Of a stretch of 58,798 nucleotides of DNA, positions 1 through 58,798 are shown one piece after another; the stretch's first letter is position 1, and every line of letters begins with the position of its first letter. The notes beneath the pieces were generated by a model that saw only the letters and a program-made list of their open reading frames with translations, was not told where the DNA came from and searched no databases. Made by a program: the position numbers and the translations under genes. Origin of the DNA: an uncultured Clostridia bacterium (GTDB lineage: Bacteria > Bacillota > Clostridia > Christensenellales > CAMQZB01); contig CAZIPL010000005.1 of assembly GCA_964541255.1 (NCBI GenBank), positions 1 through 58,798 of the forward strand. Reading direction: 5' to 3'.

Positions 1-430
1 AAACCGCCATATCGTATATCTTTTTATTCGGATCGATGACAAAACCGTATTTCTTCGCTATATCCGCAACCTTAGCCGCGTCTGCTTTAGGGTTATAACG
101 GCCTTTGTCTTTCAAGCCCAAAACGATGTTTTCCGTTGCGGTAAAGACATCGACAAGCTTGAAATGCTGGTGTATCATTCCGATCTTATACTCGTAAGCG
201 TCGTGAGGGGACTTGATAACCGCCTCCTTGCCGTTGATGTATATATGTCCTTCGTCGGGATAATAAATTCCGGCGATCATATTCATAAGGGTAGTTTTCC
301 CGGAGCCGTTTTCTCCGAGAAGTGCCAATATTTCGCCCTTTTCAAGCGTCAGATTGACGTTTTTATTGGCAACGATTTTGCCAAAATATTTACTTACGCC
401 TTTAATTTCTAAAAGTGGAGTGTTCGACAC
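1..430 (-). CDS. Nucleoside/sugar ABC transporter ATP-binding protein (NupA/YufO-like), N-terminal part, truncated by the window edge
   Basis: Not in the ORF track. Manual translation from GTG at 430 after GGAGG: (M)SNTPLLEIKGVSKYFGKIVANKNVNLTLEKGEILALLGENGSGKTTLMNMIAG...IGMIHQHFKLV. Walker A and CUT2-type Q-loop; follows a BMP lipoprotein. Confidence 0.9.
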   Translation of the reverse strand, partial: MSNTPLLEIKGVSKYFGKIVANKNVNLTLEKGEILALLGENGSGKTTLMNMIAGIYYPDEGHIYINGKEAVIKSPHDAYEYKIGMIHQHFKLVDVFTATENIVLGLKDKGRYNPKADAAKVADIAKKYGFVIDPNKKIYDMAV

Positions 431-514
431 AAAAATACCTCCGTAAAAATAACTTGTCGAGGCGAAGAATAACCATTCTCCGCCTCTAAAAGTGACTGTA
501 TAATTATGTTTATA

Positions 515-1777
515 TTAGAAAGCTGTGTTCAAAAGATTGATTCCGTCGATGTTTACGTCGAAATAAGGAGCGGATCTGACAGAGCTTTCGTCGAAGTATG
601 TAACACCGTTTTCGGTCTTAACTACATTCGTGTCGCCTACATAATCTCCGTCGGTATCAGCGTTGTAAGCAACGAGATGTCCGTTAGCGTCAACGGTTGC
701 GTTGGTATTCTTGTCTGCGGTTACGGTTACCGTGAAGTTAGCACAGTCGAATACTTTGATTTCGCCGCTGATAAGTTTAGCCTTAACTTCGTCAAGCTTT
801 GCCTGAGTTCCTGCTGCAGCAGCGCCGCCTACAGAAGTAAGAACAACGGAGTTGTCGCTGAGCGTTCCGAGCTTATCGGTGTCGATCGACTTGTTGTTCA
901 TAGCGCAATCGATGATGTACTCGAAGTAAGGCTGCCAGTTGATTCTGGAAGAAACGATGAATGTGTTGGGGCAAGCGGATTCCGTGCTTCCGTTGTAAGA
1001 AACGTTGGGGATACCTGCTTCTTCGCAAGCGGTAGGAGCGCCCATGGAGTCTGCGTGCTGGCTGATAAGTGCAGCGCCTCTGTTGATAAGGAGCTTAGCA
1101 GCGTCTTTTTCAGCCTGCTCGTCGTACCAAGAACCCGTGAAGGTTACGTCCATAACGACGTTAGAAACAACGGACTTAACTCCGAGGAACCAAGAGGTAT
1201 AACCGGAAACAACTTCCGCATAGGTGAATGCGCCTACATAACCGACTTTGATATTTCCGTTTTCGTCATAGTTTTCAGAAGTGAGCTTGTTGTCGTCGAT
1301 CATTTCCTGAAGCTTGAGACCTGCTGCAACGCCGGCCAAATATCTTCCCTGATAAATGCTTGCGAATGCATTGTGGTAGTTGGAAAGGTTCTTCGTGTGA
1401 GCCATAACTCCCGTAGCGTGGCAGAACTGAACGTCTGTTGCTTCAGTAGCAGCTTCGATCATGAAGGATTCATGTCCGAAAGAATCTGCGAAAACTACTT
1501 TGCATCCCATATCCGCGAGGTTGAGTGCCTGTTCTTTGCATTCGGGACCTTCGGGAATGTTGGTTACGATTACGTACTGATTTTCGTTAAGACCTTTTGC
1601 TTTGCAAGCAGCCTTGAACGCGTCGATGAAGTTCTTGTCATAGGTAGAAGAATCGCCGTGCAAGCAGATAAGACCTGCAACAGGGGTGTCGTCATCATTG
1701 TTGTTGCAAGCAACCATGACTGTCGTAAGAGACATCATCATAACAATCGCGAGCACAATACTCAATACTTTTTTCAT
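515..1777 (-). CDS. BMP-family ABC transporter substrate-binding lipoprotein (purine/nucleoside)
   Basis: Lipobox-like VAC after a signal peptide; BMP motifs (FADSFG, SQHADS, GWYD-like GSWYD). Start moved to MKKVL because GGAGG lies just upstream. Confidence 0.88.
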   Translation of the reverse strand: MKKVLSIVLAIVMMMSLTTVMVACNNNDDDTPVAGLICLHGDSSTYDKNFIDAFKAACKAKGLNENQYVIVTNIPEGPECKEQALNLADMGCKVVFADSFGHESFMIEAATEATDVQFCHATGVMAHTKNLSNYHNAFASIYQGRYLAGVAAGLKLQEMIDDNKLTSENYDENGNIKVGYVGAFTYAEVVSGYTSWFLGVKSVVSNVVMDVTFTGSWYDEQAEKDAAKLLINRGAALISQHADSMGAPTACEEAGIPNVSYNGSTESACPNTFIVSSRINWQPYFEYIIDCAMNNKSIDTDKLGTLSDNSVVLTSVGGAAAAGTQAKLDEVKAKLISGEIKVFDCANFTVTVTADKNTNATVDANGHLVAYNADTDGDYVGDTNVVKTENGVTYFDESSVRSAPYFDVNIDGINLLNTAF

Positions 1778-1809
1778 ATATACCTCCATTATGCCTTTTC
1801 GGCAAAAAA

Positions 1810-2385
1810 TTAGTTCAAAAATTCAATTCCGTTTTCGTCCATCGAAGCGATGTTCGCAAGACAATAAGTCTCAACGCCCGCCACTTTGATTTTATCGAAA
1901 CCGCCTTGATATATCTTGCAAATCGCAGCGGTGAAGCCCACGACTTCGGCGCCCGCTTGTTTGCATATATCGATAAGTCCCATTCCGGCTTCGCCGTTTG
2001 CGAGGAAGTCGTCTACGATAAGAACCTTATCGCCTTTTTTCAAATATTCTTTCGATACGAGTACGTCGTTGACATTTCCGTGAGTAAAGCTGAATACTTT
2101 TGCGGAATATACGTCGTCGGCGATGTTGGAAGATTTGCTTTTTTTCGCAACGAGCACACGGCAATTAAAAAACTGCGCAGTCATACAAGCAAGCCCTATT
2201 CCCGATGCTTCCACCGTCAGAACCTTCGTAACCTCGCAGTCTTTGAAATGATTATATACGTCTTCGCCAAGGCAAGACAAAAGTTTCACGTCGAGCTGGT
2301 GATTCAAAAAGCCGTCGACTTTCAAAATCTTGCCGCCCTCGAGCACTTTCCCCTCTGTTAAAATTTTTTCTTCGAGCATCTTCAT
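1810..2385 (-). CDS. xpt: Xanthine phosphoribosyltransferase
   Basis: LKVDGFLNHQLD, LTVEASGI, VLIVDDFLANG PRPP-binding motif; 191 aa; purine riboswitch upstream. Confidence 0.95.
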   Translation of the reverse strand: MKMLEEKILTEGKVLEGGKILKVDGFLNHQLDVKLLSCLGEDVYNHFKDCEVTKVLTVEASGIGLACMTAQFFNCRVLVAKKSKSSNIADDVYSAKVFSFTHGNVNDVLVSKEYLKKGDKVLIVDDFLANGEAGMGLIDICKQAGAEVVGFTAAICKIYQGGFDKIKVAGVETYCLANIASMDENGIEFLN

Positions 2386-2423
2386 CGGTATATCTTCCTT
2401 GACTTAATAAGCATTTTTACAAT

Positions 2424-2454
2424 TAAAAAAACAAGTTTATTCACTAAACTTGTT
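2424..2454 (-). terminator. Intrinsic terminator of the xpt riboswitch leader
   Basis: Minus strand AACAAGTTTA-GTGAA-TAAACTTGTT followed by a T-run, between the aptamer and the xpt RBS. Confidence 0.8.
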
Positions 2455-2551
2455 GCCAAAACATCTTCACGGGGCGCAACTTTTCAAAAATCAAAAGCGC
2501 ATATCCCTAATAACAAATATGACCACCCGAATCGGACAGACAATATTTTTT

Positions 2552-2617
2552 CCAATAGTCGCACCTTATGGCGTTGCGGTAGAAACTTACAGACCCTATC
2601 ATCTATAGATATATTGG
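2552..2617 (-). promoter_or_regulatory. Purine riboswitch aptamer, guanine class
   Basis: Minus strand CCAATA-TATCTATAGATGATAGGGTCTGTAA-GTTTCTACC-GCAACGCCATAAGGTGC-GACTATTGG: P1 CCAATA/TATTGG, canonical GUUUCUAC junction, C at the position equivalent to C74; upstream of xpt. Confidence 0.9.
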
Positions 2618-2639
2618 CAAATATTCAATTGATACTTTT

Positions 2640-2668
2640 ATACTATACTACTTGATTAAAAAAGTCAA
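2640..2668 (-). promoter_or_regulatory. SigmaA-type promoter for the xpt operon
   Basis: TTGACT-N17-TAGTAT (TATAGT at N15 is an alternative) just upstream of the aptamer. Confidence 0.55.
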
Positions 2669-3153
2669 CAAAAAAGGCGGCGTTTAAGGCAAGATTTTGA
2701 ATAAAAGACACTTTCGTCACAAGATGTTGTTATTGTGATATTTTTGCTCAAAAACCAAAAAACATAACACCAACTTGCTTTTAACGAAAGAGATCATGGC
2801 GTTTTTATATTCAAATAATCTTTTTATGCGAATTGTTTTAGAAACGTAACAGCAAAAAATTTCGGTTCTAAAGCATACAAGCTAACGCATTTATAACTAT
2901 ATTTCACTATTATTATACACTCATCAATGAACGTATCATAATAAAGTTGAAAACAAGCCCGATAAAGAACCGAGCTTGTCATCAATAGATTTAGTTTTTG
3001 TCTAAACTTTTGAGTTCACTTCATTTCAAAAGCTCATTCACAAGAAGTATAATCTTTTTTTAGCTTTATGTTTCAAATAAAGTTTTAAGCCATAGTTTTA
3101 TACTTTTAATTAGTCTTTACCTTTTTATACACACAATTTGATATGGCAGATTT

Positions 3154-5727
3154 TCAAACTATAAATTCGAATTCGCCCGCTGTCAAGTTTTCGGTAACAT
3201 TGCCAACGGAGAACGTCGCTTTGCAATTTGCGGGAACTACGACTTTATAGGTAACCTTTTCTTCTTTTTTCTCCCAGCGACACGCAACTTTTCCGTAAGG
3301 GCTTTGATATTCGATTTCGGAATAGCTCAATCCACCGCCGACTTTAGGAGAAATTTCAAACTTTCTTGCGCCGACCACTTTAACGCCGCCGACTTCGGAG
3401 AAAATCCATTCGCATACGGCACCCGGGGAATAGTGATTGTTCGAGGATTTTCCTTCCCAATCCTCCCAAATCGTCGTTGCACCGCTTCTTATTTCGTTAA
3501 TCCAACCGGGATACTCGTCGTTTAGCAAAATCTTATACGCTTCTTCTGTATAGCCGTTTTGCGACAAACTTCCGAGCAAGAATACCGTAGACAAGAATCC
3601 CGTTGCAACGTGATAATTTCTGTTTTTTGCAGAAAGAGCAAGTCGTGCGGCGAGTGCTTTTTTCATATCATCGTTTTCGAAAAGTCCCAACGCGATCGGA
3701 CGAACAAGTTTAGCTTGCCTATCCGTATCGGGAACCTCTTTCAAGTATTTATAGCGGTACGCTTTCTTCGCACCGTCGCTATATTTTTCAAAAAGCTTTT
3801 CGTCTTCTTTTTCACCGAGTACCCTTGCAATATCGGAAAGCGCGGAAAGCGTATAAGCAAAATACGCGGTAGGCTCCTCCGTTCTTTTTTCAACGCTGTT
3901 TCTGTTGAAATCCTCATACTCTTTCGGCTCGAGCCATTCGCCGAGCTGAACGCCGTGGCAATAGAGATATTCTTTATAAGGATTGTCGCTCTTTTTGTCT
4001 CCGCCCGCGTTCTTAATCAAGAACATTCCGAACTTTTTCATCGCTTCGTAGTTTTCTTTCAAAACTCTTTCGTCACGATATAACAAGTATTGACGGTACG
4101 GAATCAAGACCAATGCGTCCGCCCAACCCGCGGAAGAGCCTGTGGAATAATACATCCATTCAAGACCGTTCATCGGAACGACAGCCGAGACCATACCGCC
4201 GCCGTTTCTTTCGTCTAACATATCGCGGATAAACTTGCGATAGAACGGTGCGCCGTATACGAAGTAGTTCGCTGCGTTATAGAAAATCTGTGCGTCGCCC
4301 GTCCAGCCCATTCTCTCTCTTGTCGGGCAATCGGTCGGAACGTCGGCAAAATTACCTTTGACGCTCCAACGAGTGTTTTCGACTATTTTATTGACGTTTT
4401 CGTTCGACGAACGGAACTTAACCGTTTCTTCGATGTCGGAATAAACGGCGGTTACATAGAAATCTTCGGGAGAAAACTCAACATCCGTTTCGACGAGAAC
4501 ATACCTGAATCCGAAAATAGCAAACTTCGTTTCGTAATCGTTGTTCCCCTCTTTGCAAATATACTCAACCTTTTGGAGCGGCGTCAAAACGAGATTTTTC
4601 TCGTCCTTTTCACCGTATTTACTCATGCATACTTTGGTAAATTCTTCAACGATATTCCACTCATAATTGAGTTTTTTAAGTTGGAAGTTTTCTTGCGTAA
4701 ACTCGCCGTCTTTCATTATTTCACCGGCAAGTAACGTTACCTTACTTCCCTTTTTAGCGGTAAGATTAAAGCCGATAAAGCCAGCGATATTTTGAGAAAA
4801 ATCAAGCACCTTTTTGCCCGACGGCGTAATGATAAGCTTCGGCAAGAACTTTTCGTGCTTTTTGACAGAAACGTTGTCCGACGAAACGAGGTTCGCTTTT
4901 TTCGAAACCTCTTTCGCCTTTCCCGAATATGACGGCGTCATATTTCTATCTACGATTTCGCCATCCTTTAGATCTGCAAAACGAATACAACCGTCGTTAG
5001 ACCAATCAAAAGAAGAATCGGAAACAACAACTTCTTTTTCGCCGTTTTCGTAATATATTTCAAGCTGCGAAATAAACGCAAGCTCTCTTCCGTATACGGC
5101 GGTTTTGCCGTATGCTCCGACGCTTCCTCTATACCAGCCGTCCGCAAGCTCTACGGTAAATTCATTGTCGTTTTGCAATAGTTCCGTAACATCATATGTT
5201 TGATATTGAACTCTCTTTCGATAATCCGTCGCGCCGGGCGCCAAAACAACGTCGCTTACGTTTTTACCGTTTATTTTCGCCTCATAAATTCCGAGTGCCG
5301 ACATATAAAGCCTTGCTTTTCTTATCTTACCGCTCGTTTTGAAGGTCTTTCTGAAACAGTCAACGGGATATCTCGTACTCTTTTTCGGCTTATAGTTTCC
5401 GCTTATCCACTTTGCCTTGAAATCGCTTTGCTCCAACAAGCCCATTTCGAAAAACGCCTTTTCGCTCCAGTCGGAAAGGTTACCGTTTTCGTCGGATATT
5501 CTGACTTGCCAAGAAACCTCATCCCTACTTTTTAAATTTTCGGGAAGATCGCAGAACATTTCCACAGTTTCTCTCTTAACGTCTTTTTTAACTCCGTTGA
5601 CGGAATATCTTATTTCATAGCTTTTTTGTTCGACAAGCCCCTCGTCGTTCCAAAATAATCTCGGAGTTTTTATACCGAGCCCCATCGGGTTTTTAAGATA
5701 CTCCGTTCTAAGCCTAATTGCCCTCAT
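3154..5727 (-). CDS. Alpha-L-rhamnosidase family protein (GH78)
   Basis: PTDCPTRERMGWTGDAQIF, GATTIWEDW and SNNHYSPG motifs; AAGGAG RBS before MRAIRLRTE. Confidence 0.9.
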   Translation of the reverse strand: MRAIRLRTEYLKNPMGLGIKTPRLFWNDEGLVEQKSYEIRYSVNGVKKDVKRETVEMFCDLPENLKSRDEVSWQVRISDENGNLSDWSEKAFFEMGLLEQSDFKAKWISGNYKPKKSTRYPVDCFRKTFKTSGKIRKARLYMSALGIYEAKINGKNVSDVVLAPGATDYRKRVQYQTYDVTELLQNDNEFTVELADGWYRGSVGAYGKTAVYGRELAFISQLEIYYENGEKEVVVSDSSFDWSNDGCIRFADLKDGEIVDRNMTPSYSGKAKEVSKKANLVSSDNVSVKKHEKFLPKLIITPSGKKVLDFSQNIAGFIGFNLTAKKGSKVTLLAGEIMKDGEFTQENFQLKKLNYEWNIVEEFTKVCMSKYGEKDEKNLVLTPLQKVEYICKEGNNDYETKFAIFGFRYVLVETDVEFSPEDFYVTAVYSDIEETVKFRSSNENVNKIVENTRWSVKGNFADVPTDCPTRERMGWTGDAQIFYNAANYFVYGAPFYRKFIRDMLDERNGGGMVSAVVPMNGLEWMYYSTGSSAGWADALVLIPYRQYLLYRDERVLKENYEAMKKFGMFLIKNAGGDKKSDNPYKEYLYCHGVQLGEWLEPKEYEDFNRNSVEKRTEEPTAYFAYTLSALSDIARVLGEKEDEKLFEKYSDGAKKAYRYKYLKEVPDTDRQAKLVRPIALGLFENDDMKKALAARLALSAKNRNYHVATGFLSTVFLLGSLSQNGYTEEAYKILLNDEYPGWINEIRSGATTIWEDWEGKSSNNHYSPGAVCEWIFSEVGGVKVVGARKFEISPKVGGGLSYSEIEYQSPYGKVACRWEKKEEKVTYKVVVPANCKATFSVGNVTENLTAGEFEFIV

Positions 5728-6007
5728 TTCATTCTCCTTATATTTTTCGTTGTATGCATTATAAAGCATAAATTCTCTTTCGTATTGCAACTTTTCTAAA
5801 ATTATTGCAAATTATTACGATATATTTCAAATTATTCTCTATCTCGATATTTTTAGAAAAATCGATAATCATATCGACAGCAATCAAATTCATCAAGAAT
5901 AAAAAGTTTTTGTAAAAAGCTCATACGCACCGTAATATATAACACCAAAAATATCAAACTTGCTTGCAAGGGTTTGGAATTTCAAAGTTTTGCTAAACCT
6001 CAACAAT

Positions 6008-6049
6008 CCCTCAGTCCCCTTCGGCGACAGCCCCCTTACTAAAGGAGCC
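6008..6049. repeat. Degenerate Clostridia-type REP-like palindromic repeat
   Basis: CCCTCAGTCCCCTTCGGCGACAGCCCCCTTACTAAAGGAGCC resembles, from memory, the dispersed CCCTCAGTC-N-GACAGCTCCC-N-GGGAGCC repeat of Clostridia. Confidence 0.55.
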
Positions 6050-6250
6050 TTTAGTTTTGAGGCAAAACATTCTTGTTTTGCAAAGATTTTGTCGTTAGAC
6101 AAAAGATTACTTCTTATAGGTTATACAGCGAAAACCGACGATTATTCGAAAAAGAAAACTATCGCTATATATAGGGATATTCCCATATAAAAAAGTGTGC
6201 GTTTTTCGCACACTTTTTTTAGTAATCATGTTTTTATTATCCTTTCTTTT

Positions 6251-6637
6251 TTAATCTGCAATCGTTTTTTCGACGTATCTGATGTTAATTTCAGCAGTCG
6301 CTTTTTTCGAAGAAATCGCGATTTCGTAATTGCAATCGCTCGGAAGAGTCAGATAAAACGCTCCAGAATCGGCATCGTTTGAGACATATACCTTTTCGCC
6401 GTTCTCTCCCGATATTCTTATATCGAGCTCCCCTCCGCTTTTTTCTATTCGAACTTCAAGCTCGATTCCCTTTTCGCCCTCAAAAGTCCTTACGTCTTCG
6501 CCCGTGAAGCCTGAAAGAGAATAGTTCATCTTTCCATCATCCGAAGAAAAACTCAACTCGCCTTTTTGGCAAGACGCCAATGACAGCAAGAGAGTCAAGC
6601 AAACCAAAATCAAAATATACTTTTTCAACGTTTTCAT
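6251..6637 (-). CDS. Small lipoprotein of unknown function
   Basis: Signal peptide with lipobox LASC; about 128 aa. Confidence 0.7.
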   Translation of the reverse strand: MKTLKKYILILVCLTLLLSLASCQKGELSFSSDDGKMNYSLSGFTGEDVRTFEGEKGIELEVRIEKSGGELDIRISGENGEKVYVSNDADSGAFYLTLPSDCNYEIAISSKKATAEINIRYVEKTIAD

Positions 6638-6737
6638 AAACAACCTATTAGAAATACAGTGGCGTTTCTATTCTTTGTTAGCAAAACAGAAACTTCTTGT
6701 TACGTGTTTTTCGAAAATCCAAAGCTCTACTTATTTT

Positions 6738-7304
6738 TCAAATCAATCCGAGCTCTTTGCAAATTGCCTCCAAGTCTTCGGACGGGTTCAACGCTTCGTT
6801 GATGTCAAAACCCGACTCCGACGGCTCGTACATACGGTAATCGACAACGCCGCCTTTTCTCATGGTGGGATTTTGCTCTTTGAACATCTTGTCGAAAACG
6901 TCTGCTTTCATATAGTCCGTTCCCAAAATCTCGTCCATTTTGTGCAAAAACTCCTCTGCGCTCAAAAGGTTATCGTCAAGCGGATATTTGTTAAGAAGTC
7001 TTTTATAATAAGAAACAAGCTTTCCCTCGAACACTTTGAGTCTTATCAGATTGCCCTCGAACTTATTCTTCGCGGCAAGCTCGATTTCTTTGGACTTACT
7101 TATCGCAGAAACGAGGGCTTCCGAAATCGCGGACTCTTTTTCTTTATATTTTTTTACTTCTTCTTTAAGCGTTTCGTTTTCTTTTACAAGCGAAAAAATC
7201 CGTTCCTTTTGGTCGGAAAGGGTGTTTTCGTATTCAAACGCCTCTTCACGCAAAAGCTCTTTGACCTCTTGCGCGGAATATTTTCTGTCCTGCAATTCTT
7301 TCAT
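6738..7304 (-). CDS. DivIVA/GpsB-like coiled-coil protein
   Basis: YSAQEVKELL...ENETLKEEVKKYKEKESAISEALVSA resembles the DivIVA coiled coil; RBS GAGGG. Confidence 0.55.
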   Translation of the reverse strand: MKELQDRKYSAQEVKELLREEAFEYENTLSDQKERIFSLVKENETLKEEVKKYKEKESAISEALVSAISKSKEIELAAKNKFEGNLIRLKVFEGKLVSYYKRLLNKYPLDDNLLSAEEFLHKMDEILGTDYMKADVFDKMFKEQNPTMRKGGVVDYRMYEPSESGFDINEALNPSEDLEAICKELGLI

Positions 7305-7401
7305 TTTCCCTCGTTAATTAGCCATATTGAAAAGTTACAAGCAAATATTGCGATTTGATTGCACCAAAAACTTAATTGCGAATATCTCAATCGATATTCT
7401 G

Positions 7402-8859
7402 TCAGTCGTGCTTTTTGACTTGTCGTATCTTTGCGATCATCGCCGTTTTAAGGTCATAAAGGTTCTTCGAAAGGTCAACCTTATACGTCTGCGGATTGGT
7501 TATTCGCCTATATTCCTCCCAGAACGTATCCTTGTCCGCGATGCAATATTCCCTCGCCTTAGATAGCGTCGGGAAGTCATATACCACCTCGCCTCTTCTC
7601 ATAATCTCGACGTGAAGATCTTTGACGTAATAATTCGTAAGCGTCATTTGCTTCCACGTTTCGACGGGGTGGAAAATCGTAAGCTCGTCTTCGGGGAAAG
7701 TCTCTCCTTTTAAGCCGATAAGGTCGGCTATCGCCTTATCCGTTTCTTTATTATAAATTCTATAAACCGACTTGTAACCGGGGGTAGTAATCTTAATCGC
7801 GTTGTCCGAAAGCTTGATTTTAGGGATCTCAACTCCGTTTTCATAAATCGCGCTCATCTTATAAACTCCGCCGAGAGACGGCATATCGTATGACGTTATG
7901 AGCTTTGTGCCTACGCCCCAGATGTCGATTTTCGCGCCTTGGTGGATAAGCGACTGTATAAGCGTTTCGTCAAGATCGGAAGAAACGCAAATCTTCGCCT
8001 TTTCAAAGCCTGCCTCGTCGAGCATTTTTCTCGCTTTTTTGGACAAGTACGAAAGGTCTCCCGAGTCAAGTCTGATCCCGGACGGTTCCAAGCCCTTTTC
8101 TCTCATCTCCTTGAAAACGGTTATGGCGTTAGGAACGCCGCTTTTCAACGTATCGTAAGTATCGACGAGCAAAAGGCAGTTATCGGGATAAAGTTTTGCG
8201 TATTCTCTGAACGCCGTAATCTCGTCGGGGAAAGACATTACCCACGAATGAGAGTGCGTACCCTTGCACGGGATTCCGAATTCCTTTGCGGCAAGAACGT
8301 TGCTCGTCGCGTCGCAACCGCCCAAAACAGCGGCTCTTGCTCCGTAAATACCAGCATCGGGACCTTGCGCGCGTCTAAGCCCGAATTCAAGCACAGACGT
8401 ATCGCCCGCAGCTTGCTTGACTCTCGCACCCTTTGTCGCAATAAGCGTTTGATGATTTATTATCGTCAAAAGCGCCGTTTCTATTATCTGCGCCTGCTCC
8501 AAAGGAGCTTTGACCGTCAAAATAGGTTCCATCGGGAAAATGACCGTACCCTCGGGAACGGCATATACGTCGCCTGTGAAACGGAACGTTCTCAAATGAT
8601 TCAAGAAGCCCTCGTCGAAGTCGCCCGTCGAGCGGAGATATTCGATGTCGTCCTCCTCGAAACGAAGATTTTTGAGATAATCTATCGCTTGTTCGAGTCC
8701 AGCGGCGATAGCATAGTTAAAAGCATTTTCTCTGTAGAAAATATCGAATACCGCCTCTCTGTCGCTTCTGCCCTCGAGATAATATCCGTTTGCCATAGTG
8801 AGCTGATAATAGTCCGTCAGCATCGAAAGGTTTCTTTCTATTTTAGTCGTTTTTTCCAT
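7402..8859 (-). CDS. pncB: Nicotinate phosphoribosyltransferase
   Basis: LTDYYQLTM, EFGLRRAQG, GTHSHSW, LVDTYD, GIRLDSGD, GVGTKL motifs. Confidence 0.96.
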   Translation of the reverse strand: MEKTTKIERNLSMLTDYYQLTMANGYYLEGRSDREAVFDIFYRENAFNYAIAAGLEQAIDYLKNLRFEEDDIEYLRSTGDFDEGFLNHLRTFRFTGDVYAVPEGTVIFPMEPILTVKAPLEQAQIIETALLTIINHQTLIATKGARVKQAAGDTSVLEFGLRRAQGPDAGIYGARAAVLGGCDATSNVLAAKEFGIPCKGTHSHSWVMSFPDEITAFREYAKLYPDNCLLLVDTYDTLKSGVPNAITVFKEMREKGLEPSGIRLDSGDLSYLSKKARKMLDEAGFEKAKICVSSDLDETLIQSLIHQGAKIDIWGVGTKLITSYDMPSLGGVYKMSAIYENGVEIPKIKLSDNAIKITTPGYKSVYRIYNKETDKAIADLIGLKGETFPEDELTIFHPVETWKQMTLTNYYVKDLHVEIMRRGEVVYDFPTLSKAREYCIADKDTFWEEYRRITNPQTYKVDLSKNLYDLKTAMIAKIRQVKKHD

Positions 8860-9199
8860 TGTCCCACTTGCTTCCTTTATTTACAATTATCGAAAGTATC
8901 GACGTTATCGCGCCAACGATGATTAGTATACAAACAATCGCGACGAATTTCAAAACGTTGAATTTCGCAAGTATCGAAATAGCTCCGAAAAACAACATCG
9001 TTCCGCCCGCGACAATTCGCCAATATTTTTTCTCTATGATTCCGAATACGATTCCGACAACGCCGACGGCAAAGAACATTACCGAGAAAAAGCCGAGTAT
9101 TCCGAAATCGAAGCCCTCGACGAACGTACTGATAAGCCAAAGCACCGACGCGATAAGAGCAACGACGGCTACGCATAATTCATACAAGCGCTTTTTCAT
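8843..9199 (-). CDS. Small membrane protein (about 4 TM), unknown function
   Basis: Hydrophobic 118 aa ORF overlapping both lgt and pncB, suggesting translational coupling. Confidence 0.7.
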   Translation of the reverse strand: MKKRLYELCVAVVALIASVLWLISTFVEGFDFGILGFFSVMFFAVGVVGIVFGIIEKKYWRIVAGGTMLFFGAISILAKFNVLKFVAIVCILIIVGAITSILSIIVNKGSKWDNGKND

Positions 9200-10209
9200 T
9201 ATTCTTCCTCCGAAAGGTCGCTTGCAATATCTATAGCTTCCGCGTTATTTTCCGCTTCGATTTTACCCAAATCGTCTAAGTTTTCGGCTGTCGGGTTTTC
9301 ATATTCGAGATTATCCTCTTTTTCGACATTCGAAGTATCCGCCGATACGTTTTCGCTTGCGCCGTCAGCCGTCACCAAAATAGGTTCAGGCTTCACCGCA
9401 TGCCCCATAAGATTGAATTCGGGATGCTTTTTGTCTACTTTCACTATCGCGATTATGCAAGCTATTCCCGCCAATACCAAAATAATCGAAAGTGCTTGCG
9501 AAATCCTTATCGTTTCGCCCAAGATGTTTTTCAAGAAATACAAGCTGTCCGAACGAAGTCCCTCTATCCACGCTCTGCCCAGTCCGTAATAAACAAAGTA
9601 CGAACAGCAGCTTATGCCTTTCCAGTCGGGCTTTTTGATGTTGAGTATCAACAGTCCTATATACCCCACTAAGTTCCACATAGATTCATAGAAGAACGTC
9701 GCGTGATACCAACTGCCGTGAACGTTTACGGCAAACGGGAAAAACTGGAGCGCGGGATTTGTGATAAGCTGTCCGTAAGCTTCTTGATTGACGAAATTGC
9801 CCCAACGGCCTATGGATTGACCGATGATAACGCCTACGGCGAATAGATCGAGCATGGCAAGCATATCCTGCCACGTCATTTTCTTGATTTTCGCTATGAC
9901 GATTCCTGTTATTAGTCCGCCGATAATTCCGCCGTAAATGGCAAGTCCGCCGTCACGAATGGCGAATATTTTCGCGAACGTCCACGTTTCGTCCCAGTCC
10001 GTTATAACATAATATAATCTTGCGCCGATAATTCCGATAGGTATAGCAAAAAGTATTATGTCTAAAAGATCGTCGGGATTGAGCTTTTTATGCTTTGCCA
10101 AAAGAAGTATCGACGATACCCCCACGATCATTCCGCATACGATGATAATCGCATACCAATATATATCTATACCGAAAATCGAAAACGCTACTCTGTCAAT
10201 AGTTGGCAT
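9199..10209 (-). CDS. lgt: Prolipoprotein diacylglyceryl transferase with an acidic C-terminal tail
   Basis: IYWY, IIGARLYYV, GGLAIYGG, GQSIGRWGNFVNQEAYG, TFFYES motifs. Confidence 0.95.
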   Translation of the reverse strand: MPTIDRVAFSIFGIDIYWYAIIIVCGMIVGVSSILLLAKHKKLNPDDLLDIILFAIPIGIIGARLYYVITDWDETWTFAKIFAIRDGGLAIYGGIIGGLITGIVIAKIKKMTWQDMLAMLDLFAVGVIIGQSIGRWGNFVNQEAYGQLITNPALQFFPFAVNVHGSWYHATFFYESMWNLVGYIGLLILNIKKPDWKGISCCSYFVYYGLGRAWIEGLRSDSLYFLKNILGETIRISQALSIILVLAGIACIIAIVKVDKKHPEFNLMGHAVKPEPILVTADGASENVSADTSNVEKEDNLEYENPTAENLDDLGKIEAENNAEAIDIASDLSEEE

Positions 10210-10283
10210 ATACCTCTCCTAAGTTTCAGACTTTACGTCTTGTTGAAAATCATTTTAGCACTAATTTATTCAAATAGCAAGTC

Positions 10284-11006
10284 TCACGCAATACTTTCGA
10301 TAAAAGCAAGCGTTTCTTTGACGGCTTCCGACCACTGCTCGCCATTTGATATAGTAGCGACTCCGTCTCCGTCTTGCTCGCCGTAAGATCCGAAATACGC
10401 ATGGTTTCCGCCTTTTATGCAAATCTCTTTATATTTGCTTTTATCCACAAGCTCTCTTCTCTCAACAACCTTAGACATAGTCAAGACCTCGTCGTTTTCG
10501 CCGTAAAGCGAAAGAACGGGAATGCTTTTTTCGGTCAAGTCGCTTGCCGTATATGCGGCGAAAAAGATAAGCCCGTCGATTTTGTTTTCCGTTATCTCGA
10601 CGTACTTTGCCGCCATCGCACCACCCATCGAATGTCCGCCGATAAACACTTTTTCATAACTTCCCGCTTCCGCGACGGAATCGGCAGCGCTTATTCCGAA
10701 TATCGCCATATTGCACGGCATTTTGACAAGCGCGACGTCAACGCCGTTTTTCGCTAATTCGTGCATAATAGGCGCATAAGAGGTATATTCGACCTTTGCA
10801 CCCGGATAGAATATCAGCAAAGTTTCGTCTCCGTCACCGTCGAAAAACAGTCCGTAAGATTTCTCTTCGACAAATACCTCTTTGTTTGAAGACAGATATA
10901 CTTCGACGTCGACTGCTTTATAATAAGAAAAAAGATACCACGCGACAGCAAGAACTATCGCGATAACGACAAACGCCGTCAAAATTCTTTTTATGCTTTT
11001 TTTCAT
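10284..11006 (-). CDS. Alpha/beta hydrolase (carboxylesterase-like) with N-terminal membrane anchor
   Basis: FYPGAKV, GGHSMGG nucleophile elbow, GGNHAYFGSYG; start reassigned to MKKSIKR after GAGG. Confidence 0.85.
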   Translation of the reverse strand: MKKSIKRILTAFVVIAIVLAVAWYLFSYYKAVDVEVYLSSNKEVFVEEKSYGLFFDGDGDETLLIFYPGAKVEYTSYAPIMHELAKNGVDVALVKMPCNMAIFGISAADSVAEAGSYEKVFIGGHSMGGAMAAKYVEITENKIDGLIFFAAYTASDLTEKSIPVLSLYGENDEVLTMSKVVERRELVDKSKYKEICIKGGNHAYFGSYGEQDGDGVATISNGEQWSEAVKETLAFIESIA

Positions 11007-11222
11007 TTTATATCCTCTCGTAATGCTTTTTATCGTTTCATAACTATAATTAAAGTTTAGCAAATCGCGAGCGATAAAACAAGATAATAAATCAAAAAGT
11101 CGAAGAATTTTGTCTAAACCTATCTTTTTCATACAACGCAAAAGGCGCAATATTTGATATTGACACGAACGCATTCAAGTAGTATAATTTTTTCAATAAA
11201 ACAAATAATCGGAGGAAACTTT

Positions 11223-11582
11223 ATGAACAAAGAAGTTCTCGAATACGTCAAAGAACAGTCAAACGCGCTTCTTACAGCCCATTCTGCATGTCCCGAGGTC
11301 AAAGAGGCGGCAAGAAAATGGCTTGAAGCGGTCGGAACGGAAAACGAAAAAGCCGAAACTATCGCATACCTAAAAGAGCTTGAAGAGGACATCGAGCCTA
11401 TCGACGGACTTTTGGCATTCGCATCTTCTCCCGTTGCCGAAAAAGTCTTCGGAAAAGAGGGTGCGGAAAAGTTCCTCGAGCACGCAAAGGAGCTTAAAGC
11501 GTCGGGCGCAAAATATTGCGACTGCCCCGCTTGCAAAGCTTGCGAAAACATTCTTTCGAAAAAAGAAGAGCTTTTGGGATGA
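11223..11582 (+). CDS. Conserved small protein with C-terminal CDCPAC motif, function unknown
   Basis: GGAGG RBS then MNKEVLEY; SACPE and YCDCPACKAC. I recall this Clostridial family being labelled Hsp90 without real similarity to HtpG. Confidence 0.75.
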   Translation: MNKEVLEYVKEQSNALLTAHSACPEVKEAARKWLEAVGTENEKAETIAYLKELEEDIEPIDGLLAFASSPVAEKVFGKEGAEKFLEHAKELKASGAKYCDCPACKACENILSKKEELLG

Positions 11583-11715
11583 AACAACCATTTACTGTCT
11601 CCCCATAATCCACCAGCAGCATCCATTTATTCCAAAAAGTAGTATTTGAAGAAGTATAATCGACACAAACGACTTTTTGCCGCTCTGACACATTAATTTA
11701 ATTAATGAATTTATA

Positions 11716-11750
11716 AAACTCGGCTTGATAAAAGTCGAGTTTTCTTTTTC
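11716..11750 (+). terminator. Intrinsic terminator
   Basis: AAAACTCGGCTT-GATA-AAAGTCGAGTTTT followed by CTTTTT. Confidence 0.75.
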
Positions 11751-11762
11751 AGCTTAAAAGTA

Positions 11763-11791
11763 TTGAATAAAACGGGAAATTATGATATACT
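11763..11791 (+). promoter_or_regulatory. SigmaA-type promoter with extended -10
   Basis: TTGAAT(11763)-N17-TATACT(11786), TG at -15/-14; predicted +1 near 11797 coincides with the start of the long hairpin. Confidence 0.75.
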
Positions 11792-11795
11792 AAAT

Positions 11796-11987
11796 TTGCG
11801 ACACAATTAAATAGCACAAAAGGCATATGGGAATAATATACCTTTTTTTGCATTGCCATAATATTTGAATTTGTCAAAAATGCAAATTCCGATTTATTAT
11901 GGTAATGTGGTTATTCCCATGCTGTTTTAATTGTGTCGCAACACGGAGTTTGCGTTTTATGTGCGTAACTTCGGTTGCGCACTTTTT
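11796..11987 (+). ncRNA. Candidate ~190-nt structured RNA or leader (long imperfect hairpin plus terminator)
   Basis: Perfect 16-bp inverted repeat 11796-11811/11926-11941 enclosing three more helices; own promoter and terminator; no credible ORF. Confidence 0.55.
11961..11987 (+). terminator. Intrinsic terminator with C(UUCG)G loop upstream of the methyltransferase
   Basis: GTGCGTAAC-TTCG-GTTGCGCAC-TTTTT; the G.U pair and UUCG loop favour the + strand. Confidence 0.8.
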
Positions 11988-12029
11988 ATTTATAAAGGTG
12001 CGACTTTATGGAAAAGGAACATCAAGAAT

Positions 12030-13082
12030 ATGGCGACAAACAGCAATCTGCAAATGTCAAGAGCAGGGAAAACCGACGAATTCTATACACAATTATCTAC
12101 CATTGAAGACGAATTAAGACATTATCGCAAATATTTTAAAGATAAAATTGTATTTTGTAATTGTGACGATCCATATGAAAGCAATTTTTTTAAGTATTTC
12201 GCCCTAAACTTTAATGCATTAGGGTTAAAAAAATTAATAACTACGTGTTATGCGACCTCTCCTATTTTCTACACTCAATTAAATATCTTCGGTGAAAACA
12301 AAAACATTAAATTAATACAGGAGGGGAAAAAGCCATATAAAATCGAAATTACCGAAGTCAAAGATTCCGACGGGAACGATACGGTTGATTTGTCAGATGT
12401 TTGCTATTTATTAAAAAACGACAAAAATGCTTTAACTCTATTAAAAGGCGATGGTGATTTTCGCTCGGAAGAATGTTTAAAGCTTTTGAAAGAAGCTGAT
12501 ATTGTCGTTACAAATCCTCCCTTTTCTTTATTGAAAGAATACTTACCTTTATTAGTCAACGAGCAAAAGAAATTCATAATATTAGGAAACATGAATCATG
12601 CAACTTGGGCTGAAACATTTCCATATTTTATAGAAAACAAAGTATGGTTGGGAGTTAATAGCGGACATTTTTGGTTTAAAGTACCTGATTATTATGAAGC
12701 AAAAGGGACTGATTATAAGCAAGACGATACTGGACAAAAATGGCGAAGATTAGGAAATATTTGTTGGTTTACAAATCTTGATCTTGCTATAAGACATATC
12801 CCTTTAGACCTATATAAAAAGTATACACCAGAAAATTATCCGAAATACGACACCTATGAAGCGATAGATTGCGGTTATGTACAAGATATCCCGTATGACA
12901 CCGATAAAATTATAGGTGTACCATTAACGTTTTTGGCAAAACATTGCAAAGAACAGTTTAGAATCGTCGGAGAATTACATACCGGTTCAGGGAATAAATA
13001 TGATTTCGCCTTTCCGAAAATAAATGGTAAGAATAAGTATATCCGAATTTTAATACAAAATATAAACCCCAAAAAGGAATAA
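12030..13082 (+). CDS. Adenine-specific DNA methyltransferase, EcoRI family (PF13651-like)
   Basis: KTDEFYTQ, FCNCDDPYESNFFKYF, GDGDFRSEEC, VVTNPPFS catalytic motif, GVPLTFL; start reassigned to MATNSN. Confidence 0.92.
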   Translation: MATNSNLQMSRAGKTDEFYTQLSTIEDELRHYRKYFKDKIVFCNCDDPYESNFFKYFALNFNALGLKKLITTCYATSPIFYTQLNIFGENKNIKLIQEGKKPYKIEITEVKDSDGNDTVDLSDVCYLLKNDKNALTLLKGDGDFRSEECLKLLKEADIVVTNPPFSLLKEYLPLLVNEQKKFIILGNMNHATWAETFPYFIENKVWLGVNSGHFWFKVPDYYEAKGTDYKQDDTGQKWRRLGNICWFTNLDLAIRHIPLDLYKKYTPENYPKYDTYEAIDCGYVQDIPYDTDKIIGVPLTFLAKHCKEQFRIVGELHTGSGNKYDFAFPKINGKNKYIRILIQNINPKKE

Positions 13083-13088
13083 AAAATT

Positions 13089-14201
13089 ATGAAAATCGAA
13101 AGAGCACAAATCCCAATCAAAGAATTGGTTAAAGGTTATGAGGAAAATGGCATAGACGGCGTTGAGGGCATTGTTGCATATGACGGCAAATTAGACGTTC
13201 GTCCTCCTTATCAAAGAGAATATGTGTATGCTCAAAAAGAACGTGACGAAGTAATACGAACGATTAAAAAAGGATTCCCGCTCAATATTATGTATTGGGC
13301 AAAAAGCGAAGATGGATACTACGAGTTAATGGACGGACAACAACGAACCATTTCTATATGTCGCTATGCCGCTGAAAGCGAACGTACTTTTACCGTTGAT
13401 GAAAAATATTATTTTAATCTAGAAAAAGATATTCAGAAACAAATCAACGATTATATGTTAGATATATATATTTGCGACGGAAACCCATCCGAAATTCACG
13501 AGTGGTTTAAGGTTATCAATATAGCCGGAAAACCTTTAACCGCACAAGAATTGAGAAACACCGCATATACAGGAAGTTGGTTGTCGGATGCGAAATTACA
13601 TTTTTCAAAACCAACTTGTGCCGCATACAATATGGGAAAAGACTATATCAGCGGCTCCCCCATACGACAGGAATATTTAGAAAAAGCAATTGAATGGATC
13701 GCAGCACGCGACGGGTTATCTTCTGTGGAAGAATATATGGCTCTTCATCAACACGATGAAAACGCAAATCAAATGTGGATTTATTATAAGCGAATTATCG
13801 AATGGGTTGAAACGATTTTTCCACAAAAAAGAAAGGAGATGAAAGGAATTGAATGGGGATTATTATATAACGCATATAAAGATATTGAATTAGATCCGAC
13901 TGCTCTTGAATTAAAAATAAAAACTCTTATGATTGACGACGATGTTACAAATAAAAAAGGCATATATCCGTATGTTTTAACCGGGAAAGAAAAGTATTTA
14001 AACATACGAACATTTTCTGAGAACCAAAAAAGAGCAGCTTACGAGCGTCAAAACGGTATTTGTAGTAAATGCGGTAAACAATTCCAGTTGTACGAAATGG
14101 AAGCGGATCATATAACACCTTGGCATTTAGGAGGTAAAACCAACGCTGAAAACTGTCAAATGCTCTGCATGGAATGCAATCGCAGAAAATCAGGAAAATA
14201 G
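13089..14201 (+). CDS. DUF262 (GmrSD N-terminal/ParB-like) domain fused to a zinc-binding HNH endonuclease
   Basis: PPYQREYVY and LMDGQQR DUF262 motifs; C-terminal CSKC...EADHITPWHLGGKTNAENCQMLCMECN. Confidence 0.9.
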   Translation: MKIERAQIPIKELVKGYEENGIDGVEGIVAYDGKLDVRPPYQREYVYAQKERDEVIRTIKKGFPLNIMYWAKSEDGYYELMDGQQRTISICRYAAESERTFTVDEKYYFNLEKDIQKQINDYMLDIYICDGNPSEIHEWFKVINIAGKPLTAQELRNTAYTGSWLSDAKLHFSKPTCAAYNMGKDYISGSPIRQEYLEKAIEWIAARDGLSSVEEYMALHQHDENANQMWIYYKRIIEWVETIFPQKRKEMKGIEWGLLYNAYKDIELDPTALELKIKTLMIDDDVTNKKGIYPYVLTGKEKYLNIRTFSENQKRAAYERQNGICSKCGKQFQLYEMEADHITPWHLGGKTNAENCQMLCMECNRRKSGK

Positions 14202-14256
14202 AAGTTAAAACACATATACTACGCTCAATATAATTAAGTCGCATTTTTGCAAAGTA

Positions 14257-14297
14257 AAACAGCTTGCGTCATTATAAACGCAAGCCGCTTTTTATTT
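14257..14297. terminator. Bidirectional terminator between the nuclease gene and araA
   Basis: AAAACAGCTTGCGT-CATTATAA-ACGCAAGCCGCTTTTT between convergent genes. Confidence 0.65.
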
Positions 14298-14326
14298 TCT
14301 CATTCGTTATTCTTTCGGGGAAGGAG

Positions 14327-15721
14327 TTATCCTATTTCGACAAATTCCGCGCCGTTAATCTCGGCGAACAATCTCATTTCGTCTGCGGTAAGCGACGTCG
14401 AAACGACGGTATGATGCGCTCCGCCTGCTTCGAGCCATGCTTTTACGCCGCTCTTGAAATCGGGTTTAATCTTCCACATAACTCTCGCAACGGGAAGGTT
14501 GGGCATAGTTTCGGGCTGCTTAACGAGCTCGACATGCGCGCAAATGATTCTATACCATTCGCCCATATCGACCATACAAACGGCGATTCCGTCTCCGGTC
14601 GTTCCGTCGAATACCAATCTCGCGGGATCTTCTTTTCCACCGATTCCGAGAGGATGTACTTCGATTTTGGGTTTGTTGCCTGCCAGCGTCGGGCAAACCT
14701 CGAGCATATGAGATTCCAAAACGAGCTCTTCGTTTTCGGTGAGGTCATAAGTATAATCTTCCATAAACGCCGTAGCGCCCTCTCTACCCTCTGCCATTTT
14801 CTTCATGATAGCGCAAAAAGCCGCAATCTTCCAATCGCCCTCCGCACCGAAGCCGTAGCCTTGTTCCATAAGACGCTGTGCGGACATACCGAAAAGCTGT
14901 TTAAGTCCGTGAAGATCTTGGAAGTTGGTTGAGAATGCTTTATAATTTCCCGCCGCAAAGAAACGCTTCAATGCGATTTCATACTTAACCTGCTCCTTAA
15001 CGGCAGCGATATTATCTGTATTAAGGTCATACTTTTCCAAAATCTCGGCATAAAGCGCATCGACCTCTTCGTCGGTCACCTTGTTTATCTCTTCGACAAC
15101 GTCTCCGATTCCGTAATAGTCCGTCTGCCAACCGAAATCGATATGAGCCTGAACTCTATCGCCGTCCGTTACGGCAACCTCTCTCATATTGTCGCCGAAA
15201 CGGCAAATCTTGAGGTTTCTCGAAAAATCAACGCCCTTAATGACAGATACCCAAGATCTGATTTCTTTAAGAACGCTTTCGTGCTTATAATATCCGACAA
15301 CGCTCTTTCTTACGATGCCCATACGAGTGAGAATATATCCGAGCTCTCTGTCGCCGTGAGCAGCCTGATTGAGGTTCATGAAGTCCATATCGATCGTTGC
15401 ATACGGAAGCTTTTCATTGAACTGCGTATGCAAGTGCAAAAGAGGCTTGTTGAGTATCTTCAATCCCTTGATCCACATTTTCGCAGGGCTGAACGTATGG
15501 CACCAAACCATAACGCCGATAACTTCGTCGTCATAATCGATCTCTTTGATTGCTTTTTCGATCTTTTCGGATGTCGTCATAACGCCGCCGAATGTAATCT
15601 CGATTCCGCCGACCGCTTCGTTCAAAAAGCTTATCATTTCGAGCGAGTCTTTTTCGACCTGCTTAAGCGTTTCTTCGCCGTATAAAAACTGGCTTCCCGT
15701 TAAAAAACAAACTTTTTTCAT
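14327..15721 (-). CDS. araA: L-arabinose isomerase
   Basis: [53 protein letters not shown]. Confidence 0.96.
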
Positions 15722-16419
15722 TTTTTATCTCCTTGTCCGTAATAGGCATTTTTGCCGTGTTTCCTTAAATAATGTTTGTCGAGCAGATATCCGTCAACCC
15801 TCTCGACGTCTGGGTTTATCTGCCTTGTTTTGAGGCACATTTCCGCAACCGCTTCGAGCGTAACCGCCGCTTCGACAGCCTTTTCGGGAGTTTTTCCCCA
15901 AGCAAAAGGTCCGTGATTTTTGATTAGTACCGCTGGGATTGCATTTTCGTCCAAGTTTTCGAAAGTTTCGATAATGACCTTGCCTGTGTTCTTTTCGTAT
16001 TCGCTTTCGATTTCTTCTTTCGAAAGGGCTCTCGCGCAAGGAATATCGCCGTAAAAACAATCCGCATGCGTCGTGCCGTAAGCGACAATGGGCTTACCGC
16101 TTTGCGCAAAAGCCGTCGCGTTTATCGAATGCGTATGAACAACTCCGCCGATTTCGGGGAACGCTTTATATAATTCCAAATGCGTGGGGGTGTCGGATGA
16201 CGGTCTCAAAGCCCCCTCTACGATGTTCCCGTCCAAGTCAACGACGACTATGTCGTCAACCGTCATGGAATCGTAAGAAACTCCGCTCGGCTTAATCGCG
16301 ACCAAGCCTTTCTCTCTGTCGATTCCGCTTACGTTACCCCAAGTCAAAACGACGAGTCCGTGCTTTACTAAGTCTAAGTTCGCCTTAAAAACTCTTTCTT
16401 TCAATTCATGCATACTCAT
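15718..16419 (-). CDS. araD: L-ribulose-5-phosphate 4-epimerase
   Basis: [45 protein letters not shown]. Confidence 0.96.
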
Positions 16420-17999
16420 AATACTTCCACCGCCTTTCTTTCGATATCAAGTCCTCTTTCGAAGCGGTCGAGATACTCGTTAAATCCGTCCGTATAACCT
16501 TCGTCGGGAGAAACGGTAACCTTTTTCGCCGACGCGAACACCTCTTCGTCAAGATAATCGGGAAGATTTCTTCCGTTGCCGTTGACTGAATACTTCGCCA
16601 AGATAGCCATACCCCAAGGGCCGCCCTCGCCGGCTGTCTCCATAACGGTGATAGGCGTTTCGATAGCCGAAGCCAAAACCTTTGCGCCCTCGTCGCCCGT
16701 CTTGAAAAGTCCGCCGTGTCCGCAAATAGATGTTATTTCGACGTTTTCGTTTTTGAGTATCTTCATTCCGACTGCTAACGTCGCAACGGAAGAATATATA
16801 TTTGCTCTCAAAAGATTGGGAAGATTGAATTCCGCGTTCTCGCCCCTAACCAAGAGCGGTCTGCCGCTCGAAAAGCCCGTAACGCTTTCGCCCGAAAGAT
16901 AGTTATATACCGTAAGTCCTCCACACGCGTTGTCGGCATTCTTCGAAAGAGAGAAAATCATATCGTATACCTTGTTCATATCCGACGTGCCGCCCAAGCT
17001 TTCGGAAATCTCTTTGAAAAGGTTCGCGTATGCGTTTATTTCGTTGGTGCAGTTGTTGCAATGCACCATTGCGACGGGATAGCCGTCGGGAGTCGTTACT
17101 ATATCTATCTCTTTATAGCGATTCTTCAATGCCTTTTCGAGAACAATCATCGCAAATATGCTCGTTCCCGCAGATACGTTGCCCGTGCCTTTTCTTATGC
17201 TGTTTGTGGCAACCATACCCGTTCCCGCGTCTCCCTCGGGAGGACAGAACGGAACGCCGGGCAAAAGGTCTCCCTCTTCGTCGAGAAGCTTCACGCCTTT
17301 TTCAGTAAGGTATCCTGCGTTTTCGCCCGCAAGCTTGACTTTGGGCAAAACCTCTTCGGCACTTTTATTAAAGCCCTCTTTTTTCAAAAGCTCGTCGAAC
17401 TTATTAAGTCTTTCTTTGTCATAAGAAAGAGTTTCGTCGATGGGAAACATTCCGCTCGCTTCGCCAACTCCTACGACCTTTTCGCCAGTCAAAAGGAAAT
17501 GCACGTATCCCGCAAGAGTGTTTATCGACGAAATATCTTTAACGTGCGGCTCTTTTTTCAACACCGCTTGATATAAGTGCGCCGAAGACCATCTTTCGGG
17601 AATATTGAAGTCGAAGCTTTCGGAAAGCTTTTCCGCCGCCTCGGCAGTAATCGTATTTCTCCAAGTTCTGAACGGAACGAGAAGCTTTTCGTTTGCGTCA
17701 AAGGGCATATATCCGTGCATCATAGCGGAAATTCCCATTCCGCCAAGCTTTTTAAGGGTTACGCCGTATTTTTCTTTGACGTCTTTTTTAAGGCTCTTAT
17801 AGCACTCTTTGATGCCGTCGAGAACCTCCTCTTCCGAATACGTCCAAATGCCGTCAATAAAAGAATTTTCCCAAGTAAACGAACCTTGCGCGATAGGCTT
17901 GTTTTCGTCGTCTATCAAAACGCCCTTGATTCTCGTCGAGCCAAGCTCTATTCCGAGATACGTTTTTCCCTCGTTTATGAGGTCTTTTGCATTTGCCAT
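16416..17999 (-). CDS. araB: FGGY-family sugar kinase (probable ribulokinase)
   Basis: [31 protein letters not shown]; sits in the araA/araD operon. Confidence 0.85.
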
Positions 18000-18000
18000 A

Positions 18001-19956
18001 TCACTCCTCCTTTATCGTTATGATATATACCTTTCCGCTTTCTGCCGAAAGTGATATTTTGCCTGACAATTTTTTTCGTTCGACTCTTTCTTCGACTTCG
18101 ATTTTAGGTTCTCCGTAAAAGTCGAGATCGTTTCTTAGATCGCCCTCGCCGCCGATTGAGATAAGCTCGTATTCCTTTGCGTTAAGCGGCGTTTCGATTT
18201 CTATAAGTTCGTTTTTCTTCGACGCGTTGACAAGTTTCAAATAATATTCGTTTCCTCTTCTTGTCACGGAGAAATATACTTTTTTAGGAAGCTTTCCGAA
18301 GCTTTCGATATATTCGTTGCCCGTGTGCGTTCCGAAAAGTTTTTGAATCTTATAGTTTGCATTCTCTATATACGTCTTCGGATTGAAATCGATGAGGTTA
18401 TGCATCCACTGCAACGACGTTACGAGATTGAATAGCGGCGCATATGACGTCATTTCGACAACGTCTCCGTTTTTCTCGACGCCGAGCAAGAATACGCTTT
18501 CGGCAAGCGCCGTATTCCATTTGTTATAATCCTTTATCGTCGCGTTCTTCTTCAAAACGACGTTAGCTGCATACTCGCCGAAATATATCTTATTGTCGCC
18601 AAGCTGCTTCTTTGCCTTGTCGAAGTAATTATATCCATTAAAGAACCAGCCGGGGTTTCTGTATTTATGCTCGTCAACCAAAACTCCGCTATAGTTTTTC
18701 GCGACGTACTTTCTCATATCGGCGACCTTAAACTCAAGAAGTCCGAGCCCAGAGCAATGAACGCATTCGATGTTTTTATCTTTCTTCTCAATCGCTTCTT
18801 TGATTATTTTGAAACGATTACGATAATCGTCGCCGTAGTTTTCGTTGCCGACGCCTATCATTTTTAAGCCGAAAGGCTTTTCGTGCCCCATTTCGCAACG
18901 AAGATCCGCCCAATAGGACGTTCCCTTTTCGCCGTTTGCAAAATCGATAAGGTCAAGATAATTCGCAACGATATATTCGTCGAACTCTTTCGTTCCTACG
19001 GGAATATTTGGACATTCCTTTTCCTTTCTTTGCCAAGACCTAACTTGGCAATTAAGCCCCGCCGTAAGAATCGGAAGAGGAGCCGCGCCTATTTCTTCAC
19101 ACAAGCAGAAATACTCATAAAAGCCTATCTGGAAGCTTTGACTGTATCCGCCGTCAGAAAGCTTCTCGCTCCAAAGATTATAATTAGGAATTCTGTCTTC
19201 AAGTCTTCCGACCGTGTCTTTCCAATTATATTCGTTTTTAGGGATCGTTCCCTCGACAATACATCCGCCCGGGAAACGCATAAACGCGGGATGAAGCGCT
19301 CTTAACGACTCGACAAGGTCACGCCTAAACTTGCCGCCGCTCCACTTTTTATCGCCTTTCCCTAGATAATCTCCCAAGAGCGAAACAAGATCGAAGCAAA
19401 CCGTTCCACTTCCTTCGAAACGAACGGAAAGCTTGCCGTAACCGCTCTTTTTGCCTAAAAGTTCCTTTTCGGTTTTATTCCAGCTATCCGTCAAAGAAAG
19501 CTCGACTTCGTCGGTCAGAAGTTCGTTTTCGTCAGACAAAACCGAAACGTAAACCTTTCCGTCAAAGCCCTCGCTTTTTATGTATGCGGAAAATTCATAC
19601 TCATTCCCCGCGACTATATTCATGGCACATTTTTTCGCGTTTTCCTTGTTGCCGTTATATCCGAGGTTTTCCAGAACGCCCTTTCCGTCAACGGAAATTT
19701 TAGCATAACCCGTTTTCTCCGAAATGCCGTTTTATCTTGCCGACGAAAGCTCGATTCCCTCTTTTATCCAATATCTCAGCGGATCGCTAAAGTGCGACAA
19801 GTCGGTATTCATATAAACCCCGTCGAACGAATAGTTGTTCACCATATTAGCATTAAGACCGCCGTCTACGGCGAAGTTTATGTCCTCCAAGAAAACACCG
19901 TAAAGCCTGTCGGAAATCTTTTTTGCATTGTTTCCAAGCTTAACCGCACGCACCAT
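18001..19956 (-). pseudogene. GH51 alpha-L-arabinofuranosidase interrupted by one in-frame TAA at 19734-19732
   Basis: ORF 19956-19732 (YGVFLEDINFAVDGGLNAN) and ORF 19623-18001 (FMRFPGGC, GVGNEN, FGEYA, SYAPLF) are in the same frame, joined by 36 open codons after the TAA; joined length about 651 aa. Confidence 0.85.
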
Positions 19957-20043
19957 ATTTTCCCCTCCTATTCATAAAAGAATCATTATAATCATTATAT
20001 AATATTTTTTTTGCCGTGTATATAGAAATCTATACGAAAAGTA

Positions 20044-20072
20044 TTGATTTTGTACGCATTTGCGGTTATAAT
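20044..20072 (+). promoter_or_regulatory. SigmaA-type promoter placing +1 at or next to the araC-like ATG
   Basis: TTGATT-N17-TATAAT, then 6 nt, then ATG at 20079; no Shine-Dalgarno. Confidence 0.7.
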
Positions 20073-20078
20073 CGATAT

Positions 20079-20930
20079 ATGAAATCAATTTTTGACCTCG
20101 ACAAATTAGACGAGCTTTTGAAAGATTACTATACCGTGACGGAAATAAGAATCACAGTCTTTGACGAAGACTTCAACGAGATTACGGCATATCCCAAAAG
20201 GCGTCCCGCTCTTTGCGAAAAAGCACGAAGCCTAAGCGAAATCAACGCAAAATGCCGCGAGTGCGACAAATATGCTTGCAAAATCGCCGCCAAAGGACAA
20301 ACGCCGTATATTTATAAGTGCCACTTGGGTCTTACGGAAATTATTTTGCCCCTTATCGTCAACAAGGAGGTTTTCGGGTATTTGTTTTTCGGCAACATTT
20401 TTTCTTTCGAAAATCTCGACGAGGGCGTTAAAGAGATTTATAAGAACATTTCAAAATACGGCTTTGCGGAAAAAGAGGTGTTTTCTCTTTGCGAAAAACT
20501 GCCCGTCAAATCAAACCAGTACATAAACGCCTCCGCAAACCTTTTGTCTGCGGTCGCGGCATATTTGTGTCTGCAAAAAATCGCCATGACGGCAAAAAGC
20601 GACTTAGGCGAAGCGATAACGGATTATATCAAATGCAACTTTTTGAGTAATATTTCTGCAGACGTTTTATGCGAAAGCTTCGGGATAGGAAGAACAAAGC
20701 TATATTCCATAATAAAAGAACGCACGGACTGCGGACTTGCAGAATACGTCAAACGGCTTAGGCTTTCAAAAGCGAAAGAGCTTTTGGAGCAAAACCCCGA
20801 TATGAAAATAAGCGAGGTTGCCGAAAAGTGCGGATTTATGGATTATAACTACTTCATAGCAAACTTTAGGTCAGCTTACGGCAGTTCACCGAAAAAATAT
20901 TCAAAGCTTTCATCGGATAAAAACAAATAG
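20079..20930 (+). CDS. AraC-family transcriptional regulator with PocR-like ligand domain, divergent from the ara operon
   Basis: PYIYKCHLGLTEIILP (PocR-like); C-terminal ISEVAEKCGFMDYNYF...YGSSPKKY helix-turn-helix. Confidence 0.9.
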   Translation: MKSIFDLDKLDELLKDYYTVTEIRITVFDEDFNEITAYPKRRPALCEKARSLSEINAKCRECDKYACKIAAKGQTPYIYKCHLGLTEIILPLIVNKEVFGYLFFGNIFSFENLDEGVKEIYKNISKYGFAEKEVFSLCEKLPVKSNQYINASANLLSAVAAYLCLQKIAMTAKSDLGEAITDYIKCNFLSNISADVLCESFGIGRTKLYSIIKERTDCGLAEYVKRLRLSKAKELLEQNPDMKISEVAEKCGFMDYNYFIANFRSAYGSSPKKYSKLSSDKNK

Positions 20931-21031
20931 ATTTAAGCTATCGGTCAAGTATAATCTTCTAAAAAAAGTATTATTCGAAACAAAACAAAAAGGCTCTTTG
21001 CAAATTTGCAAAGAGTCTTTGTTCTTTATTC

Positions 21032-22546
21032 TTACAAAATATTGAGGTTCTTTTTGAATGCGCGTTTGAACTCGGGAAGCGCGTTCATTGCGTCTTTAAG
21101 CTCCATAGTCGCATCGCCCTCTACTTCCGGTTTCATAATAACGGAATCGCCCAAAACGTCGCAGTTAATGGACTTAACGAGTCCTCTTGCAGACTTATCG
21201 AGGCTTTCTGCCAAGCGAATGATTACGCCAAGCTTCTTGACGGCATCGAGGTCTTCGTCGGAAACGAGCTCTTTATAGCGAACCCAGTTTTGCATTTGAA
21301 CGTTTTCTTTGTGGTGGCAACCCGCGACGAACGCAGCCATAACGAGATCTCTGTGGTTTATGCCGTAAAGATTGGAGTTCAAAATAACATACGTCGAATG
21401 CTTCTGGTGGTCATAGAACTTAACTCTCATTCCGCTGTCGTGAAGAGCAGCCGCTACGCGCAAGATCTTTATGTAACTTCTCGGGAACTTATGAAGAACT
21501 CTGAGCTGCTTGAAAAGCTGCAACGAAAGGTTGATTACGTGCTCCGTATGGTTATAATCGAGCTGGTAGCCCTGAATGTACGTCATGAGAGAATGTCCCA
21601 AAACGTCCGAAATAGGCTTTTCGAGAGTCTGCGGGCAAACGTTATTGAAGAATATTCCCTCTCTAAGTCCTGCCGACGAAATAACGAACTCCTCGTTGTC
21701 GATATAATCGGAGAACGCTTTCATCGCCGCAAAAGCCGACGGGAGAATATCCGCTCTTCCGCTGCTCATACCCTTGATATTCATCTTTCTGTCAAGGTCG
21801 AGTCCGCGGATAAGCTCGTATATCGTTATGAAGTCGTGCTTCTGGATATGGTAATTATGAACCATATCAAGGGGATATCTTCTTACTTTCTGCGACATCT
21901 TCGCAAGGTTTCTGAACGAACCACCTACGCCTATAAGCTGAGTGTCGGGGTCGATGTTCTTGAGCCACGGAATATTTGCGAGCTGCTCCGTGAAGAATTC
22001 CTCTACCTTTTGAGTCTGCTCCTTGGGAGAAAGCCCGTCGATAGCAAACTTCTCGGTGAGCGATACGCTTCCGAACGGCAACGTTTCGTATGCAAGAATG
22101 TTTCTTCTGTTATAATATACTATTTTCGTGGAGCCGCCGCCGATTTCGAGAATAATTCCCTTAGGAATCTCCATCGAGTTGATTACTCCTTGATATACGT
22201 AAGCCGCCTCTTCCTGTGCCGAAAGGACGCGGAACATAAGCCCCGTAGACGAATACACTTCGTCTAAGAAACTCTTTTGATTTTTCGCACGACGAACAGC
22301 CGCCGTTGCTACGGCGACGATTTTATTTACACCTTCGGCATCGCAAAGCTGCTTGAACATTTTAAGCGTTCTTATCGTATGCTGAATTCTCTGCGGCTTC
22401 AAAAAGCCGTCTCTTTCCATGTCTTGACCTAATCTTACCGCCTCTTTCCATTCGTCGGAAATAAAGAAATATCCGCCCTCCAAGACGTTAGCTATAACTA
22501 GCCTTGCGGAATTCGATCCTAAGTCGATTACTGCGATTTTTTCCAA
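21032..22546 (-). CDS. ppx: Ppx/GppA exopolyphosphatase with HD domain
   Basis: IDLGSNS, ATAAVRRA, EIGGGST, GVGGSFRN, GLREG, AAALHDSG. Confidence 0.92.
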   Translation of the reverse strand: MEKIAVIDLGSNSARLVIANVLEGGYFFISDEWKEAVRLGQDMERDGFLKPQRIQHTIRTLKMFKQLCDAEGVNKIVAVATAAVRRAKNQKSFLDEVYSSTGLMFRVLSAQEEAAYVYQGVINSMEIPKGIILEIGGGSTKIVYYNRRNILAYETLPFGSVSLTEKFAIDGLSPKEQTQKVEEFFTEQLANIPWLKNIDPDTQLIGVGGSFRNLAKMSQKVRRYPLDMVHNYHIQKHDFITIYELIRGLDLDRKMNIKGMSSGRADILPSAFAAMKAFSDYIDNEEFVISSAGLREGIFFNNVCPQTLEKPISDVLGHSLMTYIQGYQLDYNHTEHVINLSLQLFKQLRVLHKFPRSYIKILRVAAALHDSGMRVKFYDHQKHSTYVILNSNLYGINHRDLVMAAFVAGCHHKENVQMQNWVRYKELVSDEDLDAVKKLGVIIRLAESLDKSARGLVKSINCDVLGDSVIMKPEVEGDATMELKDAMNALPEFKRAFKKNLNIL

Positions 22547-22928
22547 AATTATCTATCCTCACTAAAAAAATTTATGTCTCTGAAAATTGATATTGTACCT
22601 TAGTCTACCATATTGTATCACACATTTTTCGGTTTGTATAGACCCAAAATGAAATTTTTTGTCCGTTTTCCCCTTTTTTTTGAAAAATTTTTCGCATTCC
22701 AACTTACCCTTACGACACTTTTTCGATAAAAAGTATCATTTTGTTTTCTTTTGTGAAAAATGTATCCACCGCGCATTAGAAAAGTGTTTTCACCGAAAAA
22801 CATAATCTATAATAGTTTTCATACACGTACTCTCTTTATATCCCAACGGCTTTCACGAATACGAAATATACATTCTTTAAGATCTTGCCTTTAATCTTGA
22901 ATCAAGCTTTTATTAAAAAATCCGCGAC

Positions 22929-23321
22929 TTAATTATCGCGGACGGAATCTTTACTCTTTTCGACTTTTCCTTTGACGACTTTTGTTATCTCGCAAACTAT
23001 TTGAAAAATACCGAGCAATATCAAGAATATCCCGAACGACGTCGAAAGAACGCTTTGCGAAAGCTTTGCCGAAAAAAGCGAAGACAAAATCGACGTAACG
23101 ACGGCGGGAATCACGACGTATAACACCAAGCGCCAATCTATCATTTTGTTTTTCGCGTGCATTACAACCGTTACGATTGCCATCGGAACGAAAGATATGA
23201 GATTTATCCCTTGCGCTTCATGCTGAAATACCGTCAACAAAATGGTCAGAATCGGAATGAGAAGCGTTCCGCCGCCCATACCCATTCCTCCGAGTATTCC
23301 GCCGACAAAGCCAGCCGCCAC
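22929..23321 (-). CDS. TauE/SafE (TSUP) family protein, half-size
   Basis: GGMGMGGGTLLIPIL, HEAQGINL; start uncertain (GTG). Confidence 0.85.
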   Translation of the reverse strand: MAAGFVGGILGGMGMGGGTLLIPILTILLTVFQHEAQGINLISFVPMAIVTVVMHAKNKMIDWRLVLYVVIPAVVTSILSSLFSAKLSQSVLSTSFGIFLILLGIFQIVCEITKVVKGKVEKSKDSVRDN

Positions 23322-23335
23322 AAAAAGCCAGAAAT

Positions 23336-23707
23336 CTACCCCAAAATCAACCTCACCCCCGCAAGAATCATAATCACCGCAAACACCGTCATAACCGCTC
23401 CGTTTTTCATTTTCGGAAGAACGTATGCGCCTATTATACCGCCCAAAAGAACGCCGATAGTTGACGGCACGAGCTTTTTATAGGATATATCGAAGCTCAA
23501 TAAATATATTATCGCAGAAGCTATCGTTACCGGCAAAATAATTGCTATCGCCGTAGCGTGCGCTTTTTTCGGTTCGAGCGAAGCAAAATATATCAAAAAC
23601 GGCACGACAATCATTCCGCCTCCGCCGCCGAACAAACCGTTCGCAAGCCCGGTAATCGCGCCGCCAATCATCAATATCCAAGGATTGCACTTTTTCCCTT
23701 TCTCCAT
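23336..23707 (-). CDS. TauE/SafE (TSUP) family protein, half-size
   Basis: NGLFGGGGGMIVVP, KKAHATAIAIILP. Confidence 0.85.
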   Translation of the reverse strand: MEKGKKCNPWILMIGGAITGLANGLFGGGGGMIVVPFLIYFASLEPKKAHATAIAIILPVTIASAIIYLLSFDISYKKLVPSTIGVLLGGIIGAYVLPKMKNGAVMTVFAVIMILAGVRLILG

Positions 23708-24054
23708 AAAATATATCTTGCGCTAAGTTGCCATAAAAAATACCGACGAGGTTTTATAAATATCGCAAAGTAAATGAATATACAAGTATTCTTTTAGCAA
23801 AACAACAAGCTATATCGACTCAATCGCAGACTTTAAACGTGTAGCGTATATGGAAGCCTCTCAACTACGCTTCGTTCGGCTTCCATATGTGCAATCATGT
23901 AAACCGATTGTGTATACCATGTCATTGCACAAGTTGTTAACAATCTTACTCTTGACATTGTACCTCACCCTACGAGTTTGAAATACTTCGGCGTATTCGT
24001 GCCTTGCAAATAAAACAAAAACTTCTTGTGTTATATCCGACAATCCACAAACAT

Positions 24055-24089
24055 AAAAAACGCGTAAAATTTCTTACGCGTTTTTCTTT
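24055..24089. terminator. Terminator of the ABC operon
   Basis: AAAAAACGCGTAA-AATTTC-TTACGCGTTTTT with A/T runs on both sides. Confidence 0.75.
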
Positions 24090-24150
24090 ATGAAGGTATA
24101 TGATAAAAGTAGTGTGTTACAAAAAAAATGAAAGTATTCTTTCTCTTTTA

Positions 24151-24945
24151 TTAACCGAGCATAACCTTGTCGGAATTGACAAGCTCTTTTGCCGTGTCGC
24201 TGAACTTATTGAGAAGATCCTTGACTGTAAGTTTGGCTTTTTCTTCGCCCGAAACGTCGTAAATAATCTTTCCGCCTTGCATAAGAATAAGTCTGTTGCC
24301 GTATGCGATTGCGTTCGCCATATTGTGCGTTATCATAAGCGTAGTAAGATTATTTTCCTTGACGAGCTTTTCCGTCAGCGACATAACTTTCAAAGACGTT
24401 TTCGGATCAAGCGCGGCGGTGTGTTCGTCTAATAGCAATACTTTCGGCTTTTGAAGCGTCGCCATGATAAGAGTCAACGCCTGTCTTTGTCCGCCCGACA
24501 AAAGTCCGACTTTCGACGTAAGTCTGTCTTCAAGCCCCAAATCGAAGCCTTCTAAAAGTTTTTTATATTCTTCTCTTTCCGCCTTCGTAATGCCCCAGCT
24601 AAGTCCGCGTTTTTTACCGCGACGCTTTGCCAAGGCGAGGTTTTCGTCTATCTGCATATTCGCCGCCGTTCCCATAATCGGATCTTGGAAAACTCTTCCC
24701 AAAAATCTTGCGCGTTTATGCTCGCTCATCGTCGTTACGTCAACATCGTCGAGTGTAATCTTTCCTTCGTCCGGAAGAAGCGAACCGCTTATGATGTTCA
24801 TCAATGTGGACTTACCCGCACCGTTACCGCCTATTACGCTTACGAAATCGCCGTCGTTGATTTTGAACTCCGAAATATCGAGAGCGACCTTTTCGTTCGA
24901 AGTGCCTTTATGGAAGGTCTTTTTTATTCCTTTAAGTTCAAGCAT
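24151..24945 (-). CDS. ABC transporter ATP-binding protein
   Basis: GGNGAGKST, LSGGQRQAL, LLLDEHTAALDP, ITHNM. Confidence 0.93.
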   Translation of the reverse strand: MLELKGIKKTFHKGTSNEKVALDISEFKINDGDFVSVIGGNGAGKSTLMNIISGSLLPDEGKITLDDVDVTTMSEHKRARFLGRVFQDPIMGTAANMQIDENLALAKRRGKKRGLSWGITKAEREEYKKLLEGFDLGLEDRLTSKVGLLSGGQRQALTLIMATLQKPKVLLLDEHTAALDPKTSLKVMSLTEKLVKENNLTTLMITHNMANAIAYGNRLILMQGGKIIYDVSGEEKAKLTVKDLLNKFSDTAKELVNSDKVMLG

Positions 24946-25828
24946 TTTTCTCTCCTTTCGGTTTCTCGTTCATTTTTTTCTTCCAATACGGAATTGCCAA
25001 GAATATCGCAACGACGATTGCCGACAGCATTTTTAGCAAGTCTGTATCGAAACCCAAAGCGATTATAACTTGATATACGATGTAATATAAAACTCCGCCG
25101 AGCGCCGCGCCGAAAAGTTTTACTGCGAAATTGTGGCTTATCATCTTGACGACCGTCGTTCCGATGATTATAGCTGCAAGTGCGATTACTATCGCGCCTC
25201 GTCCCATGTTTATGTCGGCAAAGCCTTGGTATTGCGCCAAAAGCGCGCCCGACAACGCCACCAATCCGTTAGAAAGCATAAGCGCGAAAATCTTGCAAAA
25301 ACTCGTATTTATGCCTTGCGCGCGCGCCATTTTTTCGTTTGCGCCCGTCGCTCTTATCGCAGAACCGAACTCCGTTCCGAAGAACCAATATAGCAATGCT
25401 ATTATAACCGCAACAAATCCGAGTAAAACAAGTATCGAGGGAACTATCTTAAGCTGTGTAACTATTAGCTTCAACGTTCTCGAGTTAAGCGCTCTATTTG
25501 CCTGTCCGAGTATCTTTAAGTTTACAGACCAAAGAGCAAGCTGAGTTAATATTCCTGCCAATATCGGCGGTATGCCCATTTTAGTATGAAACAGCCCCGT
25601 AACAAGTCCGCAAAGCATTCCCGCAACAAACGCCGCAAGCATTGCTATCCAAACGTTTACGCCGTTTATTAACAGCATTGCGGCGACCGATGCGCCCGTG
25701 CAAATAGAGCCGTCCACCGTAAGATCGGAAAAATCAAGCACACGGTAGCTTATATATAAGCCTATTGCCGTTATTCCCCATATTAGTCCTTGCGCAACCG
25801 CGCCCGGGATAGCGTTTAATATACCCAT
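24938..25828 (-). CDS. ABC transporter permease (BPD_transp_2 type)
   Basis: DFSDLTVDGS, GSAIRATGANEKMARAQG, GFADINMGRG. Confidence 0.9.
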   Translation of the reverse strand: MGILNAIPGAVAQGLIWGITAIGLYISYRVLDFSDLTVDGSICTGASVAAMLLINGVNVWIAMLAAFVAGMLCGLVTGLFHTKMGIPPILAGILTQLALWSVNLKILGQANRALNSRTLKLIVTQLKIVPSILVLLGFVAVIIALLYWFFGTEFGSAIRATGANEKMARAQGINTSFCKIFALMLSNGLVALSGALLAQYQGFADINMGRGAIVIALAAIIIGTTVVKMISHNFAVKLFGAALGGVLYYIVYQVIIALGFDTDLLKMLSAIVVAIFLAIPYWKKKMNEKPKGEKNA

Positions 25829-25846
25829 ATTTTTCTCCTTATCTTA

Positions 25847-26833
25847 TTATCCTTCTATTTCTTCATAATCGGACGGAACGGTTATTCCCAAAGCATCGCA
25901 ACGAGCTTTAACGAATTTCTTGACGGGAGCTTCGTCGTATTGAATAGGCATAGCCGATATATCGGATTTGCCCAAAAGTATTTCTGCCGCCATCTTGCCC
26001 GTCTTTACGCCGATGTTATAGTAGCTTATCGAAAGCGTTGCAAAACCGCAACCTTTGCAAATACCCTCTTCGCCGGCAAATACGGGGATGCCTTTAAGGG
26101 TGCAAATCTGATCTATTATTCCCGTATTAGACGCTACGGTATTGTCCGTCGGAACGAAAATAAGATCTACTTTATCCGAAAGCTCCGTTAGTACGGGAGA
26201 AATATCGTTAGAATCGCTGAAAGTGCTCACGATAACAGTTTTGCCTGCTTTTTTCAAAAGATCTTCAACAACATCTGACTGATATTTGGAGTTTGCCTCT
26301 GCAGAGCAATACAAAATTCCAACCGTTTTAGCGTCGGGGACTAACGAAAGCATCATATTGACCTGCTCTTCGAGGGGCGCAAGGTCGCTCGTTCCCGAAA
26401 GATTTCCACCGATTGTGCCGTCGAAATCATCCATTCCGAGAGCAACGCCGTATGCCGTTATCGATGTTCCGAGAACAGGGATGTCTTCTGTTGCATTATA
26501 TGCAGCCTGGAAAGCTGCGGTAGCGTTAGCCATAATTAGATCAACCTTTTGCGATTTAAAGCTGTTAACTATCGTAGAGCAAGTATTCGAATCTCCTGCG
26601 GCATTGCCCTCTTTGAATTCAACGGTCTTGCCCTCTTTGGCAAGCTCTTCGGTGAGAGCGTCTTTGAAGCCTTTTGTCGCCGCGTCGAGTGCGTCGTGAG
26701 TTACAAGCTGGCATATGCCTACAACGAAATGATCCTTATTCTTCGGCTCTTTAGAACACGCAGAAAGAGAAACAAGAAGCAATACCGATAAGGCGATCGC
26801 TACGATTTTAGTTAATTTTCCTGACTTTTTCAT
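25847..26833 (-). CDS. ABC substrate-binding lipoprotein, PF04392-type (probable aromatic amino acid)
   Basis: Lipobox LSAC; QLVTHDALD, ANAT, GTSD, SAEANS, VPTDNTVAS, SISYYNIG typical of this family. Confidence 0.88.
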   Translation of the reverse strand: MKKSGKLTKIVAIALSVLLLVSLSACSKEPKNKDHFVVGICQLVTHDALDAATKGFKDALTEELAKEGKTVEFKEGNAAGDSNTCSTIVNSFKSQKVDLIMANATAAFQAAYNATEDIPVLGTSITAYGVALGMDDFDGTIGGNLSGTSDLAPLEEQVNMMLSLVPDAKTVGILYCSAEANSKYQSDVVEDLLKKAGKTVIVSTFSDSNDISPVLTELSDKVDLIFVPTDNTVASNTGIIDQICTLKGIPVFAGEEGICKGCGFATLSISYYNIGVKTGKMAAEILLGKSDISAMPIQYDEAPVKKFVKARCDALGITVPSDYEEIEG

Positions 26834-26895
26834 ATATATTCTCCTAAAAAATTGTCCGTTTTTTTCGAAAGCAAATTAAGCTTTGACGAAATATC

Positions 26896-26931
26896 GAATA
26901 AAAATAAGGACTTACCTTACGATAAGTCCTT
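26896..26931 (-). terminator. Attenuator terminator of the ABC operon leader
   Basis: Minus strand AAGGACTTATC-GTAA-GGTAAGTCCTT-ATTTTTATT, about 60 nt before the first structural gene. Confidence 0.8.
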
Positions 26932-26974
26932 GTGTTCCGTTTTTATATAACGCAAAAATTATCGCAGCAATTAT

Positions 26975-27028
26975 TTACTCGATCTCCGTAAAGTAATAAT
27001 AGTAATAAAAGTAAAATACGTTTTTCAT
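26975..27028 (-). CDS. 17-aa Tyr/Phe-rich leader peptide MKNVFYFYYYYYFTEIE
   Basis: ATG AAA AAC GTA TTT TAC TTT TAT TAC TAT TAT TAC TTT ACG GAG ATC GAG TAA; preceded by AAGAGG; nine consecutive aromatic codons (6 Tyr, 3 Phe). Confidence 0.85.
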   Translation of the reverse strand: MKNVFYFYYYYYFTEIE

Positions 27029-27072
27029 TGCGTTTCCTCTTTTAGCGCACTTTAGCACGCTAACTTGTTACA

Positions 27073-27101
27073 ATAATACTCTTCTTAAGAAAGTTTGTCA
27101 A
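27073..27101 (-). promoter_or_regulatory. SigmaA promoter of the leader peptide/ABC operon
   Basis: TTGACA-N17-TATTAT. Confidence 0.85.
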
Positions 27102-27290
27102 CGATTTTTTCGACGTTTTTTCGATTATTTGAATTATTATGCTAAAAAATAAATTTTTATGCGAAAAGAAATTTCGACGAAAATAGACACGTACCGAGCT
27201 TTTCTCCCATTTTCCGATTGAATAATCGTGCTATCATTATCTTATCAAAAAGTCCGCGATAATATTTTTTGCGGCAAACAAGAGGTATTT

Positions 27291-27599
27291 ATGGAAATAA
27301 AGTATTCTTACTCCGATTCAACCCTCGTTTTATATTTCGTCGGGGAATTGGACGAGCATTCGGCAAAGCCCGCAAGAGAGCGGCTTGACGAGCTTATCGA
27401 CTCGCTGTATATCAAAAGCGCGATATACGAATTGTCGGGGCTTAACTTCACGGACTCGACAGGCATAGGTCTTATGCTGGGGCGATATAAAAAGCTCAAA
27501 AGCAAGGGTGCGGCGGTGTTTATCAAAAACCCCAAGCCCAACATCGAAAAGGTTCTCGTAACGTCGGGATTATATCAGGTCATGCCACGAATCGGCTGA
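27291..27599 (+). CDS. spoIIAA: Anti-sigma F factor antagonist (STAS domain)
   Basis: GELDEHSA, FTDSTGIGLMLGRYK; GAGG RBS; first gene of the spoIIA triad. Confidence 0.92.
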   Translation: MEIKYSYSDSTLVLYFVGELDEHSAKPARERLDELIDSLYIKSAIYELSGLNFTDSTGIGLMLGRYKKLKSKGAAVFIKNPKPNIEKVLVTSGLYQVMPRIG

Positions 27600-27611
27600 A
27601 AAGGAGAAAAG

Positions 27612-28025
27612 ATGGATAAAAGATTATATATGAAGTTCGGTGCCATATCGGAAAACGAATCGTTTGCAAGAAGCGCGGTCGCTTCGTTCGTGCTTGCGCT
27701 CAACCCCACCATCGAAGAAATCAACGACGTGAAAACCGCCGTTTCGGAAGCTGTAACCAATTGCGTGGTTCATGCATATAAAAACGCGGGCGACGTCGAA
27801 GTCGAAGTTCTTCTTAAAGAAAAAACCGCAGTCATCGAAATCAAAGACAGCGGAGTAGGCATCGAAGACCTACACGCCGCGATGAAGCCTTTTTATACGA
27901 CAAAGCCCGACGAAGAGCGAGCAGGACTCGGATTTGCCGTTATGCAAGCGCTGTGCGACAAGGTCGAAGTGGCGAAAAACACTCCTACGGGACTAATAGT
28001 CAGACTCACCAAAAACATAGGCTGA
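27612..28025 (+). CDS. spoIIAB: Anti-sigma F factor
   Basis: NESFARSAVASF, DVKTAVSEAVTNCVVHAY, DSGVGI, ERAGLGFAVM. Confidence 0.93.
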   Translation: MDKRLYMKFGAISENESFARSAVASFVLALNPTIEEINDVKTAVSEAVTNCVVHAYKNAGDVEVEVLLKEKTAVIEIKDSGVGIEDLHAAMKPFYTTKPDEERAGLGFAVMQALCDKVEVAKNTPTGLIVRLTKNIG

Positions 28026-28054
28026 AGTACATATCGAAAGCGAAGAGGTGTTTT

Positions 28055-28765
28055 ATGCTCGAACACGACGAAACAATGGAGCTTCTTACCAAAGCTAAAA
28101 AGGGCGACGAAAACGCGAAAGAGATTTTGCTCAAAGAAAACACGCCGCTTATTAAAAGCATAGTCAAGAGGTTTTTGAATAAGGGCGTCGAATACGACGA
28201 CCTTTTCTCCCTTGCATCTTTGGGGTTCGTTAAGGCGATAAATAACTTCGACGTAAGCTTCAACGTGCGGTTCTCTACTTACGCCGTTCCTCTTGTTATG
28301 GGCGAAATCAAAAGGTATCTTCGAGACGACGGATATATCAAAGTGTCGCGTGCAATCAAGGTGCTGTCCTTCAAAATATCGCGATACCTTGACGAATACA
28401 AGCTAAAAAACCAAGAAGAGCCGAAAATCTCAGAAATAGCAGAAAAATTCGACGTTTCGGAAGAAGACGTCATTTACGCACTCGATTCTTCAAAAACGCC
28501 CGTTTCGGTTTTCGATCGCTCCGAAGAAGACGACACGCCGCTTCTCGACAAGCTTAAAGGTGCGGACAAAACCGACAAGGTGGACGAGCTTCTCATTCTC
28601 AAAGACGGCATATCCAAGCTCGACGAAAGGGAACGAAAGATTCTTATTCTTCGCTATTATCGCGATATGACGCAAACCCAAATAGCCAACCACTTCGGAC
28701 TTTCGCAAGTGCAGATTTCAAGAATTGAAAGCAAAATCTATGAAAAGCTCAAAAAAGAATTCTGA
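28055..28765 (+). CDS. sigF: Sporulation sigma factor F
   Basis: YDDLFSLASLGFVKAINNFD, FSTYAVPLVMGEIKRYLRDDG, TQTQIA...SQVQISRIE; follows spoIIAB. Confidence 0.9.
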   Translation: MLEHDETMELLTKAKKGDENAKEILLKENTPLIKSIVKRFLNKGVEYDDLFSLASLGFVKAINNFDVSFNVRFSTYAVPLVMGEIKRYLRDDGYIKVSRAIKVLSFKISRYLDEYKLKNQEEPKISEIAEKFDVSEEDVIYALDSSKTPVSVFDRSEEDDTPLLDKLKGADKTDKVDELLILKDGISKLDERERKILILRYYRDMTQTQIANHFGLSQVQISRIESKIYEKLKKEF

Positions 28766-28852
28766 TAAAAGCTACTATCAAAAGCAACCCGAAAAAGCTT
28801 ATTTTGGCAAAAATATCAAAAGAATACCATCCTGCTCAATACTTCCCAAAAG

Positions 28853-28889
28853 AAAAACGTCCGACAAATCACAAATCGGACGTTTTTTC
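28853..28889. terminator. Bidirectional terminator between sigF and the kinase gene
   Basis: AAAAACGTCCGA-CAAATCACAAA-TCGGACGTTTTTT. Confidence 0.75.
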
Positions 28890-29014
28890 TATTCTAAACT
28901 TGGGGATTATTCATATTATTTTTCATGCGATTCGGCTTTCATAAGCGTATTTTTTATTGCAGCTTTGTCGCGCTTTGAACTAATCTCAAACCGCAAAAGT
29001 CTCGAAAGCCAAGA

Positions 29015-30286
29015 TTATTTTTCCGTTATTTTATATATAACTCCCTTATCGCCGTCGGCGTTTTTGATTTCAACCTTATAATCCAAAAGCTTCAACGCAC
29101 GTTGAATAATATTAAGACCAAGACCGAAATTGCCGTTTTGCCCTTTCATGAAAGGCTCGAATATTCTCACGAAAATCTCTTCTTCGATCTTGTCTCCGTC
29201 GTTTTCGATGACGAGCAAGCCCTTTTTCATCGTAATGTTTATGTTTTTCGCGCCGTGCTTGATATTGTTGTCGAAGATATTTTCGATGATATTTTTCCAA
29301 ATATCGCTGTTTCCTCGCCATTCCGAACGTTCAAGCTCCGCCGTGAAGTGTACGTTGGGCGCACGCTTATCGTACTTTTCGAGCATTTCGAACATCACTT
29401 CGGCAAGAATTATCTTTTCGTATCTTTGCGGCACTTCGCTCGTTTCGATATGATAAAGCTTGTTGATATTCATTATCTTCGTGACGCGATCTAAAAGTAC
29501 GTCCGTCTCTTCTTTGATTATCGACGTAGATTTCTTTATGTCGCCGTCTTTATATATGCCGTCTTCTATTCCCTCGGCATACATTTTTATCGTCGTTATC
29601 GGCGTTTTAAGCTCGTGCGATATGTTTTGAAGAAGTCGTTGCTTTTGCTCCGTCGCTTCTTTAATCTCGTCCTTATATACGTCTATCGTGTCGGAAAGAG
29701 ATTGCAATTCTTTCGACATACACTTTTTCTTGACGCTTTCGTCCGTAACGGCACGCTCGATTGAATGAATCGAACGGGACACATACGAAAACCACACCAG
29801 CAAGAATATGATCGGGATAATCATAAACACCATCGAAAGGAAGACGTATCTCATAAGGCTTTCGCTTGCAAAAATTCCACCGGACTCGGTGAAAGATATT
29901 TTCGCGCTGCCGTCTTCGTAGACTCTGCAGACATAATAGATATATCCGCCGGATCTAAGTCGAACGTTGCCCTTGCTGTCTCCTACCGGTTTTTCGCGAA
30001 CGTTTTCGATCATCTCGTTTATTTCGTCGAACGTCAGATTATTCTCGGTGTCTTTGAGGTTGACGTGTTCTATCCCGCCGTTGCTGTCTATTATCATCAA
30101 CGAGTTCAAAAGCCTATTCGAATCGGAAAAGGTCAAATCGAGCTGATAATTAAGCGTGCTGTAGATATTCTTCGAAACGGCAAGACGCAAAATAGGCGTT
30201 ATGCAAGAAAATACCAGAACGGGAATCGCAACGATACAACAGACGACGATTATCAATATTTGCGTTGATAGTTTCAGTCTGTTCAT
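29015..30286 (-). CDS. Sensor histidine kinase
   Basis: Two TM segments, ISHELKTPIT H-box, NIFDNNIKHG N-box, GNFGLGLNI. Confidence 0.92.
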   Translation of the reverse strand: MNRLKLSTQILIIVVCCIVAIPVLVFSCITPILRLAVSKNIYSTLNYQLDLTFSDSNRLLNSLMIIDSNGGIEHVNLKDTENNLTFDEINEMIENVREKPVGDSKGNVRLRSGGYIYYVCRVYEDGSAKISFTESGGIFASESLMRYVFLSMVFMIIPIIFLLVWFSYVSRSIHSIERAVTDESVKKKCMSKELQSLSDTIDVYKDEIKEATEQKQRLLQNISHELKTPITTIKMYAEGIEDGIYKDGDIKKSTSIIKEETDVLLDRVTKIMNINKLYHIETSEVPQRYEKIILAEVMFEMLEKYDKRAPNVHFTAELERSEWRGNSDIWKNIIENIFDNNIKHGAKNINITMKKGLLVIENDGDKIEEEIFVRIFEPFMKGQNGNFGLGLNIIQRALKLLDYKVEIKNADGDKGVIYKITEK

Positions 30287-30936
30287 TGAAGCTTATATCC
30301 GTACCCGTAAATCGTTTCTATGTCGGCATCGGGAAGCTTTCCGCGAAGTCGTCTCATAAGGTCGTCAACGACTCTGTCGCTTCCGAAATAGTTCTCTTCC
30401 CAAACGTTGCTCAAAATCTTGTCGCGCGACAACGCAACGTTTTTGTTTTTAAGTAAATATATGAAAAGTTCGAATTCTTTTGTCGTCAAATCGATAGGCT
30501 TATCACCGTCTTTGACAAGTCTCGATTCCACATCGACGGTGTAGTTTTTATATTGCGGCTTCATATCGGGCTTCATATATGTTCTTTTTATGATATTGTT
30601 TACGCGCAAAACAACCTCTCTCGGAGAAAACGGCTTTGCGACATAATCGTCTGCGCCCATCTCGAAGCCCAGAATCTTGTCGTAATCCTTATCTCTTGCG
30701 GAGATAAATATCGCGGGAGTCGTGTTGTGCTTTCTTATCTCGCGAAGAATGTTATATCCGCTCATATCCGACTCGAGCATTATGTCGAGAATATATAAAT
30801 CGGCAGGATCGCTTATGTGCTTAATCGCATCCGCCTCGGAAGAATAATGAGTAACCTCATATCCCTCGTTTTCAAGATATGACTTCAACAAAGAGCTTAT
30901 ATTGCGATCGTCTTCAACAAGAAAAATTTTGTACAT
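30283..30936 (-). CDS. OmpR-family response regulator
   Basis: IFLVEDD, ILDIML, GADDYVAKPFS, LTTKEFEL, IETIYGYGY; start reassigned to MYKIF. Confidence 0.93.
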   Translation of the reverse strand: MYKIFLVEDDRNISSLLKSYLENEGYEVTHYSSEADAIKHISDPADLYILDIMLESDMSGYNILREIRKHNTTPAIFISARDKDYDKILGFEMGADDYVAKPFSPREVVLRVNNIIKRTYMKPDMKPQYKNYTVDVESRLVKDGDKPIDLTTKEFELFIYLLKNKNVALSRDKILSNVWEENYFGSDRVVDDLMRRLRGKLPDADIETIYGYGYKLQ

Positions 30937-31365
30937 TTTTTCACACTCCGAATTCACACGTATATAAAGGTTTTCTTTCGACATGTTAATCTTTTATAAG
31001 TTCGATAAAAATATTGCGATTCGATTGCGGTTTTCATAATTCCAAACATTCGGCGAATATTCATCGAAAATCTTTTTTATATAGCTTACCGATCGATTTG
31101 CGAATTTCCATTAAACTTAGCAATAAACGATTAGAATAACATTACACGCAGAAAGTTTTCCATATTGTTATTCTACCACACAAAAAGCCAAAGGGGAATA
31201 TATATTTTTGATTTTTCGCCTTTTCACACAAGTTTAACACAACTTTTTTGTAATTAAACTATAATCGCGTGTTAATATATAATCACAAAACAAATGAACG
31301 ATAGGTTAGATACTTGTTTCATTTTGTTAATCATATTTTTTCCTACCTATATATTTCCTTTTAGC

Positions 31366-31403
31366 AAAGCGCCCGCTTTTTTCAAAGCGGACGTTTTGTT
31401 TTT
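31366..31403 (+). terminator. Plus-strand intrinsic terminator with no upstream annotated gene
   Basis: AAAGCGCCCGCTTT-TTTC-AAAGCGGACGTTTT-GTTTTT; G.U pair and U-tract favour the + strand. Confidence 0.65.
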
Positions 31404-31521
31404 ATGGGTTTTTATTTTAAAAAAATATAATTCTCGTTTTTGTTTTTCAAAAACCGCAATCTTTTTTTCAATACTTGTTTATATTTAGCTTTCGTTTTGA
31501 TGCTTTATATAATCGATTCTT

Positions 31522-32274
31522 TCAATCGGTATTTTTGATTACATATTTTGCCGTCAAAACTTCTTTTTCGGACAAGCTTTCAAAAATAAGCTCTCTTTCG
31601 AAGTCTTTCTCAAAATTAGTCAAAACGGTATCGAGGAAAAACATAAATATTCCCAAATCGACTTTGTTGAAATATTCGATTTTTTCGACAGGTATAAGTC
31701 CTACGCTTTCGCGTTTTCTGATTATAGAAAGAGTATCGTCCTTTTCGACGACAAGCCACGGTTGCGAATTGACTGCCGACGGAGCAAACCTTGCGACGTC
31801 GCCGATTTCAGCATATTTTTCGCCACGCCAAATATCTTTAAGCTCTTTGCGATTGAATTCTTCGTCGCTTTGACGTAAAGACTCCGTCGGAACTTTTCCT
31901 ATCGCGATAAGAATTGCAAAACTAAGTCCCTCTTTCTCGGCAATTTCGGGTTTTGCCATGCCGTACCAGCACGAGCCTATACCCTTGCTTTCAAGGAAAA
32001 GATCGACCTGCTCGCCGATATACCCGATGTTTTCAAGCCAGCCTTCCGTTTTTTGACTGTAAAACAAAATCGCATATTCGCCGACTTTAAGCGTTGTGCG
32101 CTCTTTTTCGACAAGCTCGGTTTTTACTTCGATTTTATCGTCAAGCGGCACGGCGTTTTCCAAAAAAGCTCTTATTTCGGAAAGTTCGCTTTCCGTGATA
32201 TTTCCCGTCATCTCTTCGAACTTGTGGTATGAACGCCTCTTTTTAAGCATCAAATAATATTCGTTATTCGTCAT
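31522..32274 (-). CDS. Nitroreductase-family protein (two-domain)
   Basis: KKRRSYHKF, ENIGYIGEQVDLFLESKGIGSCWYG, ARFAPSAVNSQPW, KVDLGI. Confidence 0.85.
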   Translation of the reverse strand: MTNNEYYLMLKKRRSYHKFEEMTGNITESELSEIRAFLENAVPLDDKIEVKTELVEKERTTLKVGEYAILFYSQKTEGWLENIGYIGEQVDLFLESKGIGSCWYGMAKPEIAEKEGLSFAILIAIGKVPTESLRQSDEEFNRKELKDIWRGEKYAEIGDVARFAPSAVNSQPWLVVEKDDTLSIIRKRESVGLIPVEKIEYFNKVDLGIFMFFLDTVLTNFEKDFERELIFESLSEKEVLTAKYVIKNTD

Positions 32275-32312
32275 TATCTTTCTCCTTAATCGTTTTTTAA
32301 AACCTTTTATTA

Positions 32313-32762
32313 TTACGAAAATGTTTTTTCGATATCTATAAGTCTCTTTTTGTTGCAAAGTCCGCCGCCGTAACCCGTAAGCTCTCCGTCTTTACCTATT
32401 ACCCTATGGCAAGGAACGATTATTCCGACAGGGTTGTTGTGGCACGCACCGCCTACGGCTCTTGTTGCGGCAGGATTTCCTATTCTTCGAGCGAGTTCGC
32501 CGTACGATATCGTGTCGCCGTAGGGAATTTTTTCAAGTTCGTGCCAAACTTTTTCCCTAAAACATGTTCCTTTTGCCACATACTTCAAATCGAATCGTTT
32601 TCTTTTCCCCGAAAAATACTCCGCAAGCTGTTCTTTTACGCTCTCTCCGAAAGGCGAAAGAGAACTACTTTCCCCTTTTTCAAACGATAGCTCATAGATT
32701 ACTTCGAAGTCGTGAGATATCTTTATCGAAAAACCGTTCGTTTCAAAGTATTCCGTCGTCAT
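32313..32762 (-). CDS. ogt: Methylated-DNA-protein-cysteine methyltransferase
   Basis: IPYGDTISYGELA, RAVGGAC, PCHRV active site, GYGGG. Confidence 0.95.
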   Translation of the reverse strand: MTTEYFETNGFSIKISHDFEVIYELSFEKGESSSLSPFGESVKEQLAEYFSGKRKRFDLKYVAKGTCFREKVWHELEKIPYGDTISYGELARRIGNPAATRAVGGACHNNPVGIIVPCHRVIGKDGELTGYGGGLCNKKRLIDIEKTFS

Positions 32763-32766
32763 AAGA

Positions 32767-33096
32767 TTAAACCATAAGGGGAGAAATGCCGAGTGTGAAT
32801 GTAAACAAAAAATAGAACGCCAAAACGTTTATCACAGCCAAAATCGGCATAAAGACCACAAAGTACCAATGCTTTGTTTTGTGGCGGAATATAATCATTC
32901 CAAGCGTCGTTCCCACTCCGCCGAAAAGCACCGCCACCCAAAAGAGCGTAGATTCTTTTATTCTCCAATCACCTTTTTTCGCTTTGGCTTTATCTATTCC
33001 CATAACCGCAAAGCCGATGACGGTCATAACGGCAAACGCCGCAACGACAACCGTTTGATATGTCGACAACGCGATATTTCCAAGTAGCACATTCAT
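32767..33096 (-). CDS. DUF1294 membrane protein
   Basis: MGIDKAKA...WRIKESTL...GG...FRHKTKH. Confidence 0.9.
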   Translation of the reverse strand: MNVLLGNIALSTYQTVVVAAFAVMTVIGFAVMGIDKAKAKKGDWRIKESTLFWVAVLFGGVGTTLGMIIFRHKTKHWYFVVFMPILAVINVLAFYFLFTFTLGISPLMV

Positions 33097-33446
33097 TATT
33101 CTTTCTCCTCGAGTATTTTCAAAATTGTTTCTGTTTGCTCATAGGTCATGTTCCCGCATAAAACGCGCCAAATTATATGCCGCTCTTTTTCGTTGAGCTT
33201 CGCCATATCTAAGGTAACTTCGCTACTCGAAATAAACATAGCCATTCTTAAAGCATTGTTCTCTTCTTCGCTTAAATCAAGCGCCCGCGTTACAAGCTTA
33301 TCTATCCCTGACGGAATTTTTCGTTTGCCGTTCTCGATCGCAGATAAATACGCTCGCGATATACCTATTTTATCGGCAAGTTCGCTTGCGGACATTTCCC
33401 GCTTTCCCCTTAATGCCCTCATAGTAATTCCAAATTGCGTCAGCAT
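33096..33446 (-). CDS. XRE-family helix-turn-helix protein
   Basis: LRGKREMSASELADKIGISRAYLSAIENGKR. Confidence 0.85.
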   Translation of the reverse strand: MLTQFGITMRALRGKREMSASELADKIGISRAYLSAIENGKRKIPSGIDKLVTRALDLSEEENNALRMAMFISSSEVTLDMAKLNEKERHIIWRVLCGNMTYEQTETILKILEEKE

Positions 33447-33821
33447 AATTTTCCTCCGAAAAGTATTTTAGCATAAAACCTTTTCTCTTTCAACCCGTTT
33501 TTTAATATCGATTGCAAATCAAACCGATTGCTTTTTCGACAAATGCTATGTAGCGTCATATTTTTTATTTCGCAAATCTTTTTATTAGGCAAAATCTTTG
33601 CCGCATATATATAACACGCCAAAAGCCAAAAAAGAATCTCTTTGACCGTTTGATAGTTTGTTTTTATGCAAAACCACGTTTTTCTCGTAACGATTTTTGC
33701 ACCTTTTTTGTCGCAGCCACAGAATTTTTGTACCTTTTTACAAAGGCCAACCATATTATTTCAAGCTTTTATCGAAACTAAGTTTATGTCTTTTTCGTTG
33801 CGAAAACTATATAATATATCG

Positions 33822-34481
33822 ATGAAAAAAATTGCGATTACAAACAGATTCAACGGGAAGTTCGATACTTATAAAAACGCGATTACTTCTCTTGGCGGAG
33901 CTTTTGAAGAGCTACCGAAAATAATATCGATTGAAAGCGCAAGAAAAATCCTTGAAAATTTCGACGGGTTGTTATTGACAGGCGGCGGAGATATCGATCC
34001 GTCGTTTTACGGCGAAAAGAACACCGATTCTTTTGAAATAATAAAAATGCGCGACGAATCGGAAATCAATCTCGTTCGAGCGGCATACGCTCTCGATTTG
34101 CCGACGCTTGGAATTTGCAGAGGAATTCAGCTTGCGAACGTTGCATTCGGCGGAACGCTTTGGCAAGACCTTGAAAAAGCGGGGTTTTCGAATCATATGA
34201 AACAAAGCAAAAAGTTCGAGCTTGTGCACGAAGTAAAAAGCGTCGAGAAGGGCATTTTGCAAACGATTTTCGGCAAAACTTTTTCGGCAAATTCAATACA
34301 TCATCAAGGGATAAAAGAGCTCGCAAAAGGATTTTCGAAAACGCTCCTATCGAGCGACGGCGTTATCGAGGGCATAGAAAACAAATCGAGAAAATTTTTC
34401 GTTTTCGTTCAGTTCCACCCCGAGATTCTTTTTGACAAAAACGATAATTTTAAAAGACTTTTCGAATTGCTTTTGTCGTAG
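33822..34481 (+). CDS. Gamma-glutamyl-gamma-aminobutyrate hydrolase family (peptidase C26)
   Basis: LLLTGGGDIDP, LGICRGIQ, NSIHHQG, VQFHPE; start reassigned to MKKIAI. Confidence 0.9.
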   Translation: MKKIAITNRFNGKFDTYKNAITSLGGAFEELPKIISIESARKILENFDGLLLTGGGDIDPSFYGEKNTDSFEIIKMRDESEINLVRAAYALDLPTLGICRGIQLANVAFGGTLWQDLEKAGFSNHMKQSKKFELVHEVKSVEKGILQTIFGKTFSANSIHHQGIKELAKGFSKTLLSSDGVIEGIENKSRKFFVFVQFHPEILFDKNDNFKRLFELLLS

Positions 34482-34788
34482 CATATTCCAAATAAATATA
34501 TGACCTCAATTGAAGCATTAAAATAAATATTACGTAGTTTATTGTCGTTTCTAAAACAATGTATTTCCAACAATATTTAGTAGCCGCAAAATAGCAAGAA
34601 ATAAACTATTCTTATCCATTGATAGTCTCGCAATTAAGTCTTAGTGGCAATCAATTTGCAATCTAAAGTTAAACTTCTCATAATGCAAGAACACTACAGG
34701 CAACGATTTGACAAAAGGTCAAAAAAGATGTCTTTCCGGCTCAATCGGTTCGACTTTTTATGGATATAAATCAAATATCCGAAAACAA

Positions 34789-34826
34789 AAATCCCGAAAA
34801 GGCAAAAGACCTTTCGGGATTTTTTA
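34789..34826 (-). terminator. Intrinsic terminator
   Basis: AAAATCCCGAAA...TTTCGGGATTTT inverted repeat just after the 34847 stop. Confidence 0.7.
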
Positions 34827-34846
34827 AAGTTTTTGTTTATTCTTTT

Positions 34847-35296
34847 TTAGCGAACGCTTTCCAAATATTCTTCCAACACCTTTGCGGTATTGAAAACTAT
34901 TTCCACACAAGGGCGAGAAGCGTAATATTCCGTCGTTCTTTTTTGCGGAGTCGGATTGGAGTTTTCGTTTTCTTTAAGAGAAAGCAACTCCCTACATATT
35001 ATCGAGCCGTTCTCATTTTTTGCTTTTTCGGCAAGCTTTTGCACCTTTTCGTAAAGCACTTTCTTCTCGTCGTCATTCGGCGAATCATATCCCTCGAGAG
35101 CCGAAAGAACCATAACGATGCCCGAAAACGCGCCGCACACCTCGCGCATTCTTCCCATTCCGCCGCCAAAGCCCGAAGACAGCTTCACAGCCTTTTCGAA
35201 GCTTAAACCAAGCTCGTCGCAAAATGCACCCGCGATACTTTGCGAGCAATTATAACCGCTTAAAAACAGTTCCTTCGCTTTTTCGGCTTTTGTCAT
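34847..35296 (-). CDS. C_GCAxxG_C_C family putative redox-active protein
   Basis: YNCSQS, GFGGGMG...VCGAFSG, SIICRELL, PCVEIV. Confidence 0.88.
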   Translation of the reverse strand: MTKAEKAKELFLSGYNCSQSIAGAFCDELGLSFEKAVKLSSGFGGGMGRMREVCGAFSGIVMVLSALEGYDSPNDDEKKVLYEKVQKLAEKAKNENGSIICRELLSLKENENSNPTPQKRTTEYYASRPCVEIVFNTAKVLEEYLESVR

Positions 35297-35311
35297 ATTT
35301 ATTTGCTCCTT

Positions 35312-36094
35312 TTATTTTGCGATGTCTCCTACGCCGTTTAAGATAAGTCTCGGTCTATAAGGATATTTCTTGATTTCCTCCATATCCGTAACACCCGAAA
35401 GAACGAGTATCGGATCGATTCCCGACTCTATTCCAATAACGATGTCGGTATCCATTCTATCTCCTATCATCGCGACGTCCTTGCTATGTATCTCCACGTC
35501 GTGGAAGCGTTCGAGCGCGGCACGCATCATCAAGGGATTGGGCTTGCCGACAAAATACGCTTTTCTCTCCGTCGCAAGCTCTATCGGCGCAACGAGCGCT
35601 TTGCACGCGGGAACTATGCCGTTTTCGACAGGTCCCGTTACGTCGCTGTTTGTCGCAATGAGCCTTGCACCTTTAAGAACAAGGTTCGTCGCCTTGCATA
35701 TATTTTCGAAGCTATAATTATTAGTCTCGCCGATAACGACGTAATCGGGGTCTACGTCGTTAAAAGAAATATTCTTTTCGTAAAGCGCATTGGTAAGTCC
35801 CGCGTCACCCAAAACGAACGCAGAGCAGTTTTCTTTTTGCGACGCCAAGAAAGACGCCGTCGCAAGCGCGGAAGTATAGAAATGCGATTCATCAACGTCA
35901 AGCCCCATTCTGTGAAGCTTTTGAGACAGTTCTTTCGGCGTCTTCTGGCTGCTGTTAGTTAAGAATAAAAACTGCTTGTCGTTTTTATATAGCCAGTCCA
36001 CAAATTCTTTTACGCCGGGGAGCAAATTGTTTCCGTGATATATAACACCGTCCATATCGCAGATAAAGCCCCTTTTGTTTCTGAGTTTATCCAT
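35312..36094 (-). CDS. HAD-IIA hydrolase (NagD-like)
   Basis: DMDGVIY, FLTNSS, GKPNP, IGDRMDTDI. Confidence 0.92.
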   Translation of the reverse strand: MDKLRNKRGFICDMDGVIYHGNNLLPGVKEFVDWLYKNDKQFLFLTNSSQKTPKELSQKLHRMGLDVDESHFYTSALATASFLASQKENCSAFVLGDAGLTNALYEKNISFNDVDPDYVVIGETNNYSFENICKATNLVLKGARLIATNSDVTGPVENGIVPACKALVAPIELATERKAYFVGKPNPLMMRAALERFHDVEIHSKDVAMIGDRMDTDIVIGIESGIDPILVLSGVTDMEEIKKYPYRPRLILNGVGDIAK

Positions 36095-36280
36095 ATAAAT
36101 CTCCTTTTTATTTAGTCGAGTTTATTATACTACACATCGACTTTCTTGTAAAGCAAAAGAATATTTCGATGTCATTAAAAACGGCAAGCACGATTTGCGT
36201 CGCACTTGCCGTAAATATATACTTTTATGCCAAGAATTGTTCTTAAAAGGCGTCCCTTCAACAAATCTTTGTTTTTGCAC

Positions 36281-37969
36281 TTAGTTTGTTTTTAGTTTTC
36301 TGTAATGCTCGAAAAGCTCTCTTGCGTTTTCTTTCGCCGCGCTCGATTCTTCCTTTGCACCCGTAAGTCTTACTATTTCGGAAATCTTTTCTTCTTCCGA
36401 CAGAATTCTTATCGAAGTTTCGGTATGATTATCTACGACGGATTTCGAGATTAAAAGGTTTTCGTCGCCGGTTGCCGCAATCTGAGGCAAATGCGTTATT
36501 ACAAGAAGCTGGCAGTTTTTCGATAGCTTGATAAACTTTTCCGCCACAACGTGCGCGATTTTTCCCGAAATTCCCGTATCGATTTCGTCGAAAACAAGCG
36601 TTCCGATATTGTCGATACCTGCCGTGATAGACTTTAAGCCAAGCATAAATCTCGACATTTCTCCGCCCGAGATTACCTTGACAAGCGGCATCAACGGCTC
36701 GCCCAAGTTCGCGCTGAACATAAATTCCACAGAATCGATACCGCCTTTTGACAAAAGCTCTTCGAATTCTCCGTCTAAAAAGGAAACGGCAAAGTCGGCG
36801 TTTTCCATGCCAAGCTCTTTAAGCTCCGAAACGATTCTTTCGGAAAAGCTCTTCGCGACCTTTTTTCTAATTATTGTAAGTTCCGCACCGAGTTTTCTAA
36901 GTTTCTCGGTTTGCTTTTCGATTTCGAAAGTCAATCTCTCGATTTCTTCGGCTGCATTTGTGAGCTTATCGTATTCTGCGCGTGTTTTTTCTAAATACGC
37001 AAATATCTCCTCGATATTCTTTCCATACTTTCTTTTAAGGGTTTTTATTTTTTCGAGACGTTCCGCGATCGTATCAGCTTCCCTCTCGTCGAAATCGAGT
37101 TTTTCGGCGATGTCGTTTATCGTTTCGGATATATCTTCAAGCTCTATAAGGCACCCTTTCAATCTTTCTTTGAGAGGCGGAATCTCGTCGCTTAAAGAAT
37201 CTATCATCGAAAGGCTGTCTTTCGCGCACGATATAACGCCTATTCCGCCCGTTTCGCCCGACAATTCTTCGTGAGCGGCAGAGAGTGCGGCGGCGATCTT
37301 TTCGGCGTGAGTTACGAGAGAAAACCTCGCGTTAAGCTCCTCTTCCTCACCATCTTGAAGCTTCGCCTCTTCGATTTCTTCGATTTCGAAAGAGTAAAGG
37401 TCGATAAGTCTTGCTCTCTCTCTTTCGTTTCCGCCAAAGGAAGCCAATTCTTTTTTAAGCCCCGTCAAAACGTTATATTCTTTTTCGAAGTTTTGCTTTT
37501 TCTCCAAAATCTCGTCGCTTCCGAATTTATCCAAAAGCTCAAGATGCGTCGCGACTTTCGAAAGAGCAAAATGCTCGCTTTGACCGTGCACGTCAACAAG
37601 CTTCGAAGTAATTTCCCTTAGCATCGAAAGGGTCGATGCTCTGCCGTTGATTCTGATTTCGTTGCGTCCCGAAGCCGTCATAGAGCGAGTTATCAAAAGC
37701 TCGTCGTCCTCGGAAAAGCCAAGTTCGACCAAAGTCGCCTTTACGGAAGTATTATCGAATATATCGAAAACGCCCTCGACTATCGCGCTGTCTTCGCCGT
37801 GCCTTATCAAGCTTTTGTCGGCTTTTGCTCCGAGCAAAAACTCGAGCGCGTCGATTATTATAGACTTACCCGCGCCCGTCTCGCCCGAGAAAACGTTGAT
37901 TTTTTCGTCAAAACAAACGGACAATTCTTTGATAAGCGCTATATTTTTTATAAGAATACTTTTCAGCAT
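36281..37969 (-). CDS. recN: DNA repair protein RecN
   Basis: SGETGAGKSIII, DVHGQSEH, ISGGEMSR, VFDEIDTG, ITHLPQIA. Confidence 0.96.
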   Translation of the reverse strand: MLKSILIKNIALIKELSVCFDEKINVFSGETGAGKSIIIDALEFLLGAKADKSLIRHGEDSAIVEGVFDIFDNTSVKATLVELGFSEDDELLITRSMTASGRNEIRINGRASTLSMLREITSKLVDVHGQSEHFALSKVATHLELLDKFGSDEILEKKQNFEKEYNVLTGLKKELASFGGNERERARLIDLYSFEIEEIEEAKLQDGEEEELNARFSLVTHAEKIAAALSAAHEELSGETGGIGVISCAKDSLSMIDSLSDEIPPLKERLKGCLIELEDISETINDIAEKLDFDEREADTIAERLEKIKTLKRKYGKNIEEIFAYLEKTRAEYDKLTNAAEEIERLTFEIEKQTEKLRKLGAELTIIRKKVAKSFSERIVSELKELGMENADFAVSFLDGEFEELLSKGGIDSVEFMFSANLGEPLMPLVKVISGGEMSRFMLGLKSITAGIDNIGTLVFDEIDTGISGKIAHVVAEKFIKLSKNCQLLVITHLPQIAATGDENLLISKSVVDNHTETSIRILSEEEKISEIVRLTGAKEESSAAKENARELFEHYRKLKTN

Positions 37970-38421
37970 TATCCTATTTCTTCTTCGATTCTCTTTTTAA
38001 TTTGCGTAACGGCTCTTTCGCTCGAAGCAACAACCAAAAGCGTGTCGTCGCCCGCGACGGAGCCCAAAATCTCGTCCATGCCGAGCTTGTCTATCAAAAG
38101 CGCAGCGGCGTTGGCAGAGCCGTTAAGCGTTTTGATTACTATCAAATTGCCCGACGACGCCACCGAAATTACCGACTCTCTGAACATATTGACGATTTTG
38201 CCCGAGATTTTATGCGTTTGATTGTCAACGTGCGAATAAGCATATTTGCCCGACTTCGTCTGCGCTTTGATAAGCCCGAGCTCTTTTATGTCTCTCGATA
38301 CGGTCGCCTGCGTAACGTGACATCCGTCCGCTTTAAGTCTTTTCACAAGCTCTTCTTGGGTGTCGATTTCATATGCGGCGATAAGCTCGAGTATTTTGCT
38401 TTGTCTTGAAGTTCTTTCCAT
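37969..38421 (-). CDS. argR: Arginine repressor
   Basis: TQEEL, VTQATVSRDIKELG, GSVAGDDT. Confidence 0.96.
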   Translation of the reverse strand: MERTSRQSKILELIAAYEIDTQEELVKRLKADGCHVTQATVSRDIKELGLIKAQTKSGKYAYSHVDNQTHKISGKIVNMFRESVISVASSGNLIVIKTLNGSANAAALLIDKLGMDEILGSVAGDDTLLVVASSERAVTQIKKRIEEEIG

Positions 38422-38425
38422 TTCG

Positions 38426-39253
38426 TCATCCTCTTATCATTTTTTTATATAGCTTCTGATAGAAGCTTTCGTCCGCTCTTTTCAAAAGCAAAAGCTTTTC
38501 CGAAGAGCCTTTTACCGTAATTTTTTCGCCCGCGCTTAGCCTACAAATGAGCTTTCCGTCAGAAACGACGTTGCAAGGCGATTCGCATTTTTCAACCTCA
38601 ACTACGACCGTCGCCGATTCTTTGATAAGAATAGGTCTGTTGTGAAGAGAATGCGAACATATTGCCGTCAAAAGCGTCGCCGAAACGCACGGTTCCATAA
38701 TAGGTCCGCCGGCGGCAAGCGAATATGCCGTCGAGCCCGTGGGCGTTGCGACGATAAGACCGTCAGCCCTAAAAGAGTCCACCTTGACGCCGTCGGAATA
38801 CGCCGAAAACGTAGCTACCTTTGCAGGCAAAACGCCGTCGCTTGAAGACATAACGCCTATTTCGTTGAGTGCCGTATATGTTTTCCCGTTAATGGTCGTT
38901 TCGAGCATAGCTCGTTTTTCCGAAACGAGCTTACCCGCCAAAAGAAGCTCAATCGCTTCGTCGATTTCCGAATATTCGAACGCGGTGAGATAGCCTAAAT
39001 TCCCGATGTTTATTCCCAAAACGGGCAGTTTATATTTTATCGCCGTATTCGAAGCCCCGAGAACCGTTCCGTCGCCGCCGAACGTTATCAAAACGTCCGC
39101 GCTTTCAAAATCCTCGCTCGTTGCGCATTCGAACCCGTATACGTCGCTGTCAAAAAGAACTTCCGCTCCTTTTTTTTCGAGCTTTTCGGCAAATTTTCTG
39201 CTCTTTATTCCGCTTGCGTCGCGGGTGATATTGTAATGAATTATCGCTTTCAT
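38426..39253 (-). CDS. nadK: NAD kinase
   Basis: FGGDGT, GNLGYL, ALNEI, DGLIVATPTGSTAYSLAAGGP. Confidence 0.96.
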   Translation of the reverse strand: MKAIIHYNITRDASGIKSRKFAEKLEKKGAEVLFDSDVYGFECATSEDFESADVLITFGGDGTVLGASNTAIKYKLPVLGINIGNLGYLTAFEYSEIDEAIELLLAGKLVSEKRAMLETTINGKTYTALNEIGVMSSSDGVLPAKVATFSAYSDGVKVDSFRADGLIVATPTGSTAYSLAAGGPIMEPCVSATLLTAICSHSLHNRPILIKESATVVVEVEKCESPCNVVSDGKLICRLSAGEKITVKGSSEKLLLLKRADESFYQKLYKKMIRG

Positions 39254-39312
39254 TTTTACCTCTAACTAAGTTTACACCAAAATGTATAAATATTCAAGGC
39301 TTTTGCATAAAA

Positions 39313-40071
39313 TTATTTTAATTGTTCGAAAAGGGCAGTTATCTTCTCCTCCGAAAGCCCCTCTTTTTTCGTCGCAAGGCAAACGTATTCGGTATTTTTG
39401 TTCTTGCCCTCCGCCCCGACTATAAGTCCGTTCATATAAAATCCGTTAGCTCTTAACGAAGCGTTGACTTTCAATATCGCGGAAAGTCTGTCTTTGTCAC
39501 TCGTAACGATACCGTTTTTGTTGAGAGCCTTTTTGCCGCAAATGAATTGCGGTTTTATCAAAAGAAGCATTTCCTCAACGATTTCGGATAGCGGCGGAAT
39601 TATAAGTTCGACCGATATGAACGAAACGTCGGACACGGCATATAAAGCCTCTTCGCCGAACATTCCTTTTTTAAGGTCTCTGCCGTTTGTATTATCCATA
39701 ACGACGATTCTGTCATCATCTTTCAGCCTATCGTCAAGCTGGTTTTCTCCTACGTCAACGCAATAAACCTTTTTTGCTCCGTGTTGCAAAAGGCAATCGG
39801 TAAAGCCTCCGTTGCTTGCGCCGACGTCTATAAACACTTTTTCAAAAGCGTCATATGAAAAAGCGACGAACGCCCTTTCGAGCTTATCGCCGCCTTTAGA
39901 AACGAATTTAAGTTGTTCCGTTATGACGACGACGTCTTGCTCCGTTACATTCTCAGACGGCTTTACGGCGATTTTGCCGTTTACCATAACAAGAGATTTT
40001 TCTATCATTTCGCGAGCTTTCGTACGCGATTTGACATTCTCGTTTTGAGCTAAGAATACATCGAGTCTCAT
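39313..40071 (-). CDS. tlyA: TlyA-family RNA methyltransferase
   Basis: S4 domain MRLDVFL, FVSKGGDKL, DVGASNGGFTDCLLQHGA, DVSFIS, LIKPQF. Confidence 0.93.
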   Translation of the reverse strand: MRLDVFLAQNENVKSRTKAREMIEKSLVMVNGKIAVKPSENVTEQDVVVITEQLKFVSKGGDKLERAFVAFSYDAFEKVFIDVGASNGGFTDCLLQHGAKKVYCVDVGENQLDDRLKDDDRIVVMDNTNGRDLKKGMFGEEALYAVSDVSFISVELIIPPLSEIVEEMLLLIKPQFICGKKALNKNGIVTSDKDRLSAILKVNASLRANGFYMNGLIVGAEGKNKNTEYVCLATKKEGLSEEKITALFEQLK

Positions 40072-40074
40072 AAC

Positions 40075-40776
40075 TTATTTTTTGAAAACAGAAGCGATTT
40101 TTCCGACAAGCGCGATAATTTCATGGCTGTTTTTCATACTGAAATTTTTACCCATTGCCTTTCCGCCGACCGTTATTGCAGATACGCACGCCGAAAACGC
40201 GACGGATATTATGAAATTATTTAAACTGAAATTATTGACGAGAATTATTACTATCGACGAAGCGCAACCGCCTGATACGACGCCGCAAATATCTCCGACG
40301 ATGTCGTTGCAAAAGCTCGATACCTTTTCGGCGTTTTTAAGGATTTTGATTGCCATAACGGCAGACTTATCCTTTCGCGCGGCTTTCGAGACAAACGGCT
40401 CTATATCGGCAGACGCCGTTGCCGTTCCGACCATATCGAAAACTATTCCGAGCATAATGAGGACTATCAATAAAACAAGCGACAGCCACAAATTGCCTTT
40501 TTCGGATACTTGCTCCGTTATGACCAAAAATACCGACGAAAGAACGAGCGTCAAAAGAAAGGTTCTTATTACCCATCTGATGTTTTTACGCTTTTCGAGC
40601 GCTTTCTTTTCTTCGGCGTTCAGTCTCTTTTCGGGCTTTTTTTGCGTTTTGCGAGGAGGTTCCTCTTCCTTTTTCTTCTCCTTAGGTGCAATCATCACGA
40701 TTTCTTCTTGCCCGAGCGTATAATCGTCGGGAAGATCGTAATCGTATTGCTCGCTACTTCGGGGAATCTCTTCCAT
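40075..40776 (-). CDS. oapA: OLE-associated membrane protein OapA with a charged N-terminal extension
   Basis: NAEKVSSFCNDIVGDICGVVSG (DxxxD) and TVGGKA; four hydrophobic segments; directly downstream of the OLE RNA. Confidence 0.88.
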   Translation of the reverse strand: MEEIPRSSEQYDYDLPDDYTLGQEEIVMIAPKEKKKEEEPPRKTQKKPEKRLNAEEKKALEKRKNIRWVIRTFLLTLVLSSVFLVITEQVSEKGNLWLSLVLLIVLIMLGIVFDMVGTATASADIEPFVSKAARKDKSAVMAIKILKNAEKVSSFCNDIVGDICGVVSGGCASSIVIILVNNFSLNNFIISVAFSACVSAITVGGKAMGKNFSMKNSHEIIALVGKIASVFKK

Positions 40777-40854
40777 TTTTGTTTTACTCCTTGAATATAA
40801 AGTTTTTTAATAAACAAGGCGGTGAGCTGACCCATCGCCTTGAGAATTTCGATT

Positions 40855-41445
40855 GAGGTGGTTGCGTACCCAGTAAACTTTGCGGCATAAGGTTCAGTAG
40901 AGTTTCTCCGCACGCTGTACTCCCCGTCACCGCAGGAGCCGTTTCCGTTCAAACAGGTCGGTGCGCTGTCGCCAAACGCACAACTGAATCGCCACTAAGA
41001 CCACACTTTAATCCCAGATACGCATAAGCGGTTTTCCGCACAGCCTAGAATCTTTCATTAACAGATCCCCACATTCCCAGCCTCTTTTGCAGATGTATGT
41101 TTCACAGAGCGATCGCTATCATTAATGGCCTTAACTTATTCGTTGTTCCCTGATCCACACCGTCCACTCAAGGCAGGCTACACTGCACATAGCGTTTAAT
41201 GCCACATTGCAGGTTTAATCTCAAACCGTAGAGCGTGAACTTAATCTTCTCCACGTATTTGAGCCTCCGCGGTAAATGGGTCGCTCTCCGTATGCCGTTA
41301 CGGAACGCCCATAAACCTTATCTTCCAGCACACACCCCCGTTTGGGCAACGAAAGCATGCACCAGAAACTTCATCGATATGCCCGCTACGGTCTTTTAAC
41401 CCCGTTTTCAGAATGCGGAAATCCGACTAGAATACTGCACCTCCT
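40855..41445 (-). ncRNA. ole: OLE (ornate, large, extremophilic) RNA, about 590 nt
   Basis: Minus-strand segments match OLE as I recall it: GTGCAGTATTCTAGTC, GGGCATATCGATGAAGTTTCTGGTGC, AAACCTGCAATGTGG...GCTATGTGCAGTGTAGCCTGCCTTGAGTGG, GCAAAAGAGGCT, CTTAGTGGCGAT, CTACTGAACCTTATGCCG; diagnostic position between ispA and oapA. Confidence 0.93.
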
Positions 41446-41455
41446 ATGGAACGAT

Positions 41456-41484
41456 ATCATAGCATATTTTCGTCCAAATATCAA
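41456..41484 (-). promoter_or_regulatory. SigmaA-type promoter of ole
   Basis: TTGATA-N17-TATGAT with TG extension; +1 near 41449. Confidence 0.75.
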
Positions 41485-41525
41485 GCGTTTTGATAAATAT
41501 TGCTTTATTACCTCAAAAATCACAC

Positions 41526-41558
41526 AATAACAAAGCGAACGAATTTCTCCGCTCGCTA
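41526..41558 (-). terminator. Probable terminator after ispA
   Basis: Minus strand AGCGAGCG-GAGAAATT-CGTTCGCT-TTGTTATT. Confidence 0.55.
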
Positions 41559-41632
41559 TAGTTTTTTACTAAAAATAAATTGCGTTATATCGGTTTATAG
41601 CCAAAAATCGTCAACGCTGTTCGGTTTGCGTT

Positions 41633-42493
41633 TCAGCTATCCCTCTCGACGATAAAGTTTGTCAGTTCATGCAAAAAGGTAAGTCCGCCCAAAGAATCGG
41701 TGAGATATAAAATCTGGTTCTTCTTTTCTTCGATAAGCTCTCTCGTTTTTTCTTCGCCCAAAACGTTGAGAGTTGTGCTTTTATTGTCCTTATCGTCCTT
41801 GCCTACGCTCTTGCCAAGCTTTTCTTTTTCGCCGTATCTATCCAAAAGGTCGTCTTTAATCTGGAATACCTCTCCGAAAAGCGTTCCAATTTGGGAAAGC
41901 TGCGGAATCATATCCTCTCTTCCCGCAAGCGCCGCAGGGCAAACGAAGCACGCTTTCAAAAGCGCTCCCGTTTTGTTTGCGTTGATATAATTAACGCTTT
42001 CTTCGTCGCACTCTTTATCGGAATAATATAAATCCGCGGTCTGTCCCGAGCACATTCCCTTATGTCCCGCGCTTAACGCCATCAGTCTTGCGGCTGCGAT
42101 ATCCTCTTTCGTTTCGCAAGCGTCAAGCACCGTTTCGTACGCCAAGTTCAAAAGCGCGTCGCCGTTAACGACTGCAAACGCTTCGCCGAACACCTTGTGA
42201 TTGGTCGGTTTTCCGCGCCTATAATCGTCGTTGTCAAGAGACGGCAAATCGTCGTGAATGAGAGAATAGGTGTGAATCATCTCAACCGCCGCGCAAAACG
42301 CGGAAGCCTTTTTCTCTTCGACTCCGAAGTACTCCGATATATAAAGCATTATTATCGGACGAAGTCTCTTCCCGCCCGCAAAGAGAGAATATTCCATTCC
42401 CTTTTCGAGCTTTTCGAACCCCCCACCCACAAAATGCTCTTTGATACACTTTTCGGCTTTTATCTTCAGTTCTTTATATTTTTGATTAAACAT
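41633..42493 (-). CDS. ispA: Polyprenyl synthetase (geranyltranstransferase)
   Basis: GGKRLRP, HTYSLIHDDLPSLDNDDYRRG, GDALL, GQTAD, KTGAL, FQIKDD. Confidence 0.95.
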   Translation of the reverse strand: MFNQKYKELKIKAEKCIKEHFVGGGFEKLEKGMEYSLFAGGKRLRPIIMLYISEYFGVEEKKASAFCAAVEMIHTYSLIHDDLPSLDNDDYRRGKPTNHKVFGEAFAVVNGDALLNLAYETVLDACETKEDIAAARLMALSAGHKGMCSGQTADLYYSDKECDEESVNYINANKTGALLKACFVCPAALAGREDMIPQLSQIGTLFGEVFQIKDDLLDRYGEKEKLGKSVGKDDKDNKSTTLNVLGEEKTRELIEEKKNQILYLTDSLGGLTFLHELTNFIVERDS

Positions 42494-42701
42494 TTTCGTC
42501 GAGCGGAGCTTCAATGATTTTATCGAACTCTTCCTTTATAACGGTAATTTTGCCTTTCGCGCCGTTTAGTATTTCCATACATTCTTTCGAGACCTTGACG
42601 CCCTCTTCGAAAAGGGCTATGGATCTTTCCAAGCTTACTTTTTCGTCGTCAAGCTCTTTGATTATTTCTTCGAGCCTTTTTGCTCCTTCTTCAAACGTCA
42701 T
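42486..42701 (-). CDS. xseB: Exodeoxyribonuclease VII small subunit
   Basis: TFEEGAKRLEEII...SLERSIALFEEG. Confidence 0.93.
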   Translation of the reverse strand: MTFEEGAKRLEEIIKELDDEKVSLERSIALFEEGVKVSKECMEILNGAKGKITVIKEEFDKIIEAPLDENV

Positions 42702-43903
42702 ATTCTTTTATCCTCCACGATCTCCGTAACCTCCGACTTGACTTCTCCGCCGAGAAGATAGGTCTTCATCACGTCGCCGATTTTGATTTCTTCTATGCTT
42801 TTTACGCTTTTATCGCCTACCGTTACTTTTGCAAAGCCCTTATCGAGCATCTTTAACGGATTGAGTCCGTCGATAGTTCCCATGTATAGCTTCAAAGCGT
42901 TTTGCTTTTCCATAAACCTTATTCGCAAAAGGTTCAATGTTTTGTTTAAGTCGGACTTAACTCTGTTTTCGCCTTTTGTGATAACGCCTTGTCCGAGTAT
43001 TTTCAATTTGTCCACGTTATGTGTGAACGTCGTTTGCCTATGCGCGTGAACTCTTTCGAACTTTCGTCCCAACGTTTCGGAAAGCTCCACAAAATCGCGG
43101 GCTTCTTTCATAAGATCCACCGTCGAAAGCTCAGCCGCGGCAGACGGCGTCGGCGCACGAAGGTCGGACGCGAAATCGCAAAGGGAAAAGTCCGTTTCGT
43201 GACCTACGGCAGAAATAATCGGCGTTTTGCATTCAAAAACCGCTCTTGCTACCGCTTCGGTGTTGAACGCCATCAAATCTTCCATAGAGCCGCCGCCTCT
43301 TCCGACTATTATGCAATCGACAAGACCCGATTCGTCAAGCTTCTTTATGCCCTTGACTATCTCGAATTCCGCACCCTCGCCTTGAACTTTGACGGGATAC
43401 AAAACTATATCGGTGAACGGATTTCTTCTTTTTGTGACGTTTATTATATCTCTGATGACAGCACCGGTTCTACTTGTTACGACGCCTACTCTTTTAGGGC
43501 TTTTCGGTATAGGCTTCTTCTTTTTCTCGTCAAACAATCCCTCTTTTTCGAGCTTTTCCTTAAGCTCCAAAAATTTCAAATATAACGCGCCTTTGCCCTC
43601 GGGCTGAATCTTCGTTACCTTGAAAGAAAGCGAGCCCCCTTTGACGTAAAAATCGGGAGTGCCTCTGACAACGACTTTATCTCCGTTTTTCGGCACGACC
43701 GTATTCTCGGCATACCTTATGTTGAAAAAGGTGCAAAATATCTGGGCGTCGTTGTCTTTAAGATTAAAGTACGCATGATTGCCCGATATTTTGAAGTTGC
43801 TTACCTCTCCCGTCATGAGTATTCCGTGCAAGAACTCCTCAGCGTCGAATATTCGCTTTATTATCGTATTAAGCTCCGCTACGGAAAAAACTTTTTCGTC
43901 CAT
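42698..43903 (-). CDS. xseA: Exodeoxyribonuclease VII large subunit
   Basis: GEVSNFK, GHAYFNLKD, VGRGGGSMEDL, SAVGHETD, DLRAPTPSAAAE. Confidence 0.96.
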   Translation of the reverse strand: MDEKVFSVAELNTIIKRIFDAEEFLHGILMTGEVSNFKISGNHAYFNLKDNDAQIFCTFFNIRYAENTVVPKNGDKVVVRGTPDFYVKGGSLSFKVTKIQPEGKGALYLKFLELKEKLEKEGLFDEKKKKPIPKSPKRVGVVTSRTGAVIRDIINVTKRRNPFTDIVLYPVKVQGEGAEFEIVKGIKKLDESGLVDCIIVGRGGGSMEDLMAFNTEAVARAVFECKTPIISAVGHETDFSLCDFASDLRAPTPSAAAELSTVDLMKEARDFVELSETLGRKFERVHAHRQTTFTHNVDKLKILGQGVITKGENRVKSDLNKTLNLLRIRFMEKQNALKLYMGTIDGLNPLKMLDKGFAKVTVGDKSVKSIEEIKIGDVMKTYLLGGEVKSEVTEIVEDKRI

Positions 43904-44739
43904 TATCTCTCCTTAGCGGCTTTGACGGTATTTTCGAGAAGCTTCGCTATGGTCATAGGTCCTACTCCCCCGGGAACAGGCGTTATATATGATGCTTTTT
44001 CAAAAACGCCCTCAAAATCGACGTCGCCGTAAAGCTTCCCGTCTACTCGGTTTATTCCTACGTCGATAACAACAGCGCCCTCTTTCACCATATCCGCCGT
44101 CACGAAATGCTTTCTTCCGACTGCCGCCACCAAAATATCTGCGTTCTTTGAATATTCGGCTATGTTTTTCGTCTTGGAATGACAAATCGTTACGGTCGCG
44201 TTTTCTCTCAAAAGCAAAATCGAAACGGGCTTTCCGACGATATCCGATCTTCCGATTACGACTGCGTTTTTGCCGCAAATCTCAATCCCCGTAGATTTAA
44301 TAAGGTCGATAACTCCTGCTGCGGTGCAAGGCGTAAAGCCCTCTTCTTTCCCTAAATATAAGCTGCCCGACGAAAGAACGGAAAAACCGTCTACGTCTTT
44401 TTTGGGCGAAACGGCAGAAATAACCCTTTCTTCGTCAATTCCTTTCGGGAGCGGAAGCTGGACCAAAATTCCGTGTACCTTTTCGTCGTCGTTCAATGCG
44501 TTGACAAGCTCGATAACGTCCTCGGTCGTCGAATTTTCGGGGAGCTTATAGGTATTCGAAACAATACCAACCTTTTCCGATGCGCGAGACTTGTTTCTCA
44601 CATAAACCTCGCTTGCGGGATCGTTTCCGACCACAATTACAGAAAGGGAAGGAAATATGCCCTTTTCGTTCAAAGCGGCGACTTCCTTCCTTACGTTTTC
44701 TTTGATATTCTCAGCTATCTGTTTTCCGTCGATAATCAT
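43903..44739 (-). CDS. folD: Bifunctional methylene-THF dehydrogenase/cyclohydrolase
   Basis: MIIDGK, VGNDPASEVYVRNK, VQLPLP, KDVDG, GRSDIVGKP, TPVPGGVGPMT. Confidence 0.96.
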   Translation of the reverse strand: MIIDGKQIAENIKENVRKEVAALNEKGIFPSLSVIVVGNDPASEVYVRNKSRASEKVGIVSNTYKLPENSTTEDVIELVNALNDDEKVHGILVQLPLPKGIDEERVISAVSPKKDVDGFSVLSSGSLYLGKEEGFTPCTAAGVIDLIKSTGIEICGKNAVVIGRSDIVGKPVSILLLRENATVTICHSKTKNIAEYSKNADILVAAVGRKHFVTADMVKEGAVVIDVGINRVDGKLYGDVDFEGVFEKASYITPVPGGVGPMTIAKLLENTVKAAKER

Positions 44740-45140
44740 TTGCTTTCCTTCAATACGGTTGCCAAAATTCCGTTGATGAAACTCGGGCTTTTCTCGGTGC
44801 TGTATTTTTTCGCAAGCTCTACCGCTTCGTTGCATGAAACCTTTTCGGGAATATCTTCGCGATACTTGATCTCATAAAGAGCAACCAACAAAATCGCCAT
44901 ATCGACCATATAAATTCTGTCGAGCTTATAGCCTATCGCGTTCTTTTCGATATATTCTTTCAAAGCGGCGGAGTTTTCTTCAACACCCTCGAACACGTCT
45001 TTGACATACTTTCTATCCTCTTCGTCGAGCGTTACATCGTCGAAAGAGCATAATCTTTCCTCAAGGCTATCGGTTTTTGCTTCGTCAAAAAGATAGCCGT
45101 ATACTAATCTGAATGCTGTTTCTCTTGCGTCTTTTCTCAT
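44736..45140 (-). CDS. nusB: Transcription antitermination factor NusB
   Basis: RKDARE, DMAIL...YEI, NEAVELAKKYS...FINGIL. Confidence 0.95.
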   Translation of the reverse strand: MRKDARETAFRLVYGYLFDEAKTDSLEERLCSFDDVTLDEEDRKYVKDVFEGVEENSAALKEYIEKNAIGYKLDRIYMVDMAILLVALYEIKYREDIPEKVSCNEAVELAKKYSTEKSPSFINGILATVLKESK

Positions 45141-45484
45141 CTTGCTTTATCCGTTTTCAATACTACGCCCAGAATTCTTACGTCAACCGAGCTTGCCGTG
45201 AACGATGTCATATTCTCGATTCCGTTCTTCGCCGCCTCCTGAACCTTGAACGCAACGTCGGGAACGTTATATCCTTCGTAAATATAAATCGAAAGATCGA
45301 CGTAGACCTTATCTCCGTCGAAATCGAGTTTGATCTTTTGCAAATAATCTTCGGGACGAATTTGCGCGTTGTCTTCCTTGACGCTCGGCGCTACTCCGTC
45401 AACCTCAGATACGGCGAACGTAACGATGTTTGTCAAAATGTTGTTGTTATACGTCGTCCTGCCTTTCGGATCTTTCTTTTCCAT
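45137..45484 (-). CDS. Asp23/Gls24-family protein
   Basis: EVDGVA, VDLSIYIYEG, VAFKVQE...IENMT; canonical position before nusB. Confidence 0.88.
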   Translation of the reverse strand: MEKKDPKGRTTYNNNILTNIVTFAVSEVDGVAPSVKEDNAQIRPEDYLQKIKLDFDGDKVYVDLSIYIYEGYNVPDVAFKVQEAAKNGIENMTSFTASSVDVRILGVVLKTDKAR

Positions 45485-45586
45485 AATATCCTCCGAGATC
45501 TATAGATCTTATGAACATTTCATTTCACACTTAGTCTATCACAATTTTGCATATTTTGCAAGGATAGTTATGCCATTAGTTAACTC

Positions 45587-46051
45587 TCAACCCTTTATTT
45601 CCGACGAAAAGTAGTTATATAGCCCCTCGAGAGCTTCCGATATATCCTTATAAGTCCTTTCGAAATCGCCCGTATACCACGGATCTGCTACGTCGCAATC
45701 TTTCAAAGCATAGCTCATAAGCTTTTTTGTTTTTCTTCTCGCCTCTGTTCCGAAAAGTCGTTCGATATTTCTCAAGTTATTGTCGTCCATGCAAATAACT
45801 TCGTCGTAATAAGAAAAATCACTTTGCGTTATTTGCCTTGCAACCTTTCCCGTCAGGTTTATTCCGTGCTTTATAAGCTCTCTTTTTGCGGGCGGATATA
45901 CGGGATTGCCTATTTCTTCGCGACTTGTTGCGGCGGACGCTATTTCAAAGCGGTCTGCCACTCCTTTTCTTTCGACTAAATCTTTAAACATAAACTCCGC
46001 CATCGGGGACCTACAAATGTTCCCGTGGCAAACAAACAATACTTTTATCAT
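45587..46051 (-). CDS. Low-molecular-weight protein-tyrosine phosphatase
   Basis: FVCHGNICRSPMAE, SAAT, DVADPWY. Confidence 0.95.
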   Translation of the reverse strand: MIKVLFVCHGNICRSPMAEFMFKDLVERKGVADRFEIASAATSREEIGNPVYPPAKRELIKHGINLTGKVARQITQSDFSYYDEVICMDDNNLRNIERLFGTEARRKTKKLMSYALKDCDVADPWYTGDFERTYKDISEALEGLYNYFSSEIKG

Positions 46052-46067
46052 AAAACCTCTTTTGAAT

Positions 46068-46141
46068 TATTAAAGCCGCAATCCTGATGTGAACCCCAAA
46101 GACTTTAGGAGGTGCATTTCGGTTTTTATGCGGCTTTAATA
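46068..46141. repeat. 13-bp inverted repeat enclosing an IS3-end-like sequence
   Basis: TATTAAAGCCGCA ... TGCGGCTTTAATA around TGATGTGAACCCCAAAG-A-CTTTAGGAGGTGCATTTC. Confidence 0.4.
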
Positions 46142-46260
46142 TTATTCTTGTATTCTTATCCATTGAAGAGCTTGGGTTTTTAGCAAATCTTATCGTATTA
46201 TGAGAAGTTACTCACGGATTTTACAAATTGATTGCCAATAAAACTCAATTCCGAACATTT

Positions 46261-48147
46261 TTAACGAACGGAATCGGCTATCTTTTTGAAGTTTGCAATA
46301 CTTTCCTCCATGCCGTGGATCTTGTTTCTTGCGATCCAAAGCTTCGGATGAACGTTTGCGATTTCTTCATATAGCATAACAAGCTCTTCCCCGAACGCTT
46401 TTCTTTGCTCGTCGGAGATATTCTCTCCGTGCGCGTTTAGGTGATGAACGATGTTTCCGAATTTTGCGAATCTAACGGTGTTTTCAAGCTCTAAATATAT
46501 AAGCTCTTTTTGAGGCGCTTTGATTTTCGCTTTCGACAAGTCTTCTTCTATCTCTGCAATGTTTTTCATAACGGACTCGAAATCGAATTCCTTGACATCC
46601 TGAAGAAGCGAACCGAGAATTCCCGAAGAACTCGGAGCAATCGTTTCGATGTCCTTGACCGCATTTTTCAAAATCATAGGGAACACGCCGTTTGGGAGCA
46701 AGCCCATCGACATACTAATCGAGGCAATCGTCATATTGACCATAGGAATTTCCTCGAAGCGGTTCAGTCTTCCGAGCTTTGCGACTATTCTTGCGGCATT
46801 GCCCGTTTCGTCTTCGAATATATAGCGATTGACGTAATCTACCGTTTCGTCCTCCGTTACGTCGGTATTACCCCACGAGCAAGACGCAGCGTGCGCGATC
46901 GCGTTGTTACTCAAAATCTCATATTCGACATGTCCGCCGTCGCCCCAAGCGGTAACCAAAACGCCCTCGCCGCCGTGCGCCATGGCTGCATTTGCGGCGT
47001 TTCTGATGTTTTCGAGCATATTATCCGTTCTGCCGTAAAGAGTCGTCCATGTGGACGTCCCCGGGCAAAGAATGAACGGCACTTTCTTTTCCTCTAAGCT
47101 CGCGGCGTTTTTGTCAAAAGGCGTGCATGCATCATATCCCCAATCGAGAACAGTGATGTTTTCAGGAAGCTCGGAAAGCGTTTCGGGGTGATTTGCCAAA
47201 ATATCTCCCCACATATACATATGTTTACCTCTTTTCGAGACCATTTCGTGGAGTCTCTTTAAGTAATCCATATATAAATACGCTTCGCCCTTTTCTTCGG
47301 CGACAGCTTTATTCTTGCCTCTTCCGAGCTCGAACGGTTCGTCGAGGTTGACGTTGAACTTATTCGAAGTAAAATTCGGCAAAAGGTCGTCCGTCATCTT
47401 GGTAACAAGCTCCAAGCTTTCGGGATCGAGAGCGTCGAGCGTACTTACGGGCATATAGCTTCCCATAATCTCTCTGCCCTTATCCGTTTCAGCCAAATGC
47501 TTAAACTCGTCTCTTGCAAGCCATGCAGCCATATGTCCGAGGCAGTTTTGGTTAGGGACAAGTTCGATTTCTCTTTCTTTGCAATACTTGTCGAGATACC
47601 TCACCTCTTCGCCGGTTATCGGCGTAACGTCTTTCCACACTTCCGCAAAAGAGGGATATGCAAACGAAAAGCCCTCGACATAAAGCTGAAGCTGGTTGTA
47701 TTTAAGCATAGCCAATCTGTCTACGTATCCGCATAAATCGTCAAGCGTCGGCACCTTTCCGCGGCTTATATCGAGCATATATCCGCGAACCTTTAACGAC
47801 GGCTCATCCTCTATTTCAAGGCACGGAAGCTGTTCTCCGCCCTCCGAAAGAAGCTGTCCGAGCGTTACCGCGCCGTAAAATCCGCCCCTTCTCGCAGAGC
47901 AGAAAATCTCGACGCCGTTTTCGGATACGGAAATTCTGTATGCTTCTTCGTTAAGCGTTTTATCTTCGCAAAAACGCACGTCCGCATTGTCGCAAACAAG
48001 CTCGAAATCGCGTCTTAACGCTTCATTCAAAACAGACTTTAACGAAGTCGAAAGCTCGCACGCCTTCACCGTTATTGGTGTCGAAACGACATAAACGCCC
48101 TCTTTTTCAACTACTTTTTTCGGTCTTGGATATAAATTCAATTTCAT
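46261..48147 (-). CDS. GH20-like glycoside hydrolase (beta-N-acetylhexosaminidase-like)
   Basis: GH20b N-domain (EEAYRISV), RGYMLDISRGKVP, LVPNQNCLGH, NLDEPFELG catalytic DE, MWGD, WGY, AWGDGGH. Confidence 0.85.
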   Translation of the reverse strand: MKLNLYPRPKKVVEKEGVYVVSTPITVKACELSTSLKSVLNEALRRDFELVCDNADVRFCEDKTLNEEAYRISVSENGVEIFCSARRGGFYGAVTLGQLLSEGGEQLPCLEIEDEPSLKVRGYMLDISRGKVPTLDDLCGYVDRLAMLKYNQLQLYVEGFSFAYPSFAEVWKDVTPITGEEVRYLDKYCKEREIELVPNQNCLGHMAAWLARDEFKHLAETDKGREIMGSYMPVSTLDALDPESLELVTKMTDDLLPNFTSNKFNVNLDEPFELGRGKNKAVAEEKGEAYLYMDYLKRLHEMVSKRGKHMYMWGDILANHPETLSELPENITVLDWGYDACTPFDKNAASLEEKKVPFILCPGTSTWTTLYGRTDNMLENIRNAANAAMAHGGEGVLVTAWGDGGHVEYEILSNNAIAHAASCSWGNTDVTEDETVDYVNRYIFEDETGNAARIVAKLGRLNRFEEIPMVNMTIASISMSMGLLPNGVFPMILKNAVKDIETIAPSSSGILGSLLQDVKEFDFESVMKNIAEIEEDLSKAKIKAPQKELIYLELENTVRFAKFGNIVHHLNAHGENISDEQRKAFGEELVMLYEEIANVHPKLWIARNKIHGMEESIANFKKIADSVR

Positions 48148-48308
48148 AACCTTTCCTCCTTATTGTCAATAATTAACTCTTTCGACTTTTTGTTTTAGTC
48201 AAAAAGCGTAAGATAATAAAAATAGCAATTAAACAATCAAAAACGCCTTTTATTCAAAGCTCGTCAGCTATATTATAGCACGGTTTTTACTTTTTTCAAG
48301 AGGTAATT

Positions 48309-49430
48309 TTATCGTTGTTTGATTTCTCGTATCGTTTGAACCATATAATTCAAAAGCTTACGCTTGCCCTCGCAATATCTGTTGAGCGTAACCTCTCCGT
48401 GCACGTCTCTTTCCCTTCTGCAACCGCCCATGCATAGCCCTGCCACCTCACACGTTTTGCATTTATCCTCGACCTTAAAGGATGCCTTGACAAACTTATC
48501 CGCGTTTTTCGAAAGAGCAAGCTCCTCGAGATCGTTTTCGTTGATGTTGCCGAGCAAATATTCATCCTCGCAATAAAAGTCGCAAGGATAGCAATTGCCG
48601 TTCCCCTCAACGACAAGATTGACCGTACAATAGCCCTTCATTCCGCATATCTCGGGAGTTCCGCCCGACATAAGAGTTAAGATATTTTCGAACGATCTGA
48701 CGTAAACGTCCTCGCCCGACATAATGTCCTTTATGTATTCGTCGAAAATGCTCTTATAATAATTGAAATATTCTTCGTTGTTCATTGCAAAGCCCGACGT
48801 AAAAGGCTCTACGTCAAAAGGCTCGAGGCAGTCTATGAACTGCATATAATTTATTCCCTGAGCTTTGAAGAATCTATATGTTTCTCTCCCCTTTTTCGAA
48901 GAAAGCTTGTTCGCTACGATAAGCGCGTTGAACTTGACGTTATGCTTTTTCAAAAGATCTATGCCTTGCATAACCTTGTTGAACGAGCCTTTCCCCGTGC
49001 TTGTCAATCGATTTGCGTTATGAAGATCGGCTTTGCCGTCGATAGATACGCCTATAAGAAAGTCATTTTTACCGTAAAACGCAGCCATTTCGTCCGTAAT
49101 CATCGTGCCGTTGGTCTGCAAAGAATATGTTATCGCCGCTTTTTTGACGTTGACTTTTTGACAATACTCAACAAAATCCTCGAAAAACTCAAGCGGGCAT
49201 ACCGTCGGTTCGCCCCCTTGGAACGCGAAATTCACGCTTCCGCCGTCTGCAAAAGCAAGGGCTTTGTCAATAAGGTTATGAGACGTTTCCGTCGTCATAA
49301 GACCGAACGACTTAACTTCCCTTAACGACGAAACGTCGTTATAAAAGCAATATTTGCACTTCAAATTGCATGCCGACGATGCCGGCTTAATAAGTATCGT
49401 TATGTGTTTTGCAGACATATCATAAATCAT
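48309..49430 (-). CDS. Anaerobic sulfatase maturase-like radical SAM/SPASM enzyme
   Basis: IKPASSACNLKCKYCFY, FQGGEPT, QTNGT, SIDG, YPCDFY, SPASM cysteines; exact start uncertain (49430 or 49418). Confidence 0.88.
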   Translation of the reverse strand: MIYDMSAKHITILIKPASSACNLKCKYCFYNDVSSLREVKSFGLMTTETSHNLIDKALAFADGGSVNFAFQGGEPTVCPLEFFEDFVEYCQKVNVKKAAITYSLQTNGTMITDEMAAFYGKNDFLIGVSIDGKADLHNANRLTSTGKGSFNKVMQGIDLLKKHNVKFNALIVANKLSSKKGRETYRFFKAQGINYMQFIDCLEPFDVEPFTSGFAMNNEEYFNYYKSIFDEYIKDIMSGEDVYVRSFENILTLMSGGTPEICGMKGYCTVNLVVEGNGNCYPCDFYCEDEYLLGNINENDLEELALSKNADKFVKASFKVEDKCKTCEVAGLCMGGCRRERDVHGEVTLNRYCEGKRKLLNYMVQTIREIKQR

Positions 49431-49520
49431 CCTTATATTTTATATAAAAACAAACCGCGTACTTTTATGTTTTTTTATATATTAAATAATACCAAAACAA
49501 GGAGATTAAAAGCAATCGTT

Positions 49521-50444
49521 ATGACAAAAATAATCAATCTTCACGACGACTTCCCCATCGAGCTTTTTGCAGATAGATTTTACGGCACCGGAAATTTCGA
49601 AAAACGCTTCGATTGGCTTGAAGAAAGTTTTGAAAAAACAATAGGCGCGATATATCTTCCGACAAAATATCGCACTATCCCGCGTTTTCAACAGCGAGCT
49701 TTCGAATACGCAAGACTCGTTTTGAAAGGCAACGATTTTTTATCGAAAGGCGATAGAAAATATTTTCTGTCTTTCGAAGGATTGGACTCTTTCGAAAATA
49801 TCGACGAGGCGGAAAAATATATTGCAAAAGCAGATTTTTTCTCTCTCACATGGATAAGAGAAAACAATTTTGCTTACGGAGTCGGCGAAAAAGGCAATTT
49901 CGTTGACGGTGGCTTGAAAGAAGACGGACGCAAAATCGCCGAGATTATGAAAAACGAAGATCGGCATATCGATGTCAGCCACCTTTGCGACAATGGGGTA
50001 TTAGATCTTACAAAAATGAAATGTCCGATATTTGCATCTCACTCGAACTCCCGAGAGGTTTTCTATTCGAAACGAAACTTAACTCCTTGCCAAATCGAAT
50101 ACATAGCAAATTGCGGCGGCATAATCGGCATAAACGGCTATAAAGGCTTTGTCGGCAAGAAAAACCACTTGAAAAAGCTTTCTGCGCACATTAAGTCCGT
50201 CATAAATTTCGGCGGCGAAGACTGCGTTTCACTCGGGCTTGACGTTTGCGGAAACCTTTTGGGAGATAATTCGGACTGCGACGTTTTGAAAAATATAGCC
50301 GATCTTACGAATTTTTCCGAATATCTTTTATCTCTTGGTTTCACTTCTTCTCTTATCGACAAGATTTTCTTCAAAAACGCCGAACGATTTTTATTAAACG
50401 AGCCAATGTCGTCAAACAAAAAAAACGGCATTGCAGTAAGCTAA
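49521..50444 (+). CDS. Membrane dipeptidase family (peptidase M19)
   Basis: LHDD, SFEG, SLTW, IDVSHL, ASHSN, GGIIGIN, LGLD. Confidence 0.82.
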   Translation: MTKIINLHDDFPIELFADRFYGTGNFEKRFDWLEESFEKTIGAIYLPTKYRTIPRFQQRAFEYARLVLKGNDFLSKGDRKYFLSFEGLDSFENIDEAEKYIAKADFFSLTWIRENNFAYGVGEKGNFVDGGLKEDGRKIAEIMKNEDRHIDVSHLCDNGVLDLTKMKCPIFASHSNSREVFYSKRNLTPCQIEYIANCGGIIGINGYKGFVGKKNHLKKLSAHIKSVINFGGEDCVSLGLDVCGNLLGDNSDCDVLKNIADLTNFSEYLLSLGFTSSLIDKIFFKNAERFLLNEPMSSNKKNGIAVS

Positions 50445-50734
50445 ATCCAAATAATTAACTTAGAACAGCAACGCCGTTGATTATTTATTATTATTTCTTA
50501 TAATAGTTTTTTTCGAAAAAGCTATATAATCCGCAACTAAATATACAGCCGTTTCCAAAAAAAACAATACTTTTCTTTCACTACCAAACCATAGCTTTTT
50601 TTCGTTTATCGAAAAAGCGGTTTTAGGTGATTTTGCTTTTGAGTTATCAAAGCTTAATCCCATCCATTGAAAAACTCAACCGATTGAGACTCAAAGTCGT
50701 TTTTTTCGTGTTTGGTAACGTTACTTTTATATTT

Positions 50735-51946
50735 TCAGCCTTGCTCTTCGTCGGAATTATGTTTTTTCTTTTGAATTGCTATAAGAACTACGATTCCGAT
50801 AATCATAACGATCGGGAACGCAAGAGAGAACAAAACTCCCGTTGCGATGCTGTCGTCGAAAAGCGCAGCCATCATACCTACAAACGTAGGACCTCCCGCG
50901 CAACCGATGTCGCCCGCCAAAGCAAAGAATGCAAACATCGCCGTACCGCCTTTCATCGAAGCCGACGCAAGCGAGAACGTTCCCGGCCACATTATGCCTA
51001 CGGAAAAACCGCAGAGCGCGCAACCGATAAGTCCGAATACGGGATTGTTCGTAAGTCCGATGAGAAGATAGGAAATAACCGTCAAAACGGAGCTTGCTAT
51101 CATAAACGTTTTAAGGTCTATTCTATCGCCAAATTTACCGTAAATTGCTCGGGACGTACCCATGAAAACAGCAAACATCATAGGTCCCAAAAGATCGCCG
51201 AGTGCTTTCGAAACGCCGAGGCCTTTCTCCGCAAAGGTCGAAGCCCACTGCGAAACGGCTTGCTCGCTGCTTCCCGCGCAGAACATCAAAAGCATAAAGA
51301 GCCAAAAAAGTCCGCTTTTCAAAACCTCTTTGACACTCATTCCCTTTTCGCCCTCCGCCACAAGCGGAGCGATAGGAACCTTAGCAAAGAAAAACAAATT
51401 ACATAACGGCACAATTGCCCAGATAAGAGCCATTATGCGCCAATTTTCTATGCCGAAAAGCTTGAAAAATACCGTCGAAAGAAGAACTACCGCAACGTGT
51501 CCCCAGCAATAAAAAGAATGCAACAAAGACATGGCTTTTTCTTTGTTGTCCGTTGGACAAGCTTCGACTATTGGCGAAACGACAACCTCCAAAAGTCCGC
51601 CACCTATTGCATAAACGGTTACCGCAATCAAAATTCCGACAAACGGATCGGGCAAAACGAAAGGAAGAATCGTCAAAAGAACGAGTCCAAAAAAAGCGAA
51701 TGCGTGCGCCATTATGCTTGATGCGCGATATCCGATTTTGTCTACGAACGTAACGGCAAGCATATCGACAACCATCTGAAGCACAAAGTTAAATGTGATA
51801 AGAAGCGTTATTCTGCTAAGCGGCACGCCGAGACTTTCGTTGAACATAACAAAAAGTAACGGTATGAAGTTGTTTACTATCGCTTGCACGATATAGCCCA
51901 TAAAGCAAGCGACCAACGTGTGATTGTAAGTGAGTTTTTTTGTCAT
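50735..51946 (-). CDS. MFS transporter
   Basis: About 12 hydrophobic segments; VDKIGYR loop, GGGLLEVVVSPIVE, LHSFYCWG. Confidence 0.9.
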   Translation of the reverse strand: MTKKLTYNHTLVACFMGYIVQAIVNNFIPLLFVMFNESLGVPLSRITLLITFNFVLQMVVDMLAVTFVDKIGYRASSIMAHAFAFFGLVLLTILPFVLPDPFVGILIAVTVYAIGGGLLEVVVSPIVEACPTDNKEKAMSLLHSFYCWGHVAVVLLSTVFFKLFGIENWRIMALIWAIVPLCNLFFFAKVPIAPLVAEGEKGMSVKEVLKSGLFWLFMLLMFCAGSSEQAVSQWASTFAEKGLGVSKALGDLLGPMMFAVFMGTSRAIYGKFGDRIDLKTFMIASSVLTVISYLLIGLTNNPVFGLIGCALCGFSVGIMWPGTFSLASASMKGGTAMFAFFALAGDIGCAGGPTFVGMMAALFDDSIATGVLFSLAFPIVMIIGIVVLIAIQKKKHNSDEEQG

Positions 51947-52054
51947 TTTATTTCGCCTTTTTATATTCGAATATTTCTCTTCAATTTATCCTATAAAAAT
52001 TAATTGCTTTGCCTATCCATCGAATAGTCGAAGCAATGGATAATCGATTTTTAT

Positions 52055-52537
52055 TTATATAATGTCGCCTAAGATAATCTCCCAGCTTTTAATAAGTTTT
52101 TCTAAGGAATACGCCGCGTTTGCGGGACTTGTTGACGGCAATGAAACGTGAGGGATTTCTAAATCAAAGTATTTTTCGAATAGCTCCGTCGCCTTTTTCC
52201 CGTTCAAGAAAATCTTTTTTATTTTCGATCGTTTGATTATTTCGTCAAGCTCCGACGGTACTTCGTTTTTGATCTTCGAGTCGCTGCTTCCGACTATCTC
52301 GCATTCTTTGATTACGTCATAGACGGCAATTTTGTTTTTTCGCAAAAACGCTTTCTTTTGCTCTACGCTTTTAGGCTCTTTCTCTTCGAAAACGGCAGCC
52401 AAAACTTTCCAAAATCTGTTCTTCTCGTTGCCGTAGAAGAATCCCTCTTCGCGAGATTTGACAGACGGAAAACTTCCTAAAATCAGCATCTTAGAATTCT
52501 CGTCGAAAAAGGGCTGGATTTCGTGAACTACTCTCAT
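52055..52537 (-). CDS. DNA-deoxyinosine glycosylase (UDG superfamily)
   Basis: ILGSFPSVKS...FFYG...NRFW, NGKKA, LPSTSPANA. Confidence 0.88.
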   Translation of the reverse strand: MRVVHEIQPFFDENSKMLILGSFPSVKSREEGFFYGNEKNRFWKVLAAVFEEKEPKSVEQKKAFLRKNKIAVYDVIKECEIVGSSDSKIKNEVPSELDEIIKRSKIKKIFLNGKKATELFEKYFDLEIPHVSLPSTSPANAAYSLEKLIKSWEIILGDII

Positions 52538-52938
52538 TTGTTTTTGACGATTATTCTTATCATATCGTCAAGCATATCGGAAACGGAAAGAGCCCTCGTC
52601 CCCGCAATAAGCGTGTGGCATTTGTTGAGAGGAATAAGTATTTTCGTCGCATCCGAACTTCCTACCGCCTCAGCCATTTTCGGCGTGATTTCGCCTAAGA
52701 GCGAATTTGCAATGGCAATACCGATAGGCCCGACGATGTAATCAGCGTTTTTAGAGCAAACAACGACGGAGTTTTCTCCCGTCGCAATGTTGTCCGCTCC
52801 GCCTTTTTGCATAGCGACCGTTGCAAGGGTATTTGTTCCGACCGCCGTCACTTCGGCGTTTTCTACGTTCTTTTTTATCTTTTCCACGATCTCTTTGCCG
52901 AGCTTTCCGCCTTGACCGTCTATAACAAGTATATTCAT
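52534..52938 (-). CDS. DUF3842-family protein
   Basis: VIDGQGGKLG, GTNTLAT, TGEN, GEITPKMA, KILIPLNKC. Confidence 0.85.
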   Translation of the reverse strand: MNILVIDGQGGKLGKEIVEKIKKNVENAEVTAVGTNTLATVAMQKGGADNIATGENSVVVCSKNADYIVGPIGIAIANSLLGEITPKMAEAVGSSDATKILIPLNKCHTLIAGTRALSVSDMLDDMIRIIVKNK

Positions 52939-53057
52939 ATTCCACCTCAACGCAATTATAGCAAAACAAAGAATAAAAATAAAGATATTTTAATGGAATA
53001 ATACAAAGAAACCCTTATTTTTAGTTCTTATACATACTTTTATACTTATAAATAAAT

Positions 53058-53087
53058 TAAGCCAACGCTTATTAGCGTTGGCTTAAA
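53058..53087. terminator. Perfect 12-bp hairpin after the membrane hydrolase gene
   Basis: TTAAGCCAACGC-TTATTA-GCGTTGGCTTAA. Confidence 0.65.
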
Positions 53088-53105
53088 ATACATTTTTACA
53101 GACGG

Positions 53106-54611
53106 TCAGCCCTTAGTCATATCATCGGCAAATCTTATAAAGTAATAATCGCAAAGCTGTCCCCAAACACCGTAATAGTTAGTGTTTGCACCGTGCATTC
53201 CGTAGCGAAGTTCGATATTTGCAGAAGGCACACCGAGTGTATATAAAACGCCTTCCATCATATTCTGGCCTTGAACGGAACCGTCATGCGTAGCATCTAC
53301 AAATAATATCGGTGGTAAATCTTCGTTAAGTTCGTCAAGCGAAACAATTCTTTCGTTTCCCTCTCTCATAAATACGTCGTTCATAAAGCCCCAGAAAATA
53401 ACGGCGCCTTTAATTTCAACTTTGTTATAAAGATCGAAATAGCTGTTATTAGACCATGCGACGCAAGTTTTGAGAGTCATTTTTCCGCCTCTCGACGCAC
53501 CCGAGATAATTATATTATCGGTATCTATCGAAAGAACGTCCTTGTTTTCGTATAAATAATTCAAAAACTCGCATATGTTTTTCGTAAGCTCGTCATTACT
53601 CGGTTTAACTTTTTCATTACCATAGTTGATATCGAAAACGGTGTAGCCGTTCGACGCTAAAGATTCGCTCATAAGAGCATTGTTTCTAACACCCTTTTTA
53701 CCGCCGCTTCCGTGCATTCTGATTATTACGGGAGTGATCTCTTCGCAATTTTCGGGTTTGTACATGTCGTACGTTAGATCGTAATCATTGCCGTCATAAA
53801 CCATAGTCATATATTTTTGGTCTTTCACTACGGTATATCCCGACTCTGTATTTCCGAAAACCGTTTCGGGAAGCGAATACACAAACTTTTCGTCTTCCCC
53901 TCCGAAAACTCTGACATACTCGGCATTAGCATTTTCCGCCGTATCGGCAGCGGCAAACACGGGAATAAACGAACCGATAAAAGTAATAAGCATTACGCCG
54001 ACTACTATTTTAGGCAACAACTTTAATCCTCTCGTCCTAAGTCTTCGATATAAACCCAAACTTGCGGAATACGCCAATATCGAGAGAAGGCTCGTGAAAC
54101 CTATCAAATAATTTAGCGCCGAGGACATTGTAAGCTCCGATTCTATGAGCGTATAGTAATTAAAGACCAAAAATACACCCATAGCAAGCACATAGAACAA
54201 CAAATAAAATATCAATCCGACAATATTTGCGGGTTTATTCTCTTTTTGCGGATATTTATCCGAAAAAAGATAGTATGCGTGCATTGCAGAAAAAAGGTAA
54301 TATAGAACGGCAAATATTTCTATCGATATCCCCATTGCACTGCTATCCGTATTCGTTGCAAGCAATGCACACATTTGAGTAAGAATAACAGGTGCCATCA
54401 TCGCTATCGTACGAAATATAGCACGCTTTTTTATTTTTACGCATATCGCCATATTTGCAAGCATTGTTGCGTACCATATGACGGCAGCAAAATTGAAAAA
54501 TCCGTTATTAAGTTTAGCAAGATAATATATCGCCACCGTAACGGCGGAAAAAATATTAACTAAGATCAACCAATAATTCGGTTTTTTGATGTACTCTTTT
54601 AAAGTTCCCAT
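53106..54611 (-). CDS. Multi-pass membrane protein fused to a C-terminal alpha/beta hydrolase (esterase-like) domain
   Basis: About 7 N-terminal hydrophobic segments; LTYDMYKP, MHGSGG, VFDINY, SGASRGG (GxSxG), THDGSV, MHG. Confidence 0.75.
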   Translation of the reverse strand: MGTLKEYIKKPNYWLILVNIFSAVTVAIYYLAKLNNGFFNFAAVIWYATMLANMAICVKIKKRAIFRTIAMMAPVILTQMCALLATNTDSSAMGISIEIFAVLYYLFSAMHAYYLFSDKYPQKENKPANIVGLIFYLLFYVLAMGVFLVFNYYTLIESELTMSSALNYLIGFTSLLSILAYSASLGLYRRLRTRGLKLLPKIVVGVMLITFIGSFIPVFAAADTAENANAEYVRVFGGEDEKFVYSLPETVFGNTESGYTVVKDQKYMTMVYDGNDYDLTYDMYKPENCEEITPVIIRMHGSGGKKGVRNNALMSESLASNGYTVFDINYGNEKVKPSNDELTKNICEFLNYLYENKDVLSIDTDNIIISGASRGGKMTLKTCVAWSNNSYFDLYNKVEIKGAVIFWGFMNDVFMREGNERIVSLDELNEDLPPILFVDATHDGSVQGQNMMEGVLYTLGVPSANIELRYGMHGANTNYYGVWGQLCDYYFIRFADDMTKG

Positions 54612-54821
54612 TCTTTTTCTCCTCATAAAATGTTTTTATCAATCGAATTGTATATTCGACATAAACATTTTACATCGCTATAATCAAACAGACTAAAAAA
54701 AATTATACTTTCATATCATTTATTTGCTAATTATGATTTTGAGTATTATAATTTATTGAAATATTTAGTTTTTGATAGTATTATTTTTATAATCCTATGA
54801 AAACCGACGGAGAGATCAAAA

Positions 54822-56060
54822 ATGAACAATCAAGAAAGTAAATACGATTTTTTTCGGAATCTAATTTCTTGCAACTACGACATAAATATCGGGCAATATG
54901 ATAAAGATATGAATCTGATTTCAAGCACCTTATCAGCCTCCACATCATTTGCAGATTCTTTCTTTTCAACAAACGAAAAAGAATACCTCATAAACAAAAT
55001 GAAGTATTCTCCCTCTCCGATTGCTTTATCGGACGAATTCAACACGATTTGCATCGTAGTTCCCGAATATCAAAACGATGTCGTTTCTTTATTGCACGTT
55101 TTGGGACCTGTTCTATCCGCCCCTCCGTCGTCGGCACAAAAAAATGCTTTCATTAAAAAAATCACCGATAAGACGAAAGCATATTCCGACGCAGCGCTTT
55201 TATTCGACTCGCTCCCGATCGTTCCGATAACAAACCTAATTCAATATGCCATCATGCTAAATTATTGCGTTAACGAAACCAAGATTTCGGTAAGCGATTT
55301 CAAATACTATCATCCTACCGAAACGGAAAACGTTCCTCAAACGGAAACGATTGAAAAAATACGTATCCCAAATAATTGTCAATATTCTTATGAATATGAA
55401 AAAGAACTTTCTGAAATGGTCGAAAAAGGGAATATAAACTATTTGAAAAAATCAAGCAAAAAAGATATCCCATATATCAACATAAACTCAAAATTCGAAA
55501 ACGATCCTATTCGAAAAATAAAGAATATGGCGATTATTCTTACACATATTTGCAGCAGAGCGGCAATACAAGGTGGACTCCCCGTCGACGAAAGTTTTAT
55601 TCTTTCTCGCAATTACATTCAACGAATAGAAGACAGTTCAACCGTAACAGACGTTTATGCAACCTCTTACCTATTACAAGAAGACTACATTAAAAGAGTT
55701 CATGCAAGGAAAATAAAGCAAGGTTGTTCTCGTTTTCTCAAAACATGCTACGATTACATAGACTTATACTATCTCGATGAAAACTTCTCATCGAAAAACA
55801 TGGCGGCTCACATAGGCTATTCTCACGTTTATATGTGCAGACGATTCAAAAGCGAAGCGAATAAAAGCATACAAGAATACATAAACGAAAAAAAGCTAGA
55901 ATATTCCAAGCAACTTCTTTTAACTACAACTCGCAGTATCATCAGCATTAGCGAAGAGTTACGTTATTGCTCGCCAAGCTATTACTCGTCGTTGTTTTTC
56001 AAATATACAGGGTTGACGCCGTGCCAATTTAGAGAAAGAAATACAATCACCATTGACTAA
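54822..56060 (+). CDS. AraC-family transcriptional regulator with long N-terminal sensor region
   Basis: SRAAIQGGLP...LSRNYIQRIE; C-terminal MAAHIGYSHVYMCRRFK and ISEELRYCSPSYYSSLF. Confidence 0.88.
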   Translation: MNNQESKYDFFRNLISCNYDINIGQYDKDMNLISSTLSASTSFADSFFSTNEKEYLINKMKYSPSPIALSDEFNTICIVVPEYQNDVVSLLHVLGPVLSAPPSSAQKNAFIKKITDKTKAYSDAALLFDSLPIVPITNLIQYAIMLNYCVNETKISVSDFKYYHPTETENVPQTETIEKIRIPNNCQYSYEYEKELSEMVEKGNINYLKKSSKKDIPYININSKFENDPIRKIKNMAIILTHICSRAAIQGGLPVDESFILSRNYIQRIEDSSTVTDVYATSYLLQEDYIKRVHARKIKQGCSRFLKTCYDYIDLYYLDENFSSKNMAAHIGYSHVYMCRRFKSEANKSIQEYINEKKLEYSKQLLLTTTRSIISISEELRYCSPSYYSSLFFKYTGLTPCQFRERNTITID

Positions 56061-56287
56061 TTACACATAAATTTAACGTATAACAAATGACTTTTCAAAT
56101 ATAAACACTAAACCCTTTTTATCAAATAATAGCTTTGTATTTAAGAAAAAACATACGGATTCGCCCAAAAGTATATTTTCGATATTTTGTCATAAAAGTG
56201 CAGGTAATATTAAAACGTTTTAGACACAACAGATATTAGCATAAAATTATCGACGGATATAATCGTTAGTCTAATTTAAGAAAGGCA

Positions 56288-56842
56288 TTATTCAAGTCTA
56301 TCAAGAGGTAAAAAGCCTGCCTTTTTTATTGAAAATACAATTATCGGGACAATTATTATTTGAATTATCATTCCTAAAAAAGAGTTTATAAATGCACCCA
56401 AAAGGAACATCTCAAAGGTAAACACTTCAGTCGAAACGGAAGAAAGTATAAATCTGACAATACCCCAAACTATTCTCCCGCAAAGCATCGAGACCAATAG
56501 CACGACGTAAACATAAGCATTCTTTTTCGGCAACTTTTTATATAAAACACCCGTCATCACGCCGTATGTCAAAAGCTCGAAGGACATCGCAATAGCTGTC
56601 GGATAAACAGGAGGATAACCTCCCGTCAATATACACCTAAGAAAAGGCGAGAGAAAACCTACGATACCGCCATAAAACGATCCGCATAAAAAGCCGCACA
56701 AAAGTACAGGAATATGCATCAGGCAAAGTGCATTGCCGATTTCGGGGATATTTCCAGTAATATAGGGGAGCACGATGCAAAGCGCGAGGCACAAAGCCGA
56801 ATAAGTGATTTTTAGCGTATGTTTTTTGGTGCTTGACGTCAT
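56288..56842 (-). CDS. ECF transporter S component
   Basis: ALCLALCIVLP, LMHIPVLLCG, GFLSPFL, AMSFELLTYG; six-TM pattern. Confidence 0.85.
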   Translation of the reverse strand: MTSSTKKHTLKITYSALCLALCIVLPYITGNIPEIGNALCLMHIPVLLCGFLCGSFYGGIVGFLSPFLRCILTGGYPPVYPTAIAMSFELLTYGVMTGVLYKKLPKKNAYVYVVLLVSMLCGRIVWGIVRFILSSVSTEVFTFEMFLLGAFINSFLGMIIQIIIVPIIVFSIKKAGFLPLDRLE

Positions 56843-56904
56843 TTGAATATCTCCTTTTTCGTGGGACAATAAAAAACTCGACTATATATACGACACTAAA
56901 TTAT

Positions 56905-57062
56905 TCGCATAAAAAAATCGATTCGAATTACTTTCGAACCGACATCTTCGTGACATCGCAAATACATCTACTGTCTTTTATTGCAAAAATCAGGCTTCTG
57001 CCCTCTTGCGGTTATCGCAAACGTTTCGCTTCGTGCTTAACGAATTTTCCGTATTTATTCTA
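56905..57062 (-). promoter_or_regulatory. Putative attenuator/riboswitch-like leader of the ECF S-component gene
   Basis: Extended -10 TG-A-TAGAAT (57062-57057), about 110 nt with short helices, then GTCGGTTCGAA-AGTAA-TTCGAATCGAT-TTTTTT before the RBS. Confidence 0.55.
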
Positions 57063-57174
57063 TCACACTATTCGTTTTCTCGTAAAATATATTGCGAAAC
57101 CGATTGCGTTTCATAAAAAACGAAACGACCGACGAATTCCCGTCGGTCGCTCATTTTTATGTTATGGCTCGTTG

Positions 57175-58584
57175 TTATTTGCTTAATGCTTCGTCAATCG
57201 CATGAGCAGCGGTTTTTCCTGCACCCATTGCGGAAATAACGGTTGCCGCACCCGTTACGGCATCGCCGCCCGCATAAACGGCGTTTCTCGAGGTAAGTCC
57301 GTCTTCGTTGACGATAATACCTCCGCGTTTATTGACTTCAAGTCCCTCCGTCGTCGATTTGATAAGGGGGTTAGGCGAAGTACCGATCGACATTACAACC
57401 GTGTCGACGTCGATTTCGAATTCGCTGTTCGGGATCTCTACGGGGCGTCTTCTTCCGTTTGCGTCAGGCTCGCCGAGTTCCATTCTTACGCACTTCATAC
57501 CCGTTACAAAACCGTTCTTCGGGTCTTTCGGATCATCGGGATTGTGATAGCCCACGATCTCGGTAGGATTGCATAAGAGTCTGAACTCGATACCCTCTTC
57601 CTCGGCATGCTCGGCCTCTTCTCTTCTTGCCGGAAGTTCTTCCATCGAACGACGGTATACGATATATACCTTTTCCGCGCCCAATCTCAAAGCAGTTCTC
57701 GCAGCGTCCATAGCAACGTTTCCGCCGCCTACTACGGCAACCTTTCCGCCTTTCATGATAGGCGTTTCGGGGTCATCCTTATACGCTTTCATAAGATTGC
57801 TTCTCGTCAAGAACTCGTTTGCCGAATATACGCCGTTAAGCGCTTCTCCGGGGATTCCCATGAAGTTGGGAAGTCCTGCGCCGCTTCCGATGAATATCGC
57901 TTCAAAGCCCATATCGAAAAGCTCGTCTACCGTCAATGTCTTTCCGATAACGACGTTTGTCTCGATCTTTACGCCGAGTTTATTCAACGTATCGACCTCT
58001 TTGGCAACAATCGCCTTAGGAAGACGGAATTCGGGGATTCCGTATACCAAAACGCCGCCCGCCGTATGAAGAGCTTCGTATACGGTTACTTCATAACCTT
58101 TCTTCGCAAGATCTCCCGCGCAAGTAAGTCCCGAAGGTCCCGATCCTACAACGGCAACCTTATGTCCGTTGGATTCGGGCTTTACGGGAGTTTCCGTAGA
58201 AAATGTATTGTGCCAATCGGCAACGAATCTTTCAAGTCTTCCGATACCGACAGACTCGCCCTTTATGCCGCGAACGCACTTAGATTCGCATTGCGTTTCT
58301 TGCGGGCATACTCTTCCGCATACAGCAGGAAGAGACGACGACTTGGAAATAATCTGATATGCGCCCTCGAAATCTCCTTCTTTTATCTTTGCGATAAATT
58401 CGGGGATATGTATCTTTACGGGGCAACCCTCTACACAAGGCATATGCTTGCAATTAAGACATCTGTTCGCTTCGTCGATAGCCGTTTCTTCGGAATATCC
58501 GAGAGCTACCTCGCTGAAATTGTGAGCACGAACTTTTGCGTCTTGCGTGGGCATTTCGTTACGTTTAAGACTCATGTTAGGCAT
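57175..58584 (-). CDS. nfnB: NADPH-dependent glutamate-synthase-like / NfnB (SudA) flavoprotein subunit
   Basis: EANRCLNC...CVEGCP, AVCGRVCPQETQCE, VVGSGPSGL, YGIPEFRL, VGGGNVAMDAART, GGDAVTGAATV. Confidence 0.88.
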   Translation of the reverse strand: MPNMSLKRNEMPTQDAKVRAHNFSEVALGYSEETAIDEANRCLNCKHMPCVEGCPVKIHIPEFIAKIKEGDFEGAYQIISKSSSLPAVCGRVCPQETQCESKCVRGIKGESVGIGRLERFVADWHNTFSTETPVKPESNGHKVAVVGSGPSGLTCAGDLAKKGYEVTVYEALHTAGGVLVYGIPEFRLPKAIVAKEVDTLNKLGVKIETNVVIGKTLTVDELFDMGFEAIFIGSGAGLPNFMGIPGEALNGVYSANEFLTRSNLMKAYKDDPETPIMKGGKVAVVGGGNVAMDAARTALRLGAEKVYIVYRRSMEELPARREEAEHAEEEGIEFRLLCNPTEIVGYHNPDDPKDPKNGFVTGMKCVRMELGEPDANGRRRPVEIPNSEFEIDVDTVVMSIGTSPNPLIKSTTEGLEVNKRGGIIVNEDGLTSRNAVYAGGDAVTGAATVISAMGAGKTAAHAIDEALSK

Positions 58585-58798
58585 TATTCGCGTACCTCCT
58601 TTTTGAAAAGATTGCAAGCTTTTTCGTGCGCATGACGCTCGAATGCGCCATACATTCTGCCTCTCGACATCGCTTCGTCGAAATCTATTTCATAACCGTT
58701 GAAATCGGGGCCGTCTACGCAAGCAAACTTAGTAACCTTTTTGCCGTCTACGTTGAGAGTCAATCTGCAACCGCCGCACATACCCGTTCCGTCGATCA
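58584..58798 (-). CDS. nfnA: NfnA/SudB-type FAD, NAD-binding [2Fe-2S] subunit, C-terminal part (truncated by the window edge)
   Basis: IDGTGMCGGCR...FACVDGPDF; TAATG overlap with the downstream nfnB-like gene. Confidence 0.85.
   Translation of the reverse strand, partial: IDGTGMCGGCRLTLNVDGKKVTKFACVDGPDFNGYEIDFDEAMSRGRMYGAFERHAHEKACNLFKKEVRE

Follow-up and report, generated by a model that had tools for sequence, protein, structure and literature searches.

A promoter-anchored RNA leader with three competing, covarying helices as the probable transcription attenuator of a Type II restriction-modification operon in uncultured Clostridia

The window, a 58,798-nt stretch of DNA from an uncultured Clostridia bacterium, contains two adjacent genes, one encoding an EcoRI-family adenine methyltransferase (the methylase) and the other, starting 6 nt past it, a nuclease in which a GmrSD_N (DUF262) domain is combined with HNH (Table 1). 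PADLOC recognizes the former as MTase_II (E = 7e-110) and the latter as REase_II (E = 2e-126, with the full model length covered), and the pair is kept in relatives with or without the leader described below; the two genes are an ordinary Type II restriction-modification (R-M) operon. The methylase ATG at 12030 lies 43 nt past the T-run of the preceding intrinsic terminator and follows a Shine-Dalgarno (SD) sequence, AAGGAA, at 12014-12019. Leader and operon are located inside an island of ~2.6 kb, with synteny to a congeneric genome returning at ~14331. Just beyond the left edge of the island, the intrinsic terminator of the upstream gene shields the leader from upstream transcription; the congener has an equivalent terminator in the same place, ahead of different cargo. 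The terminator that ends the operon is found near the right edge.

Table 1. Features of the leader and the R-M operon, in window coordinates
Feature	Position	Strand	Description
Terminator of upstream gene	11715-11743	+	Intrinsic; 12-bp stem and T-run; upstream gene at 11154-11582
Promoter	11763-11791	+	-35 TTGAAT 11763-11768, N17, TG 11783-11784, -10 TATACT 11786-11791
Rod hairpin	11796-11941	+	~146 nt; helices P1, P1b and P3
Rod helix P1b	within 11796-11941	+	UGGGAAUAA/UUAUUCCCA
Rod helix P3	within 11796-11941	+	GCAUUGCCAUAAUAU/UAUUAUGGUAAUGUG
Block GGGAAUAAUAUACC-U7	11831-11850	+	Counterpart of the conserved P2 block of the family
Apical hairpin	11867-11873 / 11883-11889	+	GAATTTG/CAAATTC
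Segment A	11867-11873	+	GAAUUUG; 5' arm of apical hairpin
Segment B	11876-11890	+	AAAAAUGCAAAUUCC; apical loop and 3' arm; partner is A or C
Segment C	11944-11958	+	CGGAGUUUGCGUUUU; 15-nt tail, switch strand; complements B and the terminator 5' arm and loop
Antiterminator	11944-11973	+	CGGAGUU-U-GCGU [UUUAUGU] GUGC-AACUUCG; 11 bp; predicted
Intrinsic terminator	11961-11987	+	GUGCGUAAC-UUCG-GUUGCGCAC and U5; terminator scan; -14.6 kcal/mol
Box	11994-12009	+	AAAGGTGCGACTTTAT; between terminator and ribosome-binding site
Methylase	12030-13082	+	EcoRI-family adenine methyltransferase, 350 aa; PF13651, E = 1e-121
Nuclease	13089-14201	+	GmrSD_N (DUF262) and HNH, 370 aa; Pfam; 6 nt past methylase
Operon-ending terminator	14262-14285	+	Near right island edge; terminator scan

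The leader consists of a promoter, a rod-shaped hairpin, a short tail and a terminator. The preliminary description of this DNA had reported the promoter, an inverted repeat with inner helices, an apical hairpin, and a terminator 43 nt before the methylase ATG, all of which were confirmed in place, as was its statement that no second good promoter lies between terminator and methylase: a promoter scan of this spacer found no promoter-like site. Judging from the geometry of the promoter, transcription is predicted to start at the first bases of the rod, ~11796-11798. The closing helix of the rod, P1, is a perfect 16-bp inverted repeat (11796-11811 / 11926-11941) and reaches 21 bp in the minimum free energy (MFE) structure, and a repeat search returned the inner helices ATGGGAATAA/TTATTCCCAT (10 nt, 100% match) and CATTGCCATAATA/TATTATGGTAATG (92% match). 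Segment C, given as GGAGUUUGCGUUUU, contains CGGAGUUUGCG at 11944-11954, and the terminator reads GTGCGTAAC-TTCG-GTTGCGCAC plus T5 as DNA. The predicted antiterminator consumes the whole 5' arm of the terminator (T5') together with the UUCG loop. No open reading frame (ORF) was found in the window between promoter and methylase; a leader peptide starting at the ATGs at 11959 or 12008 was considered and rejected on reading the sequences, neither codon being conserved in the copies of the leader designated C67 and G022.

As an RNA, the segment 11790-11990 folds at -74.1 kcal/mol, compared with -40.9 +/- 4.0 kcal/mol for 200 dinucleotide shuffles, none of which was as good (z = -8.4); across 76 members of the family described below, the z-score of the rod is -8.0. 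The minus strand likewise folds strongly (z = -7.4), as is true of any long palindrome; what decides the strand is the G.U pairs, the promoter and the terminator. The rod alone accounts for about -57 kcal/mol and is almost fully paired, and, in its equilibrium state, the full-length RNA contains both rod and terminator (-73.9 kcal/mol). The duplex between segments B and C comprises 14 bp in the window (-16.9 kcal/mol), and the state that contains it is 21 kcal/mol worse than the equilibrium state. Thus, rod and B:C are predicted to be unable to coexist within one folded molecule: the rod is in the way of pairing in cis, unless something holds it open. Folded alone, neither the 5' nor the 3' strand has a special structure that would favor an open rod (z = -0.4 and -0.85). 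The helix between C and T5' amounts to 11 bp (-10.4 kcal/mol) in the window and is predicted in nascent RNA cut at the terminator loop.

The leader belongs to a family. A covariance model, R1, of 216 positions was built from 110 members including the window, which, as a training sequence, matches it from 11794 to 11987 with 136.2 bits over all 216 positions (1-216). For the C67 copy the score is 145.1 bits, and this copy and the matches in the order sample show the family independently of the window. An exact-pattern scan found at least 118 loci, and the model matched 49 of the 301 genomes sampled from the order and 115 of the 399 from the class, with no match outside the class among 301 genomes of the phylum. 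Genomes carry from one to seven or more copies; the source genome has exactly two, each ahead of an EcoRI-like methylase paralogue. The position of the promoter is fixed: in the 110 members, -35 TTG and TGnTAnAnT occur at a constant distance, with the -10 element ending 4-5 nt before P1, a geometry that the window shares (with TG-TATACT ending at 11791 and P1 beginning at 11796). The downstream gene follows immediately. A same-strand gene lies downstream of every scorable copy, and a same-strand SD sequence plus ORF occurs within 30 nt of the U-tract in about two thirds of the members (63/94 and 62/105) and within 60 nt in about 75-80%. Grouping of the 182 downstream proteins gave 136 clusters with diverse Pfam families, and no recurrent regulator gene is suggested among them.

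No Rfam 15 family was found at the locus by cmscan at E <= 10, the check that the preliminary description had proposed; the best matches in 11000-12800 reach at most 21 bits, with E > 1. Eight family members compared with Rfam at the gathering threshold returned just tRNA and SRP genes nearby, and a full-text search found no description of the family in the literature. The leader family is therefore uncatalogued, being absent from Rfam 15 and the searched literature. The plasmid database gave no family match and the exact pattern gave none in IMG/VR. Two unverified faecal scaffolds labelled 'Bacteriophage sp.' bear family members.

This distribution and the build of the unit bear on whether the leader is a miniature inverted-repeat element (MITE) or another selfish palindrome that came to lie upstream of the methylase by chance. 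A long, imperfect palindrome able to fold on either strand, the multiple copies in many genomes (up to seven or more), conserved blocks that are near-identical across families, and its place within island cargo are what such an element would offer. However, the orientation of the copies is always tied to that of a gene on the same strand, 15-40 nt downstream; promoter and terminator are constant components of the unit; the helices retain G.U pairs, which are mismatched in DNA and on the other strand; and the stems covary while differing wholly in sequence. With only two copies in the source genome as well, recurrence as a MITE, which had been named as a way in which the leader might prove unrelated to the neighboring genes, is very improbable.

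Nor does a retron-like msr-msd RNA or a 6S-like RNA seem at all credible. The preliminary description had remarked on a loose retron resemblance, and a closing stem formed by the ends around inner hairpins, as well as the ~190-nt rod shape, agree with either; but no RVT_1 match exists genome-wide, no reverse transcriptase occurs among 92 downstream proteins, the 6S family RF00013 does not match at the locus (E <= 10), and a separate full-length 6S candidate is found at C8:33638-33834 (38.5 bits).

The helices of the leader exist, and the three that compete with one another covary. P1 covaries (for instance, column pair 29:238 is AU in 41, UA in 34 and CG in 29 members), and the rod pairs far better with its own flanks than with swapped ones (P3, -14.5 vs -4.6 kcal/mol; basal rod, -32.2 vs -16.3 kcal/mol; p ~ 4e-14). 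By counts that are drawn from related sequences and are not probabilities, the A:B helix is paired in 91.2% of cells, with compensatory changes in all seven pairs and slid controls at 7-58%, a count biased towards the helix because the alignment was fitted to A:B. Family-wide, B:C is paired in 95.4% of cells, with double changes in 6 pairs (16 cells); none of 500 shuffles equaled this value, and slid controls gave 65-83%, except that a slide of -3 gave 95.3%. The C:T5' helix is paired in 92.1% of cells, against 8-63% when slid, and is present in the nascent MFE structure of 93 of 94 members; the upper stem of the terminator covaries as well. Because the 110-member alignment was picked by an exact pattern in C, covariation in this segment rests on about 25 divergent members found with the model. 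Among divergent members, compensation is three-way, with B/C/T5' reading UUCCC/GGGAA/UUCCC in L185, GCUU/GAAAGC/GCUUUC in L190, and UUCUCUU/GAAGAGA/UCUCUUC in L193. Furthermore, in pairing, the C segment of a locus prefers its own T5' to those of other loci (p = 1.5e-6) and its own B to that of a sibling locus (p = 2e-7), the B/C codes of loci in one genome being partly orthogonal.

A conserved covarying fold had been proposed as a check on the leader, and one was found, though it is not tied to loci combining PF13651 with DUF262-HNH. The competitor of the terminator differs from the one first suggested: a helix between the 5' end of the RNA and the terminator 5' arm fits only some subtypes and is not conserved, the conserved competitor being the tail sequence CGGAGUUUGCG. 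Two further pairings were rejected, namely, that of the P1 5' arm with the terminator 3' arm, which also fits some subtypes only and is not conserved, and B:C followed by a U-run as a first terminator, where the U-run itself pairs with the A-run of B.

Taken in order, the pairings A:B, B:C, C:T5' and T5':T3' form a chain, and this chain implies a switch among terminator, antiterminator and anti-antiterminator. We consider the element to be, very probably, the 5' leader of the R-M operon and a member of a large family, so far uncatalogued, of transcription attenuators that are anchored to a promoter and occur in Clostridia of gut and rumen. Under this model, transcription would begin with the first base of the highly stable rod and proceed through the tail, the terminator and the ribosome-binding site. 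If C pairs with the 5' arm of the terminator and its UUCG loop before the 3' arm exists, the antiterminator would form and the polymerase would continue into the methylase and nuclease genes; if, instead, C pairs with B, it would be removed, the terminator would form and an RNA of ~190 nt would be let go. In the folded rod, segment B would be held by segment A. That termination is conditional, and which state would be the default, we infer. The mean stability of the antiterminator is -11.0 kcal/mol vs -14.8 kcal/mol for the terminator, which is the stabler in 87 of 94 members by a mean margin of 3.8 kcal/mol in a constrained comparison; being the weaker of the two, the antiterminator would depend for its effect on kinetics or on a factor. 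As the trigger, an RNA-binding protein is perhaps the leading candidate, itself well short of probable; leader RNA that acts in trans via B, whether it comes from the same locus or from a sibling, is a conceivable second, followed, with decreasing plausibility, by the doubtful case of no trigger at all (an unregulated attenuator of fixed ratio), by an unlikely small ligand, ion or physical cue, and, less likely still, by something else.

The same helices argue against a leader with no regulatory role, in which the rod would be a shield against 5' decay, the terminator a constitutive leaky damper that brings a strong portable promoter down to a low, fixed level of expression, and the alternative helices mere by-products. 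A paired 5' end stabilizes mRNA in Firmicutes; the rod starts at the predicted +1 and forms regardless of all else, neither a ligand pocket nor a protein site was identified, and the downstream genes are too diverse for an obvious common signal. By-products, however, would not be kept by compensatory changes as B:C and C:T5' are, three-way changes included, and a fixed-ratio device would need C:T5' but not B:C. We regard this explanation as unlikely.

The preliminary description had left open whether the unit is a stand-alone RNA of the defence module or an attenuator. Attenuation is favored by the covarying antiterminator, the lack of a second promoter in the spacer and the closeness of the gene, whereas the distribution of the leader tells against a defence-module RNA of ~190 nt (a guide, a decoy or an antitoxin-like molecule) transcribed from a promoter of its own and invariably terminated. 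Such an RNA would be consistent with the strength of both promoter and terminator, with the position of both copies in the source genome ahead of EcoRI-like methylases, with the rank of EcoRI_methylase as the second commonest downstream family (5/92), and with the box AAAGGTGCGACTTTAT, which is identical or nearly so in the window, C67 and G022 copies, that is, in some methylase-linked copies only, and is missing in the G044 copy and in non-methylase copies. Yet, among homologous cassettes combining a methylase with GmrSD_N-HNH, the leader occurs in 3 of 29 (~10%) and is missing in 26, its carriers are scattered across the methylase tree such that three gains or losses are required, and the same unit stands ahead of 136 unrelated protein clusters. 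A covarying antiterminator would be pointless in an RNA that is always terminated, and the methylase lacks a promoter-like site of its own. Absence from orthologous cassettes, raised at the outset as potentially damaging, is thus largely true; it weighs against the defence-specific reading, which is quite improbable. The leader is not a defence-specific molecule but part of a widespread family of gut Clostridia.

Comparison with known regulatory leaders places the proposed attenuator among familiar mechanisms. Similar to the PyrR-controlled pyr leaders of Bacillus subtilis, the rplJ and infC leaders, and trp-type attenuators, it has three stacked, mutually exclusive helices in a 5' leader, and one strand picks between read-through and release. 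In contrast to pyr leaders, it has no PyrR-binding motif, and the PyrR binding-site family of Rfam has no match in the window at E <= 10; ~55 nt upstream, B occupies the tip of a rod of ~45 bp that starts from +1 and topologically excludes B:C; and the regulated genes are unrelated accessory genes, with no leader peptide. Riboswitch and T-box platforms share with it the promoter-proximal structured domain, the antiterminator/terminator competition and then the gene, but the leader matches no Rfam riboswitch or T-box family, and here the sensor would be a nearly fully paired rod, with short members devoid of a junction.

A further candidate is a small-molecule or ion riboswitch, in which the rod, the junction and the conserved GGGAUAnUAUACCC-U5 block would form an aptamer that sets the fate of C. 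Firmicute transcriptional riboswitches show the same succession of promoter, structured domain, antiterminator/terminator and gene, and the canonical subfamily of the leader has conserved unpaired blocks. Nevertheless, the short members (140-165 nt), which lack both the junction and the P2 block, retain the whole B/C/T chain; the rod, at about -57 kcal/mol, is too stable for a ligand to tip; P1 does not overlap the expression platform; and no metabolic theme is seen among the downstream genes. An aptamer of this kind is, in our judgment, a rather poor prospect.

If the attenuator reading is right, a single portable cassette of promoter, leader and terminator serves ~30% of the Clostridia genomes sampled, many dominant but uncultured lineages of gut and rumen among them, where it stands ahead of genes for surface proteins, for R-M systems, and for small membrane and zinc-ribbon proteins. 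Identification of its input signal would then give access to a regulon in organisms for which genetic work hardly exists. The window would be a natural case in which an RNA attenuator stands in place of a controller protein before a Type II R-M operon, which bears on how toxic R-M gene pairs are established after transfer. The five-segment strand swap, with its naturally diverged B/C/T5' codes, would also be a source of orthogonal transcription attenuators for engineering.

We tentatively propose one specific form of attenuation, which we regard as possible rather than probable: the leader could be a self-contained, RNA-only control device that moves with horizontally acquired cassettes and exerts self-antisense feedback in trans via B. 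The rod would separate B from its own C, so that a copy that is alone or has just arrived would allow read-through; with the accumulation of finished leaders, B presented in their loops would capture nascent C in trans and cause termination. Apical hairpins released by RNase III could also be the active species, and loci with a common B/C code could be coupled. In an R-M operon, the leader would then do the job of a controller protein, permitting a burst at establishment and low maintenance expression thereafter. Such feedback fits the impossibility of B:C in one folded molecule, the location of the leader within island cargo, the partly orthogonal B/C codes, and the controller genes found at the position of the leader in relatives: the closest leaderless relative of the cassette (L234) has an XRE-type HTH controller gene with its own promoter there. 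The dedicated regulatory module directly upstream of the R-M genes, exemplified by that HTH gene, is what the leader has in common with C-protein R-M operons, where control is by protein and operator rather than by RNA and terminator, and the leader is not R-M-specific. Self-antisense feedback would also resemble the antisense attenuation of plasmids pT181, pIP501 and pAMbeta1, in which a loop sequence pairs with the nascent leader shortly upstream of the terminator and forces termination, horizontally moving cassettes are controlled, and a hairpin loop serves as single-stranded toehold. The pT181-type regulator, however, is a countertranscript from the opposite strand, whereas here the complementary B is on the same RNA and its action in trans is hypothetical. 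No conserved antisense promoter was seen in the leader by promoter scan and family alignment; one weak minus-strand match (11886-11858, 9/12) would have its -10 in the variable P3 stem and, on a reading of the sequences, appears not to be conserved. The whole region contains 15 promoter-like sites, vs 12.6 expected by chance.

The leader unit ahead of the methylase and nuclease genes was recovered as laid out in the preliminary description, with a promoter (TTGAAT-N17-TATACT, TG upstream of the -10 element), a perfect 16-bp inverted repeat (helix P1) closing a ~146-nt hairpin, or rod, the inner helices ATGGGAATAA/TTATTCCCAT and CATTGCCATAATA/TATTATGGTAATG, and a terminator (GTGCGTAAC-TTCG-GTTGCGCAC plus T5) whose T-run lies 43 nt from the methylase ATG, this spacer containing no promoter-like site in the window. 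The RNA spanning 11790-11990 folds at -74.1 kcal/mol, compared with -40.9 ± 4.0 kcal/mol for 200 dinucleotide-preserving shuffles (z = -8.4). The Rfam check proposed there gave no family for the locus in Rfam 15 even at E <= 10, canonical leader members had no match at gathering score, and no known riboswitch or T-box was recognisable in either; no description of the leader family was found in Rfam 15 or by full-text literature searching. The suggested likeness to a retron did not hold up, no reverse transcriptase being found in the whole genome or among the downstream proteins. Identity with 6S RNA was rejected given a separate candidate on another contig, a full-length RF00013 match of 38.5 bits (gathering score 46.4) that is probably a 6S RNA.

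Rather than an accessory of the methylase/nuclease pair, the leader is a single representative of a very large family. The source genome (1.59 Mb, 82 contigs, 42% G+C) holds exactly one further copy, on contig C67, likewise 5' of a paralogous EcoRI-like methylase that is truncated by the contig end. The two leaders are ~70% identical, with closing stems unrelated in sequence (TTGCGACACAATTAAA versus GACCAAGCTAATTT) and perfectly paired in both. Related loci were found in relatives by BLAST, and scanning one genome per species for an exact pattern yielded at least 118 leader loci, the hosts among the matches listed being labelled Acutalibacteraceae, Oscillospiraceae, Ruminococcus, Christensenellaceae and some Lachnospiraceae, from gut and rumen. 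A covariance model, R1, was built from an alignment of 110 members. At order level, 49 of 301 genomes were positive (spread over 31 of 151 genera, with 1-7 copies per genome); at class level, 115 of 399 were, many having at least five copies; and in a 301-genome phylum sample R1 detected no leader in any genome outside the class. A MITE was rejected as an explanation, the unit being orientation-locked and covarying, keeping its G.U pairs and occurring only twice in the source genome. The canonical pattern had no match in IMG/VR and none in plasmids; two human faecal virome scaffolds labelled 'UNVERIFIED: Bacteriophage sp.' carry members matching the whole model (143.5 bits in L263, 77.8 bits in L264).

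Coordinates of the leader unit and of related loci
Feature	Locus	Position	Remark
Promoter	window	11763-11791	
Helix P1	window	11796-11811 / 11926-11941	
Segment B	window	11876-11890	apical loop + 3' arm
Segment C	window	11944-11958	tail
Terminator	window	11961-11987	
16-nt box	window	11994-12009	between terminator and SD
Methylase	window	12030-13082	
Nuclease	window	13089-14201	
Island cargo	window	11750-14320	promoter-leader-methylase-nuclease
Second leader	C67	222-416	minus strand
Congener locus with other cargo	L265	G001:C4:54600-56300	225-aa ORF + 125-aa ORF
Methylase with stops	L252	G275:C6:23331-24409	
Tandem methylases	L239	G028:C1:150273-152262	
Virome leader	L263 (MT835503.1)	334-532	
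Virome leader	L264 (MT835845.1)	1406-1564	
Tandem leaders	L185	1078-1219 + 1301-1446	
Tandem leaders	L012	438-602 + 167-360	minus strand
Tandem leaders	L229	1018-1228 + 1301-1529	
tRNA gene	L145	1358-1431	
tRNA gene	L130	7225-7298	
tRNA gene	L146	62-134	
6S RNA candidate	L144	G000:C8:33638-33834	

Members of the family share a built-in promoter at a fixed position (-35 TTG plus an extended -10, TGnTAnAnT), and because this -10 ends 4-5 nt ahead of P1, the geometry places the predicted RNA start at the base of the rod. Invariant blocks comprise the apical hairpin and loop (UGAAUUUG-AU-AAAAAUG-CAAAUUCC), the tail (CGGAGUUUGCGUUUUU) and the terminator base with its CUUCGG loop. Elsewhere pairing is kept while sequence varies: one column pair of P1 is AU in 41, UA in 34 and CG in 29 members; the variable stem around the apex, complementary only within each sequence, folds at -14.5 kcal/mol with its own flanks versus -4.6 with swapped ones; and the basal rod gives -32.2 kcal/mol with its own strands versus -16.3 with swapped strands (p ~ 4e-14). 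The whole rod has z = -8.0 (76 members), and its single strands are not specially structured (z = -0.4 for the 5' and -0.85 for the 3' strand).

The gene that follows is probably the leader's target in cis. In the unbiased sample of the order, a same-strand ORF with an SD follows every copy having enough downstream sequence, starting within 30 nt of the U-tract in 63 and within 60 nt in 75 of 94 cases (62 and 78 of 105 among the listed matches of the pattern sample). The genes themselves are diverse, 182 distinct downstream proteins falling into 136 clusters; 92 proteins included 8 BspA-type LRR proteins, 5 EcoRI_methylases and 4 zinc ribbons, the others being scattered or lacking a Pfam match. 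About 40-50% look secreted and ~20-25% carry a lipobox.

The leader can form three pairings that exclude one another. In the window, C is complementary to B (14 bp including two G.U, -16.9 kcal/mol) and also to the terminator 5' arm (T5') and loop; for nascent RNA ending at the terminator loop, the predicted structure is the rod plus an 11-bp hairpin, CGGAGUU-U-GCGU[UUUAUGU]GUGC-AACUUCG (-10.4 kcal/mol), the terminator itself scoring -14.6 kcal/mol. Pairing of CUUCG with CGGAG in this antiterminator would explain why the 'UUCG' loop is conserved. Both helices were tested on 103 model matches with an alignment fitted to neither. B:C was paired in 95.4% of cells, slid controls giving 65-83% except slide -3 at 95.3%, with double-sided changes in 6 pairs (16 cells) and none of 500 shuffles as high; C:T5' was paired in 92.1% (slid controls 8-63%), with double changes in 5 pairs (19 cells). 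The helix of B with the apical hairpin 5' arm (A:B) was paired in 91.2%, with 7 of 7 pairs compensated, a count biased toward the helix since A:B was in the model. The clearest evidence for the putative switch comes from divergent short members (140-165 nt), in which distal C has changed and B and T5' have changed along with it: UUCCC, GGGAA and UUCCC for B, C and T5' in L185; GCUU, GAAAGC and GCUUUC in L190; UUCUCUU, GAAGAGA and UCUCUUC in L193; GGGGUGCG and UGCGCCCC for C and T5' in L189; and GUGGGCUCC and GGAGCUUGC for B and C in L025. The C:T5' helix occurs in the nascent minimum-energy fold of 93 of 94 members, with means of -11.0 kcal/mol for the antiterminator and -14.8 for the terminator; when only the tail is considered, 87 of 94 members favour the terminator state (mean margin 3.8 kcal/mol).

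The pairings make up a five-segment chain, A:B, B:C, C:T5' and T5':T3' (T3', terminator 3' arm). If C is free as T5' emerges, the antiterminator would form first and sequester the whole 5' arm and loop, leaving no toehold for the 3' arm; capture of C by B would instead let the terminator form. Because the rod folds locally during synthesis and has high stability, C should stay free in an undisturbed transcript and read-through should be favoured; termination would require delivery of B to C. B:C and the rod are incompatible in one folded molecule: a ~45-bp helix is too long to be bridged by a 5-nt linker, and forcing B:C costs 21 kcal/mol in the window RNA. One candidate for delivery is a protein that unfolds the rod, keeps it from forming or stabilises the antiterminator, and P1 and the C/U-run block are indeed strongly conserved in sequence, more than pairing would require; another is supply of B in trans by finished leaders or processed apical hairpins; a third candidate dispenses with a trigger, the switch dividing transcripts in a fixed ratio set by kinetics and damping a strong portable promoter. 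C pairs better with its own locus's T5' than with those of other loci (p = 1.5e-6), and in multi-copy genomes with its own B (-17.8 kcal/mol) than with that of sibling loci (-15.5; 52 of 70 loci, p = 2e-7). The locus-specific co-variation of B and C is consistent with an RNA that works in cis or upon its own locus, and does not discriminate among the candidates for B delivery.

By PADLOC, the methylase (MTase_II, E = 7e-110; Pfam EcoRI_methylase) and nuclease (REase_II, E = 2e-126; Pfam GmrSD_N(DUF262) + HNH) are predicted to form an ordinary Type II system, and because the nuclease match runs end to end, the 'atypical' partner is a restriction-enzyme type already catalogued. In the order, 38 of 301 genomes encode a methylase homologue, and the pairing with a GmrSD_N-HNH nuclease is conserved there. 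The leader had been considered a possible defence ncRNA belonging to this module, a reading we reject: of 29 homologous loci retrieved, only 3 have it (in G044, G022 and G275), scattered on the maximum-likelihood methylase tree, where four leader-bearing methylases require three gains or losses and the window methylase clusters with three leaderless ones (support 100/100). In the closest leaderless relative (L234, G025:C46), a small ORF of XRE-type HTH character that has a promoter of its own lies directly upstream of the methylase (~300 nt), so that a controller-like gene takes the place of the leader; at another locus (L238), the methylase is immediately preceded by a promoter, and a putative, oppositely oriented HTH-type gene is present, as read from the sequence. 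A 16-nt box, AAAGGTGCGACTTTAT, kept in the window, C67 and G022 copies, all methylase-linked, is common only to some methylase-linked copies and suggests that leader and methylase have co-travelled within sub-lineages. For its GGTGCGAC, possible pairing partners are the terminator 3' arm (CGCAC) and the P1 3' arm (GTCGCA). The leader-linked EcoRI-like methylase of G275 has four in-frame stops in its N-terminal part and is likely a pseudogene, its leader being intact (130.9 bits), and L239 has tandem EcoRI-family methylase paralogues with no GmrSD_N-HNH nuclease in its usual position.

In a congener (G001), the window's flanks (left to ~11585, right from ~14331) surround 1.4 kb of unrelated cargo versus 2.7 kb here, placing the leader inside a mobile island. 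The syntenic hot-spot lies between a 142-aa ORF and araA. New from this window are the tie to a Type II restriction-modification operon, the leader's standing in for a controller-type gene, the island setting and, among the genomes sampled, the confinement of the family to one class. Near three searched leaders, tRNA genes lie ~70 to 800 nt upstream, which may reflect island integration beside tRNA genes. Some genomes have tandem leader pairs before one gene, each leader with its own B/C/T5' code, an arrangement resembling tandem riboswitches.

Follow-up and report, generated by a model that had tools for sequence, protein, structure and literature searches.

A probable tyrosine-codon leader-peptide attenuator upstream of a CD0873-like ABC importer operon in an uncultured Clostridia bacterium

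The window, meaning the whole 58,798-nucleotide stretch of DNA that was analysed (contig CAZIPL010000005.1 of assembly GCA_964541255.1, from an uncultured Clostridia bacterium), contains an ABC importer operon preceded by a compact leader of about 170 nt in all. The elements of the putative attenuator and the operon it would regulate all lie on the minus strand of the window. On the other flank is a divergent spoIIAA-spoIIAB-sigF cluster. The genes of the operon and the elements of the 5' half of the leader are as follows.

26833-25847, minus strand: substrate-binding lipoprotein, PF04392, CD0873-like (Pfam E 5.4e-53, 180.6 bits)
25828-24938, minus strand: ABC permease, BPD_transp_2 (Pfam E 1.2e-32)
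24945-24151, minus strand: ABC ATPase, ABC_tran (Pfam E 6.5e-28); its gene overlaps the permease gene by 8 nt
27101-27073, minus strand: sigma-70-type promoter, TTGACA (27101-27096), 17-nt spacer, TATTAT (27078-27073); 11/12 matches by promoter scan
27044..27061, minus strand: leader 5' stem-loop AGCGUGC-UAAA-GUGCGCU, part of the minimum free energy (MFE) fold
27042-27035, minus strand: Shine-Dalgarno (SD) site of the upstream ORF (uORF), AAAGAGGA, about 7 nt upstream of the AUG, by direct reading of the sequence
27028-26975, minus strand: leader peptide uORF of 17 codons plus TAA, MKNVFYFYYYYYFTEIE, from the ORF list and direct reading
27016-26990, minus strand: candidate regulatory codons 5-13, UUU UAC UUU UAU UAC UAU UAU UAC UUU, nine consecutive aromatic codons (6 Tyr, 3 Phe)

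A preliminary description of this DNA, made from its letters, had reported a consensus promoter (TTGACA-N17-TATTAT), a ribosome-binding site and a 17-codon ORF with nine consecutive aromatic codons (FYFYYYYYF) ahead of a gene for a PF04392-type binding protein, and each of these is present. The leader thus includes a short promoter-proximal ORF with its own ribosome-binding site, and within it tandem codons for the amino acid(s) putatively sensed, beyond what chance would give. The 5' stem-loop is kept in six of the nearest relatives (L161-L166), where a G-to-A change converts a G.U pair to A-U; its role is possibly one of 5'-end stability.

The binding protein suggests what the operon imports. 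As the preliminary description had proposed, it is akin to the tyrosine-binding protein CD0873 of C. difficile, whose structure 6HNI is its best PDB match (E 1.5e-51, at moderate identity). In CD0873, Glu263 hydrogen-bonds the tyrosine hydroxyl (3LKV and 3LFT, which bind Phe and Trp, have Ala there), and Tyr279 blocks tryptophan (Gln in the Trp binder) (PMC6816091). CD0873 is stabilised by tyrosine only. Besides its PF04392 domain, the window protein has a Glu at the position of CD0873 Glu263 (Glu255) and a Tyr at that of CD0873 Tyr279 (Tyr271) in the alignment to 6HNI (FAGEEG vs IAAESG, SISY vs GINY), the combination that marks CD0873-type proteins. Both selectivity residues are kept in 80/80 aligned sequences, comprising the window protein and 79 of the 80 loci from the genome collection. 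Because Glu255 and Tyr271 occupy the selectivity positions of CD0873, tyrosine is the predicted substrate of the importer, perhaps together with phenylalanine.

Between the aromatic codons and the operon, the leader can be folded into three mutually exclusive predicted hairpins, designated 1:2, 2:3 and 3:4 after the regions that pair, each of which outfolds shuffled sequences.

26975..26983, minus strand: region 1, AUCGAGUAA, codons 16 and 17 plus the stop codon, the 5' strand of the 1:2 anti-antiterminator hairpin
26953..26970, minus strand: region 2, UUGCUGCGAUAAUUUUUG, whose 5' part pairs with region 1 and 3' part with region 3
26983-26961, minus strand: hairpin 1:2, AUCGAGUAA with UUGCUGCGAU (UUGCU(G)CGAU); -6.3 kcal/mol, z -2.5
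26966-26918, minus strand: antiterminator 2:3, 17 bp, UGCGAUAA:UUAUCGUA, UUUUUG:CAAGGA and GUU:AAC; -11.9 kcal/mol, z -3.15
26931-26906, with U-tract 26905-26896, minus strand: intrinsic terminator 3:4, AAGGACUUAUC-GUAA-GGUAAGUCCUU, an 11-bp stem with the tail AUUUUUAUUC

The terminator (-14.3 kcal/mol, z -6.6) is equalled by 0/200 shuffles and the antiterminator by 2/200. The leader ORF is thus followed by an intrinsic terminator ahead of the first structural gene, which begins 70 nt past the U-tract. Since the upstream neighbours (spoIIAA-spoIIAB-sigF) are divergent, this terminator is not that of an upstream gene, and a terminator between a promoter and the sole operon downstream of it is sensible only if it is conditional. 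Of the 15 nt that make up the terminator 5' arm plus loop, hairpin 2:3 engages 13, and it is the predicted fold as long as the terminator 3' arm is absent. An antiterminator overlapping the terminator 5' arm, in competition with an upstream 1:2 hairpin, is found in the window and in ten relatives. To represent a ribosome in the folding, 13 nt were masked, starting at the A-site codon. At codon 13 this abolishes the G-C-rich part of 1:2, and with the A site at codon 12 or 13 the mask hides AUCG of region 1 and leaves UGCGAU of region 2 available. The full-leader MFE fold has a long-range helix joining the end of the uORF to sequence past the U-tract; it was rejected because its downstream partner sequence is changed in one relative (L161) and deleted in another (L165).

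Some of the pairings proposed in the preliminary description change in the light of these folds. The pairing of GCGATAA, just after the peptide stop, with TTATCGT in the terminator 5' arm/loop is real, yet it is only the top of the much longer hairpin at 26966-26918. The hairpin proposed over the end of the peptide (TTTAC with GTAAA) is weaker and less conserved than the pairing of AUCGAGUAA with UUGCUGCGAU, which replaces it as 1:2. The terminator was right as described, except that its GNRA cap is incidental: the nearest relatives have the loops GUCA and GUGA as well as GUAA.

The nearest relatives were obtained from protein search clusters at 65-87% binding-protein identity, and the contigs of nine were fetched. 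A homologous leader, complete with uORF, terminator and the two alternative hairpins, is present in eight of the nine, and the six loci L161-L166 are also syntenic for spoIIAA/AB. Only L174 has no uORF; the inverted repeat GAATATCGTCGACGATTC lies in its place. The leader peptides of these relatives are MKNVFGIYFYYYFTEIE, MRNVSSIYYYYFYFTEIE, MKKVFGIYFYYYFMEIE, MKKSYFYYYYFTVLVK, MKKSYFYYYFIGVLVK and MQKSYAQVKKFYYYFYGVLVK, and a GGAG/AAGGA-type SD site is found at the equivalent place in every one. Across the relatives, the aromatic run shows Tyr/Phe swaps and synonymous TAT/TAC changes: L171 and L172 encode an identical peptide with TAT/TAC synonymous differences, and L165 has a 3-nt insertion that keeps the frame. 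Swaps, synonymous changes and a frame-preserving insertion are the pattern expected of a translated sensor. The last five to seven codons of the run are aromatic in all relatives, with non-aromatic replacements confined to its 5' end.

Conservation outside the run follows the proposed RNA elements. In alignment A1 the promoter hexamers (both identical throughout L161-L166) and regions 1-4 are invariant, with region 2 identical in L170 as well as in L161-L166. Variation is seen in the promoter spacer, the N-terminal codons, the antiterminator and terminator loops, and the sequence past the U-tract. All three hairpins are predicted in 10/10 members of the leader family, which comprise five sequence types and include L001, with energies of -5.5 to -8.1 kcal/mol for 1:2, -10.3 to -14.4 for 2:3 and -12.0 to -14.3 for 3:4. 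There are two leader subfamilies, with C-terminal codons TEIE and VLVK, and in each of them these codons pair with the region 2 of that subfamily. In alignment A2 (10 sequences), 95.5% of cells are paired for the terminator, with 3 pairs changed on both sides (slid controls 29-54%), and 90.7% for the antiterminator, with 3 doubly changed pairs (slid controls 41-54%). For 1:2, in the window register of this automatic alignment, 80.7% of cells are paired and zero pairs are doubly changed. The 10 sequences represent about 5 types, and the stems are invariant among the closest relatives; because the sample is small, we grade the covariation as supportive, not conclusive.

A wider family was assembled from scans of genome contigs and metagenome contigs, which yielded 160 loci encoding binding-protein relatives of 52-64% identity (these two scans found zero relatives above 64%). 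At each locus the best short ORF within 450 nt upstream was scored, using a cut-off of at least 6 aromatic codons out of 7. Such uORFs occur at 17/158 loci, as against 3/1620 dinucleotide shuffles, 0/81 reverse complements and 1/400 random windows; the rate is 11% observed vs 0.2% in the shuffles. In the 58.8 kb of the window, read in six frames, the run described here is the sole stop-free stretch with at least 5 Tyr in 7 codons. (Two other aromatic-rich stretches, at about 6231 on the plus strand and about 11656 on the minus strand, were set aside as a terminator tail and a gene end, not leaders.) The wider-family peptides belong to several unrelated sequence types, e.g. MNQQAFAFAYFYYYYFTKK, MKHVNYYFYGYYYPRNDQ, ..GFYYYFYFESNGCLCCS, MQNLAYSYYYYYRCFSR and MNRSFGIAYFYYYFPMRKKQG. 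A strong terminator lies between uORF and transporter gene in 17/17 leaders with a complete uORF, of 18 examined; in the eighteenth, L032, the listed ORF extends into its hairpin and the terminator is uncalled. The duplex between region 2 and the terminator arm is significant in most of the uORF leaders examined; in the same single-sequence test the window alone gives p 0.067, which is not significant. It had been set in advance that failure to find aromatic-run uORFs ahead of orthologous operons would count against the attenuator, and the uORF and terminator are in fact conserved in many Clostridia.

From the elements, their mutually exclusive folds and their conservation, we consider it likely that the leader is a functional ribosome-mediated (leader-peptide) transcription attenuator responding to the charging of tRNA-Tyr, and the attenuator interpretation given in the preliminary description is supported. 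In the proposed mechanism, transcription would start about 7 nt past TATTAT, and a ribosome would load on the uORF, which begins 38 nt downstream of this predicted start. With tRNA-Tyr (probably also tRNA-Phe) charged, the ribosome would reach the UAA, hiding region 1 and the first bases of region 2; once it had left, AUCGAGUAA of region 1 would pair with UUGCUGCGAU of region 2. In either state, at the stop codon or released, region 3 would be free, 3:4 would form, and transcription would end at the U-tract. With charged tRNA scarce, the ribosome would instead stall at the last aromatic codons, Y11-Y12-F13, and cover region 1. Region 2, left free, would pair with region 3 once that had been made, the terminator 5' arm would be locked in 2:3, and RNA polymerase would continue into the importer operon. 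We infer three parts of the model: where the ribosomes stand, the kinetics, and how the leader responds to the supply of amino acids.

The geometry fits this model in part. A stalled ribosome has a footprint of about 12-15 nt beyond the A site, and in 10/10 leaders the aromatic run ends 0-9 nt before region 1, the spacing that the model requires. A ribosome stalled on any of aromatic codons one to five would, by the model, leave region 1 exposed and 1:2 intact. In the window, the antiterminator part of region 2 begins 11 nt past the first base of the stop codon, and a ribosome at the stop takes away no more than about two of the antiterminator base pairs (from -12.1 to -9.2 kcal/mol, with the footprint size taken from general knowledge). 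Because a terminating ribosome blocks so little of 2:3, timing and the weak 1:2 hairpin (-6.3 kcal/mol) would have to provide most of the discrimination. Hairpins 1:2 plus 3:4 amount to -23.4 kcal/mol, vs about -12 for 2:3; with the terminated state so much the more stable, antitermination must be kinetic, as in trp.

Orthologous importers are found with other control devices. L014 and L046 have T-boxes in place of leader peptides. The L014 T-box scores 96.3 bits against the RF00230 model and has UUC-A at the specifier position, apparently Phe; the L046 specifier, assigned by eye as UAC-A, is apparently Tyr. Further orthologues have neither leader peptide nor T-box, and carry the palindrome GCATTTAA..TTAAATGC adjoining the -35 hexamer, which is probably a repressor site.

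The dual response to tyrosine and phenylalanine claimed in the preliminary description is plausible from the codon pattern and the apparent T-box specifiers of the orthologues, and we put its chances at about even. A broader form of this idea can be offered tentatively, as somewhat less likely than not: that the leader is a true two-input sensor, in which a shortage of either charged tRNA opens the same importer, which carries both amino acids, and that this transporter has repeatedly been rewired to interchangeable tRNA-charging sensors. Tyr and Phe codons alternate just where region 1 is masked, so that a shortage of either tRNA would open the importer. Among the control devices of the family, this reading would embrace T-boxes for Phe and Tyr, probable repressor operators, and leader peptides whose sequences fall into five or more unrelated types. 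If true, nature would offer here an unusually clear example of regulators being exchanged while the function they control stays the same.

We are doubtful, on balance, that the same attenuator senses tyrosine only, with the Phe codons as tolerated fillers and the supply of phenylalanine having no physiological effect. UUU is one base apart from UAU, and either codon leaves the run rich in U and A and free of structure; nearly all leaders have 2-3 Tyr for each Phe, and the run of L001, YYYYY, lacks Phe altogether. The Glu of the binding pocket that bonds the tyrosine hydroxyl, and the ligand preference of CD0873 noted above, point the same way. Against this, a Phe codon is the last or second-last of the run, a position decisive for masking region 1, in 9/10 members of the leader family, and the T-box of one orthologue has the specifier UUC-A.

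That the short ORF instead encodes a functional small hydrophobic peptide (e.g. a membrane or signalling peptide), the hairpin being an inefficient terminator or stabiliser with no sensing involved, is very improbable. The ORF is kept in relatives and has a good SD site, and trans-acting leader peptides have a precedent in peTrpL (PMC7298713). What is conserved at the peptide level, however, is the aromatic run only: the N-terminus drifts, the C-terminus differs by subfamily, and the RNA pairing is kept. A different leader type, the SNGCLCCS group, is instructive here. Its members share a conserved RNA block, UGGUUGUUUGUGCUGC, which pairs with the terminator arm GCnGCACAGACAA and lies within the uORF at most loci; in L045 it lies past the stop codon, so the block is conserved as RNA, not as peptide. 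Overlapping alternative helices are also left unexplained if the peptide itself is the functional product.

A ligand- or protein-binding RNA switch (a riboswitch, or a TRAP- or PyrR-like system) with an incidental uORF has very little probability in its favour. RNA-binding attenuation proteins and riboswitches are common in Firmicutes (general knowledge), and a terminator/antiterminator pair would suit any RNA switch. But upstream of region 2 there is no conserved structured aptamer, the conserved parts being the uORF and the small 5' hairpin only, and such a switch leaves both the enrichment of uORFs (17/158 vs 3/1620) and the frame-preserving changes unexplained. An Rfam 15 scan (E up to 10) found no family above threshold for the leader, only noise and Phe_leader. 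The latter (RF01859) matches 27029-26900 with 18.7 bits and E 2.6 against a gathering threshold of 55, so the window leader is not a member; the T-box model RF00230 finds nothing in the whole window, leader included. Finally, chance, i.e. a short ORF rich in UAU and UUU in an AT-rich intergenic region beside a constitutive terminator-like hairpin, is scarcely credible: sequence of this kind abounds in the triplets UUU, UAU and UAC, and the duplex test on the window alone stops at p 0.067, but such ORFs are rare in dinucleotide shuffles (0.2% vs 11%), the ORF is kept in relatives of 65-87% identity despite diverged flanks, and a terminator so placed would be senseless unless conditional.

The classical leader-peptide attenuators are trpL, hisL, pheL-pheA and pheM-pheST. 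The window leader resembles E. coli pheL-pheA and pheM-pheST in having a short leader with a run of aromatic codons, the alternative hairpins 1:2, 2:3 and 3:4, and a design for antitermination by a stalled ribosome. It has no sequence homology to them, its run is mixed Tyr and Phe and mainly Tyr, its target is an uptake ABC transporter where theirs is a biosynthetic or synthetase operon, and its host is an uncultured sporulating Clostridia bacterium rather than E. coli. To our knowledge, no Tyr leader peptide has been described. The literature searched, mostly non-subscription, yielded no Tyr or Tyr/Phe leader peptide and no leader-peptide control of PF04392 transporters, an absence that is not proof; together with the Rfam result, this agrees with the claim of the preliminary description that the attenuator is unannotated and undescribed for this transporter family.

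The view taken there that Firmicutes mostly rely on T-boxes or TRAP needs qualification. His leader peptides are found in the Bacillus cereus group at hisS/hisZ (PMC2965389) and in Peptostreptococcaceae and Erysipelotrichales at his operons (PMC9413887), and S. aureus has a Leu-rich ilv-leu attenuator peptide (PMC5794164). The window leader shares its proposed mechanism and its phylum with these His and Leu leaders, and like them has a leader peptide where relatives use a T-box for the same genes; they control biosynthesis or synthetase genes, whereas the window leader has Tyr/Phe codons and would control an importer. The homologous TrpXYZ importer of Streptococcus suis is under Trp T-box control (PMC9382623). 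Between the T-boxes of TrpXYZ, L014 and L046 and the window leader, the PF04392 family, the logic of uncharged tRNA leading to antitermination and uptake, and a terminator in the leader are shared; in the T-box systems the RNA binds tRNA directly, while in the window a translating ribosome is the proposed sensor. As for the binding protein, CD0873 (6HNI/6HNJ/6HNK) is its best structural match and shares the Glu and Tyr determinants, at moderate identity and with the ligand of the window protein predicted. We rate the attenuator as a new family inside a well-known kind of regulator, with a textbook mechanism, a new amino acid and a new target.

At the strength given above, the finding indicates what a very common but poorly annotated ABC importer of gut Clostridia takes up (tyrosine, perhaps phenylalanine) and by what logic it is regulated. 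Tyrosine would join the short list of amino acids sensed by leader peptides, and the textbook rule that Firmicutes have T-boxes where Proteobacteria have leader peptides would be weakened. Being compact (about 170 nt), the leader might serve as a building block of a genetic switch that responds to Tyr. For gut bacteria that have not been cultured, unannotated uORFs like this one could help to forecast which substrates a transporter takes and whether the organism is auxotrophic for aromatic amino acids.

A second and larger leader type is found at twelve of the loci encoding relatives of the window's PF04392 binding protein (L023, L044, L045, L048, L053, L064, L102, L106, L121, L134, L150 and L157), and is marked by a conserved RNA block, UGGUUGUUUGUGCUGC, complementary to the terminator arm GCnGCACAGACAA. 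At most of these loci the block lies within the leader-peptide ORF (uORF), where it is translated as ..NGCLCC..; at L045 it is instead 3' of the stop codon. In a third type (L020 and L055, with peptides ..YYYPRNDQ and ..YYYPRGNQ), the stop codon and the antiterminator strand further 3' are about 50 nt apart. Several competing hairpins stand in a chain between the two, so that these leaders would work as a relay rather than as a direct switch between anti-antiterminator (1:2) and antiterminator (2:3). Four further loci (L043, L073, L074 and L006) have longer uORFs, of 27-38 codons, in which YF/YY pairs are merely scattered (e.g. ..SYYFSFAARFIAGRYFAVP..), along with a strong terminator and a conserved internal GC-rich hairpin. 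In a duplex test, complementarity to the terminator arm is not significant for two of the four. These leaders may be degenerate or may represent a different type of attenuator.

Directly preceding the Tyr/Phe leader and importer in the lineage of L167 and L168 are a gene for a D-tyrosyl-tRNA deacylase and a small ORF:
L167 320-757 and L168 77-514, D-tyrosyl-tRNA deacylase gene (PF02580) and 70-aa membrane-like ORF

Other structured RNAs occur in the window and, at several Lachnospiraceae loci, 0.7-2.8 kb upstream of the transporter; the latter, TwoAYGGAY and GA-cis RNAs, are probably unrelated to it:
Window 40842-41459, minus strand, OLE (ornate large extremophilic) RNA, full-length, covering model positions 1-616 at 423 bits
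Window 2536-2636, minus strand, purine riboswitch aptamer (50.4 bits, threshold 37)
L012, L013 and L015 about 180-420, L034 466-630, and L013 and L017 2237-2322, TwoAYGGAY/GA-cis RNA sites

Five orthologues (L035, L049, L050, L054 and L067) have no uORF. Close to the transporter promoter's -35 hexamer, on its 5' side, each carries the palindrome (A)GCATTTAA-n-TTAAATGC(T) with GATAGATTCATAAA after it. This arrangement is probably a repressor operator. A conserved 5'-UTR hairpin is also common to all five. Among the near relatives (65-87% identity) only L174 is without a uORF, and it carries an inverted repeat:
L174 about 700-800, inverted repeat GAATATCGTCGACGATTC, downstream of a TTGACT...TATAAT promoter and upstream of the binding-protein gene

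At two orthologous transporters the leader peptide is replaced by a T-box leader:
L014 2686-2929, T-box leader with UUC-A (Phe) at the specifier position
L046, about 130-340 nt upstream of the binding-protein gene, T-box leader with an apparent UAC-A (Tyr) specifier
Despite these differing specifiers, both binding proteins have the same Glu/Tyr-type pocket, that of tyrosine-binding CD0873.
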